Assembly: GCA_044892525.1 (NCBI GenBank) | Contig: CM097885.1 | Coordinates: 32,986,001 to 33,050,000, forward strand | From: Schmidtea polychroa | Taxonomy: Eukaryota | Length of the DNA stretch: 64,000 bases | Direction of reading: 5' to 3' | Shown: positions 1 to 64,000 of the stretch, one piece after another | Numbering within the stretch: the stretch's first letter is position 1 | Layout of the letters: every line of letters begins with the position of its first letter | Notes under the pieces: generated by a model | The model's database searches: none | Told to the model about the DNA's origin: nothing | What the model saw: the letters and a program-made list of their open reading frames with translations, nothing else | Translations under genes and position numbers: made by a program

Positions 1-1599
1 GCTTTTCCTAAATTGGATTATTTTCTCATTTACACTTGCAATCATTACAGAGACTGTCAAGCTCAGAAATTCTATTTCATTAATGGCATTAGTTAATTTA
101 TTAAATAACCTGTACTACCCAAGGCTTCTCATCAGTGCAAAACAATTACATTCGTACTTATCTTTTTATTTGCTATTTGATTTCTTGATTTAACACATTT
201 TTCTTTAAATTTTACAATTCCAATAGTTTTTTAGGATTTTGTTGTATTTTGATTTTTCATTGTTCTTAAATACTGGAGCACTTAATTTTTTATTTCTCAA
301 TGCTTTTTACATGTTTTGGCCTGGGATTCAAAATTGAATATTTCATACACTGTTTACATTTTTTAGACAATAATATTTTCATTGTTTCAGTTATTTAAAA
401 AAATATATAGAAATGATCACGACACCCTTACGGAACGACGAGCATGGCAGTCAGTATATTAATATTTTAATATGGACTTTCTAGAGTAAAAAAATAATTC
501 TTGTAAAAAATAAAACAAAATTTAGAAAGAAATACATTTAAAATTTATAATTTTTTAATTTTCTACCTCGGAATACATTAAAAAAATATTTCATGGAGTT
601 TTAATTCAATTATATTTTGGATATTTTATTAAAATAAGTTGTTTTGGAATCAAATATTTAGCGATAATATGTACCACTAAGTTTTATGTAAGAAACAAAA
701 TACGCCGCGTCCTAGAATATTTTAATGGATATGATTGATTAGAACTCAAAAAGGTCAGTAACATAGAATTGAAGGTAATAATAAAAACATCAAGTTATTG
801 AAAGTTATTTTTACCAAAATTTCGGTTAAATGTGCTGAATAGTTAAAAATTGTCAGAAACTCATGGGTGAAAATTCTTTTTCTCTGTCAAACCAAATTAT
901 ATTAATAGGTCTACGTTACTCTTCTCACAATAATGCTATAGAAAATGTCTTTACCAAAAAATCGTATAAAAAATGATATATATAACTTTTATTTGGTAAT
1001 TAATTTTTATACTTAATTTTGATCAATTTAGGTGATTATATTTCAATAATAAAATAAATGTTGAAATCAGAAGTAATCACCGATAATATTATTATTCCCA
1101 ATTCTGTAAGTATTGGTAGAGAATAATTTAAAAATAAAAATTATTATTTAACAATATAAAAATTAACAATATAGAACAAACCAAAATTTAAACAAAATCA
1201 ATTTTTGATTTTGCGAGAATTGAAATTATCCCATAAAACAAACTTTTATATATTGAACAAATTCGAATAATAAATAAAATAGATGTAATAATTATTCAAC
1301 AAAATTTATTCGATGAAATGTAAAGAGCGTGGAAAGAGTGAAAAGATTTTTTTATGTAGAAATTAAATAAATAAATTTACTTTTTCTACTGACTGTGATA
1401 AACGGCTTAAACAATGATAAAGAAAGAAAAATTGAAAAATTAAATATTTTATTAATGCCCACTATTTTTCCCCATTCGAAGCAATCAAAAAAATAAGTTA
1501 ACCCTTTCCACTCATCTTAATAAAATTCTTGCCAATTTTATTGTGCTTAATACTCATTATGGCAAGAATGTTTACCACATTCTTAAAAACTGTTTGTAG

Positions 1600-2562
1600 T
1601 AATCCTCATGGCAAGAACACCAATCATTATTGAAAGTGTCTATATGTATACATCGCTTATTCAGCAGCCTACACGTAGAATGTAAACGTGAATGGAAAGG
1701 AATAATGCAAAAACGCAAATAGAGGAAAATTAATTTTGAATACGATGTATAATTTTCTTCAAGAGTTTATTGTGTTAAACCTTTACAATGTGAATGGCCA
1801 CATGGTTTAAGTAGAATATCTTATATATTAAAGCATGCCTTGAACAGGAGGAAGGCAATTGTTTTTCCATTTCAATTTCGACAATCAATAGAGCGTTAAA
1901 AATATTTAAAAATAACTATGAAATTGTTTCATCGAGAATTGGATAGAGTCAATATGCCAGAAAAAATCTCGGCGCGAAAAGAATATGCTCTCTAGTTCAA
2001 TAACTATTTCAATAATGAAATGTCCAATGCAATATTTATTGATGAGTTTTCATTCAATTTGCATCTTAAAAGATCTTACTCAAAATCTAAACAAGGAACT
2101 CGCAGCAATGTAAAAATTTCAACTATTCTGGGACGTTCAATTTTCTCTAATTGCGAGTATGTTCCTTAGTGGGATGTTATATTGTAAAACAATCTCTCAT
2201 TCCGATGTCAATGCAGATATTTTCTCTTGCTATATTAATGAGCTAAGCATTCATCTAAGAAATGTGTAAAGAAAAATGTGTAAGAAAATGTATGCTTAAC
2301 TTTAGATAATGCAAGAGTGCATAAACGAGCAGACATTCATAGAATTACATCAGGATTTAATTATAATTTTAAATTTCTTGCGCCTTATTCTGAATCCTAT
2401 CGAAAATGCGTTTTCAAAAATCAAAAATGGGATTCGTTCTAGATTGTCATTAGGTGCCACTGGTAATTTATCTGAATTAATGTTACTAGAAGTTGATAAC
2501 GTTACAGAAAATGATTGTGCAGGATATTTTAGGCATATAATTCGAAATTTCATTAACTGTGG
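1600..2562 (+). mobile_element. Degraded IS630/Tc1-like DDE transposase remnant
   Basis: Manual translation across stops and frameshifts gives SISISTINRALKYLKIT..., AIFIDEFSFNLHLKR (first D), LTLDNARVH (second D), and LAPYS / LNPIENAFSKIKN (E). It ends abruptly at YFRHIIRNFINC (~2560). The 5' boundary is approximate. Confidence 0.85.
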
Positions 2563-2634
2563 CTGTTTCGACCAGTCAGAAGAGGAATGTCACTCACCTC
2601 TGACTGGTAGTTTGTTTGACTTTTCCTTTTGTTT

Positions 2635-2693
2635 CGCGTCTGTGTGCGTGGTATAAATTGATCGAATATTGTTGGGGTGCGCACACAGACGCG
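2635..2693. promoter_or_regulatory. GC-rich inverted repeat CGCGTCTGTGTGCG-N31-CGCACACAGACGCG, putative leader/regulatory motif
   Basis: Perfect 14-bp arms at 2635-2648 and 2680-2693. The same motif occurs three times at 61438-61664. The regulatory role is inferred only. Confidence 0.5.
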
Positions 2694-2857
2694 GGAAGTA
2701 GGTCTATTCTTTCACGATTTGTAATTTTTATGTTAGTTTTTTGTAGTAGATTTGTTTTGCTGCATAAAAGGTTTTTTCGAAATTTCTGGAATTGTGAATG
2801 CTTTGTAATTATAATTGTTTATCTGTTTATCGAAACCGGAACGTTGACAATAATTAA

Positions 2858-2986
2858 ATGAATCCAGAGTATGACTATTTATTCAAGCTTCTATTAATTT
2901 GAGATTCTGGTGTTGGAAAATCTTGTTTATTACTCAGATTGGCAGATGACACTTATACTGAAAGTTACATAAGCACAATTGGTGTT
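2858..2986 (+). pseudogene. RAB1: Rab1 N-terminal fragment with a premature stop in the P-loop
   Basis: ATG at 2858 reads [42 protein letters not shown], nearly the canonical Rab1 N-terminus. TGA at 2900-2902 replaces Gly of GDSGVGKS. Similarity stops before DFKIRT/WDTAGQE. Confidence 0.93.
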
Positions 2987-3115
2987 TTCTTTGTTCAAAA
3001 GATTTACCAAAACATTATTCTAAATGGTAAAATGAAGCGTTTCAGATTTAACGATAAACATAAAATTTGGATTGGGAAGATACTCATTGCTAGGAAAATT
3101 AGTTGTGTGGTGCAT

Positions 3116-3556
3116 ATTGTTGCAAAAAGAGAAGTTCCAGATAAAATGAGTGAGAAGAGTTCAGCTACAAGATTGTTTAATATCACTGAAAGTACTGGAG
3201 GTGTTATGACTGGTATGGTCCCTGATTGTCGATCTCAAGTATGTCGTGCACAAATGGAAGCAGCTCGATTTAAATATAAAATTGGATATGAAATGCCTTG
3301 TGATATAATATGTCGTTGTATTGTGGATATTAATCAGCTCTATACCCAGTCGGCTGAGATGCGACCATTAAGTTGTTCAATGATAGCATTATCTTATGAT
3401 GTTGAAATGGACAAACCGTTATTATTCAAAACTGATCCCAGTGACTTTGTAGCTGGACATCGAGCTGTTGCAGTTGGTGGAAAGCAATTGGAGGTTGAAA
3501 CTTATTCTGAAAAATACTCAAAGACAATTTTTGATATGGATTTTAATAAAATTGTT
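3116..3556 (+). pseudogene. PSMA6: Proteasome alpha subunit type-6 internal fragment, in frame with the Rab1 fragment
   Basis: [10 protein letters not shown]...[44 protein letters not shown]...[15 protein letters not shown]...KTDPS...AVGGKQ follows PSMA6 (VPDK...[23 protein letters not shown]...YTQNAEMRPLGC...KCDP). The N-terminal alpha signature (ITIFSPEGRLYQVEYA) and the C-terminus are missing. Confidence 0.9.
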
Positions 3557-3685
3557 GTCATCTTTATTAAATTTAATCATGGTTCTGATCTGATGTTCGT
3601 CAAGTTTAAGCAGTGGCGGAATTACTTTATATTCATCAATAAATATTTTTGTTGTTATTCTTTTATAAATTTTGTTTCTGATTAC

Positions 3686-3749
3686 AATGTTGAAATTGAA
3701 TGATAAAATGTTGAAATTGACTGATAAAATGTTGAAATTGAATGATAAA
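3686..3749. repeat. Tandem ~21-bp repeat AATGTTGAAATTGAATGATAA x3
   Basis: Three adjacent copies read directly; they overlap the stop of ORF 2939-3703. Confidence 0.85.
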
Positions 3750-5502
3750 TATGACATTTGGGTCGCATGTTGTAAGTTGAACTTGTCCTAATGATGTATT
3801 TTTTTTGTATTTAAAATTTAGAGGTTGGATAAAATTTAATTTAAAGCGTCATACCGTTAATTTTAAGATTTAACTAAAATTTTTAAAAAATTTATATAGT
3901 AATTTGTAAATATTTGATTTTGTATTCTAAATTTAATTGTATTAAACTAATTTAGTTTTTGAGACAATTTATGGTTTTTAAAAAATTTGAAATTTACTTT
4001 ATTTTTTTAATTTGATGTTAAGCTTGGCAATAAAGTTACGATAGATTTTGTTATTTGTTTTAATTGATGTTTTGAATTTACAATAAATCTTTGGAAATTT
4101 GAATTATTTCAACTATCATGTCGCTTTATGAAGTGCTGTTACATTTTGCGAATGAATGTCTAACTACCAATGGAAATATATTAAATAGTAATAATAGTAT
4201 TTTCTATAAATTATAAATGAAATCAGAATTAGGCACAATTTTCGCATTAATTTACCAAGTTGAACTCTCAACCTAACCAGGAGATGAAATCAGTTGAAAT
4301 TGCCTAAAATATTAAAGAAAACAGTCACCACTCTTAACATATAAATTACTGTCTGTAGTAACATAAATACTCTACTCGTTGAAATGGAATTTTTGCGTAT
4401 TTCCAAGTACAGAAAGCTATAATTTATAAAACTTTGGAAAAACCTTTTATTTACCATCGTGAAAGTATATGGCGTTCTAAAACTGTTGGGAAACCTGAAG
4501 TCAAGATTAAATCAAGAGCAAAGTACGACCGGATAATTAACAAGATCGTATAATTATGTAATAAATCTACGCATATTAATTTTATGGACTAAACCTTACA
4601 TATTACATTTTGTCTAAGGCTTTAAAACAGATTATTTTTATCAATGAGATAAAATGATTTGAAAATTAAACTCTGGAAAGAAAAAGAATATTTAAATTAT
4701 TTATACTGATAATCAAATAAATATTATAAAATAAAATTTTAAATTTTCCTTTCACGATTAAAAAGAAATTCAATTTAAACTAATTAATGATTAAATTAAA
4801 ACAAAATATATTCGTGACACTGTCAAACTGATTCGATTTAATTGTAAAATTATGCAAACTTTCCCGATTTTATGACTTGGAAAGTTTATTTTACCAAAAT
4901 TACTAACAAAATCTAATTCTTTTAAGGTTGTTTAAAGAAATAAAATTTCCTTATAAAGAAACAAAATAATTTTGCGAATACTCATTATTTATTTCATAAT
5001 GATTATGAATTCATTTTTCAAAATTTCTCTTTTCTAAATTTCTTAAAAATAATATTAATTTTTGAATGAAATTACTTGGAAATTAAATTTATTTAATATA
5101 TATTTTTCAAAACATTTACATTGGTATAACAACAATCACAGTACCACCGAAATAAACAGGACTATTAGAACATATTTTTGTCAGTCACATTAACCTGGCA
5201 AGTTTATTTTTTTTAAATCTGTCAGAAAAATCGACTTGACATCGACTGTGTTTAAAAATGCATTGTCAGACACAAATCTTAAAAATCTTAAATATTGTTG
5301 TCGTCGGAAAACCAAAACACTGTCAGTCATTTTTACTGGTATGGAGTTTTAAAGAGTACATGAAAATTATAAATAATTAAATTGTTTTAATAAAAATGAC
5401 ATTTCAATCACAAAAAATTGTTAATACTTCATATACATATAATATACAATTTGGCATGCAATTTACTAGAATAATGATACAATATGTAATTTTTATTTCA
5501 TT

Positions 5503-5735
5503 GTCTTACATTTTTTAAAGCAAATTTGTTGATAATGTCATCATATTTTAGATTTTTGATTATTTCGAATTCGATTTAAAAATTGCTAAGGAATTAAATC
5601 CTTCTTGATGAATGCTAAATTTCAAATAACTTTTTATTATTTTCAATCTTGGAAAAGATCGTTTTGCAGATGTGAAGGTAATTGGTAAAGTTAATATAAT
5701 TTTCAGAAAAGTAACAAAATTTGGATACAATTCTA
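5503..5735 (-). mobile_element. hAT (ZMYM1/Tip100-like) C-terminal dimerisation-domain remnant
   Basis: Minus strand reads LYPNFVTFLKIILTLPITFTSAKRSFPRLKIIKSYLKFSIHQEGFNSLAI...YDDIINKFALKK, matching the LP.TS.S.ERSFS.LK.IK.YLR hAT motif. Confidence 0.8.
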
Positions 5736-5779
5736 ATAAATTCTAAATAAATATTGTAATATTTGTTGTAAGGAATTAC

Positions 5780-5940
5780 AAAACTCCAATTTATCTTGTA
5801 TTAACAGATCCAAGAAAGCAAGTGATGATTTTTTCTCTATTTCACATATGAATACTATGATTTTATGTAGACTATTCATATAATGCAAAAACGGATCAAC
5901 ATGCCTCTGATTTTCAAATATAAGAAAAATATCATCCAAT
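5780..5940 (-). mobile_element. Penelope-like reverse transcriptase fragment
   Basis: DDIFLIFENQRHVDPFLHYMNSLHKIIVFICEIEKKSSLAFLDLLI matches PLE RT YVDD...F..E.E...L.FLD. A hammerhead motif lies ~70 bp away. Confidence 0.8.
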
Positions 5941-6006
5941 TTTTTATATAATTAATAAAATTAATAAATTTGTTTAAAATCCTTAATTTATATAGTTATT
6001 ATATCC

Positions 6007-6045
6007 CACCTGATGATGACAGGAAAACTGTCGAAATATATCGTG
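6007..6045 (+). ncRNA. Minimal type I hammerhead ribozyme motif (Penelope-associated)
   Basis: CAC-CTGATGA-T-GACAG(gaaaa)CTGTC-GAAA-TATA-TC-GTG: intact core boxes, 5-bp stem II, palindromic mini stem III, 3-bp stem I. Confidence 0.75.
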
Positions 6046-6199
6046 AAAAGAATGTTTATTAATTATTAACAATAGTCACATCAATATTATTAACAGAAAA
6101 AATTTATTTACAAAATAACAAATTTTATAATTCAAATTTACATTAATTAGTTTTATTTACATCAAATTTACATTGATCTGTACTGTTTTAGTTGGTACT

Positions 6200-6830
6200 T
6201 TAGAATAGCTTGCAACCCGTAATTCTTTTTCAACTACCAGCCATGCTCGATATTTGTATTTCATTGCAGCTAATGCAGAAAATCCCGTTTCGCATAAATA
6301 CAAGGTTGAGAATGGCAGCAGTACTTGCATTGCTTTGAGAGATAAACTACTGTACTCCCCACATTGATTCAACTAAAATTGAATGAGAGGTTCGTCATGA
6401 AATGTTTGCTTCAGAGAAGTATCACATGACAAATCTATCAATTTTCTTATTTAATTGTTGTTAATTTATATTCGTCATCTATTTCTTCATTAAATGGGTT
6501 CTCTTTCCCATGCAAACTTTGAAAATAAAAATCTTCAAAATAATTGAAAAAGAGTTATAATAAATCGTCCTATTTCTCAATGAACACGTTTTAGGTTATT
6601 TCAACATTAATCCTAAAACAGAAATAATTTAACAATGAAAACATGTCGAATTTATTCTTTTGCAAATTTGACATCCATAGCTCAAATATTTTTACAAAAG
6701 CTTTTATTTTATCTCTTTGAATTAGTGAATGTATTTGAAGATTTCAACTGAATATGCAAATTTAACAATAAAAAAATCATTCCTAAACAAACTTGCATTT
6801 ACATTATTTTCTTCAAGAAAAAATTAATAT
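6200..6830 (-). mobile_element. Buster/Charlie-type hAT transposase 3' remnant
   Basis: EYSSLSLKAMQVLLPFSTLYLCETGFSALAAMKYKYRAWLVVEKELRVA (LLPF.TTYLCE.GFS motif), with upstream IKAFVKIFELW. Degraded. Confidence 0.85.
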
Positions 6831-9800
6831 CCAATTAAAAATTTTGTCCATAGTTTCAAAATTATTACTAATAATATTAGGATTAAATATTTATTCTTAA
6901 AAACTATAATAAAATTCATATTCTAAACTGCAACGATATCAGCTACTAGGCAATGACAACAATAACTATTAGTACAATTAAAGTGATATTTTATTTTGAT
7001 TTAGCAACTATTAACTATTAGCAACATTAAATGTCCGTAATTAATTTAAACTAGTAATTTTAATTTTTTAATTTTTTTAATTTATTTATTAGTGAATTAG
7101 CAGCCAACTAACGGTATTGTTTTTAAAAATAAAATATGTTTATAACAAAACCACTGCCTTAAAGCAAGCCAAAATATTATTTATTATATTTATAAAAAGT
7201 AAATTACAAATACGTAAAGCGTTTACCTATAATGCAGACATAACTAATAGATTGAACATTGAAATATTTGTGCAAAAACCTTTTGTTTGGGCAAAAGGCT
7301 CACTAATCTTCAATTCAGATGTATATTTGTAACTTAATTACTGTGCAAAAATGTATTATGCTTAGTTTTTCCATTATCATATTAAAGAAGCAATTAAATC
7401 AAATGATATCATTCAATTTATTTATTAAAATATTTCAGCAATTAAAAATTTTTTTTTAAATGTATTTTTATTAAAATTATTTTATTGTTTTAATTGAAGT
7501 ATATTATTATTTAGAGAATTTTAGAAATTCATGCTCAGTTTATTATTTATTTTTTGACTTTAATGTTAGTTAACCATTAGTATTAAACATCTGCGACCCT
7601 ATCAGGTAGAGTAGCTGGAATATTGACAAAAATGCCTATAAGCCACAGGGATTCCAAATAAGGGTATATTTATTTTTATAACTGTCTCAATTGACATTCA
7701 CCAATTTCATAGTGTTAATAACTTGGAAAAAAATTAATTAAAATAATTTAACAAAAATTCATTTAAAAATCTGAATGTCTACCTAGATTTGTGTCAATGT
7801 TTTATTTTCAAAGAGAATCTTTCAATAAAATTAATTATTTCAACATTCAATGGTTGTTTAGACAATAGTTTATCATTTTACCTATTCATCTGAGACTAAA
7901 TTTTATTTAAGAGATCAAACGAATAAAATAAAAAGCGCTATTTCATAATTATTTTATTCATATTTTGATAAACTTTAATCAAGTGTACCGTGAATTCATT
8001 ATTAAACTAAAAAATAGGGAAAAAAAGATTTTTTATTTTTGATAAATATTACTCATAAAAATAAATATTTTATGATAGGTTTTTCATTATTTCAGTTGAA
8101 ACAAAAAATATTTTCAATTAAGTTTTAATGTGTGTATGTAATATCATTAAATTTAAGGAATTGGAATGAATTCGATCTTTTGTCCTGGCTCAAATGGTCT
8201 TATTGCATTATAAACATAGGCTTTTAATCAAAGTTGTGTTATAATATGCCTCTGTTTTATTTCATTTTAAATTTTTCAAGAAATGTTTTGAACCATGAAT
8301 TTCAATCTTCGAATATAACATACTATGTTCGATGAATGATAAAATAGTTTTGAACTCATTTCGTAAAAATTTCTGTCTTAAATCCTTTTATAAAAGTAAA
8401 TTACAAAATAAGTATAATATAAATAAAATTATTAGTATTATTATTTATTATAAATATTATTAATTTTAGTTAACTTTAGTTAATAACTCTAAATCTGATT
8501 TGCAAACTTCACGTGCTCTCATTAACTCTTTGATCAAATTATCAATTTCCATTCTAAATTAGTTAGTTTATATATGACTTATGTCTGTTAATCATGTTTG
8601 GGAATTTTTTCTCTATTTTTCAATTTTACCATATACTTCTTTCAAATTATATATACATCGATTTTTACTATTTCAATTGTGTTTGTTTATAAACCATATG
8701 GTAGGATTTTATTCACAATTTGACTCTATATGTCATTATATAATACAAGACCTAAATACAATTAAGTTTTATTTTCAATAAAGTTACTTGTCATAATTCA
8801 AATTCACTTTATCAATTCAATCCTTTATAATTTGTTCATTTCAAAACACAATTATTGCTTTCTCCTATGGGAACGTATTCCTAAGGAAATCTACCACTAA
8901 CTTTATTCATAACAATTGTAAATTATTATTGGCAGTATTTTTTTGAATCACTCAATGTTCTTCCTAAATCGTCTCCTATGAATTTATTTTTCAATCACTA
9001 CTGTGACAAAAATCAAATTCATTTGTGAGGCGTATCAACTTGTTTTCCAATCTTTCATTTGAATAAACACAAAAAATGTGAATTGTTTTGCCACTGATTA
9101 ACCGGTTTCTATAATGTCTGTCAATATCCGGAGTTTTGTTTTCATTAATGCCATCAACAAATTTTTAATTAATAAATTTATTTCCAATTATATCATGGCA
9201 TTGCCAAATGAGCTTCTTAAAAATTTAAAATTACCACATTTATCTTTAACTTCTCATTTGTTACCCGCTCATGCATTTCTCCTGGAAAAATTGATTTTTA
9301 ATTTTGAATAAATTTTAGCACTTAATTTACATTTTAAATTTTAATCAATTTTACAGTAAGTACAGAAAATTATTTACAGAAATTTATTTACACACGTTTT
9401 GTGCATTTAAATTTTATTTGTACTAATTTATATAACCTTAACAATTTTGAATATTTATTTTTGTTTTTGATGATGAGTAATTAGTATTTTTATATTTACA
9501 ATCCCTAGGTACCTCCATTAAAACAAAAAAATATGTGATGTACAAATATGTTAATTTTTAGCGTGTAATTCCATTAATTAATTTTTTGTCATTTCAAATA
9601 ATATTTCTTATTTACCATTTTAATTCCATATTAATTTACATTTCATTATTAATTACACAATAAAGTCCATAACAGTTATCCAAATAATCGTAGGGCATGT
9701 ACTAAATATAATTAATTTATTAAAAATCACTTTGAAAAGCCTCTCAAAAATTTGCGAATATCAAAAAACATCGATATCTTTACTGATTCATAGTCAATGC

Positions 9801-12800
9801 GAATGTTTATTTCATTGCCCAATTTTTATGAACAAATCCTTGTATAAAATTGACTTAATCATGCAAAAATCAAAATATTCAAACACATTTGTTTGAGGCC
9901 AAATATTCTTTCTAGTTACATTTTTCAAGCTCTTATTCAATACAAAGAAATTTTGAAATAAAAAGAATCATATCAAACTCATTTTATTCTTCCAGACTTA
10001 TTGATAATGTCTCAATTATAATTAATTTAAATTTTCCCTAAGCTGTTATTTCTACTGAAATCACACTTTCACTGAAAGCTTTAGGTTCTTGTACTTTCTT
10101 ATAGATAGTTAATATTTTTTGAAATAATTTAAACTTAATTTCATTTTGTGAAATTATATATATTCTAAGTCAAGAACTTTCAATGTTCAACAAAAAAAAA
10201 CTATAGGAAATTTTTATTTATTTATATTATTATAATGAAATTTCGAAATAATATGTACTAATGAATTTCACTTTTATATATTTTATTAAGCATTGATAAT
10301 TAATTTTTTAATTATAATTATGTATTAAGAATTAATTTAAAGTCGTATAGAAAAGTAAATAATTTATAAACTATTGTTCGAACTTGATGTCATAAATTTA
10401 TTATGTAATAAATACATTTTTAGGAAACGCATGTAACATACAAGCAGCATTCATATATACAAACTCAATCATAAATACGGTAGACATGCATAAATTTAAT
10501 CATTCGTGTAAATTATAGAAAAAATATTTCCACATCAAGTTCAATATAGAAAACCACTTAATTTTTGAATTAATTATCTATAAAAAAAAGTTGATGCCAT
10601 TAAGCATCATAAAATACGCATACGTTACCATAGACAAAAACGTATGTACAGATAATTAAAATTATTTTTATATGATTTTCTATTATTTTCTAACAATGGA
10701 ATTATACATATTTTACATAAATTATTATTATTATTATTACTAATATCCAAATTTCAAATCTAAATGAAAACATTGTCAAAAAATTTAAGAAATCTAACTA
10801 AAAAGTAAAAATAAATAAATTATAATAAATAAAAATATTATAAATAAATATCAATATTATTAAGTACGAATCTTATAATTTGAAAAAATAATTAACCAAT
10901 TGAAATTACGCATTGAAATATTATCATGCTTTTAGACACACACAAATTATTAATTGGCACATCCTACTGAAAAATTAAAAACAAACCAGAAAAAACCAGA
11001 AAAAAACCTACAACTAAACACAAAGTTTATTTAGAAGCCTTGAAAATAAATTAGTTTTAAAAGCAGAATATATAATCTGGACTAAAACAATTATTTTGTT
11101 GTGCCAATTTTCAATAAGGTTAAAATAAGTTATATTTGAAAGAGGCGTAAATTCATTAGTAATTTTTCAAAAAAAAATTAGCTATAAAACTTGAGTGAAG
11201 AATATATTAGGATTCATATAAACCATATTAGATCCTAATCGTACTAAATTTTATGACATTTCATTAATAAATGAACATTATATTTAATCAGAAGATTATA
11301 TAAAGGTTCTGTGGGTCAGTGTTAACTTCAATATTTAATTTTCGGGCATGTGTATATTGAATTTGTTGGGCTTACGAATTGTCAAAGAAGTGCAATGCAG
11401 AAAGAAAATAATAAAAAATAAAAAAAATAATGGAATTAAATACGTTATATTGAGCTTCAATTGGAAGGATTTTGGCTAACTGTTGCATAATGTGACTGCT
11501 GTTGGGGTTTATTGAAAGTAGCACATAAGAAATTTGGATGTGCAAAGAAATTTAAATATGTATATCGATAAAATTCCCAAACTTATAAAAGATTAATTAA
11601 AAATTTACGTATTGCGGGGAATATGGGTTTGTATAGATATGAAATGATGAGACGAATACAGATATAAAACCAATAATGGGTCACAGAAAAAGATTCAAAA
11701 AAATAGAAATTAGTTAAAAAATAAATAAATTATTTATTCATTATGCAGGAACCTCTGGGAAACAAGAAAATAATGTAATTAGTCCTCCTTCTAAAATCAA
11801 TAAAGATGATTAGTTTTGAATTACCGAAACGAGATTTAGAGCAAAGCCGATAGGTGGTCGCCTACTTAAATGTTTTCAGCAAATTTTGGTTGCTGGTTAA
11901 TTCGATTATTTAATAGCAAAATTTACAATAGGAAAACCAGTATAAAGAGAAACGACACTGGTAGACTAACGCCAGCGGCACATTGAACAAAAATACCAAA
12001 GAGTAAAGGAGTTAAGCTGTTTTCAATTCAAATTTTTAAAAAGGAAAAATCATACCCAATCCCGTAGGGTTACCTACCTTATTGAATTTTTATAGAGAAG
12101 TGCAGATCGAATAAGAGTGTAATTGACAATATATTTTTTATTTTTTGACCATTAATAAATAACTCCGTGTTGGGTGTTATTTTACTAATCGATAAAAGAC
12201 CACAAATAGTAAGAGTCAGTACAGTCTTTAACCATAATAACCTAGCACTGTGCGGATTTGGCAAGTAACAATGAAAGCGCTATTTCTCTTTTCTTGAAGT
12301 TGACTTTAAAGAAAAATTATCAGACTGCTACCTTATTTCAGTTAGGTCATTTAGGAATTATTAGGATTTGTTCAAAGTTAGGAATGCATAATTAGTAATT
12401 CCTCATGGATTAGTTGGATTAGTTGACAACCGTATTTGTCATTTAAAAGATTGAGGGAAATATGGAAAGTTTATTCCTAAGCAAGAATATGAAGCTATTG
12501 TAATCTCAGTGTTATTTTTTGGATCATTCTGACCATCAAAGAAGACAGCCACTTCCTTATTTTCCGTCGATTTTGACGTTCCATAACAGTTCTTATATCA
12601 TCACAAATTCCTTCATAATGTGTCATTTTAATATTTTAATAAATTCATTCTTATTTTCAGTTAAAACTGCTTTAAGAACCTCGGGTTTTATATATCATTA
12701 TTCTCTGGTCAGTCCTTTAATTTGAAGATAATCCAGAGTGTAACTAGTTTCACAAATGACGGAATGTTTATGAAGTTTTATATTCAGTTTTTTAATACTA

Positions 12801-15800
12801 AAACTGACATCTAAGAAATCTTTCGGCTTCAAATCAACGAATGAAAGAAATTTGTAATAAATTTTTGTTTTAATGAAATTCATCACATTTTTTCCAGTAT
12901 ATCCATTTAATCACAAATTTAACTGCACATATCAAACATTTTTTATTTCTTTTCTATATTTCTATATTATTGAAATTAAATTAAAATTTTAGAAATATTT
13001 TTTAAAAAATGCAAAAAATGCGATTTGTACATGACATTTGTCGGCGAAAAACTTTAAATCAGTATTTTGACATCTTTGTCGCCAATAGTTGCTACTTTCG
13101 TGCTTTATTATTTACAAGAAAGGCTTAAATCGCATTTAAAGAGTTTTAATTTAAGTTACGTAAATATCCGCGCTTTTTGGTGGACTGAGTAAAATCAAAA
13201 AAAAATTATTTTAATTAAATAAATTCTAAAAATATTATAATTTGAAATCGACATGATTTTTGTTTTAAATATTAGAAATTAATCTATAATGTAGCAAAAC
13301 TTTACGCAAGAAAAATAGGTAGAATCCTGTCGGTTTAAATGATCTCATTGCAATTTGATACAGTTAAGAACTTTACATATTAATTCACTTCAATAATAAT
13401 TATAAAATTTATGGTATAATATTATATAAATACTTTCAAGTGAATTAAATAATTTACCTTTCTGGTGTCCAGGGTCAAGAGAAAAAATCCCAATTTTGTT
13501 TTACCAGGTTGTATTGTTAAAGGTTATTATAAAATGTTTGTTTAAATATTTTTGTAAATTTTTTCAAATATTTCAATAATAATTAAACTCCGACAATGAC
13601 ATTGACACTGGATAGCAGTGCATTAAAAAGTTTTTTTTTATTAAATTAAAATAATGGTTTTATTTTTTAATATTTCACACATATAATTGTAAAAAAATTA
13701 TAATCAAAATTTTAATTTTATTCAATTTAAAAAAATTTTAAATCATTTAAATTGTTTTTCTAAATTACAAATTTAAAAAATTTACCCTCTCAGTATTTTC
13801 CAAACATGATTCTGACAGCTTTCTTTTCATAAGGCAACAACAAGCGATTGGCATTGTAGAAAAATGTAACTTGCCACTAAAAATATATTCTGTTATTTTC
13901 ATTTTTTATTAAATTTTATTTTTATTTTTAATTCATAAAATCTAAAAATAATCAACAAATTTCCGTTTTTATATATTCCTAAATGCATCCAGTTATTTAT
14001 AATATTTTGCACTTACTAATAGTTTTACACAGACAAATCGATCGACCAATAGTCGTTGAGAAAAGTACAATAATATTTAGAAATCACTTTAAAATAGATA
14101 CACAAATCAATAATTCGGTTTCACTAGTTGTTAAATTGAGATTTCGTTGAGATCCAATTTTGTCCAGATATTGCGTTTTTAATTTCTTGAAAAGTTGTAG
14201 AGACAATAACTTCTTCTTAACAATGATAAGAAAAGTAGTGAATCAATTTTAATTTTATAATTCCAGATTCTGATTGGTTAGTTTTCTATTACTGAGTTGG
14301 TGTGTATGCAGGTACTGCCTGGTTGTAATTCTGTAATTCTATAATTCTGTAATTACTAACTACTAGTTCCTCTGTCAGTGAGTGTGTATTTTGTTGGTGT
14401 GCTTTACCTGGGAGCTAGAGTTGCCTTTACCTCTCTCATCTCGTTTTTAACTTGTATATGAGGAGCGCCTTTTTTAAATGTCATATAATTTTTCGGATGC
14501 GAGTACAGACTCGATTGATTGGTGTGTTTGAAGGTAATACAATTTTGGAGTTTTCTATAGTGGAATTTTCAATTGAAAATGCCAATATCAATGAAAATTA
14601 TTCGGCTTTTCTTTAATGATACAAATTCTTAAATGTCATCTTTTTATTTTTTCCCCTCCTTATATTATTATTAGGTAACTAATAATTATTTTGCGTGAAC
14701 GAATGGATAGGAAATTATTTTTGATATCGAAACAGTTGATTTCAACTTGAATTATTATTTCGTTTTACATTCCAAATTTTTGGAATCATACAATTCGTTG
14801 AATTATTTTCTATATGTAGACATAAATTTTCCTCGTAATAATAAAAATAAAATTTGGACGTTTTTGGAGGCATCCAAAAAATAAATAGTTAATTAAATAA
14901 TTAATTAAATAATTAATAAGTGATTTGAATTGAAATAATATTATAATAATTTATTTTTGTCTGAATAATTTTTTTAATATATTAATAAAATTTCAATTGA
15001 AATTATTTTTACCATTAGGCTATAAATTGACTTCACAAAATTTAATGGTAAATAAAACATTTATGGAGCCACCTAAAATTATAAGTAAAAAAATTATTTT
15101 ATGTTTACATTTATTTTTTAATATTTATTACACAATTAATATTTAATTTAAATTATTATCACCATTAAAAATATATTAATTTATAAATTAATTATTCAGA
15201 AAAATGGGTAGTTAGACCATCATTTGAACTGCAATTAATTAAATAATTAATTTGTTGATATAATAAAAAATTTTTATCAGTAATTAAATTATTTTGTAAG
15301 TATTGAAATAAAAATTGGTTAGAAAATCATCTTAGAATGGTCAGTAATAAAAAAAATCAGTATTTTAAATATATATCCAGTTTATTTTTTTTTTAACACA
15401 CTAAGTTAACTGCAATAATTAATTTTTAATTTTTCATCTGATTTATTCATTTCTTTACCGGGTGGGATATAATACTCGTTCGAATTTTCACGTAACTTGA
15501 ATGTGAAAACTTTAATATTTTTTGTCAATTAGTAGGTTTTTGTCCATTTTTTAGCTATAAATATTTTTAGTCAATAAATATTTTATCATTGCTTTCATAT
15601 TGTTTTGACCATTTTTCGATAGAATCAAAGCACAATTGCATTCGTACCAGTTTTGATGTGTTGAAACCCAGATGTTTTTCAAATATTCAACGAAAGTATT
15701 TCAATTTTTCTCAGTTTAACTTAATAATTGGAAACTCGGGCTTCATTTCTATTTCTTCAAAATCAAACAATTTTTTATTTCTTCTTTGATTCTGCTTCAA

Positions 15801-16615
15801 ATTATACACCAGCCGAACATTGATGAGCTCTTTGTTTTGCTTTATTAGATCTATAACAAACCTTTTCCCCATCATCAATACTGTTTGTATAACTGAACCT
15901 CCATATATCTTCAGCGTTGACAAAATATATTACATGCTTGAACTAATTAACAATAAAACTTTTTTTTTGTTTCGATGACCTCGATGAATTATTAATTATA
16001 CTTCTTCGCTATTTTTCATGTATTTTCTCCATACTCATTAGTACCTTAAAAGTGCATTTTGAAAGTGATAGCTTAATCGCGTTGTCTTTGAAATTGTCAA
16101 TAGTGAAATTTCTATTTCAATATCAACAATTGTTTTATTGTTACAATACTCATTGTTTTTATTTACATGAAGAAAATACTATTTGATACTATTTTTATGT
16201 TTTTTATTTATAAAATTGTCATTTTTTGTACAGTTTTTTCTGATCACAGGAATTGTTTATTAAACTCAATTTATTCAACTTCTGAGAATTTCTGGATGAT
16301 TTAATAATTTCAGATTTTTCACTTGGAATGCTTCGTTTGGATTCGGTAAGTTATACATGTTGACATGTTGAAAAATGAAAAACTAGTGATAAGAAATTAC
16401 TATTTGGATTATTTCACCATAATAATTGTAAATTGTTTATTAATTTTATAGAACGTATAAATGTAAATAATTGTAATATTACAATAGAATTTGCAATAAG
16501 ATTATAATGAAATAAAAATTCACCGGAAAAAATCAGTAAAAATATGCAGTTATTAAAATTGCGGAAAAGGCTTACATTTTCATATGAATTATATTCATTT
16601 TAAATTAAAACAAAT

Positions 16616-16775
16616 TCACTTGAAAAAGGCAGTGCCGAAAATTCGTGAGTATCAACAAACATCGATATATTACTGATTTATAGTCTTCAAGCTCTTTTTT
16701 TAATAAATTCAATGGAAAAAATAATCAGTAGTGAAATTGGAAAAAAAAATTCTTATAATAAAACAATACTGTTTT
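16616..16775 (+). repeat. Dispersed ~150-bp repeat, copy 1
   Basis: TTCACTTGAAAAAGGCAGTGCCGAAAAT...CATCGATAT...ATCAGT.GTGA.ATTGGAAAAA...TTCTTATAATAA is repeated at ~34330-34475, with partial copies at ~9727-9795 and ~49873-49940. Confidence 0.8.
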
Positions 16776-18949
16776 TATTAAATATATTATTTTCTGTTTT
16801 TTATAAAAAACAGTAGGGTGACTTGCCGATGTGACGTAATCTGTAAAATTCTCATGTATACATATTATCATTTCCCATATATTTTGATGTAATTATTGAA
16901 TATATTATTTTGCTTTGTATTTCAAGTTTTTCTAGAGAAAGATTGTTGAAATTCATTGTATTTTATGTACCGGAATATATAAAATAAAATATTTACAATA
17001 CAATCTGATATTTTAATATAGAATAATGAAAATTTATTAAAATACCAAAAAAATAATTTCTTAGTCAACTGTTACTTTGACAGTTAAAGGATACATCACA
17101 TTTACGAATACGTCTAATCGGCAGTGGACTTGCATTTCCAAGGATTCGGCGTAGCACTTAGACCAGATAAGCTTATGAATAAAATGTAATTTGCTAGATT
17201 TTACGTTTCAAAATTTTTTAAACTCTCTTAAATGTTTTGCAGTACCATTTTCTAATGAAGTCAAAATTTGTTGTTTTAAACATAAATTAACATTTCTTGT
17301 ATCTTGATTGTTACCATTAGAGAAAATCCATAGAAGGGTAATCCTAAATTGGAAAAGTATTAAATTTATTAAAAAATATAAAGTTTTGGGCAGGCTAGGG
17401 AACTAAATTTAACAATTAGCTCCTCCATTTTAAGACTTAGATTAAAATTGTCAGACACTTCGATCCTATCCTATAAATCAAGTTATCATGTTGATAATAG
17501 AATATACTTAAATTTTAAAGGATTACGCGTTATTGGCATCTTCATATGCAATAATACTCAATTGTACAAATTACGATTACGATCCAAATTAAACATTAGA
17601 AATAAAATGAAAAAGTTCTCTAATTGAATCGAACCTAATTAATTAAAACAAAGATTTTAATTCGATATTCGAGGTTATTTGTTACTATCTAAGAAACTCA
17701 ATCTCACCCTTAATCGAACTCATAGACTTTGTGACCATGCCCCAATACTGATGATAGCCAACCAATCTCGAAATAAATATACTATTATAATATCTCATTG
17801 AATTTTACATTAAAAAGTTTAACATCCATTTCAATTAAAACTTTTAGTTAAATATTAATCAGTGATATGATTAATTTTTTACTTTGCAAATACTACTGAT
17901 AATTATAGACAATATTTATTTCAAATGAATTGTTTTAATAATTGCAAAAATAATTGAACGGTAAATTTTTTATTTGAAAATGGGAATTTCGTATTTCCAA
18001 ATATAAAGCGTTAAAATTATAAAAAATAATTAAAAGTTGTAATAATATTATTAATACTAGAAGAAACACCAGCCAAAAGGAAGATTTAGATTGTTAATAA
18101 ATAATTACATTAAATTGTTTACGTTGATTTAAAATTCCCCTTATATTACAATATTGCAAGTAATTTTTGCACCAATACCATAATAATAGGAAAAATGAAA
18201 AAATAAATGAAAATTCAATTAGAAATTTGAAACAAAAAATTTATGAAACCAAGTACAAAAATAAAACGGTTTGATTTAATATACTTTTCGTTCAATTTTT
18301 CACACAATTTTATTTATTTACATTTTTGTCATTTAACTGCTATAATTAATGTAGTGTTTTCAAAAAAAGTTACAATTCAATGATTTTTTCCTCCAACAAT
18401 AACAACATTATATTGACCATACAGAAATAGTGGCTTTCACAGAATGAAACAAGAATTTATTTTTATTTTATCCAAAGATCAAAAAACGAAAACAGATCAA
18501 AGATGACCAAAAAAATAAAGATTTTACTGATTAAACAGGAATTTCGATCAAAAAATATTAATCGGCCCATATTTTCCATCGAATGCTATAACAATCTTTG
18601 GAATAAGAAATATATGCGTGATATATGATAATATTAATTAATGTTTATAATAAATAATTTTTACTCTCTCTATATTATCTTAGCGTTTGATTGATTGATT
18701 GTGCCACGCAAATTAATTTAAAAAATATTGATATGTCAAATATAGTGTTACTTCCTTATTTCAATATAAATTCTTATCTATTCATTAACTTCGGAAATAA
18801 GAGATAACATAATTATATCTAAAATATGTAGAAATTAAGAGAGTGAAATATAGAGTTTCCAAAACCATGTTTTTTATGGTTGATTGTTTTTCAAAAAAAA
18901 TTATGAAATTTGCTTATTTAAATTTTAAAATAACAGTTAATCATAATAG

Positions 18950-19744
18950 TAAGTAGATAATTAAACTTTTTATAGAAATTATTTAAGATTAGTTTTTACG
19001 AATGACTTTAGTGTACTTTTATTTTTAGATTAATGTTTTGACGAAACTAGTGGATGCAAGACCTTGCTTTGAAAAAAAAAGTGACCAGTTCTAGGTAGTC
19101 AAAAGTTATCATTAACAAAATTGTAGAAATTGCAGCAATAAAGGACTTACAAATATAAAACTCATTAAAATATAGTGAAGACCTCAAAAATTTTCCGCTT
19201 CAAATAGTTATAGTAAAGGCAATGTTGTATGATAGAATATCAAAAATGTTATCCCTGCGAGAATTCTCTGACCTTTTATTAGTAAAATTGTCAGCTATAG
19301 CTGTAGCAGTTCAAAATATTACTTTTTGATTTTATGCTTTCGCTGCGAGGTAGGAACGAATAATAAATTACATTATGTATACTCCGTTAAAATGCAAAAA
19401 GTAACTTCATTGAGTGTAATGGAAGTTTTCAAGCATCTTTTGGGGGTTTATTCTTATCTAGCTATTCATCTGACCTTTTAAAATTGTTATAAAATTTCTA
19501 TTTTTATTCTATTCAAAAATGGTTCGAAAGATGTGAAGAACATTCATTAAGTCAGTACAAATTGTTTATGTTGGGGAGTTCACGATGAACCCAGTTATCT
19601 ATCTTTTTGACTTTCTTTATTGTTTAGAGATGTCCTAATATTGTTGTATGATCAATTTGTATTCTTTGTGCAAGTTGCTTCAGCTGCACTATGTTTAAGT
19701 TTGAACTCATACCGAATTTCGATGCGTATCTCATTAGCTGCCAT
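18950..19744 (-). mobile_element. Heavily degraded, internally deleted mariner transposase
   Basis: Minus strand from ATG 19744: MAANEIRIEIRYEFKLKHSAAEAT (mariner HTH1), IDHTTILGHL, KKVKK, WVHREL (WVPHEL motif), PLHSMK, VIYYSFLPRSESI. The 3' boundary is approximate. Confidence 0.72.
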
Positions 19745-19921
19745 TTTGGAATTAAAAATAAAAAATTATTAGTAAATGTAACGTTTCAAAAAAATATAAA
19801 CAAATAAAAATAACACTGATGTATTTATCTACTTGACCTTTCTAACAATTGAGGTTAGAAAATTAGATCAGTATTATCAACATAAATTGAGTACAAAAAT
19901 CTGACATTTCATATGGACCAA

Positions 19922-21330
19922 CAAGGCCGGATTATCCATTGTGTCAACTGTGCCGTAGCACAGCGCCCTGGCCCCGAAAATATAAAAAAAATAAAAATCG
20001 TATTTTTGATTTTCCATTATCAGACTCCGTATGTGATTTTTTTATTTAAAAAATAAATACGTCAATACAGCATCACCAGTTATTACTAGCAAGAGAAAAT
20101 ATTAATTAAATAAATAAATCAGATTAATATTAAAAAATATTAAAAAATATTTAACGACCAATCGGAAATAAAAAATGTCGGACAAACATGTTTATCTAAA
20201 TGGAGCGCTCAAACGTAAGCAAAAAGTTGAAAAGAAAAAAAAATTAATTAACAGTAAGAATATGAATTTTTTTTAAATTGGGATTTACAACGAACACTGT
20301 TCAATGAACATCATAGAAACTGACGTGCTTTGTTCAGATTCTCAAAAGTTAAACATAGCTTCCGAAGAAGCTGAAATGTTATTTAACTCTGAAGGAATTC
20401 ATGAAAAAAGACAATGGAGGTGAAATTCATTTAATTCATCTTGAAGTTAGTCAAGTGGCTGAAGCGACTGAAGTCGAAAATCAAAATACATTATTGAATA
20501 TTGAAGAATCTTAACGGAATGCTCGTGGCTTGGCAATGGTTGAATTTAGTAATGACTGTGCATTGTGAACTAACATTTCTGATAATATTCGTTAATTTTG
20601 GATTAGAAAAGGTAAAAATGATTGTCAAAATTATGATGATGATGATGATTTCGAAGCTTCGGAGAGAATTTATCCCGATGGTAGAAATCGAAGATTTTCA
20701 CAATATCATTTATATGGAAAACATGTATCTCGTGAAAATATTTTACGTTCGTGGCTGCTTTATTCACCCTCAACTGGAAGTGTATTTTGCTTTTCTTGTC
20801 GACTATTTTAGTCAAATTCAAATTTGCATTTGCTTCATACGCTCAGTTGAAAAATCATTTTATCAATCTAAGGAAAGGTTTTTGAAGTTTCTGTCTTTGG
20901 AAAGACATACTGGAGAAACACTACCCCTAATTCCGAAATTTAGTAACCTCTAATCTAAAAAAAATCAATAAATTTATAGTATGGGAACACACAAACTTAC
21001 CTGTGTGTAGAAATTTATTGTTCCGAAATTTAATAACTTTAGGAATTGAGAAGGTGACAGAAAAATAATTGAACATACCAACACAAAACACATAATGAAA
21101 AATGCATGCAAATTTATTATAGCGTTTTTTGTTCTGAAATAAATAACCATTAACCAATGTCTTTTTGGCTTATGAACTTGAAGTCAAGCGAATGATAATT
21201 CAAGTAAATAAAACTTTGATTTCTGATTTGTTTGGATTTGATTTATTCAAATACCTTGTTAGGTTTTTTAAACGAAATTGGTGTAGATATAGCAAATTTT
21301 CGTGGACAGTCATAAGACAACGCGGTAAAA
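19922..21330 (+). mobile_element. Degraded hAT element, ZMYM1/TTF zinc-finger type
   Basis: 5' end CAAGGCCGGATTATCCAT.... Coding remnants MSDKHVYLNGALKRKQK, RRFS...RSWLLYSPSTGSVFCFSCRLF (TTF zinc finger), ERFLKFLSLERHTGETL and FRGQS*DNA. Interrupted by a MITE fragment at 20924. Confidence 0.82.
20924..21160 (+). mobile_element. Truncated, diverged copy of the CACCTAACTGCGAAA MITE family
   Basis: TA|CCCCTAATTCCGAAA...TAATCTAAAAAAAATCAATAAAT...GGAACACACAAACTTACCTGTGTGTAGAAATTTA is shared with 57540-57780. Confidence 0.8.
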
Positions 21331-23193
21331 AACGCAGATAACAAATTATAATAAACCTACACATATTTATCTTATATCAATGGAATATGAATTTAGACAT
21401 TCTAAGAGATTACATTAATAAACCATAAAAATTGATGAAATGTACTGTGAATTTAGGTGAGCCTAAATTTTTTCAAGTCATTTCTTTTCTGGTTTTATTG
21501 ATATTGAAACCGTCATTAATTAGATAAAATCAACCGAAAAACTGAATTCTAGAGACAGAAAATTTTCACCGACAAAGATCTAATTAACTATTCCATTACT
21601 CAAGAGTAAGCGTGACGCAGTCCTACAGTTTCTTCAATGAAATGAAAATATTTCAAGATATAATTCTTGACAGTAAAAACAAATGATTATAAACATTAAA
21701 AATAATTAATGAATCTTTCAAATTCCTTCAATGACTGTGAAATGCGATTTTCAGTTTTAATTAATATATTAACTTTGTGATTTTATAAACTTTTATCATT
21801 TTTTATCCTTTATTTTCATTTTGACTATAGATCAAAATTCTTTTCATTATGCAAATTAATTTTGAAAAAGCTAGTGCTGAAAATGTGTAATACATTTGTT
21901 GGGTATTTTGTGTAAGTCGGTATCAATGTCTGACTCTTTTATTAAGCAAATCGAACAACCAATCGTAATAATATTTATTCGAAATTACCACAATTACACT
22001 TCTTATTCTTTACTCATTTTACTGAACCAATTTCCGTTTACACCACTTTAACTAACTATTTTTATTCTGCACACTTTTCAATTTCAAAAAATTAATCTGG
22101 CGGAGGGATATATCGTTCAACGGGAGTTCTTCCTTTCTTGTACTCAAATTGATTTGGTTAGCACTAAGTATCAAATTTACTTTCTATTCCCTTTCAATTT
22201 ACTGAGGTTCTTTCTTAGACCAACTGGCAATTCTGTTGACTGAACTGTTTTTTATATCAATCCCATAGTTTCATTATTTCCCCATCAAATTAATTTTGTT
22301 ATTTTTGGGTATCTTTTCTACGGCCTTCCTCTTGCCAACCTAAATGGGTTTGAGTTTGTAGCCTTCAGGTCTCCGGGCAATTTACTTATTTTTGACAACT
22401 TTTCTGTCGGATAATTTAATTTTCCTCATTCCAGATTTTGACAGTACCTAATTAAATAATAATGTTGATCACTCGTGTTTTCTCACACAACTCGGGTTTT
22501 CCATTTCCTTCTAACAACCCCCATTAGCTTCATTTTTATTATATTTGAACTTCGGCATCCATCCATACCAATTTTCTCCTGAAAATATTAATTTTTAATT
22601 TGTTTTATTTTTTAATTAATATCTTTTACTTTTAATTATTATTATGAGTTTGATGTTTTAATTGATTTTCACTTTGTTTTTGTGCCCATTTCATCGAACG
22701 CCAACAAATTGAAAAATACAAATTTTGAACTTTAATCGTAAAAAGAATAAATGAAATGTTAATACTCCATGTAATACAATTTATAATAGGGGCAAAAAAA
22801 GATGTAATTTTGGGAAACCTAGGTACGAAGAGATTTTCAATATATATAACATACAATAAATTAATTAGCTCAATTATTTAACGAGACTGATTAGTCTTTT
22901 CGAATGACTATCTCCATCTTCGACTCAGTCTCATCAAATACGTTTTCTTTAATTTGAAAATTAATTTTATTATTTATAGTTACTATTTTTAGTTAACTAC
23001 TTTAAAAATTACTATTTATTATTTTTCCAACCGTTACAAAACAACCATAACAAAACAAACATAAATTCTAGTTTATTATACTATCATGTATACCATGTAA
23101 AAAACTTGACAATATCAGATATCGAATCCAGTAACGTTTACAGTTAATAAAATTTATATAATTCGTTTTTTAAATGTATAATATCTATAGTCG

Positions 23194-23232
23194 TAGCTGA
23201 TGATGACAAAAAAACAGTCGAAATATATCGTA
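23194..23232 (+). ncRNA. Degenerate minimal hammerhead ribozyme motif, same family as 6007-6045
   Basis: CTGATGA-T-GAC(aaaaaaaca)GTC-GAAA-TATA-TC-GTA. Core intact, stems I and II weakened. The downstream flank resembles the 6 kb copy. Confidence 0.55.
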
Positions 23233-24349
23233 AAAGGAATATTTGAGTGGCGCTTTCTTATAATCAGGCCACTGCATGTTTATTTAATTATTTATTCAAA
23301 AAAATCAATATTTTAATTTTGACTAGCAAATGTTAATTTATTAGAAATCTTGTAAATTTGTGAAAAAAATATCTTTCAATAGATAATATTTCTGGAAGGC
23401 ATTCTTGAAGAATATCGTTGATTTACACATAAAATTTGAGAACAATTACAAAACTGCCACCGGTATTTAATTTGTTGTCGCAATACTTGAAAAATTCTTA
23501 TAAAAATTAAAAGTAAATTTTATTCATTCTTTCAATTTTGTGAGCAATATTTATCCTTCTGAATGGAATACGATTGTTGAGTTAAAATTAATTAAAACAT
23601 TTCTAATTTTCTGTAATAAAATTCTTTATAATTATTATTTTGAGTTTTGTCATATAAACAACAGTTAAAACTGTCATACTCATGAAAGCTTCAGTTTCTT
23701 GACATATTGTTTCCCACGAAATTGGGTTTAAGGTTCGATTTATCTGTCCTTTATGAACTCAATTCTAATTTGCTGAAATAATACTTTTTAAGGTTCCTTG
23801 ATATAAAATGGTTATTAGAATATTTAACAAGTTATGTAATGGCAAACTTGATCACTGATGGGTTACAAATTGTATATTGTTTGTGTATTTATAAAATAGA
23901 GTAACAATTACGATTTTAAATATATAAAACATAATATAAAAACAATGTTGGAACAGTTGTTAAAAATGTTATTATCTTCTCTTTGTTCTTTATATCTCAA
24001 CTGCATCCTTAATTTTATTCTACTCCCAATTGTATCCGATGTTACTATTCCTTTATTTATCTTTATTGTGCGTCCTAGAAGATGATATGCTTTGCAGTTA
24101 TTTTCAATTCTAATTTTCAAACGATTTCTTCTAGAATCCTCAAATGAGTCTTCATTAGTACCACAAGAAAATAAAGATAAAATTAATTTTAGAAAATCAG
24201 CCAAATAAAATTTAATAAATCTTACCTTTTTGAAAAAAAAATTATAACTGCTCTGAAATATTACCTTTTCATTTCATTAAAAATATTATTAACATTAAAA
24301 ATTAAAATTACTTAAAAATCAATAAAAATAAGTAAATTTAGTGACATAA

Positions 24350-25035
24350 TAAGTAATTTGCAAAAAAATGCAAAATTGACTTTGTAAATGCAAAAAATAT
24401 TTGCATTTATAAAGTTTCAGTAAAAAGTTATTTGTTTTAATTTTAACGATATTCAACGTGCAAAGGAAGCGGTTTTGGCAACTAACCTAGTAAAATTTGA
24501 TTGAAGTTTCTCGTAATTATTCATGCTTAATCAATGTGCTCGAAAAATTTGAAGACAGTGAATATTCAATCGAAAATGGCTTCAAAACATTAAATTTGCT
24601 CGAATGTACAAATGATCTAGTGAAAATAAAAGAATATTTAACACAAAGGCTTGCTGCTAATGATATAAATACATTATTGAAATGTGACAACATCGAAATC
24701 TCACCAGAGGAATACTTGCTATTAAAAGATTGCCTGCCTACATCTATACCAGTTGAAAGAAGCTTTTCAATGCTTAATTGGTATCGAACCTTTGATTGTG
24801 AGAATATTTTCTCATATTTTTCACATTATTATAATTCCAAAGTAAAACTGGCAAGCGATTAAATAAATTAACTAACATAACTTGGAATTTTTTAACACAT
24901 GTTTATTTTTTATTTCAAAAATTAACATTAATATCAATCATTCATAAATGCAAAATCTTTCGGAAAAATGCAAAATTCTCAATTGATAAATGTAACATTT
25001 TCAATTTTCAATGCATATTCTTCCTTGCCCTAATA
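24350..25035 (+). mobile_element. hAT-like transposase C-terminal remnant with AAATGCAAAA subterminal repeats
   Basis: ORF 24497-24862 contains PTSIPVERSFSML...RTFDCENI (hAT TS..VERSFS motif). AAATGCAAAA repeats lie on both sides, with a possible end GCCCTAATAAT at ~25030. Confidence 0.7.
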
Positions 25036-25893
25036 ATAAGCCTCAAGATGACATTGTTTTAGAATTTTAATAATATCAATAAATGTACGTGTTATAGTCA
25101 CAACTGACAATAAATTAGATCCATGCCATCAAGTAAGCTTTACTACACCCGTTTACAGTGAACAAATGCATCTACACCTAACTGCGAAAGTTAACATTGT
25201 CTATAATATACGTTGGTGTGCACACTACATAAGGTGAGTCACCAATTATATGACAATGTTAACTTAATTTCATTTTTTCAATTTTTCAAAAATCGTTTTA
25301 AGGTAAGTTTTTGAATTGAAGTAATATTTAGGACTTGAATTTTGAGATCATTATTCAAGTTCTTAAATATTACTGTTAGTCAGCATTTATAATATTGATA
25401 ATATATAACATTGATAATTAAATTTCAGGTGTTTTTTTTAGGAATTTTATGGTATTTTATTTGGATTTATTTGGATTTATTTCGTAAAAATGTAAGTTAG
25501 ATATTTTTATAATTATAAATAAGTAAAGTAATCACCAAACATTTATTTTTTAAAGACATTTAGTAAAGAATGGATAAAATATTTTTTAAGTTTTTGTAAT
25601 CTTTCGAATTTTGTCTTTTTCTGTAATTCTATGAAAATATTAATTTGTTAAAATAATTTATTAAAATTTACGATTTGCGATTTTTTTCCTGCAAATTCAA
25701 AGATGTCAAAGGATCTTCTTCAATATTTGTAAATCTAAGGAAATTTTATATTCTAAATTATTTTATAATTAAATCTTACGATGTATTTACTACTTTTTCC
25801 CTAAAGCTCAAGGTAGAGCAGTCAGAATCTGATTCAAAAGTTTTTTCGCACATAACTTTTTAATAATTTGAAAATATTGATATGTTAATTATA

Positions 25894-27483
25894 CACCAAC
25901 CGGCATTTGATTATCATCAAATGGCCATTGATTTGCATATTTAATAATATAAATATTAACTTACCTATAATAAATGTGTGTATGTCATAGCCAGAAGGGA
26001 CATTCAATTAGCTAGGTGACATTGAATTAGTTCTTACACTATAGAAAGATAGAAAAAATTGCTGTTGGAAGAAAAATAAATAAATACATACACACACGGT
26101 TCACAAATTTTCTATAATATAAAATACACACTATAGGACATTGATTTATCATAAGGACATTCAATTAGCTAAAAATTTTCATTTTTAAAACAAATTATTA
26201 TCAAAATGTTCGAAGATATTTCAGAAGCTTCTTCAGAATCAACAATTCCATTTCAAGAAATTCATAGAAATGTGTAAGTTTTTCATTAAACTTTAATTAT
26301 TTTCTTAAAATCGATATAGAATTACCATTAAAGATAAAGAAAGAATCATTAAATCCATGGAAGATGGCCATGATTATTATGAATTAGGCCGTATTCTTGG
26401 AATTAAGCGGAATACAATAACCAGCATTATTTTGAAATATAAGAAGACTGGAATTTTATCCGCAGGAACAAGAGGAAGCAATCGACCAACAATTATCACA
26501 ACAATTATTGGTCAGGAATTATTGAACTATGTCGAAAGAAATTATTATTCGGCATTAAATCAAATTAGATTGTTTTTATCTACAAATCACAATGTAGAAA
26601 TTTCCACAAAATCAATATCCAGGAACCTGAAAAATCAATTATTAACCTTCAAAAGGATCAGGCCTTGTGTGGAAGAAAGAAATTCAGATAGAATATTGGA
26701 CATTCGGCAGACATATGTTACACGTCTGCTTGAAGAAGGTTGGAGGAGCAGTAAATCTATTTATATAGATGAATGGTCTTTCAATACATGGACAAACAAG
26801 AGATTCGGAAGATCTCGAGTAGGCACTCGAATTTACAGCAATGTGCCAACAAATCGAGGTACCAATATTTCATTAGTTTTGGCAATATCCAAAGATGGGC
26901 CAATCCATTCACAAATCATCATTTGCTCTTTTAGAAAGGAATCATACCAGTCATTTATAACAAAATTGACTGAGAAACTGAATGGCTCTGGATTCATTTT
27001 GATACACGATGATGTATCCATCCACAATAATGTATATTAGCAGTATATTATCTTTGAACAATCACATAGAAAAGTTACCTCCATATAGTCCATTTTTGAA
27101 CCCCATCGAAAGTGTGTTCAGCAAGATTAAAAATGGGGCAAGGACTAAAATTTCCTCGGCTAATGGATTTTCCAGGATGAGTTTCAATGACAGATTTACC
27201 GCAATATCCCAAGCAGTTATCGAGGAACTTAGCAAACCAGATTATAGTAATTTGAAAAATTACTATAATCATATTAAAAGGTTCTTCCCTAAATGCTTGA
27301 AGAAGCAGGATATTTTAGGTGAATTCTGAAAAATGTAATGTATATTATAATAAATAATTAAATATCTTACTTCTTTATTCATTATTTTAAAAAAATTCTT
27401 AAAATTAACTAAAATCCAAAACAAAGCTTATTTGACAAAGCTAAATGAATGTCTCATTTATGATAATTAAATGCGCTTTGGTG
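25894..27483 (+). mobile_element. Full-length IS630/Tc1-like DNA transposon, 1590 bp, TA TSD
   Basis: Imperfect TIRs CACCAAccggCATTTgATTATCAT / CACCAAagcgCATTTaATTATCAT, flanked by TA at 25892-93 and 27484-85. The empty site with a single TA is seen at ~57778. GACATTCAATTAGC subterminal repeats are present. Confidence 0.9.
26206..27329 (+). pseudogene. IS630/Tc1-like DDE transposase with a predicted 46-nt intron (26274-26319) and one frameshift (~27033)
   Basis: HTH region ELGRILGIKRNTITSII, then IYIDEWSFN, LIHDDVSIH and LPPYSPFLNPIE. Exon 1 (26206-26273) joins in frame across GTAAGT...TAG. ORFs 26357-27040 and 27009-27329 overlap in different frames. Confidence 0.9.
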
Positions 27484-27665
27484 TATGGTAATCAATGTAT
27501 ATTTCGCATTAATTATTTTCTCTCACTTTTTAGATTCCTATAATAAATATGTTAAATTTCGCAGCATTAAATTTCTACACACAGGTAAGTTTGTGTGTTC
27601 CTATAATATATATTTATTGATTTTTTTTAGATTATAGATAATGTTATATTTCGCAGTTAGGTGTA

Positions 27666-28340
27666 TAATACAGGTTGGTGTGCACAACCAATTATAGATG
27701 CGTCACTACAGTATCTGATGAAATAGTTATTTTAATGAAATTATGTTTAATTTAAGATAAACTATTTTAGCCATTTTCGAAATGACTTTCAAGTAATTTT
27801 TTTATCTAAAGTAAATTATTCATAATTAAATTTCAGGGTTTTTTAGGATTTTTATGAAATTTTATGAAATTAATTGGAATTATTTCGATATAATATAAGT
27901 CAGATATATTTTAAACTATAAATAAATAAAGTAATCTATTTATTTAATCTGCTACTTTTCTGTTTGCAAATTTCTCCATAATTTTATATCTGTAAATTAT
28001 TGTTCCAATCCATTGTTTGGTGATTCTAGGTAATCAGCTAAGTTCTTCGTAATTTTCAACATTTCAAATGCATTAATTAGTCGAATTTTGCCATGTTCTA
28101 TTAAAAAACTAATATTAAATTTATTAAAAATTGAAGATAAATCTTTCGAAATAATGTCTTCATTTGAGTTTTCAGAATTTTCGTCAAAAATACTTTCGGT
28201 CATTTCTTTCTAAAGATTTCTAAAATTGCCTTTAAATGATTTATTATAGTGCGTTTATTCATTACAACGATTCTACATATCGAAATTTTGCATGTAATTT
28301 TTACTATGTGTTGTGTGTGTGTTAGTTTATTTTTTCTACC
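27666..28340. mobile_element. Diverged relative of the same MITE family, directly adjacent
   Basis: TATAATA...GTTGGTGTGCACA, TAATTAAATTTCAGG and TATAAATAA.TAAAGTAATC blocks are colinear with 25200-25540. The end is approximate. Confidence 0.6.
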
Positions 28341-30793
28341 ACTTTCTCACTTACTCTATTAAATGTGTTTGTTCATTGCAAAGCTAAAACTCAACACACA
28401 TATAAGTTTGTATGTTTATATAATATACACGTATTGATTTTATTTTTACATTATATATGCGTTCGTTCACTGCAAAAGTACTATATAAAGATAAATTAAC
28501 TACCTTTGAAAAAAGAAATAACTCCACATAATTTTTAATATAAAAAAATACACAAGTGAACATCAAATAAGGATGTTGACATTGAATTAACTCAAAATAT
28601 TCAATTAAATTTATTGAAATTTTGAAAAATATTTTTTTCCTTATCTATTCCACTTTAACATGTTTGTATTAGTATGTTGAAAATTTAGTTAAACTGTAAT
28701 ATATTGAAAAAATTATTGAATAAAATTAGAGATAATAAAACTACATTTAGAAAATAATCTAAATGTTCAATTATTAATAAAAGTTTTGTTTAAGTATTTT
28801 AATAAATGTTTTACCTAATAAATGTCATCATAAATTCTAAAAAAATATTCTTGTTAAGTTAAAAATCTTAAAATTAATCATAAAATTATATATAAAATAT
28901 TCTTGAAATAAATTATTACCGTACAAAATATAATTAAAAAATTACATAATATCAATTAATTCTCTGCATTAGAGCAATTGATTTAATATTTAATAATAAT
29001 AAATCAAAACCAGTTAGTTTTGTTGAACGAATGAATGAAATCCTTGATAAATAAGTTTGAATCTCATTAAAATTTGTTTATTTAACTTTCTAATAACAAA
29101 ATAAATATTACTTTATTCAAATTTCATGGCATCAATCCTAAAACCTTAGGATAATCGCTCGGTAAATTGGTATAAAATTGTTTTAACGTGGAATTCTCAA
29201 TGGAACATTGCTGACTTCGTTTATTTCTTTAAAAATAATTAAAAATAAACTTCTTAGTCAAACTATTATTAATAAATAAAACAATGTTAACAATAATAAG
29301 CATTTATAATTAATTTCAACCAAAAATTCTCATTGCAAAGGCTTTTATAAGACTTTTCGTATTAAACCCCCATTGAATTGGATGGAATAACTCGATTTTT
29401 CCTGGATATGGCACATATTTCCACACTGTCCTGATAATAGTTTTTGGAATTCTCTTTTGTTTGATTTCCTTATTGATTACCCAACTCGAAATTTCTTTAA
29501 TTAATCAATTAACTATTTACTGTTTTTCACTCCCTTGCTTTTAAACCTTTCTAAAATTATTCTAATAAATTCAATATTACCATGATCTATCCCCTATCTA
29601 ATCTATACCTATGTTATAATTAGTCTATACCTATTCATATTCAAAATTGATAGTTTATTGATTTTCTGTAATTTTTGCATTCTTCGTCATTCAGTTTTTA
29701 ATTATACCATATTTTGACACTTTCCAAAATATTTAACTTCCTTGGAAATTATGACCTTTTAAGATGATTTAGTTTTAGAATCCCAAAAATATGTACACCT
29801 TAAAAGTTGACATGTATATCTCAAACAAACTATCAAAAAATTGAATAAGGAGTAAATGAATTCAAAATCATTGATAGATCAGAGATTCTTTACCATTTCT
29901 TCGAATTTTAAAGTTGAATAGTTGATAATAAAAAGACCATTTTTCTTACATATCAAGTGATGACACATATCAAACAATCAGAATTAAGTAAGGAGATAAA
30001 AATTAAAACAATTTAAACAAGTTACACACATCAAGAAATCAGATATCAACTTTACTTTAACTTAATTTTCAATATGAAGTTTCCGTATTCTTCAGGACTA
30101 ATTTGATTTCTGAATTATTACTTTCTTTCGAAGTTTATATGTATTACTTTAAAATAAATATTTACTATTGCTTACTATTGAATTCATTGATAGCCACTCT
30201 TTTTTTGAGATCTATATTTCACTATTTCAATTGTATTCATTTGATAGGATCAAAAACCATTAAATTTTATTGTTAATTGGAACAAACTATTGGGAGAAAT
30301 AAGAATGAAGACCAAATTTTCATTCATAAAATCTGACAGTTTCATAATATTTCCGACCTCTTAAGACCAAACAATTACTTGTTTTATTAGTCAAAGATTT
30401 TTTTCCTTCTTTGATATAGTGTTGATCACTTTGTATATATAATATATAATATAATAAAATAACAAAAACTTTCCATTAATTTATTTATAATACTATTTAA
30501 TATCTAATTTCCGAGTTTTTGAAATAAACGAAAAATAAAATAAAATTAACAATATTTACATTTATATATTTAATTTTCTAGAGATGCTGTATTTATATGT
30601 ATATATATATGTATATATTTATATGTATATGTAAATGTCAACATGAAGATTTTTTTTAATCCAGAAGTCTTAAAAATTCTTTTATTAAAAAGTTTTCATT
30701 CTAAATCGAAATTAATCTCTTTAACTTAAATTAACATTTTTTAATAAAATAACTTTTAATTTTAAATTTATTAAATTTAACATTTATTATTAA

Positions 30794-31312
30794 CTAGCTG
30801 TTGTACCCGGCTTCGCCCGAGTTTACATTTATTATAATAATTCATTTAAATTAATTTTTTGTTTAATGATGTTATTCCAGTATTAATTTTATGACAGCTT
30901 TAATTCACAATAAGAAAAGCTTTCAAAATTCAATTTGTAAAATCGAAAACGCACTCCAATTTAAATCGAAAAATAACTGGCAATATTTTTCCAATTACAA
31001 ACTGGTTCACTAATCAAATAAAATTCAAATGTTTGAATTCTGCTTTGAAAACGTTTGACTAAATTATATTACTTTCAACTGCAAGTAGCAAGCATATAAT
31101 AAATTATTATTTGTATGGTAAATTGCTTACCGGACAGAGAAAAAAAATCGACTATGGGTAACCTAGGGGTAGTCACCCGGGGAGAAACATAGCCTATGAC
31201 CTCTCCCGAGTCAAATGAGGTTCACATGCAAAGTTTCAGCACTCTAGGTCCAACGGTGGTGAATTCTATAGAAAACAAACAAACAAACATACTTTCATCT
31301 TTATATATTAGA
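30794..31312 (-). mobile_element. Non-autonomous Helitron (Lep1-like architecture), 519 bp
   Basis: Minus strand: A|TCTAATATATAAAG..., a (TTTG)n microsatellite near the 5' end, and a 3' hairpin CTCGGGCGAAGCCGGG followed by TACAACAGCTAG|T. This is the canonical 5'-TC / 3'-CTAG structure with A|T insertion and no TSD. Confidence 0.9.
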
Positions 31313-31885
31313 TATATATTAAAAGTATAGAATATTTTTATTACTCTGAAATTCATAGTATAAATTAAAAATAAATCCATACTTGTTTATATGAGTTTTT
31401 TTTAACTTTTTAAAATCCATGTTTTTCCATGTCTAAATCTTAAAAATTCACTCTAAATTGAAAAATGACTACCGAAGTTTTTGGAATAGTTTCAAAAGTC
31501 GAAGAATCCAAAATTGTTGAACAAGTCAAAGCTACCGAAAATTCAAACATACAGAAAAAATTTGATATTTAACAATTAAACTGTTATTTTATCAAAAGGA
31601 AATTAAAATATATCAAAATCATCAATTAAATATTTGAGTTATTTATCTTACAAAATCCAATTTGGAAAAGCTTTCCATTTTCGGAATTTCCAACATCCAA
31701 CGACGGATTGATAAAAGTATTGAGCTCATCACTATCATGGCTTCCGAGTTTCTCAGCCACTTGAAAAATGAATTTTTTTCTTGCTATTTATTCGAGTGGC
31801 CTATTTTTACAATATCCATGTATTTATTGCTGCGGAATCCACTGTAAATTCCACTTCTAAAAATGTCTTTTTGTTTGTCTTTTTT

Positions 31886-32375
31886 GTTGGTAAGAAAACC
31901 AAAAAAAATTATATTCAAAAGGAAGGAATAACAAATATTTTTTAAATCAATAAAAGTGCAAAATTAATTAAAACTTACTAAAAATAAAAAACCAATATTG
32001 AATATCGGTTGAACGCCAAATTAATAGACAAGTTCAGAAATTATAATGAAAATTTAATAAGGGCTTCACATGTAAAGTTTATACGAAAAAACAAATGAAT
32101 TAAAATGAATTAATCTGTAATCCGAGCGCTGAAGGAAACCTTAAGCGCAGTGAGACCCGATCGATAAAATAAAAGATAGAATATACCGAACGCCAATCTA
32201 GAACAAACAAATTAAAATAATTTGAAAACTCTCAAATTTTGACCTAGGATTCCCGTGGGATAATTACTTGCAGTTTAGGAGAATTTTTGATCATTGTATT
32301 TTGTTGGGGTTGGTAAGAAAACCAAAAAAATTTATATTCAAAAGGAATGAATAACAAATATTTTTAAAATCAAAA
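31886..32375 (+). repeat. ~65-bp direct repeat pair (31886 and 32309)
   Basis: GTTGGTAAGAAAACCAAAAAAA.TTATATTCAAAAGGAA.GAATAACAAATATTTTT.AAATCAA occurs twice, 423 bp apart. Confidence 0.8.
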
Positions 32376-34329
32376 ACAAAATAAAATGAGAGCTCAGAAA
32401 CAGACAGGCCGCCAGAAACAAAGAGAAGCTTAAAGAATCAGGAAAAACGAAATATAGTAATTGGAAAAAAACTTAATTCTCGTTTGCCCCTTGGGTTATC
32501 TACCTAGAGAGTAATATGTATATTGAGCGAAAGGTGCAAATATAGTGACAAATTGTAATTTGATTGAAATCGAATAAAGTTATTCTGTGTTGAGTTTTGA
32601 TTTATTTGTTTAAATAAGAACACGAGGAGTCAGAGGGAATCGACTTGTAAAAATAAAACCCAAAATTTCATAAGAAAATGATCTATAATTGTAATAAAAT
32701 CAATGAAATATTAAATAAAAAGTTAATCACTGAGGAAAAAAATATTAAGGATTATTATTAATAATCTAAATTTTTTAAAACAAATTTCAAACTTTAAGGG
32801 CTTATCATGTAATTTATTAATTTTTTAATATTTTATATATATATATATATAATAATAAATTATGTCTAAAATAAAATTTTCAATTTATAATTTCTGAATA
32901 GAAATGATTTTCATTGAAATTATTACCAATAAACGAATAAATTGTCGCCAAAATTTCTCAAAGAGATTTGTCATTTTCATTTATTTTCTTTGAAATATTT
33001 AATATTAATATCATTGATAATAACTGAGATTTCGCATTTCGAATGACTGAAAAATATTTGTCAGCAATGATCCCATTTCAATCATTAAATCCTCAAGTTG
33101 ATTTCACTGAAATAAATTAATAAAAAATAAACTTAAAAATTTGTCATTAGTATTTTTCTGTGTACTTTTAGGCTGTCCAATTGAAAATATTTTTGCGAAA
33201 ATATTTCAAAAATGTATAAAAAATATTTAGTTCATGTATTATAACTAAATTTGAGAAAAATGGAATTTTTGATGAAACATTTTCTCATGAAATTAATTAT
33301 TGAATTTATTTTACATTTACAATTGATAATAATAGTAACAAAATATATTTCTAATTATTAAAAAAAATATGTTCTTCATCATTGGGGTTTTCATAGTTTC
33401 CTTTATTTTCATTTATTTAGACTAGAGATTAATAACTTTTTTAGTTTACAAACAATAACAATAAAGAATAGTAAATACATAAGAAGATAATGTATCAGGA
33501 AATAAAGAAGGAATAGAATATTTTGCTAAATCAAAGATCTTTTTGTAATATTCAGTTTCACGATATCACAATTCAGAATATTTGTATTTATAATCATGTA
33601 ATATGAGATATTATTCATACAAAGTGCAAACATTTATTAACACAGAAAATATTATTCACAATAATTAATAATTAGCATTAAAACTTTTATCGCATTTTTC
33701 ATTCTCAATGTTTTTTTAAAATTCAGATTTCATTCCCCTTCATTTATCTTCATACTATTGATTTATAGCCAAAAACTAAATGAAGATCAATTATTAATTA
33801 ATTAAATTACAAAGTTACTCGTATTTACTCAATTTAAAAGATTTTAATCATTAAATAGGATACTAGAACTGTAGTTAACCATTTACCATCATTTCCCCTA
33901 ATATTTATACTGAGAATTTGTATTAAATATTATGAGGAAGTTAAAAGATTCTTAAAGATTAATTAGAAATTTGGTAAAAATTTTAAAAATATTTTTATTG
34001 AAAAATATTTTAAAAAGAAATTTATCAATTTTAAAAAATATTTTTATCAAAGAAATATTTTAAGAAAATCTGAAATTTGTTTAAATAACAAAAATAAGAT
34101 CAGACAAGTTTTTTGAGATATCTTTTATTAAATAAAATTTATGGAATTATTTAGTGATTTAAAAACGAATGAGAATCCTAATAAATATCATTCCTTAACT
34201 AATATTTTATATTCAATTTTGTCTTATTTCATTATTTTTTTCATATAGTGCACTAAGATATTTTCACAGAAATGTTCCATATAAATCAAAATATTTTTAT
34301 TAGACTTTTGTATATTGATACAGAAAACT

Positions 34330-34475
34330 TTCACTTGAAAAAGGCAGTGCCGAAAATTTGTGAATATCAAAAACATCGATATATTTACTAATTTATAGCC
34401 AAGCTTTTTAATAAATACAATGGAAAAGAAATCAGTGGTGATATTGGAAAAAAGTTCTTATAATAATACTGTTTA
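34330..34475 (+). repeat. Dispersed ~150-bp repeat, copy 2
   Basis: High similarity to 16616-16775. Confidence 0.8.
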
Positions 34476-35521
34476 TGCTTTAAATAAGTTTGATGAATCT
34501 AAAGAAGTCTAAATCACCACAATTTCAAACTTTTGGTTAGTTTAGACATGTCCATTAAATAAGTAAAATAAAATGAACATCCAAATGCTGATGCATTGTC
34601 TCGTGATGATTGCAGAAGATGTACACAAAATAATCTAAGTGATTCATTTGACATTGTGTACAACTTCCAGTCATGATAATGCATCTGCATTATTATGTTT
34701 CTCACTTTTGCGATATTCTAATATCATATCCAAACTACTTAAGAAATTTATCCAATTTTGAAATTGTGCTGTAATTGGGCTCTTATGTTGTTAACACGAA
34801 TATGATTACTTTATGATGAGTCCTCAAAATAATATATATATATATTTTTTTTTGATTGACATATCCCTCTTCACCCTCCTCGCGGGGTGTGGGTTGGTGT
34901 CAGATTCATAATGTAAAAGGTAGAATTATTGTTTAATAATTTCCATTTAATGTTTCATTTTAAATGAAATAGCAATTTTCGAAATTTTCTTATTTATTTC
35001 ATTAATAAAATTAAAAGCAAAATGACAATAAGTAATAATTATTAAAAAAAAATTATACCAGAAATAAATGTTTTCCAATTATCTGGCAGATAAAATACTC
35101 GTGTAAAGTAAATTATTTTCATTTATATCAATAATCCGCAATTCTCACAATACTTTGTCATTTCCCGCATTATTGAGGTATTTCAGGTTTAAACAAATTA
35201 GTTTAGGAATTGTTATGGACAAACCTGGCGAATTAGTTTGAGATGAGATTCCAAGAAATTTTTAGTTTACAAATCTGATTCAAATTATGTGAAGTTGAAT
35301 GTCTTTTTAACAGTAATATTAAAAATATAATTCAATTTATAAAAAAAATAGTTATTCAAATAATATCATAAAATATTACAAGAATGAAGTTAAATATCAA
35401 ATCAATTTAATAAATTTAAATTCCATAAATATCTAAGAAAATTTTTTTATTAGAAATCTGATTTCCGAAATTATTTGAAAGAAATTTGATTACGAAAATT
35501 GCTAATAAGTAGGTAGTGAGG

Positions 35522-35773
35522 GGGTCTCCTTGGTCCTGGGATTTTCAATACAAATTCCGATTATCACTAAAAAAGCATGGTAATTTAAGGTCTCAGGATA
35601 TTTTGAATAGAAAAAGTGGGTCTTCACTTAAAAGCCAAGATTTTCCAAGAATTATTGTGGTGGGTCTCCTTGGTCCTGGGATTTTCAATACAAAATCCAA
35701 TTATCACTAAAAAGCATAGAATTTTCAAATTAAAATAAGGTGGGTCTCCGCGGTCCTGGGATTTTCAATACAA
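35522..35773 (+). repeat. Three copies of GGGTCTCCTTGGTCCTGGGATTTTCAATACAA
   Basis: Copies at 35522, 35662 and 35742. Confidence 0.85.
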
Positions 35774-36604
35774 TAAAGAGTCAACACAAAAAAGCATGGA
35801 AAATTAATGATAAGTAAAGTATGGATCTAAAAATTGAATTACAGTAAGTTATGGGCTCAGATTTTTGAATTATAGTAAATTATGGACCTAAAAATTGAAT
35901 TATTGTCTAAAATTTTAAATTAAAGTAAATTAAGGTTCCAAAAAAATTAAATTAAAGTTAATTAAGGTTCAAATTTTAAAATTAAGTAATCAATGGTCAA
36001 AAATTTTAAATTAAAGTTAAATAAGTAAATTAAAGTAATAATTTTTAAAAAAATAAAATTAAAGTAATGTAATAAGTAAATTAAAGTAATAATTTTTAAA
36101 TTTATTAACAAAAAGTGTTTGAGAATTAAAATGTTTTAATGAAAATGTTTTATGGAATAATTTTTCAAAGTTAATTTTAGATGCAAATCTTTGTCAATTA
36201 ATCATTCACTACATGAAATTATTGATTAAATATGTATATAAGGGTTATATTCGGTTGTTAAGTAAATTATATTGTAAAATAAAAAATGAAGTAATAAAAA
36301 GATAAATAGGTAAATTAAGGATAAATAAGTAAATTATATTTCGTAAACAAAGGTTTAATTAAGTAATCAATGGTCTAAAAAATTAAATTAAACTTAAATA
36401 AGCAAAATTTAAGTATTAATTTTTAAATAATGTAAATTAAAATAATAATTTTTAAATAAAAGAAAATTAATCTAATAAGTAAATTAAAGTAATAATTTTT
36501 AAATTTATTATCAAAGGATTGAATAACCATCAACTTTTTTGAGAAATATAATTTTTAATGAAAATTTTAATGGAAATTTTTTTAAGTTAATTTTTAATGG
36601 AAAT

Positions 36605-37225
36605 CAACTAAGTATTCCTTATTGTATTTTATCAAATGATTTTTAAATTAATTTTTTTTATTTGTCTTCAAAAATATTTTTAACTACAATCAGTAGAAAA
36701 ACTCTTTCTAAATGTCTAAATTTAACAAATATGATGATTTTTATCAAAAATAAATAATTGTCAACTCAACACCACGTAGAATTGAAGATAAAATTACAAT
36801 GAAAGATTATTGAATTCTAATTTTTATTCACAAAACATTCTTCTTTTAATTGATTACTACTGACTTATTATTGCAATGTAAAAATTGCATTTAATAAATA
36901 ATTATTATTGATTCGTTTTATTATATATACTCTGAGTTTATCCGATAGGATGTTTTGACCGCCTAAGGGTATTGGTCATAAGGGTACTGGTCATAAGGGT
37001 ACTGGTCGTAAGAGTATTGGTCACACTCAATCCCCACCTACTCATTAACTAGCTACCATGTACTAACAACTAGGTCTCAAACAACTAAATACTAAACACT
37101 TACAACTAACTACCATGTACTAACAACCACCATCAAAACCCCTCGAGAAATTAACAAATATCAACCTACAACTATATAACAACAATCAGTTAACAACACT
37201 ATACCAACTATCAAGTTCAAGATAC
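36605..37225 (+). repeat. Left arm of a ~620-bp inverted repeat
   Basis: Reverse complement of ~41041-41661 with few mismatches. Contains 4 x 15-bp AAGGGTACTGGTCAT (36965-37024). Confidence 0.95.
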
Positions 37226-38250
37226 CAAAAACTTAGAATCATCAACCAGTAACTTACGAACATGTATTTACAACCAGATACCAAGTACTTAAAACAAGAT
37301 ACCAAACGCTATCAGTCAAGTACTTACAACAAGATACCAAGCACTATCAGCAAAATACTATCAACTAGATACCAAGTACCAACAATCAACTAACAACACT
37401 TAAAAATAATAGCAATTAAATACAAAATATTCTTCATCACATACACTATCTTCTTATCAAAATCTAAAAAGTCAACCAGATACCAAGTACTTACAACCAA
37501 TAACTATGTACTACCAAATTGATATTTAAAAGAAAATACTTTTCACTTGAAAGATTGGATGAAAAATTAATAAAATTTCGATTGAACTCGAGATTTTCCA
37601 ATAACTTGGTAAAAATTGATTTAATAATTGTAAAAATTTAAATTCTTCAAAAACATAATAAATAACAAAATGTAATTAATGGACAAGAAAGAACTTTAAA
37701 TTCTAGTCATTAATCATCCAGTAAATAAAAAAATACTGATAATTCAAGTTAATATCAATCAACTAAGATAATAAATTAATAAGAATTTTGAAATAAGATC
37801 TAATAGATAATTCATTTAGATTGAATAAATTAATTGAAATAAATTTATTTTAATTATTTTTTTTAAAAGTAATACATGCACTCAAATTCATCGAGTGATT
37901 GATCAAATTCAACAATATCTTAGAAATAAATAACAAAAGAGACTGATATAAGCCCACTAGTGATAACATCTAATAAACCAGTAAATTCATTTAAATGACA
38001 ATAATTGGTATATCCAAGTGAATTTCCCACTAAAATCATCTAAAGAGCATAAAATTTCCCTGAAATATCTCTGTCTTTAAAGATTAGTATTTTAACGATA
38101 AATACCCTTAGAAGGATATATATTTCCCTCAGACTAATAAGAGTCCTTAAAATCCCTTTAAATGACTATAATTCTAACTTTAATTTCTATTATCACGAAT
38201 ATTTCCCTATAAAACATGTAAAATAATTTGGTCATTAACCCTAAATAATT

Positions 38251-39420
38251 TATAAAATCTAATGATAAAACCGGTTATAATTTAATTTTTGTTAATCACT
38301 GTAAATTTTTGTAAATCACTGTACTCGAAATTAAAAATAAATATAACTAACTAGGTCCCATTGAAAGATTAAATTTATCCATTCAATAAAATATATTTCT
38401 TCAAATGGTCAACTCTTGTCGTTGTCCGTCTAAATAAAGATAAAAATAATTTAAAGTTGATATCAATCCCAATTATCTGTAAAGATTTCATTGTCAAAAT
38501 CAAGTAAATCGATCATTATCCTTACTTAATAAAACATTGCTTTAAATTAATTTACTGTGCATTAATCACAACCTAATAAAACGATATAATTTCACATTAT
38601 TATTGATTCATAACTGACTAATGTATTGACATTTCCCATAAACATTGATATTTTACCAACATCACCCTTAAAAAATCAGATATTCCCACCTTATCTGATC
38701 TCTCATTAAATCTAACCAACTGTATCTCCCTTAAAAGATTATAAAATCTAATGATAAAACCAGATATAATTAAAAATGATTAAGAATAATTAAAACTTTT
38801 GTTCTAAATTACTCGAAATTTTAAATAAATATTACTGTACAATATAACTGACTATGTCCCATTGTAAAACTTAATTTATTTATTCAATAAAATCTCTATA
38901 TTATTCAAATGGTCATATTTAACCGATATTCAACCGATATAATTTCTAATTAAAATCACCCGATAATTTTCTTCCAATAAAGATCAATTTTCTTAAGTTG
39001 TTATTGATGCTTTAACTCAATATTTCTCAACTTTTGTTTGCCTATAACATTTACATAAAGATAAAAATAATTTAAAGTTGATGTCAATCCCAATTATCTG
39101 TAAAGATTTCATTGTCAAAACCAAATAAATCGATCATTATCCCTACCTAATAAAACATTGTTCTAAACCATAAATCTAAATTAATTTACTGTGCATTCAT
39201 AACAACCTAATAAAATGATATAATTTCATATTATTATTGATTTATAACTGACTAATGTACTGTCATTTCCCTTAAAACATTGATATTTACTAACATTACC
39301 CATTTAAATATTCAAAAGATTCCCACATTAACCGATACCCCATTAAATCCAACCGATTATATCCCCTTAAAAGATTATATATTCCCACCTTATCCGATTC
39401 CTCATTAAATCCAACCGATT
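38251..39420. repeat. Internal diverged tandem duplication (~500-600-bp units) plus ~60-bp subrepeats
   Basis: TATAAAATCTAATGATAAAACC at 38251 and 38740. TAAAGATAAAAATAATTTAAAGTTGAT...CCCAATTATCTGTAAAGATTTCATTGTCAAAA at ~38435 and ~39056. Confidence 0.85.
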
Positions 39421-40724
39421 ATATCCTCCTTAAAGATCCTAAATTCCCATCTTAACCGATCTCTCACAAATTTGTTTACCCTTTCAAACATCTAACCAAC
39501 TATATCCCTTAATTCTACCCACTTGAGGTTATATCCTCCTTTAATTCAGTCAATCCTCTTAAAATCCTTAGAGAACTTCAAAAATATGAATTTTCATTAA
39601 CTGTTATAGACACCAGACATTCTTCCATTGAAATAATTTAGAAGCTAAATAATAAGAACCCACTAATGGATCAAAAATCAATATATTCTACAAATATTTC
39701 ACCCATCAAATACCTAACTAGAGATGATATATATTGATTGATCATAATTCTTCAGCGATTAAGCCAATCATTTTCAAGCAAATATAGCAACCTAATCACA
39801 AATTTCAGTATATCTTACAATAAATTTCAAGTAAATTTAAAATATCTATCCTTGATAAAGTTAACTGGTTTCTTAGCTCATGTTTTTTTAAAGTTCATCA
39901 ATGTGTAAATGTAAATATTCTTAGAAAATTATTCAAAAAAAATTATTAGTCAAATCTATTTACATTACAAAGTTATCATCAAAAATTTATTCTATCACTT
40001 GATTATTAACCTAATTGTCATTGAAATTAATTTTTATCTAAAATTTAAAAACAATTCAATAAAATTCAACTAATTATCAAAAAATTAATTAAATTTATCA
40101 ATTAAATTTATTAGAATCGCCATTAAAACCTTAAATTTTAAAAATTTCTTTCAGTCAACATAAAATTCTTAGAAAATTATTCAATATCATCATCATCAAA
40201 ATTTAACCTATCACCTGATCATTAACCTAACTGTGGTGGTGTTATATTTAACCAATTCAAATTTTTCTAGCAAAATTATTATCAACTGACAGTATAACTC
40301 ATTACAATCATCAACATTTTCGAATTTAATATAACCAGTTAAATCCAAAATTATTTCGCATAAATGCTCACTGTTAATGTTGGAAATCAGATCCAAAGTG
40401 TTCGATATTAATTCAAAGGATTCTTGCAAATATTTCATTTTTGTCATTCTGCTAAGTTCATTGTTTGTGCAAATGTTCTAATTGATCCTTGTTCGTTATT
40501 ATTTAGGCTACTTTATTTTTTTATATATAATATTTATATAGCTTTTGTTAAGGCCGTATAACGGCTCTCTACACTAACTGTCATTAAAAATAATTTTTAT
40601 TTAAAATTAAAAAACAAGTCAATAAAAATACATCCAATTATCAAGAAATTAATTAAATTTACCTTAGAATTAACATCAAAACTTAAAATTTTTAAATATT
40701 CATTCAACCAACATGAAATTCAAG

Positions 40725-40872
40725 AAAATGATAGAAATACACAAAAATAACAGAAATTCACAAAAATGATAGAAATTCACAAAAATGATAGAAATTCACA
40801 AAAATAATAGAAATTCACAAAAATGATAGAAATTCACAAAAATAATGGAAATTCATAAAAATGATAGAAATA
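40725..40872. repeat. Minisatellite of ~20-bp AAAAATGATAGAAATTCACA, about 7 copies
   Basis: Read directly. Confidence 0.9.
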
Positions 40873-41040
40873 TTTACTAAAACCATCAACTCTAAAAATT
40901 ATCAATGAATGCCTTAAACAACAAATTTGCCTAAATAATCATTCAAATAAAAGCATTAAAATCAAATACCAGTACCTTTATGATCAGTATCCGTGCGACA
41001 TGTTGAATGTGAGTAGTACCCTTGTGAGCAATAAGTTGTT

Positions 41041-41661
41041 GATATCTTATACTTGGTAGTTGGTATAGTGTTGTTAACAGATTGTTGTTATATAGTTGTA
41101 GGTTGATATTTGTTAATTTCTCGAGGGGTTTTGATGGTGGTTGTTAGTACATGGTAGTTAGTTGTAAGTGTTTAGTATTTAGTTGTTTGAGACCTAGTTG
41201 TTGTACATGGTAGCTAGTTAATGAGTAGGTGGGGGTTGAGTGTGACCAATACCCTTACGTTCAGTACCCTTATGACCAGTACCCTTAAGACCAACACCAT
41301 TAGGCGGTCAAAACATCCTGTCGGTTAAACTCAGAGTATATATAATAAAACGAATCAATAAAAATTATTTATTAAATGCAATTTTTACATTGCAATAATA
41401 AGTCAGTAGTAATCAATTAAAAGAAGAATGTTTTGTGAATAAAAATTAGAATTCAATAATCTTTCATTGTAATTTTATCTTCAATTCTACGTGGTGTTGA
41501 GTTGACAATTATTTATTTTTGATGAAAATCATCATTTTTGTTAAATTTAGACATTTAGAAAGAGTTTTTCTACTGATTGTAGTTAAAAATATTTTTGAAG
41601 ACAAATAAAAAAAATTAATTTAAAAATCATTTGATAAAATACAATAAGGAATACTTAGTTG
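41041..41661 (-). repeat. Right arm of the ~620-bp inverted repeat
   Basis: Reverse complement of 36605-37225. Confidence 0.95.
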
Positions 41662-41789
41662 GTTGATAGTACTTGGTTGTTTTTACTTAGTTGATAGTAC
41701 ATGGTACTTGGTAGCTGGTTGTAAGTACTTGGTATCTAGTTGTATATACCTGATAGTTGTTGTTATCTGATTGTTGAATAATTATCAGA

Positions 41790-41864
<75 letters not shown>

Positions 41865-41872
41865 ATTATTAT

Positions 41873-41925
<53 letters not shown>
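41790..41925. repeat. (ATT)n followed by (TA)n microsatellite
   Basis: Read directly. Confidence 0.95.
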
Positions 41926-41929
<4 letters not shown>

Positions 41930-42527
41930 AAAAGTTTAGGAACTCCTTACAAACACTAAGTCAAATATTCCAGGAAACACACTTTATAGACAAAGTTCCC
42001 TTAGAAAATTCACAAAGGAGTATATTAATCGAGTTTCATTAAAATATTTTAAAAATAAAGTCCCTTTAAATAGGTGAGATAGTTTGTGTCTCACTGTGAT
42101 AGTCAATCATTTTACCATTTGATAATGAGACCATATAATTTTGGGATTTTTAGTTACAGCTAACCTTTTTTATATTTATTAGTGACAAATAGTCATTTTA
42201 TGATTTTTTAATGAGATTATATCATAACATTGATAATCATAGATACGGAGAAAAGGTACCTGGAGAGTGTATTTAAAAGCTACAAAATGTCATTTACAGT
42301 TCTGGGGAAATTATTTAAAACATTTTCTAGGAATTTAGGCGTTGTCTCAACAAATAAATTTCTATTACTGTCAAAATGTCAATGTTAAAAGTAAAACAAG
42401 AAAGGTTTTCTCGACAATCACGAAAAATGGAATTGAAAAAAAAAATTAATGATAACAAACAAACAAAATTTACTAATTTAAACTTTGACATTTAACAGAT
42501 GACTTTTTTGAATCATAAAAATCAAAT

Positions 42528-42781
42528 CTAGGTTTTTAAAATAGTTGATGAAGTATTTCTTATTCTTTGGGGACTCCTGCGACGAGTGATTGGGGTTTCA
42601 GCATCCTTGATTGATTTATTAGACTTTAAATGTGACGTTCCATACTGACTAAAATAATTTTCCGAGCGCAATATATCTTCAATATTTCTACATCGACATT
42701 TAATTATCTGCTTCAGCGGCGTTCTGAATTCTCTATTGAAAATCGCATAAATTATTGGATTCAAAAAACTGTTTGTGTATC
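42528..42781 (-). CDS. HTR7: Terminal exon of an aminergic class A GPCR, most like invertebrate serotonin 5-HT7 receptors (TM7, helix 8, C-tail)
   Basis: Acceptor TTTTTTTCAG|GA (phase 1), then [48 protein letters not shown]...stop. It has the NPxxY motif, and the FR.P...RC...R..Y..QYG tail is typical of protostome 5-HT7. The subtype is less certain than the GPCR call. Confidence 0.88.
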
Positions 42782-43442
42782 CTGAAAAAAACATATTCGA
42801 GTTATTCAATTATATCAATTTTAAACAAAAAGATGTAATGTGAATGTAAAGATTAAAGATGGTTTCTCGGTAGCAGCACACATTAAATGTTAAACAATGA
42901 AAGGATAAGATGAGGTTGAAAAGGATTATCAAATAATCGAAAATTTTCTCATCTACTTTAATAAATATTTTGCATCAAATGCTCATCTTATCATTTACTT
43001 GTTATAATATAAAAATTATTACAACAATTTTCGAAAATCCTTTCGCTTTTTACTCTTTACTTTAACGTTTTACTTATTCATAATGGATGTTATTTACGAT
43101 TTTTTTATCGTCTTTCCTTAAAACTTGAGGTCAATGTGTTGACTTCTTCATAACAAATATATGCAACAACATATTTACTAATAGTCTGATAAACAAAGTC
43201 AAACTAGACTTTTGAAATGGCTAGTATTTAATTTAGCATTAATATAATAAAGCTTTAGCATTAATTTAATAGCATTATAGAAATTATTTTTAAGCATTAA
43301 GTTATTTAAAGAACTGCATTAATTTAAATGAAAAAATACATTATTCAATTTAAGAAAAAACATTAGACAAAAAAAACTATTATTTAATATTATTTTGAAA
43401 TTGCAAAAAATCACAGATCATCATTTATAAAATTGTCATTGT

Positions 43443-43750
43443 CATTGTATTAGTAAAGCTTTTTTTATCTTTCGAAGATCTTCCTCTCTTGCGCTTGGTT
43501 CCAATATCGAAATTTTTTGTGTCTGATAGTGGTTTTCAATACTTTAATCTGATCACCATACCAACCACATGTTTGCAAATGTAGTGCTTTAGAAATGCAG
43601 GACAGGTAAAAGTAACTGTCTTCTATATTTCTCCATTATCTGGTAGGGACACACACCAAATGCCGAATTGTGTAGCTTGGAAGGTATCGAAAGTATTAAA
43701 TCAACCATTTTCGTAGCGTTTTATATCTTTATCTGCTTCAGATTCCATTA
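43443..43750 (-). mobile_element. Mutator-like (MULE) transposase C-terminal remnant with SWIM zinc finger
   Basis: FTCPAFLKHYICKHVVGMVIRLKY*KP...IGTKRKRGRSSK: a degenerate CxC...CKH followed by a KRKRGRP-like tail, with internal stops. Confidence 0.8.
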
Positions 43751-45234
43751 CTCTTTATTTTTTCTAAAGCTTGTTCCTTGTTCTCAAAGGTTTTCTCAAA
43801 GAGTTTTTTTGAGCGTTTTGTATTAGAAACTGTGTTGTTTTGGGTGTTGTCTATCTGATCTTCTATATCGCTTGAATATTGTGCAACGCGTTGTAATTGA
43901 GCCATTTAAAGCTTTGAATTTGAAATAATGCAAATTACAAATTAATAATCCCCACATAACAAAAAATATGTTCCTCAGTATAATTAATGCCCATAAAATA
44001 TAAATAACAATCATTCAATATGATTAATGGTAAATTTCGTTAAGTCTCATTTAAAAAAATTAATGCTCGATTAAATATTGCTCTTTTGAAATTCGTCGCA
44101 TCTGTATATCATAAATATAAGAGTTATTATAATTTTAAAATTGTTTTAATTTCACATATTAATATTTTTATTTTAAATATTTTCAGAGAATTTGAAAGAT
44201 ATGGCAAAAACATAGTTCCAAAGATATACAAAGGTTTACGTAATTTTAATGTTAGAAATAGTTTTCCAGATTCCAACAAGATTATCTAGACTTTAGAGAT
44301 TTATTTGTACTTCAATAATGTTGAGTTTATAACAAAAGTTTACTTCAGATGTTTACTTTATATCTGACTCGATGTGCTTCAACTATTCAAATGAAAACTT
44401 ACAACAATAAACTGATTAATAATTTATAAGTAAATACAATATCAATTCAAAATAAATCAGAGATGAAAACCGAAAGAAGTTCTTATAATAATTTATAAAA
44501 TGTTATTATAATAAATGAAAGTTAAATCACAAGATTTATTACAAATATTAGTGTTAATTTAGTTGCAACCCAACGGAGAAAAAGGAAGTTTTATTATTGG
44601 ATCAGTTGACTAGCTACTCTGCCAAACTTCATTACAAAAAACATTTTTTAAACATTTTTAATTTAAATTTAATTCTAAAAAAATATTATAAATTGTAAAA
44701 TTGGTATGTTTTGAAATATTTTGTGGGAGAAGAAAGATTCATTTTATGAGGAAGCAGAGAAAGAAAGATTTGTTGAATTTTATTTTGGGATGATCAGTAT
44801 CAATTTTAATTAGAAATATTTGATTTTATGAATAAATACAGCGGATTATGGCTTACATAGTTATTTATTTGAATTTTATTTTTATTTCGATAAATAATTA
44901 TTTTCCGGGCTTCGGGTCAACCTTTACCACTCCTCACTGCTAATTTGTGTTTTGCTGGCTTCCGTTAATATTCAAAGCAAGTGTTTTCTTGTTTCTAGCA
45001 AACAATGTGCTAATATAGGGAATCGTAAATAAAACTAAATGCTCCAAATACTTATATCTTTAACATTTTAATTGTAATTGAAGAATTCTCGATCATATTT
45101 ATTTCTGGATATTTTTCGTATAATGAAAATTTATTTATTTTCCTTAAAGCTAAAAAAAATCTGAAAAATGGTTCAGTAAAAACATTGTTTCTCAACTTAA
45201 CGAAGTTGACAATTTTTCTTGGAAAAAATATATA

Positions 45235-45443
45235 GCGTATATATTCGCGTATAGACCGAGTAATTTTGGATTATTTTTTCCCAAATTGATGGGTCTTCTT
45301 CTACGCGAACCTACTTTTAATTAAAATTATTATATATTACCCAAAATGTCATTTTCAATAGGTCAGCTTATATGCGGGTCATCTATTTTTGATGTTTTAA
45401 TCAACCAAAGTTGGGGGATCGACTTATATGCGAGTATATACGG
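45235..45443. mobile_element. Tc2/pogo-type MITE, 209 bp, TA TSD
   Basis: TA|GCGTATATATTCGCGTATAGACCGA...TCGACTTATATGCGAGTATATACGG|TA, imperfect ~25-bp TIRs. Confidence 0.75.
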
Positions 45444-46835
45444 TATATTTAATTGACGAAATTTAACTGCATGGCTAAACAATATCATTTGAAATAATAA
45501 AATGATAATAATAATAAAAAATAATAATAAAACTGAAACTTGACAAATAATCTCATTGTCGATGACAAAACGTTTTATTAAGGTTTGGTGCCACACTCAA
45601 ACACAATAACACAATAAAGTTGTGCTTACAGCGATAAAACTTGATATTTCAATGATAGTTTAATTAAATAAGTGAACATCATCTGTTTCATTTTCATACA
45701 AAAAAGGAATTTTAATTATAACCTTAATATATATTTTCTTTCAAATTATTTTTTAAATGACCTTTTCCAATATATCTTTTGAAAAATGTGCCAAAAATAA
45801 AAAGATTTCATTTATTTTCATTTGATAATAGATCAGACATTATTTACCTCTGTTATAGAAATTTTCGGTACTGTTTTTATTAAGTGTTATATTAATTGTG
45901 AAATAGAGGCAGTGCTGAAAATTTGTATTTATTTTTGTAATGAAAATAAATGAAATGTTAAAAGAAAAACCCAAAGCCGATCAAATATGAACAAAAATTA
46001 GAGGATTTATCTGATAAAATATAAGAAGATTTGAAAAATTATGATTTCTAAATAAAATTAAAAAAGGAAATTTTTCTTTAGTATTATTTTGAATCTCATC
46101 ATTTTAGTTATTTAGGGTTTCAAGAAATGCATCGTATTAAATTTTTTTCTACTGCAAGCAGAGAATTTTATTTAAAAAATTATTTAAATAGAAATGAATA
46201 TTTGTTTTAATAGAATAAATAAATAATTTCAAATAGTAATTTTAAAATTGAATAATTGTAATGCATATTAATATATTTTTATTAAAATCTGATTTATTAG
46301 GCTGGTCCTTAAATAAATAAATTCAATTTTCAAAATTACACAACAGAGTAAGCAATGCTTGCCATAAGAATGGTTTCCATGGTTTATTATGAGGTCTATG
46401 TGATGGACGTATGCCATTTCTATTACACAAACTGACTTTGAATCGAAAAAAATTGCCCAGTCCTTTTCACAAGGACCTGTTATCCAAGAATAATTTATTT
46501 CATATGAAATACTACATAAATGATAATTAAAACGCACTAAGCTCGAGGAATAACATAAATGACATAAATACCCATAACAAGGTTAAGTAAATTTGAATGT
46601 ATCTTAATTACTGTATGTTATCTTGAATATTATCTTTTGAGAAGTCTTCTTTTAAAATTAGAGTTGTTCAATATTTCTATTTGTTCATAGTAGATAGTAT
46701 AGTATTTATAGTATAAGCCGGACCAACGAGTTCTAAGCGCAAAATGGTTTTCATGTTATATCCAAAAATAAAAGCATAACTTTTTTCATTGTATAAACAT
46801 TACAAGCTTTGTGATACCCAGTGCGAATCCCAATT

Positions 46836-46871
46836 GTAGACTAGTTTAGAGCTTTTGGCTCTCATCAGTGC
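46836..46871 (-). ncRNA. Probably inactive minimal hammerhead ribozyme, second sequence family
   Basis: Minus strand: GCA-CTGATGA-GAGC(caaaa)GCTC-TAAA-CTAG-TC-TAC. The GAAA box is mutated to TAAA; stem III has palindromic CTAG. Confidence 0.6.
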
Positions 46872-47141
46872 TATGCAGGAGAGGCGAAGATTTCTCTTCG
46901 CCCCAGGTAAGTATACAATATTTCTGATTCAACTCTATTGCATAAATTGAAAAGAAATCAGAGGTTATAATATTATATCAAAGTATTTACAAAATCTATT
47001 CCTCCAATTAATTTTGGTGATATCCCCTGGGCAATGATAAATTCAATCATTTTTGATTCCTCTATACCTCGTATTTGAACCAGTATGTTTACTTTATCTA
47101 ATATATCAATTGGTGACTCCTTAGCACCTATTAATTTAGTA

Positions 47142-49682
47142 CAGTAGTACGCAAACTTTTTACCTCCCGGCACAAAATAGAAAAAAAAGTCAAGGCACAA
47201 ATAGAAAGAATGTATCTTTTATATAGAATTTTTTTAATAAAATGAAATTACATGTATATATTTTATTTAATGGGATGAGTGCGCTTGCTTTTTGTCGCAA
47301 ATAAATTTTATACGTGGTTCGATTTTTGTTAAACAAACTCGCAGCTCATCATCCAACATTAGCAATCGCTCTCTCTTTTTAGATTTAATCTCTGTGAGTG
47401 CAGAGAATCTGAATTCGCACAGATATGAGGATCCAAATGGCAGCAGAGATTTGATGGCTTTTAAACTTAAATCAGGATATTGACTTTTTACGAAAATCCA
47501 AAATTCTGGCAAGTCCTTCTCAGCAAGCGCAGCTTTCAAAACTACATCATTTTTCAATTCAATGAGTTTTTCTTCTTCTGCAAAGACAGAGACACATCAT
47601 TGTGGCATATGAATGGATTTATCACCCAACCATATTGTGAAGTATCAAGCGACGGAAAATATTTGGAGAAAGATGAAAAAAGATTTTGCAATGTTTCATA
47701 GATTTGGTTCATTATTTTGCTCTGATTTTGAGAAGCATGGACACCTGGCAAAAATTCAATGTTATTTTCTTTTGTCTGTCTGATCCAAAGTTGCAGTTTT
47801 TCATCGAATGCTTTGAGTTTTCCTGTAATTGTGATCATATTTTCTTTCTCACCTAGCAGACTTTAATTAAGTAAGTTCAATTTTTCAAATAAATCGTTCA
47901 GAAAAATAACTTCCAGCCACCATATATTGCTTTCAAGAAACTCGAACTTACCACCTTCAGTAGAAAAATAGGAAATAATCTCAGTTCGCAAACTGACAAC
48001 ACGAGCAAGCACTTTCCCCTTCGAGAGCCATCGGACTTCTGTATGACATAGTAAACTTTTGTGATCTGAATCCATTGCCTCACATAAAGACGTAAATATT
48101 CTTGTCCGAAACGGATTTGACTTGATGTAGTTAACTATTTTGATTACTTCATTCATTGTTTGCAGAAGCTGAGTGGGCAGAGCTTTTGAAAGTAAAACTT
48201 CTCGATGAATCATACAGTGCACAATTTTTACTTGTGGATTGCGATGCAAAACATAAGCAACAAAGCCTTTGTTCCGTCCTTGCATTGCTGGAGCTCCGTC
48301 AGTGCAGACACTAACACAGTTATCCCATTGGAGTCCCTTTGATTGAACTTTTTGATTGACCAGCTCAAAAACATCTTTTCACGTGGTATTTTTCGTCAGC
48401 TCACTACAGAAGAAAAATTGGTTTTTAATTTTTCCTTCTCTGGTGAATCGTAGAAACGCAATCAACTGAGCTTTGCTACTGATATCAGTCGATTCGTCAA
48501 TTTGAAGCGCCCAAAGTTTTTCAAGTTCATCTGTATTTGCTACGAAATGCTCATGAATCTGATTGTCAACGTCCTGCGACATGTGTTGAATTCTTCGAGA
48601 AATTGTATCAGCTGACAACGGAATTTGCTTAATTTTTTCGACTGCTTGATGGTTGAACATTAATTCAACGGCAATTTCTAACGCTGGCAAAATAATCTTT
48701 TTGGCATCAGTATGTGACTTTTTATTTTTGCATAAAAGTTGAGCAATTTTATAGCTAGAAATTTGGGCTTTTTTAGGGATCGAACAAAATACCTTAATTT
48801 GTTTTGACTGCCTTTGTAAATTAGTTCGGAGGTGGTCAAAGTACATTTTTGGTTTATTCTTCATTTCTGGATGTTTTGTTTCCAAATTTCGATGAAGCTT
48901 ACTTGGTACCATTGATTCATTTGCAAGAGTTTTTGAGCAAATTAAGCAAAAAGGAAGAGAACTATCATTTTCTGATGGAATAAACCCAATTTCAATATAG
49001 TCGTCTTGATATTTGCGCTTTGCCAAACTGTTTGATTTCGCATTTGATTTTGGATTTTGGACATTTTCATGTCCAGTTTTCTGAGTTCTTGATACAAATT
49101 TATCCATAAGGATGCTTTGTATTAAAATAAATTAGTAATGGCTGTTAAGAAAAAAAATATTAAATTACTTGCTTGGAATAACAACAATTTAGATCACTAC
49201 CAATTAATTAATAACCTTTGTCAAATCGAAGAAATATCTGGAATTTTTATCAGTTACTAATAATAATCGATAATAATAATAATGTTTTTATTAAATAACT
49301 TCTATTCACTTACGATACAAACAAAATAATGAGTTCTACAAATTTCCCCACTATAAATTTTGAAATTTTTTACGAATGGCTTTATTCCAATCATAGTATT
49401 AAAAATTTCAAAGAAAAATAGCAAGCCTACTATGGAAAATTTAAAACAAATTTGAATTTTCCATAAAAAATTCAAATAAATAACGGTCACTTTTATCAAT
49501 TATTGTTACTTCTTGACAGTGTTTTGTTTTTATTAAATAACTACAAAAAATATTTTAACTTCTTTTTTTTATTATATAACTAAAAAAAATATTTTCGTAC
49601 TAAATATTTTCGCATTAGCGGCACATTTTAAATTCTTTTACGGCACACTAATATGCCGCGGCACATAGTTTGCGTACCACTG
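47142..49682 (-). mobile_element. Full-length Buster-type hAT transposon, 2541 bp
   Basis: 16-bp TIRs CAGT(G/A)GTACGCAAACT. Perfect 8-bp TSD ATTTAGTA (47134-41, 49683-90) with the central TA typical of Buster elements. Confidence 0.96.
47267..49107 (-). pseudogene. Buster/ZBED5-like hAT transposase with two in-frame stops and one frameshift
   Basis: BED-like CLIC...SMVPSKL..LETKH, LQIDESTD, VCTDGAPAM, HCMIHRE, HTEVRWLSKG and LLPFGSSYLCE. Stops at 48379-81 and 47863-65 are in frame; the frameshift is near 47580. Confidence 0.95.
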
Positions 49683-51359
49683 ATTTAGTATAACATTTCT
49701 CAAAATTTGTTTCCTTTACTTGAGTCAACAAACTCTTATCTATTATGCTACTCTTTGCTCCCGTTTATAACGAACAACCAAAGTCATTGTTATTAATAAC
49801 TATTGTTACGCTTGGCCTGCCACTTCTATCATAATCTATCATATTATTAATTACATGTATGCCATTAATATTATAAATACAATGTCAGTGGAAAAGAAAT
49901 CAGTGGTGAAATTTGAAAAAACGTTCTTATAATTATTACAGTCAATATCAAACCCTACATCATTCAATCGCTATTTGTCATCCGAACATTCTCTATACTG
50001 ATTAATAATATATAAATAGTTTTCATTACTTACAGCATTCAAACAATCATCATTCATTTCATACGCTATGTTCTTCATTAATATATCATTTGCAATTACG
50101 GCATAACTCCAATCTCCTCCCCTCGTAATGAATCAAATCTATTTAGAAATTTTTGCTCATCTTCTTCCTTATTACAGAACTATCCGCAGATATTGCCTAT
50201 TTATTCTATAGTGCAGCTATAAACATTGATGTTTTAAATGCCCTGACATCACTGTGATTACATTTCCCATTTTGTCATTCTGAACGTTTAAGACCCTCTT
50301 CATGGCATATCCAACATTTAATTTTGGTCGATCGTTTCTTATTTGATCTAGTATATTCGGATGTTTCTTTAATCGTTTCTATGTTTGTTTTGTCTCCGGT
50401 CAGATTCACATTTAATTATTTATTGTCTTTCTAACAATATGCGGATTGTATTTTCCAATAAGACATATTTTAGTTATAAATGACAAACATTAACAAGTTT
50501 TGGTCTAAAAACTGTTAAAAAATCGTAAATACAAAGCATGGGAGAGACAGAAGAAATATGTAAGTAAACTCAGTTGGCTATTACATTACATAACTTTGCA
50601 CAAAGATATTCAATTAGAACTTGTTAATTTGTCTAAAATAATAATAAAGACATTTGGTATTTATGCATATATGGAATTCAGTTAACCTAAAGATGAGAAA
50701 TATAATCAAAAAACATTTTCCAACGAGTGCTAAATTTACTGGAATATCGAAATGGCATCAAATTATTGGTCAAAACTCTAACAATAAATCTTTGAAGAAA
50801 GTATCTGATATATTGAGACAAGTACCATACTTTATATCAAAGAGTGGAAAAGGTGGATGTGAGAAGCGACACCAAGCAAGGAATATTCATTCAGTACAAC
50901 TGAAATCTGTTAATCGCGCAAAAGAAAATTGGTAGTAAGGCTAGAGATCTCGAAAAGGTATTATCTGAATATTAATTTAAAACTAATTAAATTTATTTTG
51001 AATTTTGCTTTGCAGTGAAGTTTGTAATTGTTATGGTATAAAATGGTTGCTTTAAAGTGCGGTTTATAGATCCATATCGATTTGTAAATGGCACATCATC
51101 ATCATCATCATTATTGGAATGACTGTCGGTCATCTCCGTTCTCAAGTTCTACTGAAAATATCTACTGGAAGAATTGATTAATATTAGTAAACACAATTTT
51201 GTGAAAAATTTATTGAAATGTTGTTTGATTTCAACTTTGTGAATTTTGGAAGTTTGAATTGAGAAAACAGAATTTTATGATTTTTTTATTAAAATTTATA
51301 TTTAAAAAAAGTTTGTTTAAAAAAGAACAATTTAATTTGATTTAGTTTTAATTTCAATT

Positions 51360-51400
51360 CTACCTGACGATGACAATGAATCTGTCGAAATATATTGTAG
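51360..51400 (+). ncRNA. Minimal type I hammerhead ribozyme motif, same family as 6007-6045
   Basis: CTAC-CTGACGA-T-GACA(atgaatc)TGTC-GAAA-TATA-TT-GTAG: 4-bp stem I, 4-bp stem II, intact core. Confidence 0.75.
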
Positions 51401-51456
51401 TTACATTTATATAATGAATTTATTTTATATTTAAATCGATGTCATTATTTAGTGTA

Positions 51457-51679
<223 letters not shown>

Positions 51680-53128
51680 TACAAATTATTACATTGATTT
51701 TTTTTATTATGTTTCTTTCAATGTTTTATCATTTACAGAACCTATTTTCTTCTAAATAGATAAATTTGTTTATTCTTATTTCATTAAAGAATATTTGTTT
51801 TAAAATCTGTATCAAAATTAAATTTAAACTATAAAAGAAATGACCTCAGTCAAAATTGATTTCATATTATCCTTCCTAATATTTGAAAATTAAAACAATT
51901 ATTAAAATTATTTTCAGTTCTCTAAAATGCTATAGCAATTAATGCTGATTTCCTGAAAGTTTTCTCTTTATTCAACACAAATTTCTTTTACGTAATTAAG
52001 AGTAGACTTTATTCGTCATTTATGCTACGATTTAATTGTCAAATTTCTTACCCACACCTTCTAAAGCTATTTTATTGAATCATTTCAAATAATTTGGGAT
52101 AAATGGAAAAATTATTGTCATAAAGTTGAAATCATAGCATAACAATTAAAATGATGCATGAAAGTGTTCTTTTTTGTCATTTTTAATATGTTTTCATTTA
52201 CAATTTTATTTATGTTTATTTAGTTTTCAAATATAGATAAATGATTTTATGTTTAAAAATGGAATAAGGAAGCTATTTCTGAAATTTGGGTTTTTCAATG
52301 TTGGTTTAGTCATTATATATGGCTAAGAAACGGAAACATCCAAAAGGAAAATGTCAGATTTAATAAGTGTCAATTCCCATTATAAACAGATGTCAAACAA
52401 TAAATAAGGGATCAATGAAATCATCAGTTTGATTAATTTTAATTAAAATAAAATCAAAGTTTAAGGTAGTAAACTGTTAGAGATCATTAGGAATAAAAAT
52501 CAAAATATAAACATTTTTTAAAATTTTTGAATTGCAAATGTAAATAGTTATTGGAAACTTTTTTTTATAAATATTATATGATATTATTTATTAAAAGATC
52601 TTTCTTTGAGCTAAATGTATAAAAGCTTTAAAAACTTTGTAATTTTTTTATTGTTTTAATTTTGAATTTTAGAGGAAATTTAATTAAAAAATTGTAAATT
52701 CTATAAAAATATTTTATTTCAGAGACGATCAAAAAGTATTTGAAAATTGAAGCAGAAAAATTCCAGGAAATTGAAACGAACTATTTCTTTTATTTTATTA
52801 AATATGTTCTTCGTAGCAGAAGACCAAAATTATCATTTAATTGTTAATCATTTTATTAATGCTGTAAAGAATAAGAATAACTTAGAAATTCCAAAAACGT
52901 TATTTAAGAAATTGTGGTACTATTTATAGTACCTCGTGTGCCGACACCAACACAAGCACAATAAATTATTGGGAAATAATAATCAGTGACATAGTTTGGG
53001 GACCCAGACAATTAAAAATAACAAATCACACATGCAGACATTACGTAATATAGTGTAAAGGTTAGGGAAATCAAATATTCCATTATAATTATATCACAGC
53101 TACTAAGAAATCATCACTTTAATAATGA

Positions 53129-53132
<4 letters not shown>

Positions 53133-53211
<79 letters not shown>
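53133..53211. repeat. (AAT)n microsatellite
   Basis: Read directly. Confidence 0.95.
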
Positions 53212-55131
53212 TAACTAAAGAAAGCCGATAAAAATTTTAAAATATCTGACAGAAAATTGTTTGCTTGAATTGATATTCTTTTTAGAAAGTGATCTTTAAT
53301 TTGATTTCCTTAGAAGATAATCAAAAATATAGTTGTCTAAATTCAGTTTATTAATCTATTTAATCTATTGAGATTGAAGAAAATTGACAGAATATTTAAA
53401 AGGAATTTTAAACTATGAAAGAGATTTTTTGTTCATCAGTTCAATGAGAATAAAATTAACTATTTGTATATTTTACATCTAACACAAATAATTTGGTTTT
53501 CTATTTAAATGAATTCAGTAAAACAATTAAATAAAATTTGATCAATTACAATCATTATAAAAATAAATATTATTAACACATTATTTATAACTAAAACTTG
53601 ATATAACCGCTACAAAAATCCGTATGATGGAATAATTCTTATTTAATTTTTTTAAACTGATTGAAATTTGATTTCTTACTGTCGACCAGATTTATATATT
53701 GTTTCTAAAACTTCAAAAACAGACATGATCTACTGATTGTTCAAATGTGAATTATTTCCTTGCATATAAATGTAAATTTATTCTTGATTAAAGTTGGCTG
53801 GAATTATTTCATTGAAACGATTTTTATACATAATCTATACAATCGTATATATTGCAAAATAAATTACAAAATTCCTATTTGAAGTGGACTATCAATTGGA
53901 ATTGGGTGGGCACTTTTGCCACAAAAAGGATATTTTGAAAGTAAATATTTCTTGCTGATACTATCGAATACTTTTTTGAATCTAATTTTTTAAATTTTTT
54001 TATATTTTGATCTTTTATTAATTTAATGAAATAAATATTATTTGCAATTTGAAGCTTAAATAAAAATAAGAGAAAATATTTGATCGTGTTAGTTTAATGA
54101 CTACAATAATGTATTAAATAATAAATGTATAAATATTATAAATACAATTTTCTTAGTGATTTAATTTTAAAAATTCAGTAAAAACTTATTGAACAAGAAA
54201 AATTGCAGAAATTATTATAAAAAATATTATTTAATTTAAAAACCATATTCAGTGTTATGGCTTACTTTCTATCGTTCAAAACGACAATTTTGATGAGTAG
54301 TATCAACTTGAAAATATATATAATGTTAAATTTGGTGTAAAATAGTATGATTGAAAAAATAGATATTTCAAATTACAGTGCAAATGAATAAGATTCAATA
54401 AATTGATAAAATGTGCAAATGGTGAACCGCTGATTGATTTTATCACACTTCACGCAATTCACCCGTGCTATAATTATAAGAAATGTTATAAATAATTTTC
54501 TGTTATTGACTTTAATATATTTGAAAATTTTATTTACTTGTAGGAAAATAATTGTTGGGGAATTACATAAAAATAAATTTAAAAGTACAAAAATTCAAAA
54601 GCAAAGCAGATAAAACTTAAATTTAAATTAAGAGTAAAATTATTTAAAAATTAATTAAAAGCAAAATTCAATAGTTTGCAAAAGAGAAGGAGCGGATACC
54701 AAATAAAAAATAAAAGATAAATTTAATTATTAAAAATTGACGAGAGATTCCCGGATATTACAAAGATATTACAAAAATATAAACTAATAACTACTTAATT
54801 AATTATTCAAAACATTTTTTGATAATACTGAATGTATCAAAACTAGTGGCGTTCAATAATGGATAATTAGATTTTTTAAGGGCTTGGGAATTACGGTTGA
54901 CATGTGATTGGGTAATTTGGTTTGGTAATAAATTGGTATCGTTGAACAAATTATTTTATTAAAGCAGAAACGTAAATTAGACTAGGAGAGAGAAACTTAA
55001 AGAGACCAGAAAAAATTTGAAGAAGCCAGAAACTATATATAAAACAAATTCAGAGACTGAGTTTAGAGACAAGAAATCATGTAACGAATGGAAGAAGAAT
55101 TATTGTTAAATAAAATTATGGGTGTGATTTA

Positions 55132-55249
55132 AATGTTCAATATTTTTATATTCAGTAAAATAGATTAAATGTTCAGTAATTTGAATAAATGTTCAGTAAT
55201 TTGAATAAATGATCAGTGATTAAAATAAATTTCCAGTAATTAAAGCAAA

Positions 55250-55310
<61 letters not shown>

Positions 55311-55390
55311 TTATTTTTTATTATTAATTTAAAATCGCCAACAAAGTTTATTACTTTTTTACTGAACATTTCAATTTTTTTACTGAATAA
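55132..55390. repeat. ~20-bp AAATGTTCAGTAATTTGAAT tandem repeats, (TTA)n, then inverted TTACTGAACATTT copies
   Basis: Read directly; a foldback-like arrangement around a microsatellite. Confidence 0.7.
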
Positions 55391-56166
55391 AATTATCTGT
55401 TATTTACATAACAAAATTATAATATTTATTGAAACATAAAGTAATGAACATTTTAATTAAAATACTGAGGGTTTAATATTGTCTGTAAAACTATGAGTTG
55501 TTTCGTTCCAAGAAATCAAAGGTTTCTAATATTTTCCCAACAGTTTACCCTTGACAAACTTACTCAAATTTAATCTGTGTATATTAATTCATTTTGCAAC
55601 ATTGTAGTTTGAAATAAATATTGTTATTTGTTTTTTGAATATTTGGTACAAAGTCAAATGCTAAAAAAACAATTAATAACTCCAAAAAATTCTTCCAATA
55701 TTATTTTTATTAATTTTTTATAATCAATTAGAACATGAATAAAGGTAAAAAACAAATAAAAACAAAAATAGATATGAAAAAGTAAATCATCAAGTAAATC
55801 ATCATTTATTAATAACGAGATCAAAAATTTCCATTATTTTTGATCATATAATTATATAATGTTTATTAAGTGAATGTCTTGGTCTTATCTATGAGTCCAC
55901 AATTTGTTGAGCCAATTTAGTGATTATCCCAACTTTGTCAACATCATATTATCAGATCCCCTCTCATAATGACTGCCGGCTTGTTCCTTTCTGCCATTTT
56001 AGCTTTTAATATTTTATTAATAATGAAGTGAAATAATAATTTTTTATCAATAATCACGTTTTCACTAATCAATATTATTGAACTAAATCAATAAAAAATT
56101 GGAACAATTGAGTTTCCCATTTTTTTAGTTCACTGGATAGATTGAAATTTTTTATATTACTTAAAG

Positions 56167-56207
<41 letters not shown>

Positions 56208-57539
56208 TATGCTCTTTGGGCCTCAATTTTGCATAATTTAACTTTGTCATTATTAATATGCAACTTCTAAAAATCTCGCATTTAAACAATGTTTCCTAAT
56301 TATTCCTAATTTATTTGCGACTCATCCTCATATCAAAGTCGTTTCCACTTATATTCTAAAATTCATCCACTACGACTGGTTGTTTTTAACATATGAATTA
56401 ATTAATGACGCAATAACTTAATTAGAAAATTAAATAAGCATTAATATATACATTAAATAAATATTATTCTAATATTGAAATGATTTTTAAAATATTTAAA
56501 AATAATATATAATGTAAACTATATTCAAACAAATATTCTCAAGACCTTTAAATTAATTTTTATTATTGAGACTTGAATTGAAAAAATTTAAATAAATGAT
56601 AATTTTAATATCATAAATATATATAAACAAAAAATCTGATCAATCAAAAAAATAACAATTTTAAAATTATTTGTTTAAAAAATTTTAAATATATTGTAAA
56701 TAATTTATATTTTTAATTTTTTTTCTTATATTATCACATTTTTGAGATGTTTAAGTAAAAAAAATTTTAAAAATATAATTCATAAAATTAAAACAAAATT
56801 CAAGTAAAAATAGAAACAAAGATAAAATTCATTTCCAATTTTCCAATTCCAATTTTAGAAAAATATCCAAAATAAATATTTGGAGGAAGTGATTGAATTA
56901 AAGGCAATATTTTCAATCTGTGATTAACAATAATATCTGAGTAAACATTTTATTTTATAAAATTAATCATTCTATTTAAGCAATTAGAAAAATTGGATAT
57001 TTTCAGTTTTACATGTAAATCCAAAACTGCTACAACATTTTAATTATTTATGCCAAAAGATATAATTTTCCAGTGTGATTAATAAAACTTTTTGAAAAGC
57101 AGTGCCAGCTGTCAGTTACTTTTTGAAAAACGACTTAAATTGTAGAAAGAATTTTAACGAAACAGCAAAATATTTTTTATTGTGAAATTGGTTTCCCTTT
57201 AAATTATCAAGTTGTCAAATATGAAATTTTCAATTTATTAATGAATTTTGTCCGTAATTTTAACCATTTCTTGTAATAAAAACCCCAAATTATTTTAATA
57301 TTTTCCCTAGAATCTTTGATAATTATTAGTAAAAAGTTTCAGTTTGATTAAGCATCAATTCCTTATAAATATCCAATCAACAGAAAATTTATTAGAGTTG
57401 TTTATTTGATTTATTAACCACTTGCATTGGAATGACGCGCATTACACATCGAAGGCTATCTGTACCAAATATTGATATGGTGTGCATGGAACGTTGTGTA
57501 ATATCTGTTAAATTAGCAGTTGTATCAATGAGTTACATA

Positions 57540-58505
57540 CACCTAACTGCGAAATATAAAATTATCTATAATCTAAAAAAAATCAATAAATATATATTAT
57601 AGGAACACACAAACTTACCTGTGTGTAGAAATTTAATGCTGCGAAATTTAACATATTTATTATAGGAATCTAAAAAGTGAGAGAAAGTAATTAAGCATAC
57701 AAGCACAGCACACATAATGAAAAATACATACAAAATTAAGTAAAGTGTTTTTCATGCGAAATATATATTGATTAACATATAATTAACATATCAATATTTT
57801 CAAATTATTTAAAAAGTTATGTACAAAAAAACTTTTGAATCAGATTCTGACTGCTCTACCTTGAGCTTTAGGGAAAAAGAAGTAAATACATCGTAAGATT
57901 TAATTATAAAATAATTTAGAATATAAAATTTCTTTAGATTTACAGATATTGAAGAAGATCCTTCAACATCTTTGAATTTGTAGGAAAAAAATCACAAATC
58001 GTAAATTTTAATAAATTATTTTAACAAATTAATATTTTCATAGAATTACAGAAATAGACAAAATTCGAAAGAAGATTACAAAAACTTAAAAAATATTTTA
58101 TCCATTCTTTACTAAATGTCTTTAAAAAATAAGTGTTTGGTGATTACTTTACTTATTTAGAATTATAAAAATATCTAACTTACATTTTTACGAAATAAAT
58201 CCAAATAAAATACCATAAAATTCCTAAAAAAAACACCTGAAATTTAATTATCAATGTTATATATTATCAATATTATAAATGCTGACTAACAGTAATATTT
58301 AAGAACTTGAATAATGATCTCATAATTATATAAAATCAAAATTCAAGTCCTAAAAATTACTTCAATTCAAAAACTTACCTTAAACGATTTTTGAAAAATT
58401 GAAAAAATGAAATTAAGTTAACATTGTCATATAATTGATGACTCACCTCAGGTGGTGTGCACACCAACGTATATTATAGACAATGTTAACTTTCGCAGTT
58501 AGGTG
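57540..58505. mobile_element. Uninterrupted MITE, 966 bp, TA TSD, TIR CACCTAACTGCGAAA
   Basis: TA|CACCTAACTGCGAAA...TTTCGCAGTTAGGTG|TA. Inverted near-identical copy of 25175-27663 without the nested element. Confidence 0.94.
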
Positions 58506-60210
58506 TATAACTTTAAAAAATACGAGATTTTAAATTTGACGGATTCACATATTTTAATTAATTGCCATTGCAAAGGATTTAGTAATAAACCTTTAATTAT
58601 TAGATCATTGAAATATTTTTCATATATTGAATTTGCTTATAATATTTTCAAAAATTACAAATTTAAAACGTCAAAATAAATAATTTATGAAATTAAAATA
58701 AGACACGAAAATTATGTAAATGTTAAAATTTGAATTTATATGTAAAAACATTTTTTATAACAAAAACAACATCGAAATATTTCTATGAATACTCAATTTT
58801 TATAAACTTTATTGACCCATGTATAAACTTAAATTTTATTTTATAATACTTAAACTATTAAATAAAAATAAAACAAGTAATACATTAGTTATCGTTGAAA
58901 TCTGATTCTAAATTAATAAGTCAGCAAAATATAATATATTTCAAAGGACCACGAAAAGAAAATTAAGAATTCCACATTGAGAGTTTATAATATTTCGCGG
59001 GGAGCAGTAAAAATATATTTCGTCATTGGCATTCCCACAAAAATTAGATAGATTTAATTTTTAGCATTATCGATGAGAAAAACGCTCATTAAGATAATGT
59101 ATGAAGGATTTGCCTAAAAACGAAAGAGGTTAAAATAAAGCACCAGTAGATTCTCTTCGATATCTGTGAATTGGAAGTGAACGGAAATCATATTGAAGAG
59201 TTTTGCGGTAGGATAAGTCAAAGCAAGGGATATTGTGTTTATGGATGGTCGACGAGCTCGATGTGATGATGAGACTTTGTGAAATTTATTTTTTCAAGAA
59301 ATAAGTTTTATTATTATATGTCCATTAATAAGTCTACGCAGATGTTTGCATTGTTTTAGACCTTGGCGCCATTGGGTGTCTTGGTGGTGTGACAAATGAT
59401 AATATAGACGTTAGACGACCTAATTACCAGTCGAAAAATGTCAGATAGAAACCAAAAGTAGGTTAATTTAGATTTGGATTTTCTGGCAACTTTTGATATA
59501 GAAAAAGGGACTGTGAATATCAGTTAATTCAAAATACATTTTGAAAAGTTTTAATAATATTAATAATAAAACTTCAATTAAAGTTTTTCGATTTTTAACA
59601 TTATATTTATATATAATTTCAATTATTCCAGTGTTAAAAATTTATTAGATATTAATTTATTAGATTTTAATAAATATAAATATTTCAAAATAATTATAAT
59701 TTTAGAGATTATATTAAATTAAAAATATTGAAATATTTTTCTATTTACATTAATTATAAATTTTGTCTTAAAGACTGCTGGCAGCTTATCAATTCTGAAA
59801 ATGTAAGGAAAACTTATATATAATAAAATTTGAATAATAATATTTTTTAAAAATAATTTAATAAAAATTTAAAAATAGGTGATTATGATTAGAAAAGAGG
59901 CAATTTCGTGTAAATTAATGAATTCAAAATACATTTATTAATTTTAATTTAATTTGAAAATTTTTGAATTAATTTTGAAACTTATTTTATCTGGTAAAAA
60001 TAATCAAAGAAATTACATGGTTCCAATCAAAAAAGAAAATAAAATATGATATACCTTCAGAGCATATTATACATAAATCATTTCCCATATTTGATGTCTA
60101 ACTAAAATCTAATCCCTCTAATAAACCTGACAAATAGGATGCTTCAATTGGTAATTTATGTTAAATTACGTAATTAAACAAATGGTATGACTCTGTTGTT
60201 TTATTGAATC

Positions 60211-60265
<55 letters not shown>

Positions 60266-61189
60266 CATTTCATTTATTTTCATTAAATATAATGAATCAA
60301 TTTTTCCTTTATATTATCTCCAAGAATAACAAAGTTATTTGAAAATTGAAATCTAAATTTCATTATTGTAACAGAATAAATTTTTTTTCTTTCATTTAAA
60401 AGTATTTAAAATATAATCCCGCATAGAAAGTAATTACGTAATTGATGAAAAATTATTCTACTGACGAAATTCGTCTTTATCAAATAAAAATTTACTCTAC
60501 TATGTGCGATGAAATACATGCTGCAAAACTACATAATAGCTACATAAAAAACAACTACTTTATCTGCGTTGATATTCTATTACTTATAACTGTATGTATC
60601 ACAGAATACATATTACTTTTCAAGAATATATCTCTAACGGCTTATTAATTCTTACTCTTTTTCTAGTAATATAATTATCGTAACAGTTTTACTATTTTTA
60701 AAGAATTTTTACACTTCTGAATATTTATATAAAGTTTCGATTTTGATATTTTACTCAAAAAATTACACATTTAAAATATTTTATTGCATATTTATCATTT
60801 TATTGAAAGTAAATGATTTTAGTAATTAAAACAATTATTAATATATATGATGTAATAAATGCTAAGTATATAAATAATTGTCCATAAATTTTAATTTTAG
60901 AAATTTTTTTCCTTAAATATTTTATTTGTCTGTCAAACTTATTTGTTTTAATTCATTTTTAGTGCAATTTGATTTGTTTACGTTACCAAAATGATTTTGA
61001 AAAACAAAGTTTATCGCAAACAAAAATATTTTGGAGATTTTAAAAATTAATAAAAGTTAATTTTAAATTTAATAAATAAGAATATATTATAATTAAATAT
61101 ATTACCTTATAATTAAATAATAATAATTTAAACATTCAACAATATACAAACATATATGTAAGAAAGAATTATATTTAGAAAAAATAAAT

Positions 61190-61364
61190 CAGGGGTTGGC
61201 AAGTGCGGCTCTCAGAGTCACATGTGGCTCTTTGATGAGCTGTGGGGCTCCAACTGAGATCTGATTTTATAGTAAATATTGTCATATTGCAATATGTTGT
61301 GGCTCTTTGTAATACAGGGAAAACCTGTATCTGGCTCTCGAGGACCTCATTGTGCCCACCCCTG
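61190..61364. mobile_element. Buster-type hAT MITE, 175 bp
   Basis: TIRs CAGGGGTTGGCA / TGCCCACCCCTG. TSD AAATAAAT / ATATAAAT (7/8 match, central TA). Internal GGCTCT subterminal repeats. Confidence 0.88.
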
Positions 61365-61437
61365 ATATAAATGATCACTTTGCGAAAAATACAGATTTAG
61401 GAATTGTGAATTGCAAGTGTGATTAATTGTCGATGCT

Positions 61438-61664
61438 CGCGTCTGTGTGCGCTTTGTACTGGTTTTGGAGGTTTTTGTGTGCGCAGACAGACGCGGAGAA
61501 TGGTAAATTATGAAGTTAATTCACGACTGTGTGCGCTTTTTACTTTCTTTGTATTTGGGTTGTGTGCGCACACAGACGCGTAACATGGTCGCATTATTAG
61601 TTTATCTCGCGTCTGTGTGCGCTTTTTGCTTTGTTGATTTGGATTGTGTGCGCACACAGACTCG
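61438..61664. repeat. Array of six 15-bp CGCGTCTGTGTGCGC repeats in alternating orientation
   Basis: Forward arms at 61438, 61522 and 61608; reverse arms at 61481, 61566 and 61650; spacers 26-29 nt. Confidence 0.92.
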
Positions 61665-61851
61665 GAAAAGTGAGAAGATTATGTTTCAGTTTTGTTGGAT
61701 CGATCTCAGAGTTTTTTGATGAATGGAGTTTTAATTGTATCGAGATTTTTTATGGTATCGATTTTTTAGAGTTTGGAGTTATGTTTTCTGGAATTGTGGT
61801 TTTAAAGAACTGATTTATAATTTTGATTTGAATTTTTGGCCTTAGCGAAAT

Positions 61852-62361
61852 ATGGAAGATAATGAATGTTTGATATGTATTTCAATGAGCAATATGTTAA
61901 AGAGATGTTTTTTCAGCAGTGGAACTTGTCCATGTGATCGTGGCTCAGCAAGATCGTTGCAAATTATTAATAGAAGTTTTTCAAAACGATTGGAAATCAA
62001 CGATTTAATTTCTGTAAATCATGAAATGACAGCAGAGGAACTCCAAGAGATGTTTATGAAATTTCCCCAAAGCGATAAAAAGATAAACTTGCTAACTTAT
62101 GGATATGATATTCTATTCAATCGAGCCCTTAAAAAGATCAACACAACTCCAATGTTTATTAGCCGAAGTGTTGAACAATTATCCAATGTTTCAAATTCAA
62201 TCATGGCTCAATCTCAAGTTATTGGACACGATAAATGGTTTTGTACAAATAAAGCGTGTGATATTAATTACAATGAAATTCTTCTGATGTGTCTTAAATT
62301 TAAACAAAGTGTTTATACAAATATAAAATTAAAATTAAAAAGCGTTTTTTTATATTTCTAA
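61852..62361 (+). CDS. Hypothetical 169-aa Cys-rich protein, possibly a gene fragment or first exon
   Basis: A 510-bp ATG-initiated open frame is long for such AT-rich DNA, and it lies downstream of the repeat array. N-terminal CxxC...C...CxC; C-terminal W-x-C-x4-C-x10-C-x2-F. No recognised homologue. Confidence 0.45.
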   Translation: MEDNECLICISMSNMLKRCFFSSGTCPCDRGSARSLQIINRSFSKRLEINDLISVNHEMTAEELQEMFMKFPQSDKKINLLTYGYDILFNRALKKINTTPMFISRSVEQLSNVSNSIMAQSQVIGHDKWFCTNKACDINYNEILLMCLKFKQSVYTNIKLKLKSVFLYF

Positions 62362-64000
62362 TTTTTTCTCTAATTATGTTTTTCTTTTAAAATTACACTG
62401 TGAATTCAATAAATAAAGTGAAATTAAAAGTAGTAGAACTTTCATGTTTTTAACACTTGAGAACCAACAGAGGTAGATATGTAATACCCTTATTGTTCCA
62501 GACATTTCTGCCAATACTGTTGTAGATACAGTAATGTCTATTTGAAAGAATCGGGGTGCATTCCTCAAAGAAATTTATACTACATGCGCATGCGAATAGT
62601 TTCCCGATAAATATTGTTTTTTTAAATCTAGGAAGAGTTAGAAGGCGTTAGGAGCGAGTTTGGAACTAAACTGAAGGTGCTCGAGACCCATAAATAAGCC
62701 TGCTTGATTATGATATGGAAATTACCTACTGTTAGAACAGGATTATTGCCACACAAAGACCAAATTGATGTTCTTGTCTGTCTTCTAGTTCTTTTGCTAT
62801 AGTACTCGGCATTGAACATTACTGACTTGTCAACGAAGTTCAAGTGCACCACACGTTTTCTTTCTTAGAGTATTGAAAGCATGAGAATATGACAGTGGAA
62901 AGTTTATGATGTTATCTTGACTAACGTCTTTTCATCAGGTAATTTCCACTTAGCAAATTCATTATCTGACTCAAATCTATATGTGCTATATATGGTGTCT
63001 TATCTTTTTGCGAGAATATTTCACAAGAACTTTTCTTCGTAGTACTTCCAGATGGTTATGCTGTTTTCACAGGTGATACAACGATTATCTATCATTTCAT
63101 CAGAAAGAAAACGGGTCATGAATATCAAACACAATTTTCACACGCTGATGCTGATTTCTTAAATTCTGATTCTTCACTCTTCCTAAACAATTGTCAGAAG
63201 TTTCTTCATTGTTATCAAAATCTCATGTATGAGTTCCTCCAAATAGTTTTACATAGTTCTTCACAGTTAATAAAGATTTAGCAATTTTAATAGGTAGAGT
63301 GAATTTTACTCGTGAATTTTACTGTTGGTTTTCAATTTGCAAAACAAAGAATTTTATCTTTTTATTTTTATATGGATACTTCAAAATTAAAAATAATTTA
63401 GTTATTATTTTTAATTCCTTATTAAGCAAAGACTTGAACGTAAAAAAGTAACTTTAAATTTCTATAAGATGGATATTAACATTTGTCTAGTTAAACAAAA
63501 AAATTAAAACATACAATTGTAGATGAAACAATTTTTGTTATCGAATCAAATTTTAGTGCTCAATCAAGATAGCCCGTCTCCGAATAAGGATATTTCAATA
63601 TAGGGTATACCAACAATTATTTCCGCTTATAACAACGAACATGTATTTAGTAAAACAAGAAAAACAAAATAAATGTTTATATATATAGTTCTGGTTGACA
63701 TCTTAATTCCATCGTGCTTTAAAAATTCCCTAGTGACCATTGTTGCATGCAGAGGAACATTATTATGCATCAAAAAATAAATAAAATAAGTACCAAAATT
63801 AAAACAAATAAACTGAAAGTAAATTCTCATTTAATTTAAAATTTTTCTTACTGTCTAACGGTTAAGTTTTACAAAATCAAAAACATTCACAGTCTGAAAA
63901 TTTAAAAGAAATTACATTTTTTTTAATAATACTAAAAATGTTTTTGAAATTTCTAAAATATTTCAAAAATTATATTTCATTTTTCTAAAAAAAAACTGAA

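Follow-up and report, generated by a model that had tools for sequence, protein, structure and literature searches.

BEL/Pao retrotransposons, including the planarian Flow families, share with the family reported here their LTR ends, a 5-bp target-site duplication (TSD), a tRNA primer-binding site (PBS), a polypurine tract (PPT) and the order Gag, protease, reverse transcriptase (RT), RNase H and integrase, as far as the accessible part of that article goes (PMC3118150). The present family differs in that its reading frame has its start inside the LTR, runs across the PBS and has a ubiquitin placed before Gag; in the main text of the Flow article, so far as accessible, the word "ubiquitin" is absent. 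Retroposition mediated by LTR elements through template switching likewise yields partial intronless host mRNAs and multi-gene chimeras, and the accessible sections of the study describing it report microsimilarity at the junctions and further rounds of transposition, citing maize Bs1 as an example (PMC5131818). The retrocopies described there are internal, with element sequence on both sides, whereas the cargo of the present family lies inside both LTRs and in solo LTRs, occurs also in full-size copies bearing pol, is a regular feature of the family and stays in phase with Gag. Judged as a retrocopy in the sense of Tan et al., the cargo is intronless partial host mRNA but is not internal. The family is a BEL/Pao member that works like LTR-mediated retroposition, with capture placed inside the LTR and subject to a frame constraint.

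Two further systems show a partial resemblance. The LTRs of Sireviruses possess a palindrome-rich repeat block in their cis-regulatory part; however, these are plant Copia elements whose palindrome region is, in the accessible portion of the report, a hotspot of sequence change (PMC4728375), whereas the arms described below are the most conserved part of the LTR. Cytopathic BVDV carries captured cellular ubiquitin inside its polyprotein together with mosaic cellular inserts, but it is an RNA virus without an LTR and the events are sporadic, according to the available part of the source (PMC13517609). The arrangement reported here is not described in the accessible parts of PMC11410931 and bioRxiv 10.64898/2026.01.28.702291. 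A literature search returned no description of LTR cargo in frame with ubiquitin-Gag; Repbase, Dfam, subscription journals and supplements lay outside its scope and may hold one.

In the window, by which we mean the whole 64-kb stretch of DNA analysed, eight copies of a 15-bp arm were found at up to 3 mismatches, where 100 shuffles gave an expectation of 0.00. Six of them form the array at locus A, starting at 61438(+), 61481(-), 61522(+), 61566(-), 61608(+) and 61650(-), with start-to-start distances of 43, 41, 44, 42 and 42 bp, and the remaining pair, 2635(+)/2679(-), belongs to locus B. An earlier note on this DNA had described six regular copies every 41-44 bp; the alternation and spacing hold, but not the identity, since only three of the six are exact (0, 1, 2, 0, 0 and 1 mismatches in order). 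The hairpin it had placed at 2635-2693 is present, although the arm at 2635 has 1 mismatch. The array folds with z = -3.98 and perfect 15-bp stems, and Rfam gave 0 matches across the whole window. An exact 14-mer at both loci and the ATGs at 2858 and 61852 were also found as the note had reported; its reading of the array as a leader common to two separate genes fails, as both ORFs lie inside the same LTR as their array. The features are as follows.

2559..2563, no strand: left TSD of LTR B, GTGGC
2564..3612, + strand: solo LTR B, 1049 bp, TG...CA, inserted into a Tc1-like transposase remnant
2635..2693, + strand: single arm pair of LTR B, from the arm scan
2783..2796, + strand: TTTCTGGAATTGTG in LTR B, 5 nt 5' of the captured Rab1 mRNA, a sequence match
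2802..2986, + strand: captured spliced Rab1 mRNA with 5' UTR, its own ATG (2858) and codons 1-43, lacking two introns; identity to the host exons near G000:C2 3000324 is 95-97%
3123..3513, + strand: captured intronless fragment of proteasome alpha-6 (PSMA6), CDS nt 152-542; 94.6% identical to the host gene
3545..3550, + strand: AATAAA, likely poly(A) signal of LTR B, 68 nt from the LTR end
3613..3617, no strand: right TSD of LTR B, GTGGC
61415..61419, no strand: left TSD of LTR A, AAGTG
61420..62306, + strand: solo LTR A of the BEL/Pao family, 887 bp, TG...CA; dispersed copies share both end bases, some behind a polypurine tract and one before a PBS
61438..61664, + strand: three tandem units, each of two inverted 15-bp arms flanking a T/G-rich 26-29-nt spacer, from the arm scan; likely U3 enhancer/promoter repeats
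61785..61798, + strand: TTTCTGGAATTGTG, a subfamily-level LTR motif directly 5' of the cargo in LTR A, possibly near the U3/R border
61852..62304, + strand: ORF of LTR A with 151 codons and no stop before the LTR end, its phase being that of the PBS, from the frame scan
62248..62253, + strand: AATAAA, likely poly(A) signal of LTR A, 59 nt from the LTR end
62307..62311, no strand: right TSD of LTR A, AAGTG

The surroundings of these loci hold several other features. The Tc1/IS630-like transposase remnant split by LTR B runs from ~1900 to 2563 and beyond 3613, another lies at 26309-27329, and a broken hAT-like transposase occupies 47267-49131 on the - strand (all recognised by eye). A large inverted-repeat element spans 36602-41664, with arms 36602-37063/41203-41664 (97%) and 37065-37235/41032-41202, and an interior of ~3.8 kb of tandem repeats with strong skew flips. 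On the - strand, 42528-42809 is probably the last exon of a GPCR that resembles amine receptors and has an NPIIY motif, so the window may lie in host introns. Directly 5' of LTR A is a short element, 61190-61364, multi-copy in the contigs compared, with the ends CAGGGGTTGG...CCCACCCCTG.

The TG...CA ends, the 5-bp TSDs and the dispersed copies with the same termini identify both window loci as solo LTRs. Genome-wide, 359 exact junctions between LTR end and PBS were found, and the PBS matches the 3' end of host tRNA-Met(CAT). Of 40 PBS-junction loci taken as 10-kb stretches (20 from the first 30, complete-looking ones being preferred, and 20 from the 21 that follow), 27 have a second LTR that is 95.8-100% identical and 8 have an interior of 5.6-5.9 kb, and PPT-TG occurs 27 times in all; an exact 5-bp TSD flanks 14 of 16 full elements. 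The Pfam order in L108 and L131 is DUF1759, RVT_1, Peptidase_A17, integrase zinc domain (a match below its curated cut-off) and DUF5641. The family hence has a DUF1759 Gag, an RT, a Pao RNase H and an integrase after the RT, as well as direct TG...CA LTRs, a short fixed TSD, a tRNA PBS and a polypurine tract. Shorter derivatives of 3.0-3.6 kb are without RT. That the window loci are LTRs of a BEL/Pao family, with the array making up the 5' part of the LTR, is practically certain.

The link between arms and LTRs was also seen starting from the arms. An LTR start word (at most 1 mismatch) stands directly before 38 of 48 consecutive arm clusters against a background of 21/320, the list of start words having been chosen in part from these same loci; a strict exact-TSD rule is passed by 12/48 against 1.5 by permutation, and 6/48 clusters have no LTR start. 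The suggestion of the earlier note that this was the terminal array of an unclassified element family with different coding cargo is thus right about a mobile-element terminus and the differing cargo and wrong about the classification. The outcome it had set against its own idea, a repeat terminus with no link to ORF starts, applies by half: the array is a terminus, but the link to ORF starts is real.

Some additional observations concern the elements themselves. A second small hairpin with 9-bp arms sits at the extreme 5' end of LTR B (2572-2607) and is typical of the subfamily starting with TGTTTCGACC, many of whose LTRs (L032, L035, L039, L180 and others) sit in (ATT)n microsatellites, which hints at a target preference. 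In L057 (3912-4240) the 5' LTR is ~330 bp and the 3' LTR ~870 bp, the two differing by internal loss and the number of arm units. Elements with common LTRs form tandem arrays with a period of ~4.47 kb in L204-L209 and L123. A tandem tRNA-Met(CAT) array with a 454-bp period lies in L200-L202 (G000:C1 ~79.33-79.39 Mb), and its 3' end has 1,228 matches in the genome. In L063 (4830-9140), a BEL fragment reaching from the PBS to a partial LTR lies inside CAGTGCTCGAAGTG inverted ends with an 8-bp duplication; this is a hAT-like element holding a retrotransposon piece.

The ORFs within the LTRs are mosaics of spliced host mRNA pieces, with an intronless host origin traced for two genes, Rab1 and PSMA6. 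Among 24 LTR frames, Pfam recognised pieces of proteasome subunit, EAP30/Vps36, DSPc phosphatase, Adaptin_N, TCP-1, Ras, RING and Hsp70, often two per LTR, while 6 frames had no match and 1 a marginal match only. Host PSMA6 (G000:C1:117275317) has three introns, two of them inside the captured ranges, and these two are absent in 11/11 and 62/62 spanning alignments (redundant loci included). Similarly, host Rab1 (G000:C2:3000324) aligns exon by exon with the cargo of L043 at 96-100%, with four introns removed. The stop at 2900-2902 in the Rab1 frame of locus B is private, occurring in 1 of 16 aligned copies. For the ORF of LTR A, a homolog search at 83-265 aa found none, and a genome search gave only high-identity copies among the matches listed. 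Further cargo was recognised by eye in L141, L152, L153, L146 and L151, namely a piece resembling myotubularin and a second, degenerate proteasome alpha subunit.

No arms were found near the host PSMA6 gene, and at host Rab1, where the earlier note had proposed to look for the upstream sequence, there is neither an arm pair nor the 14-mer, only one lone arm at the 3-mismatch level 3.6 kb 5' of the gene. The spacing from 14-mer to ATG noted earlier owes something to chance: at locus B, Rab1's own captured 5' UTR makes up the 56 nt that precede the ATG, and the joining of this UTR and ATG directly behind the 14-mer explains the spacing there. Of 50 5' LTRs, only 9 have the core of the 14-mer, TTCTGGAA, behind their last arm. 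At the 3' junction of PSMA6, host and LTR tail agree at 11/12 nt, over AATAAA, and the Rab1-PSMA6 junction shows an imperfect A-rich overlap only. An AATAAA occurs 33-59 nt from the LTR end in 42/50 copies, against 0.12 per 100 nt further in, a position that points to a short U5 and to an R that is long and filled with cargo.

Cargo also moves between lineages: it is 97% identical over 649 nt in two lineages whose proteins are only 36% identical, which implies that LTRs have been exchanged. This exchange, together with the origin of the cargo in housekeeping genes and its presence in nearly all long LTRs, could be taken to mean that the cargo is adaptive as RNA, a host-like, fast-changing leader and trailer hiding the element from piRNA or other surveillance. 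We consider this unlikely, since the constant internal region would stay a target and neutral tolerance combined with mRNA abundance explains the pattern.

The reading that we favour, capture tolerated under a frame constraint, draws on the frame itself. In yeast Ty1, GAG has its start within the LTR and its coding sequence takes in the PBS; that element is not known to carry variable host cargo or a ubiquitin. In the present family, among 50 of the first 51 PBS junctions (5' LTRs), the frame in phase with PBS and ubiquitin-Gag is the longest upstream frame in 48, and it reaches at least 100 codons in 36/50 as against 0 in the other sense frames. It passes from there through a variable linker, then one or two ubiquitins, to Gag; in 20/50 it is open all the way from an LTR ATG through ubiquitin. 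Of five linker lengths found in more than one copy, four keep the frame. Both ORFs of the window end in PBS phase, and relatives of LTR A (A-type LTRs) read through into ubiquitin in L233 and L234.

Selection along this frame is graded. In the PSMA6 cargo, compared with the host gene as reference, variants shared by at least two of 54 insertions show pN/pS 0.95 and 1 stop against 7.1 expected, while singletons show pN/pS 1.07 and 8 stops against 9.9 (shared versus singleton stops, Fisher p = 0.087). Shared indels are mostly in frame or compensating, the exceptions being a 1-nt and a 14-nt deletion, each in two copies. Stops are not depleted in the A-type ORF, where 2 shared ones stand against 1.5 expected at low power, and of its indels the one that is shared is in frame and 8 private ones are not. 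Shared variants give a pN/pS of 1.4 for the linkers and 1.2 for the upstream ubiquitin. The Gag-proximal ubiquitin yields 0.34 and 0.13, Gag 0.11-0.59 and protease/RT 0.11-0.18, and the short two-ubiquitin derivative has a neutral tail (1.0). The copies are not independent, L072-L075 being near-identical. Purifying selection thus acts from the Gag-proximal ubiquitin onward, with neutral drift upstream, and the comparisons indicate that the amino acids of PSMA6 cargo and linkers drift neutrally (pN/pS ~1-1.4) while frameshifts appear to be purged.

The terminal GG is retained in 32/34 Gag-proximal against 7/11 upstream ubiquitins, and it seems reasonably likely from this pattern that cleavage at ubiquitin releases Gag. 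Ubiquitin inserts of BVDV serve as such a cleavage signal. The Gag-proximal ubiquitins end in LRLCGG and LGLAGG, not LRLRGG, so cleavage by a host deubiquitinase is not assured, and linker methionines could start Gag. Among 30 selected database relatives, ubiquitin precedes DUF1759 in two, and in a third a short ...KGG remnant stands at the start, placing the ubiquitin-Gag fusion before the origin of this family without making it general; a homolog search with ubiquitin-Gag gave matches dominated by polyubiquitins. Alternatively, Gag might keep its ubiquitin, which would then mark it for trafficking, stability or degradation, and the open frame would serve only to avoid an upstream-ORF block or nonsense-mediated decay. 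The non-canonical C-termini, the purifying selection along the whole ubiquitin and the closing of the domain with LKLRGG or LRLKEG in related Gags would fit such a role; it is nevertheless doubtful, as the GG is so widely retained and Gag would have to assemble carrying a random N-terminal extension of 300-400 residues.

The 781-Mb host genome (G000), which is AT-rich, has four large contigs and is presumably that of a planarian, contains 6,424 exact arms against 0 for the reversed control; the first 100 matches fall into 59 clusters, from which ~3,800 LTR clusters are estimated (extrapolated from 10.7 Mb). The arms start ~16-71 nt inside the LTR, in 1, 2 or 3 units (104, 50 and 11 clusters) with a period of mostly 82-96. 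In LTRs selected by PBS alone they were found in 41/50, with a mismatch of 5.4%, and spacers of equal length are 62-68% identical, confirming that arms are conserved better than spacers. The arm pair was not found in viral and metagenome contigs, weak evidence as these hold little animal DNA.

Perfect stems and the folding score, and the location of U3 at the 3' end of the genomic RNA adjoining the polypurine tract, may raise the thought that the arms act as RNA or single-stranded DNA hairpins in packaging, reverse-transcriptase pausing, strand transfer or as a small-RNA source, roles proposed for Sirevirus LTR palindromes in the accessible part of PMC4728375. On analysis of the variation, wobble-keeping and pair-breaking transitions were found in 54 and 59 units (14 and 12 events), with no G.U preference, and two-sided changes in 2/237 units, with no clear compensatory change. 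Moreover, arm spacing is held at its mode of 42-44 bp although the spacers themselves diverge. With neither an Rfam match nor compensatory covariation, the arms do not class as a structured non-coding RNA, at the low power that the covariation test has because arms vary so little. We regard the hairpin role as unlikely. Conservation without pairing compensation favours, again at low power, a DNA site read by its sequence over a selected hairpin, and the arms are likely protein-binding enhancer repeats. Their spacing near four helical turns and the variation in unit number resemble the enhancer duplications of retroviral U3. From their position, a promoter role is probable, although LTR exchange between lineages could homogenise the arms without selection.

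A promoter is hence a plausible part of the portable promoter/leader proposed earlier; its independence of the transposon, or an origin as a Helitron or TIR element end, is very improbable, a single weak Helitron_like_N match of the LTR A ORF (E = 0.0048, below cut-off) standing against TSDs, TG...CA, PBS, PPT and paired LTRs, intronless cargo and parent genes (Rab1 and PSMA6) without an arm pair. Helitrons make no TSD and their captured genomic fragments retain introns, and they are ruled out by the 5-bp TSDs and the intronless cargo. Non-LTR retrocopies and LINEs have a poly(A) tail, variable TSDs and 5' truncation; a retrocopy of this kind or a LINE 5' monomer array is ruled out by the fixed CA end and the lack of a tail. 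A TIR element end is ruled out by the same LTR hallmarks.

On the reading that we hold probable, the array is the 5' repeat block of a BEL/Pao LTR and a likely sequence-specific enhancer/promoter, while the remainder of the LTR brings together parts of spliced host mRNAs whose frame continues into ubiquitin-Gag; this extension is likely removed at the ubiquitin. In the mechanism that we propose, the arms would drive transcription, which would start between arms and ATG and end ~15-40 nt before the LTR end, so that the cargo would form a long R region. Reverse transcriptase copying U5-R may switch onto a co-packaged host mRNA at microhomology and then back, and both new LTRs would thereby inherit the captured piece. 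Ribosomes would start at the LTR ATG, and consequently only sense, in-frame and stop-free captures would keep Gag-Pol translated. A deubiquitinase or the element's own protease would then cut after Gly-Gly; with Gag freed in this way, the protein sequence of the cargo would be irrelevant and capture tolerated.

By placing the site of capture in its LTR, ahead of a ubiquitin that can be cleaved, a retroelement would gain a simple route to cheap host-gene capture, and the gradient of selection, neutral before ubiquitin and constrained after it, makes the capture model directly testable. The conserved arms offer a defined DNA motif with which to look for the factor that binds it. More speculatively, and with little confidence, a lineage with a cleavable ubiquitin tag may have turned its LTR into a standing cassette for exon shuffling and camouflage, in which strand transfer would sample the stem-cell mRNA pool, the many promoter-bearing LTRs would express chimeric host peptides and host-matching RNA, and turnover itself would be selected as an escape from piRNA surveillance. 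In this animal, the estimated ~3,800 LTR clusters would mimic Rab1, PSMA6, DUSP12 and other genes, and such LTRs would be a source of error in annotating genes, in judging RNAi specificity, in mapping reads and in interpreting "genic" piRNAs.
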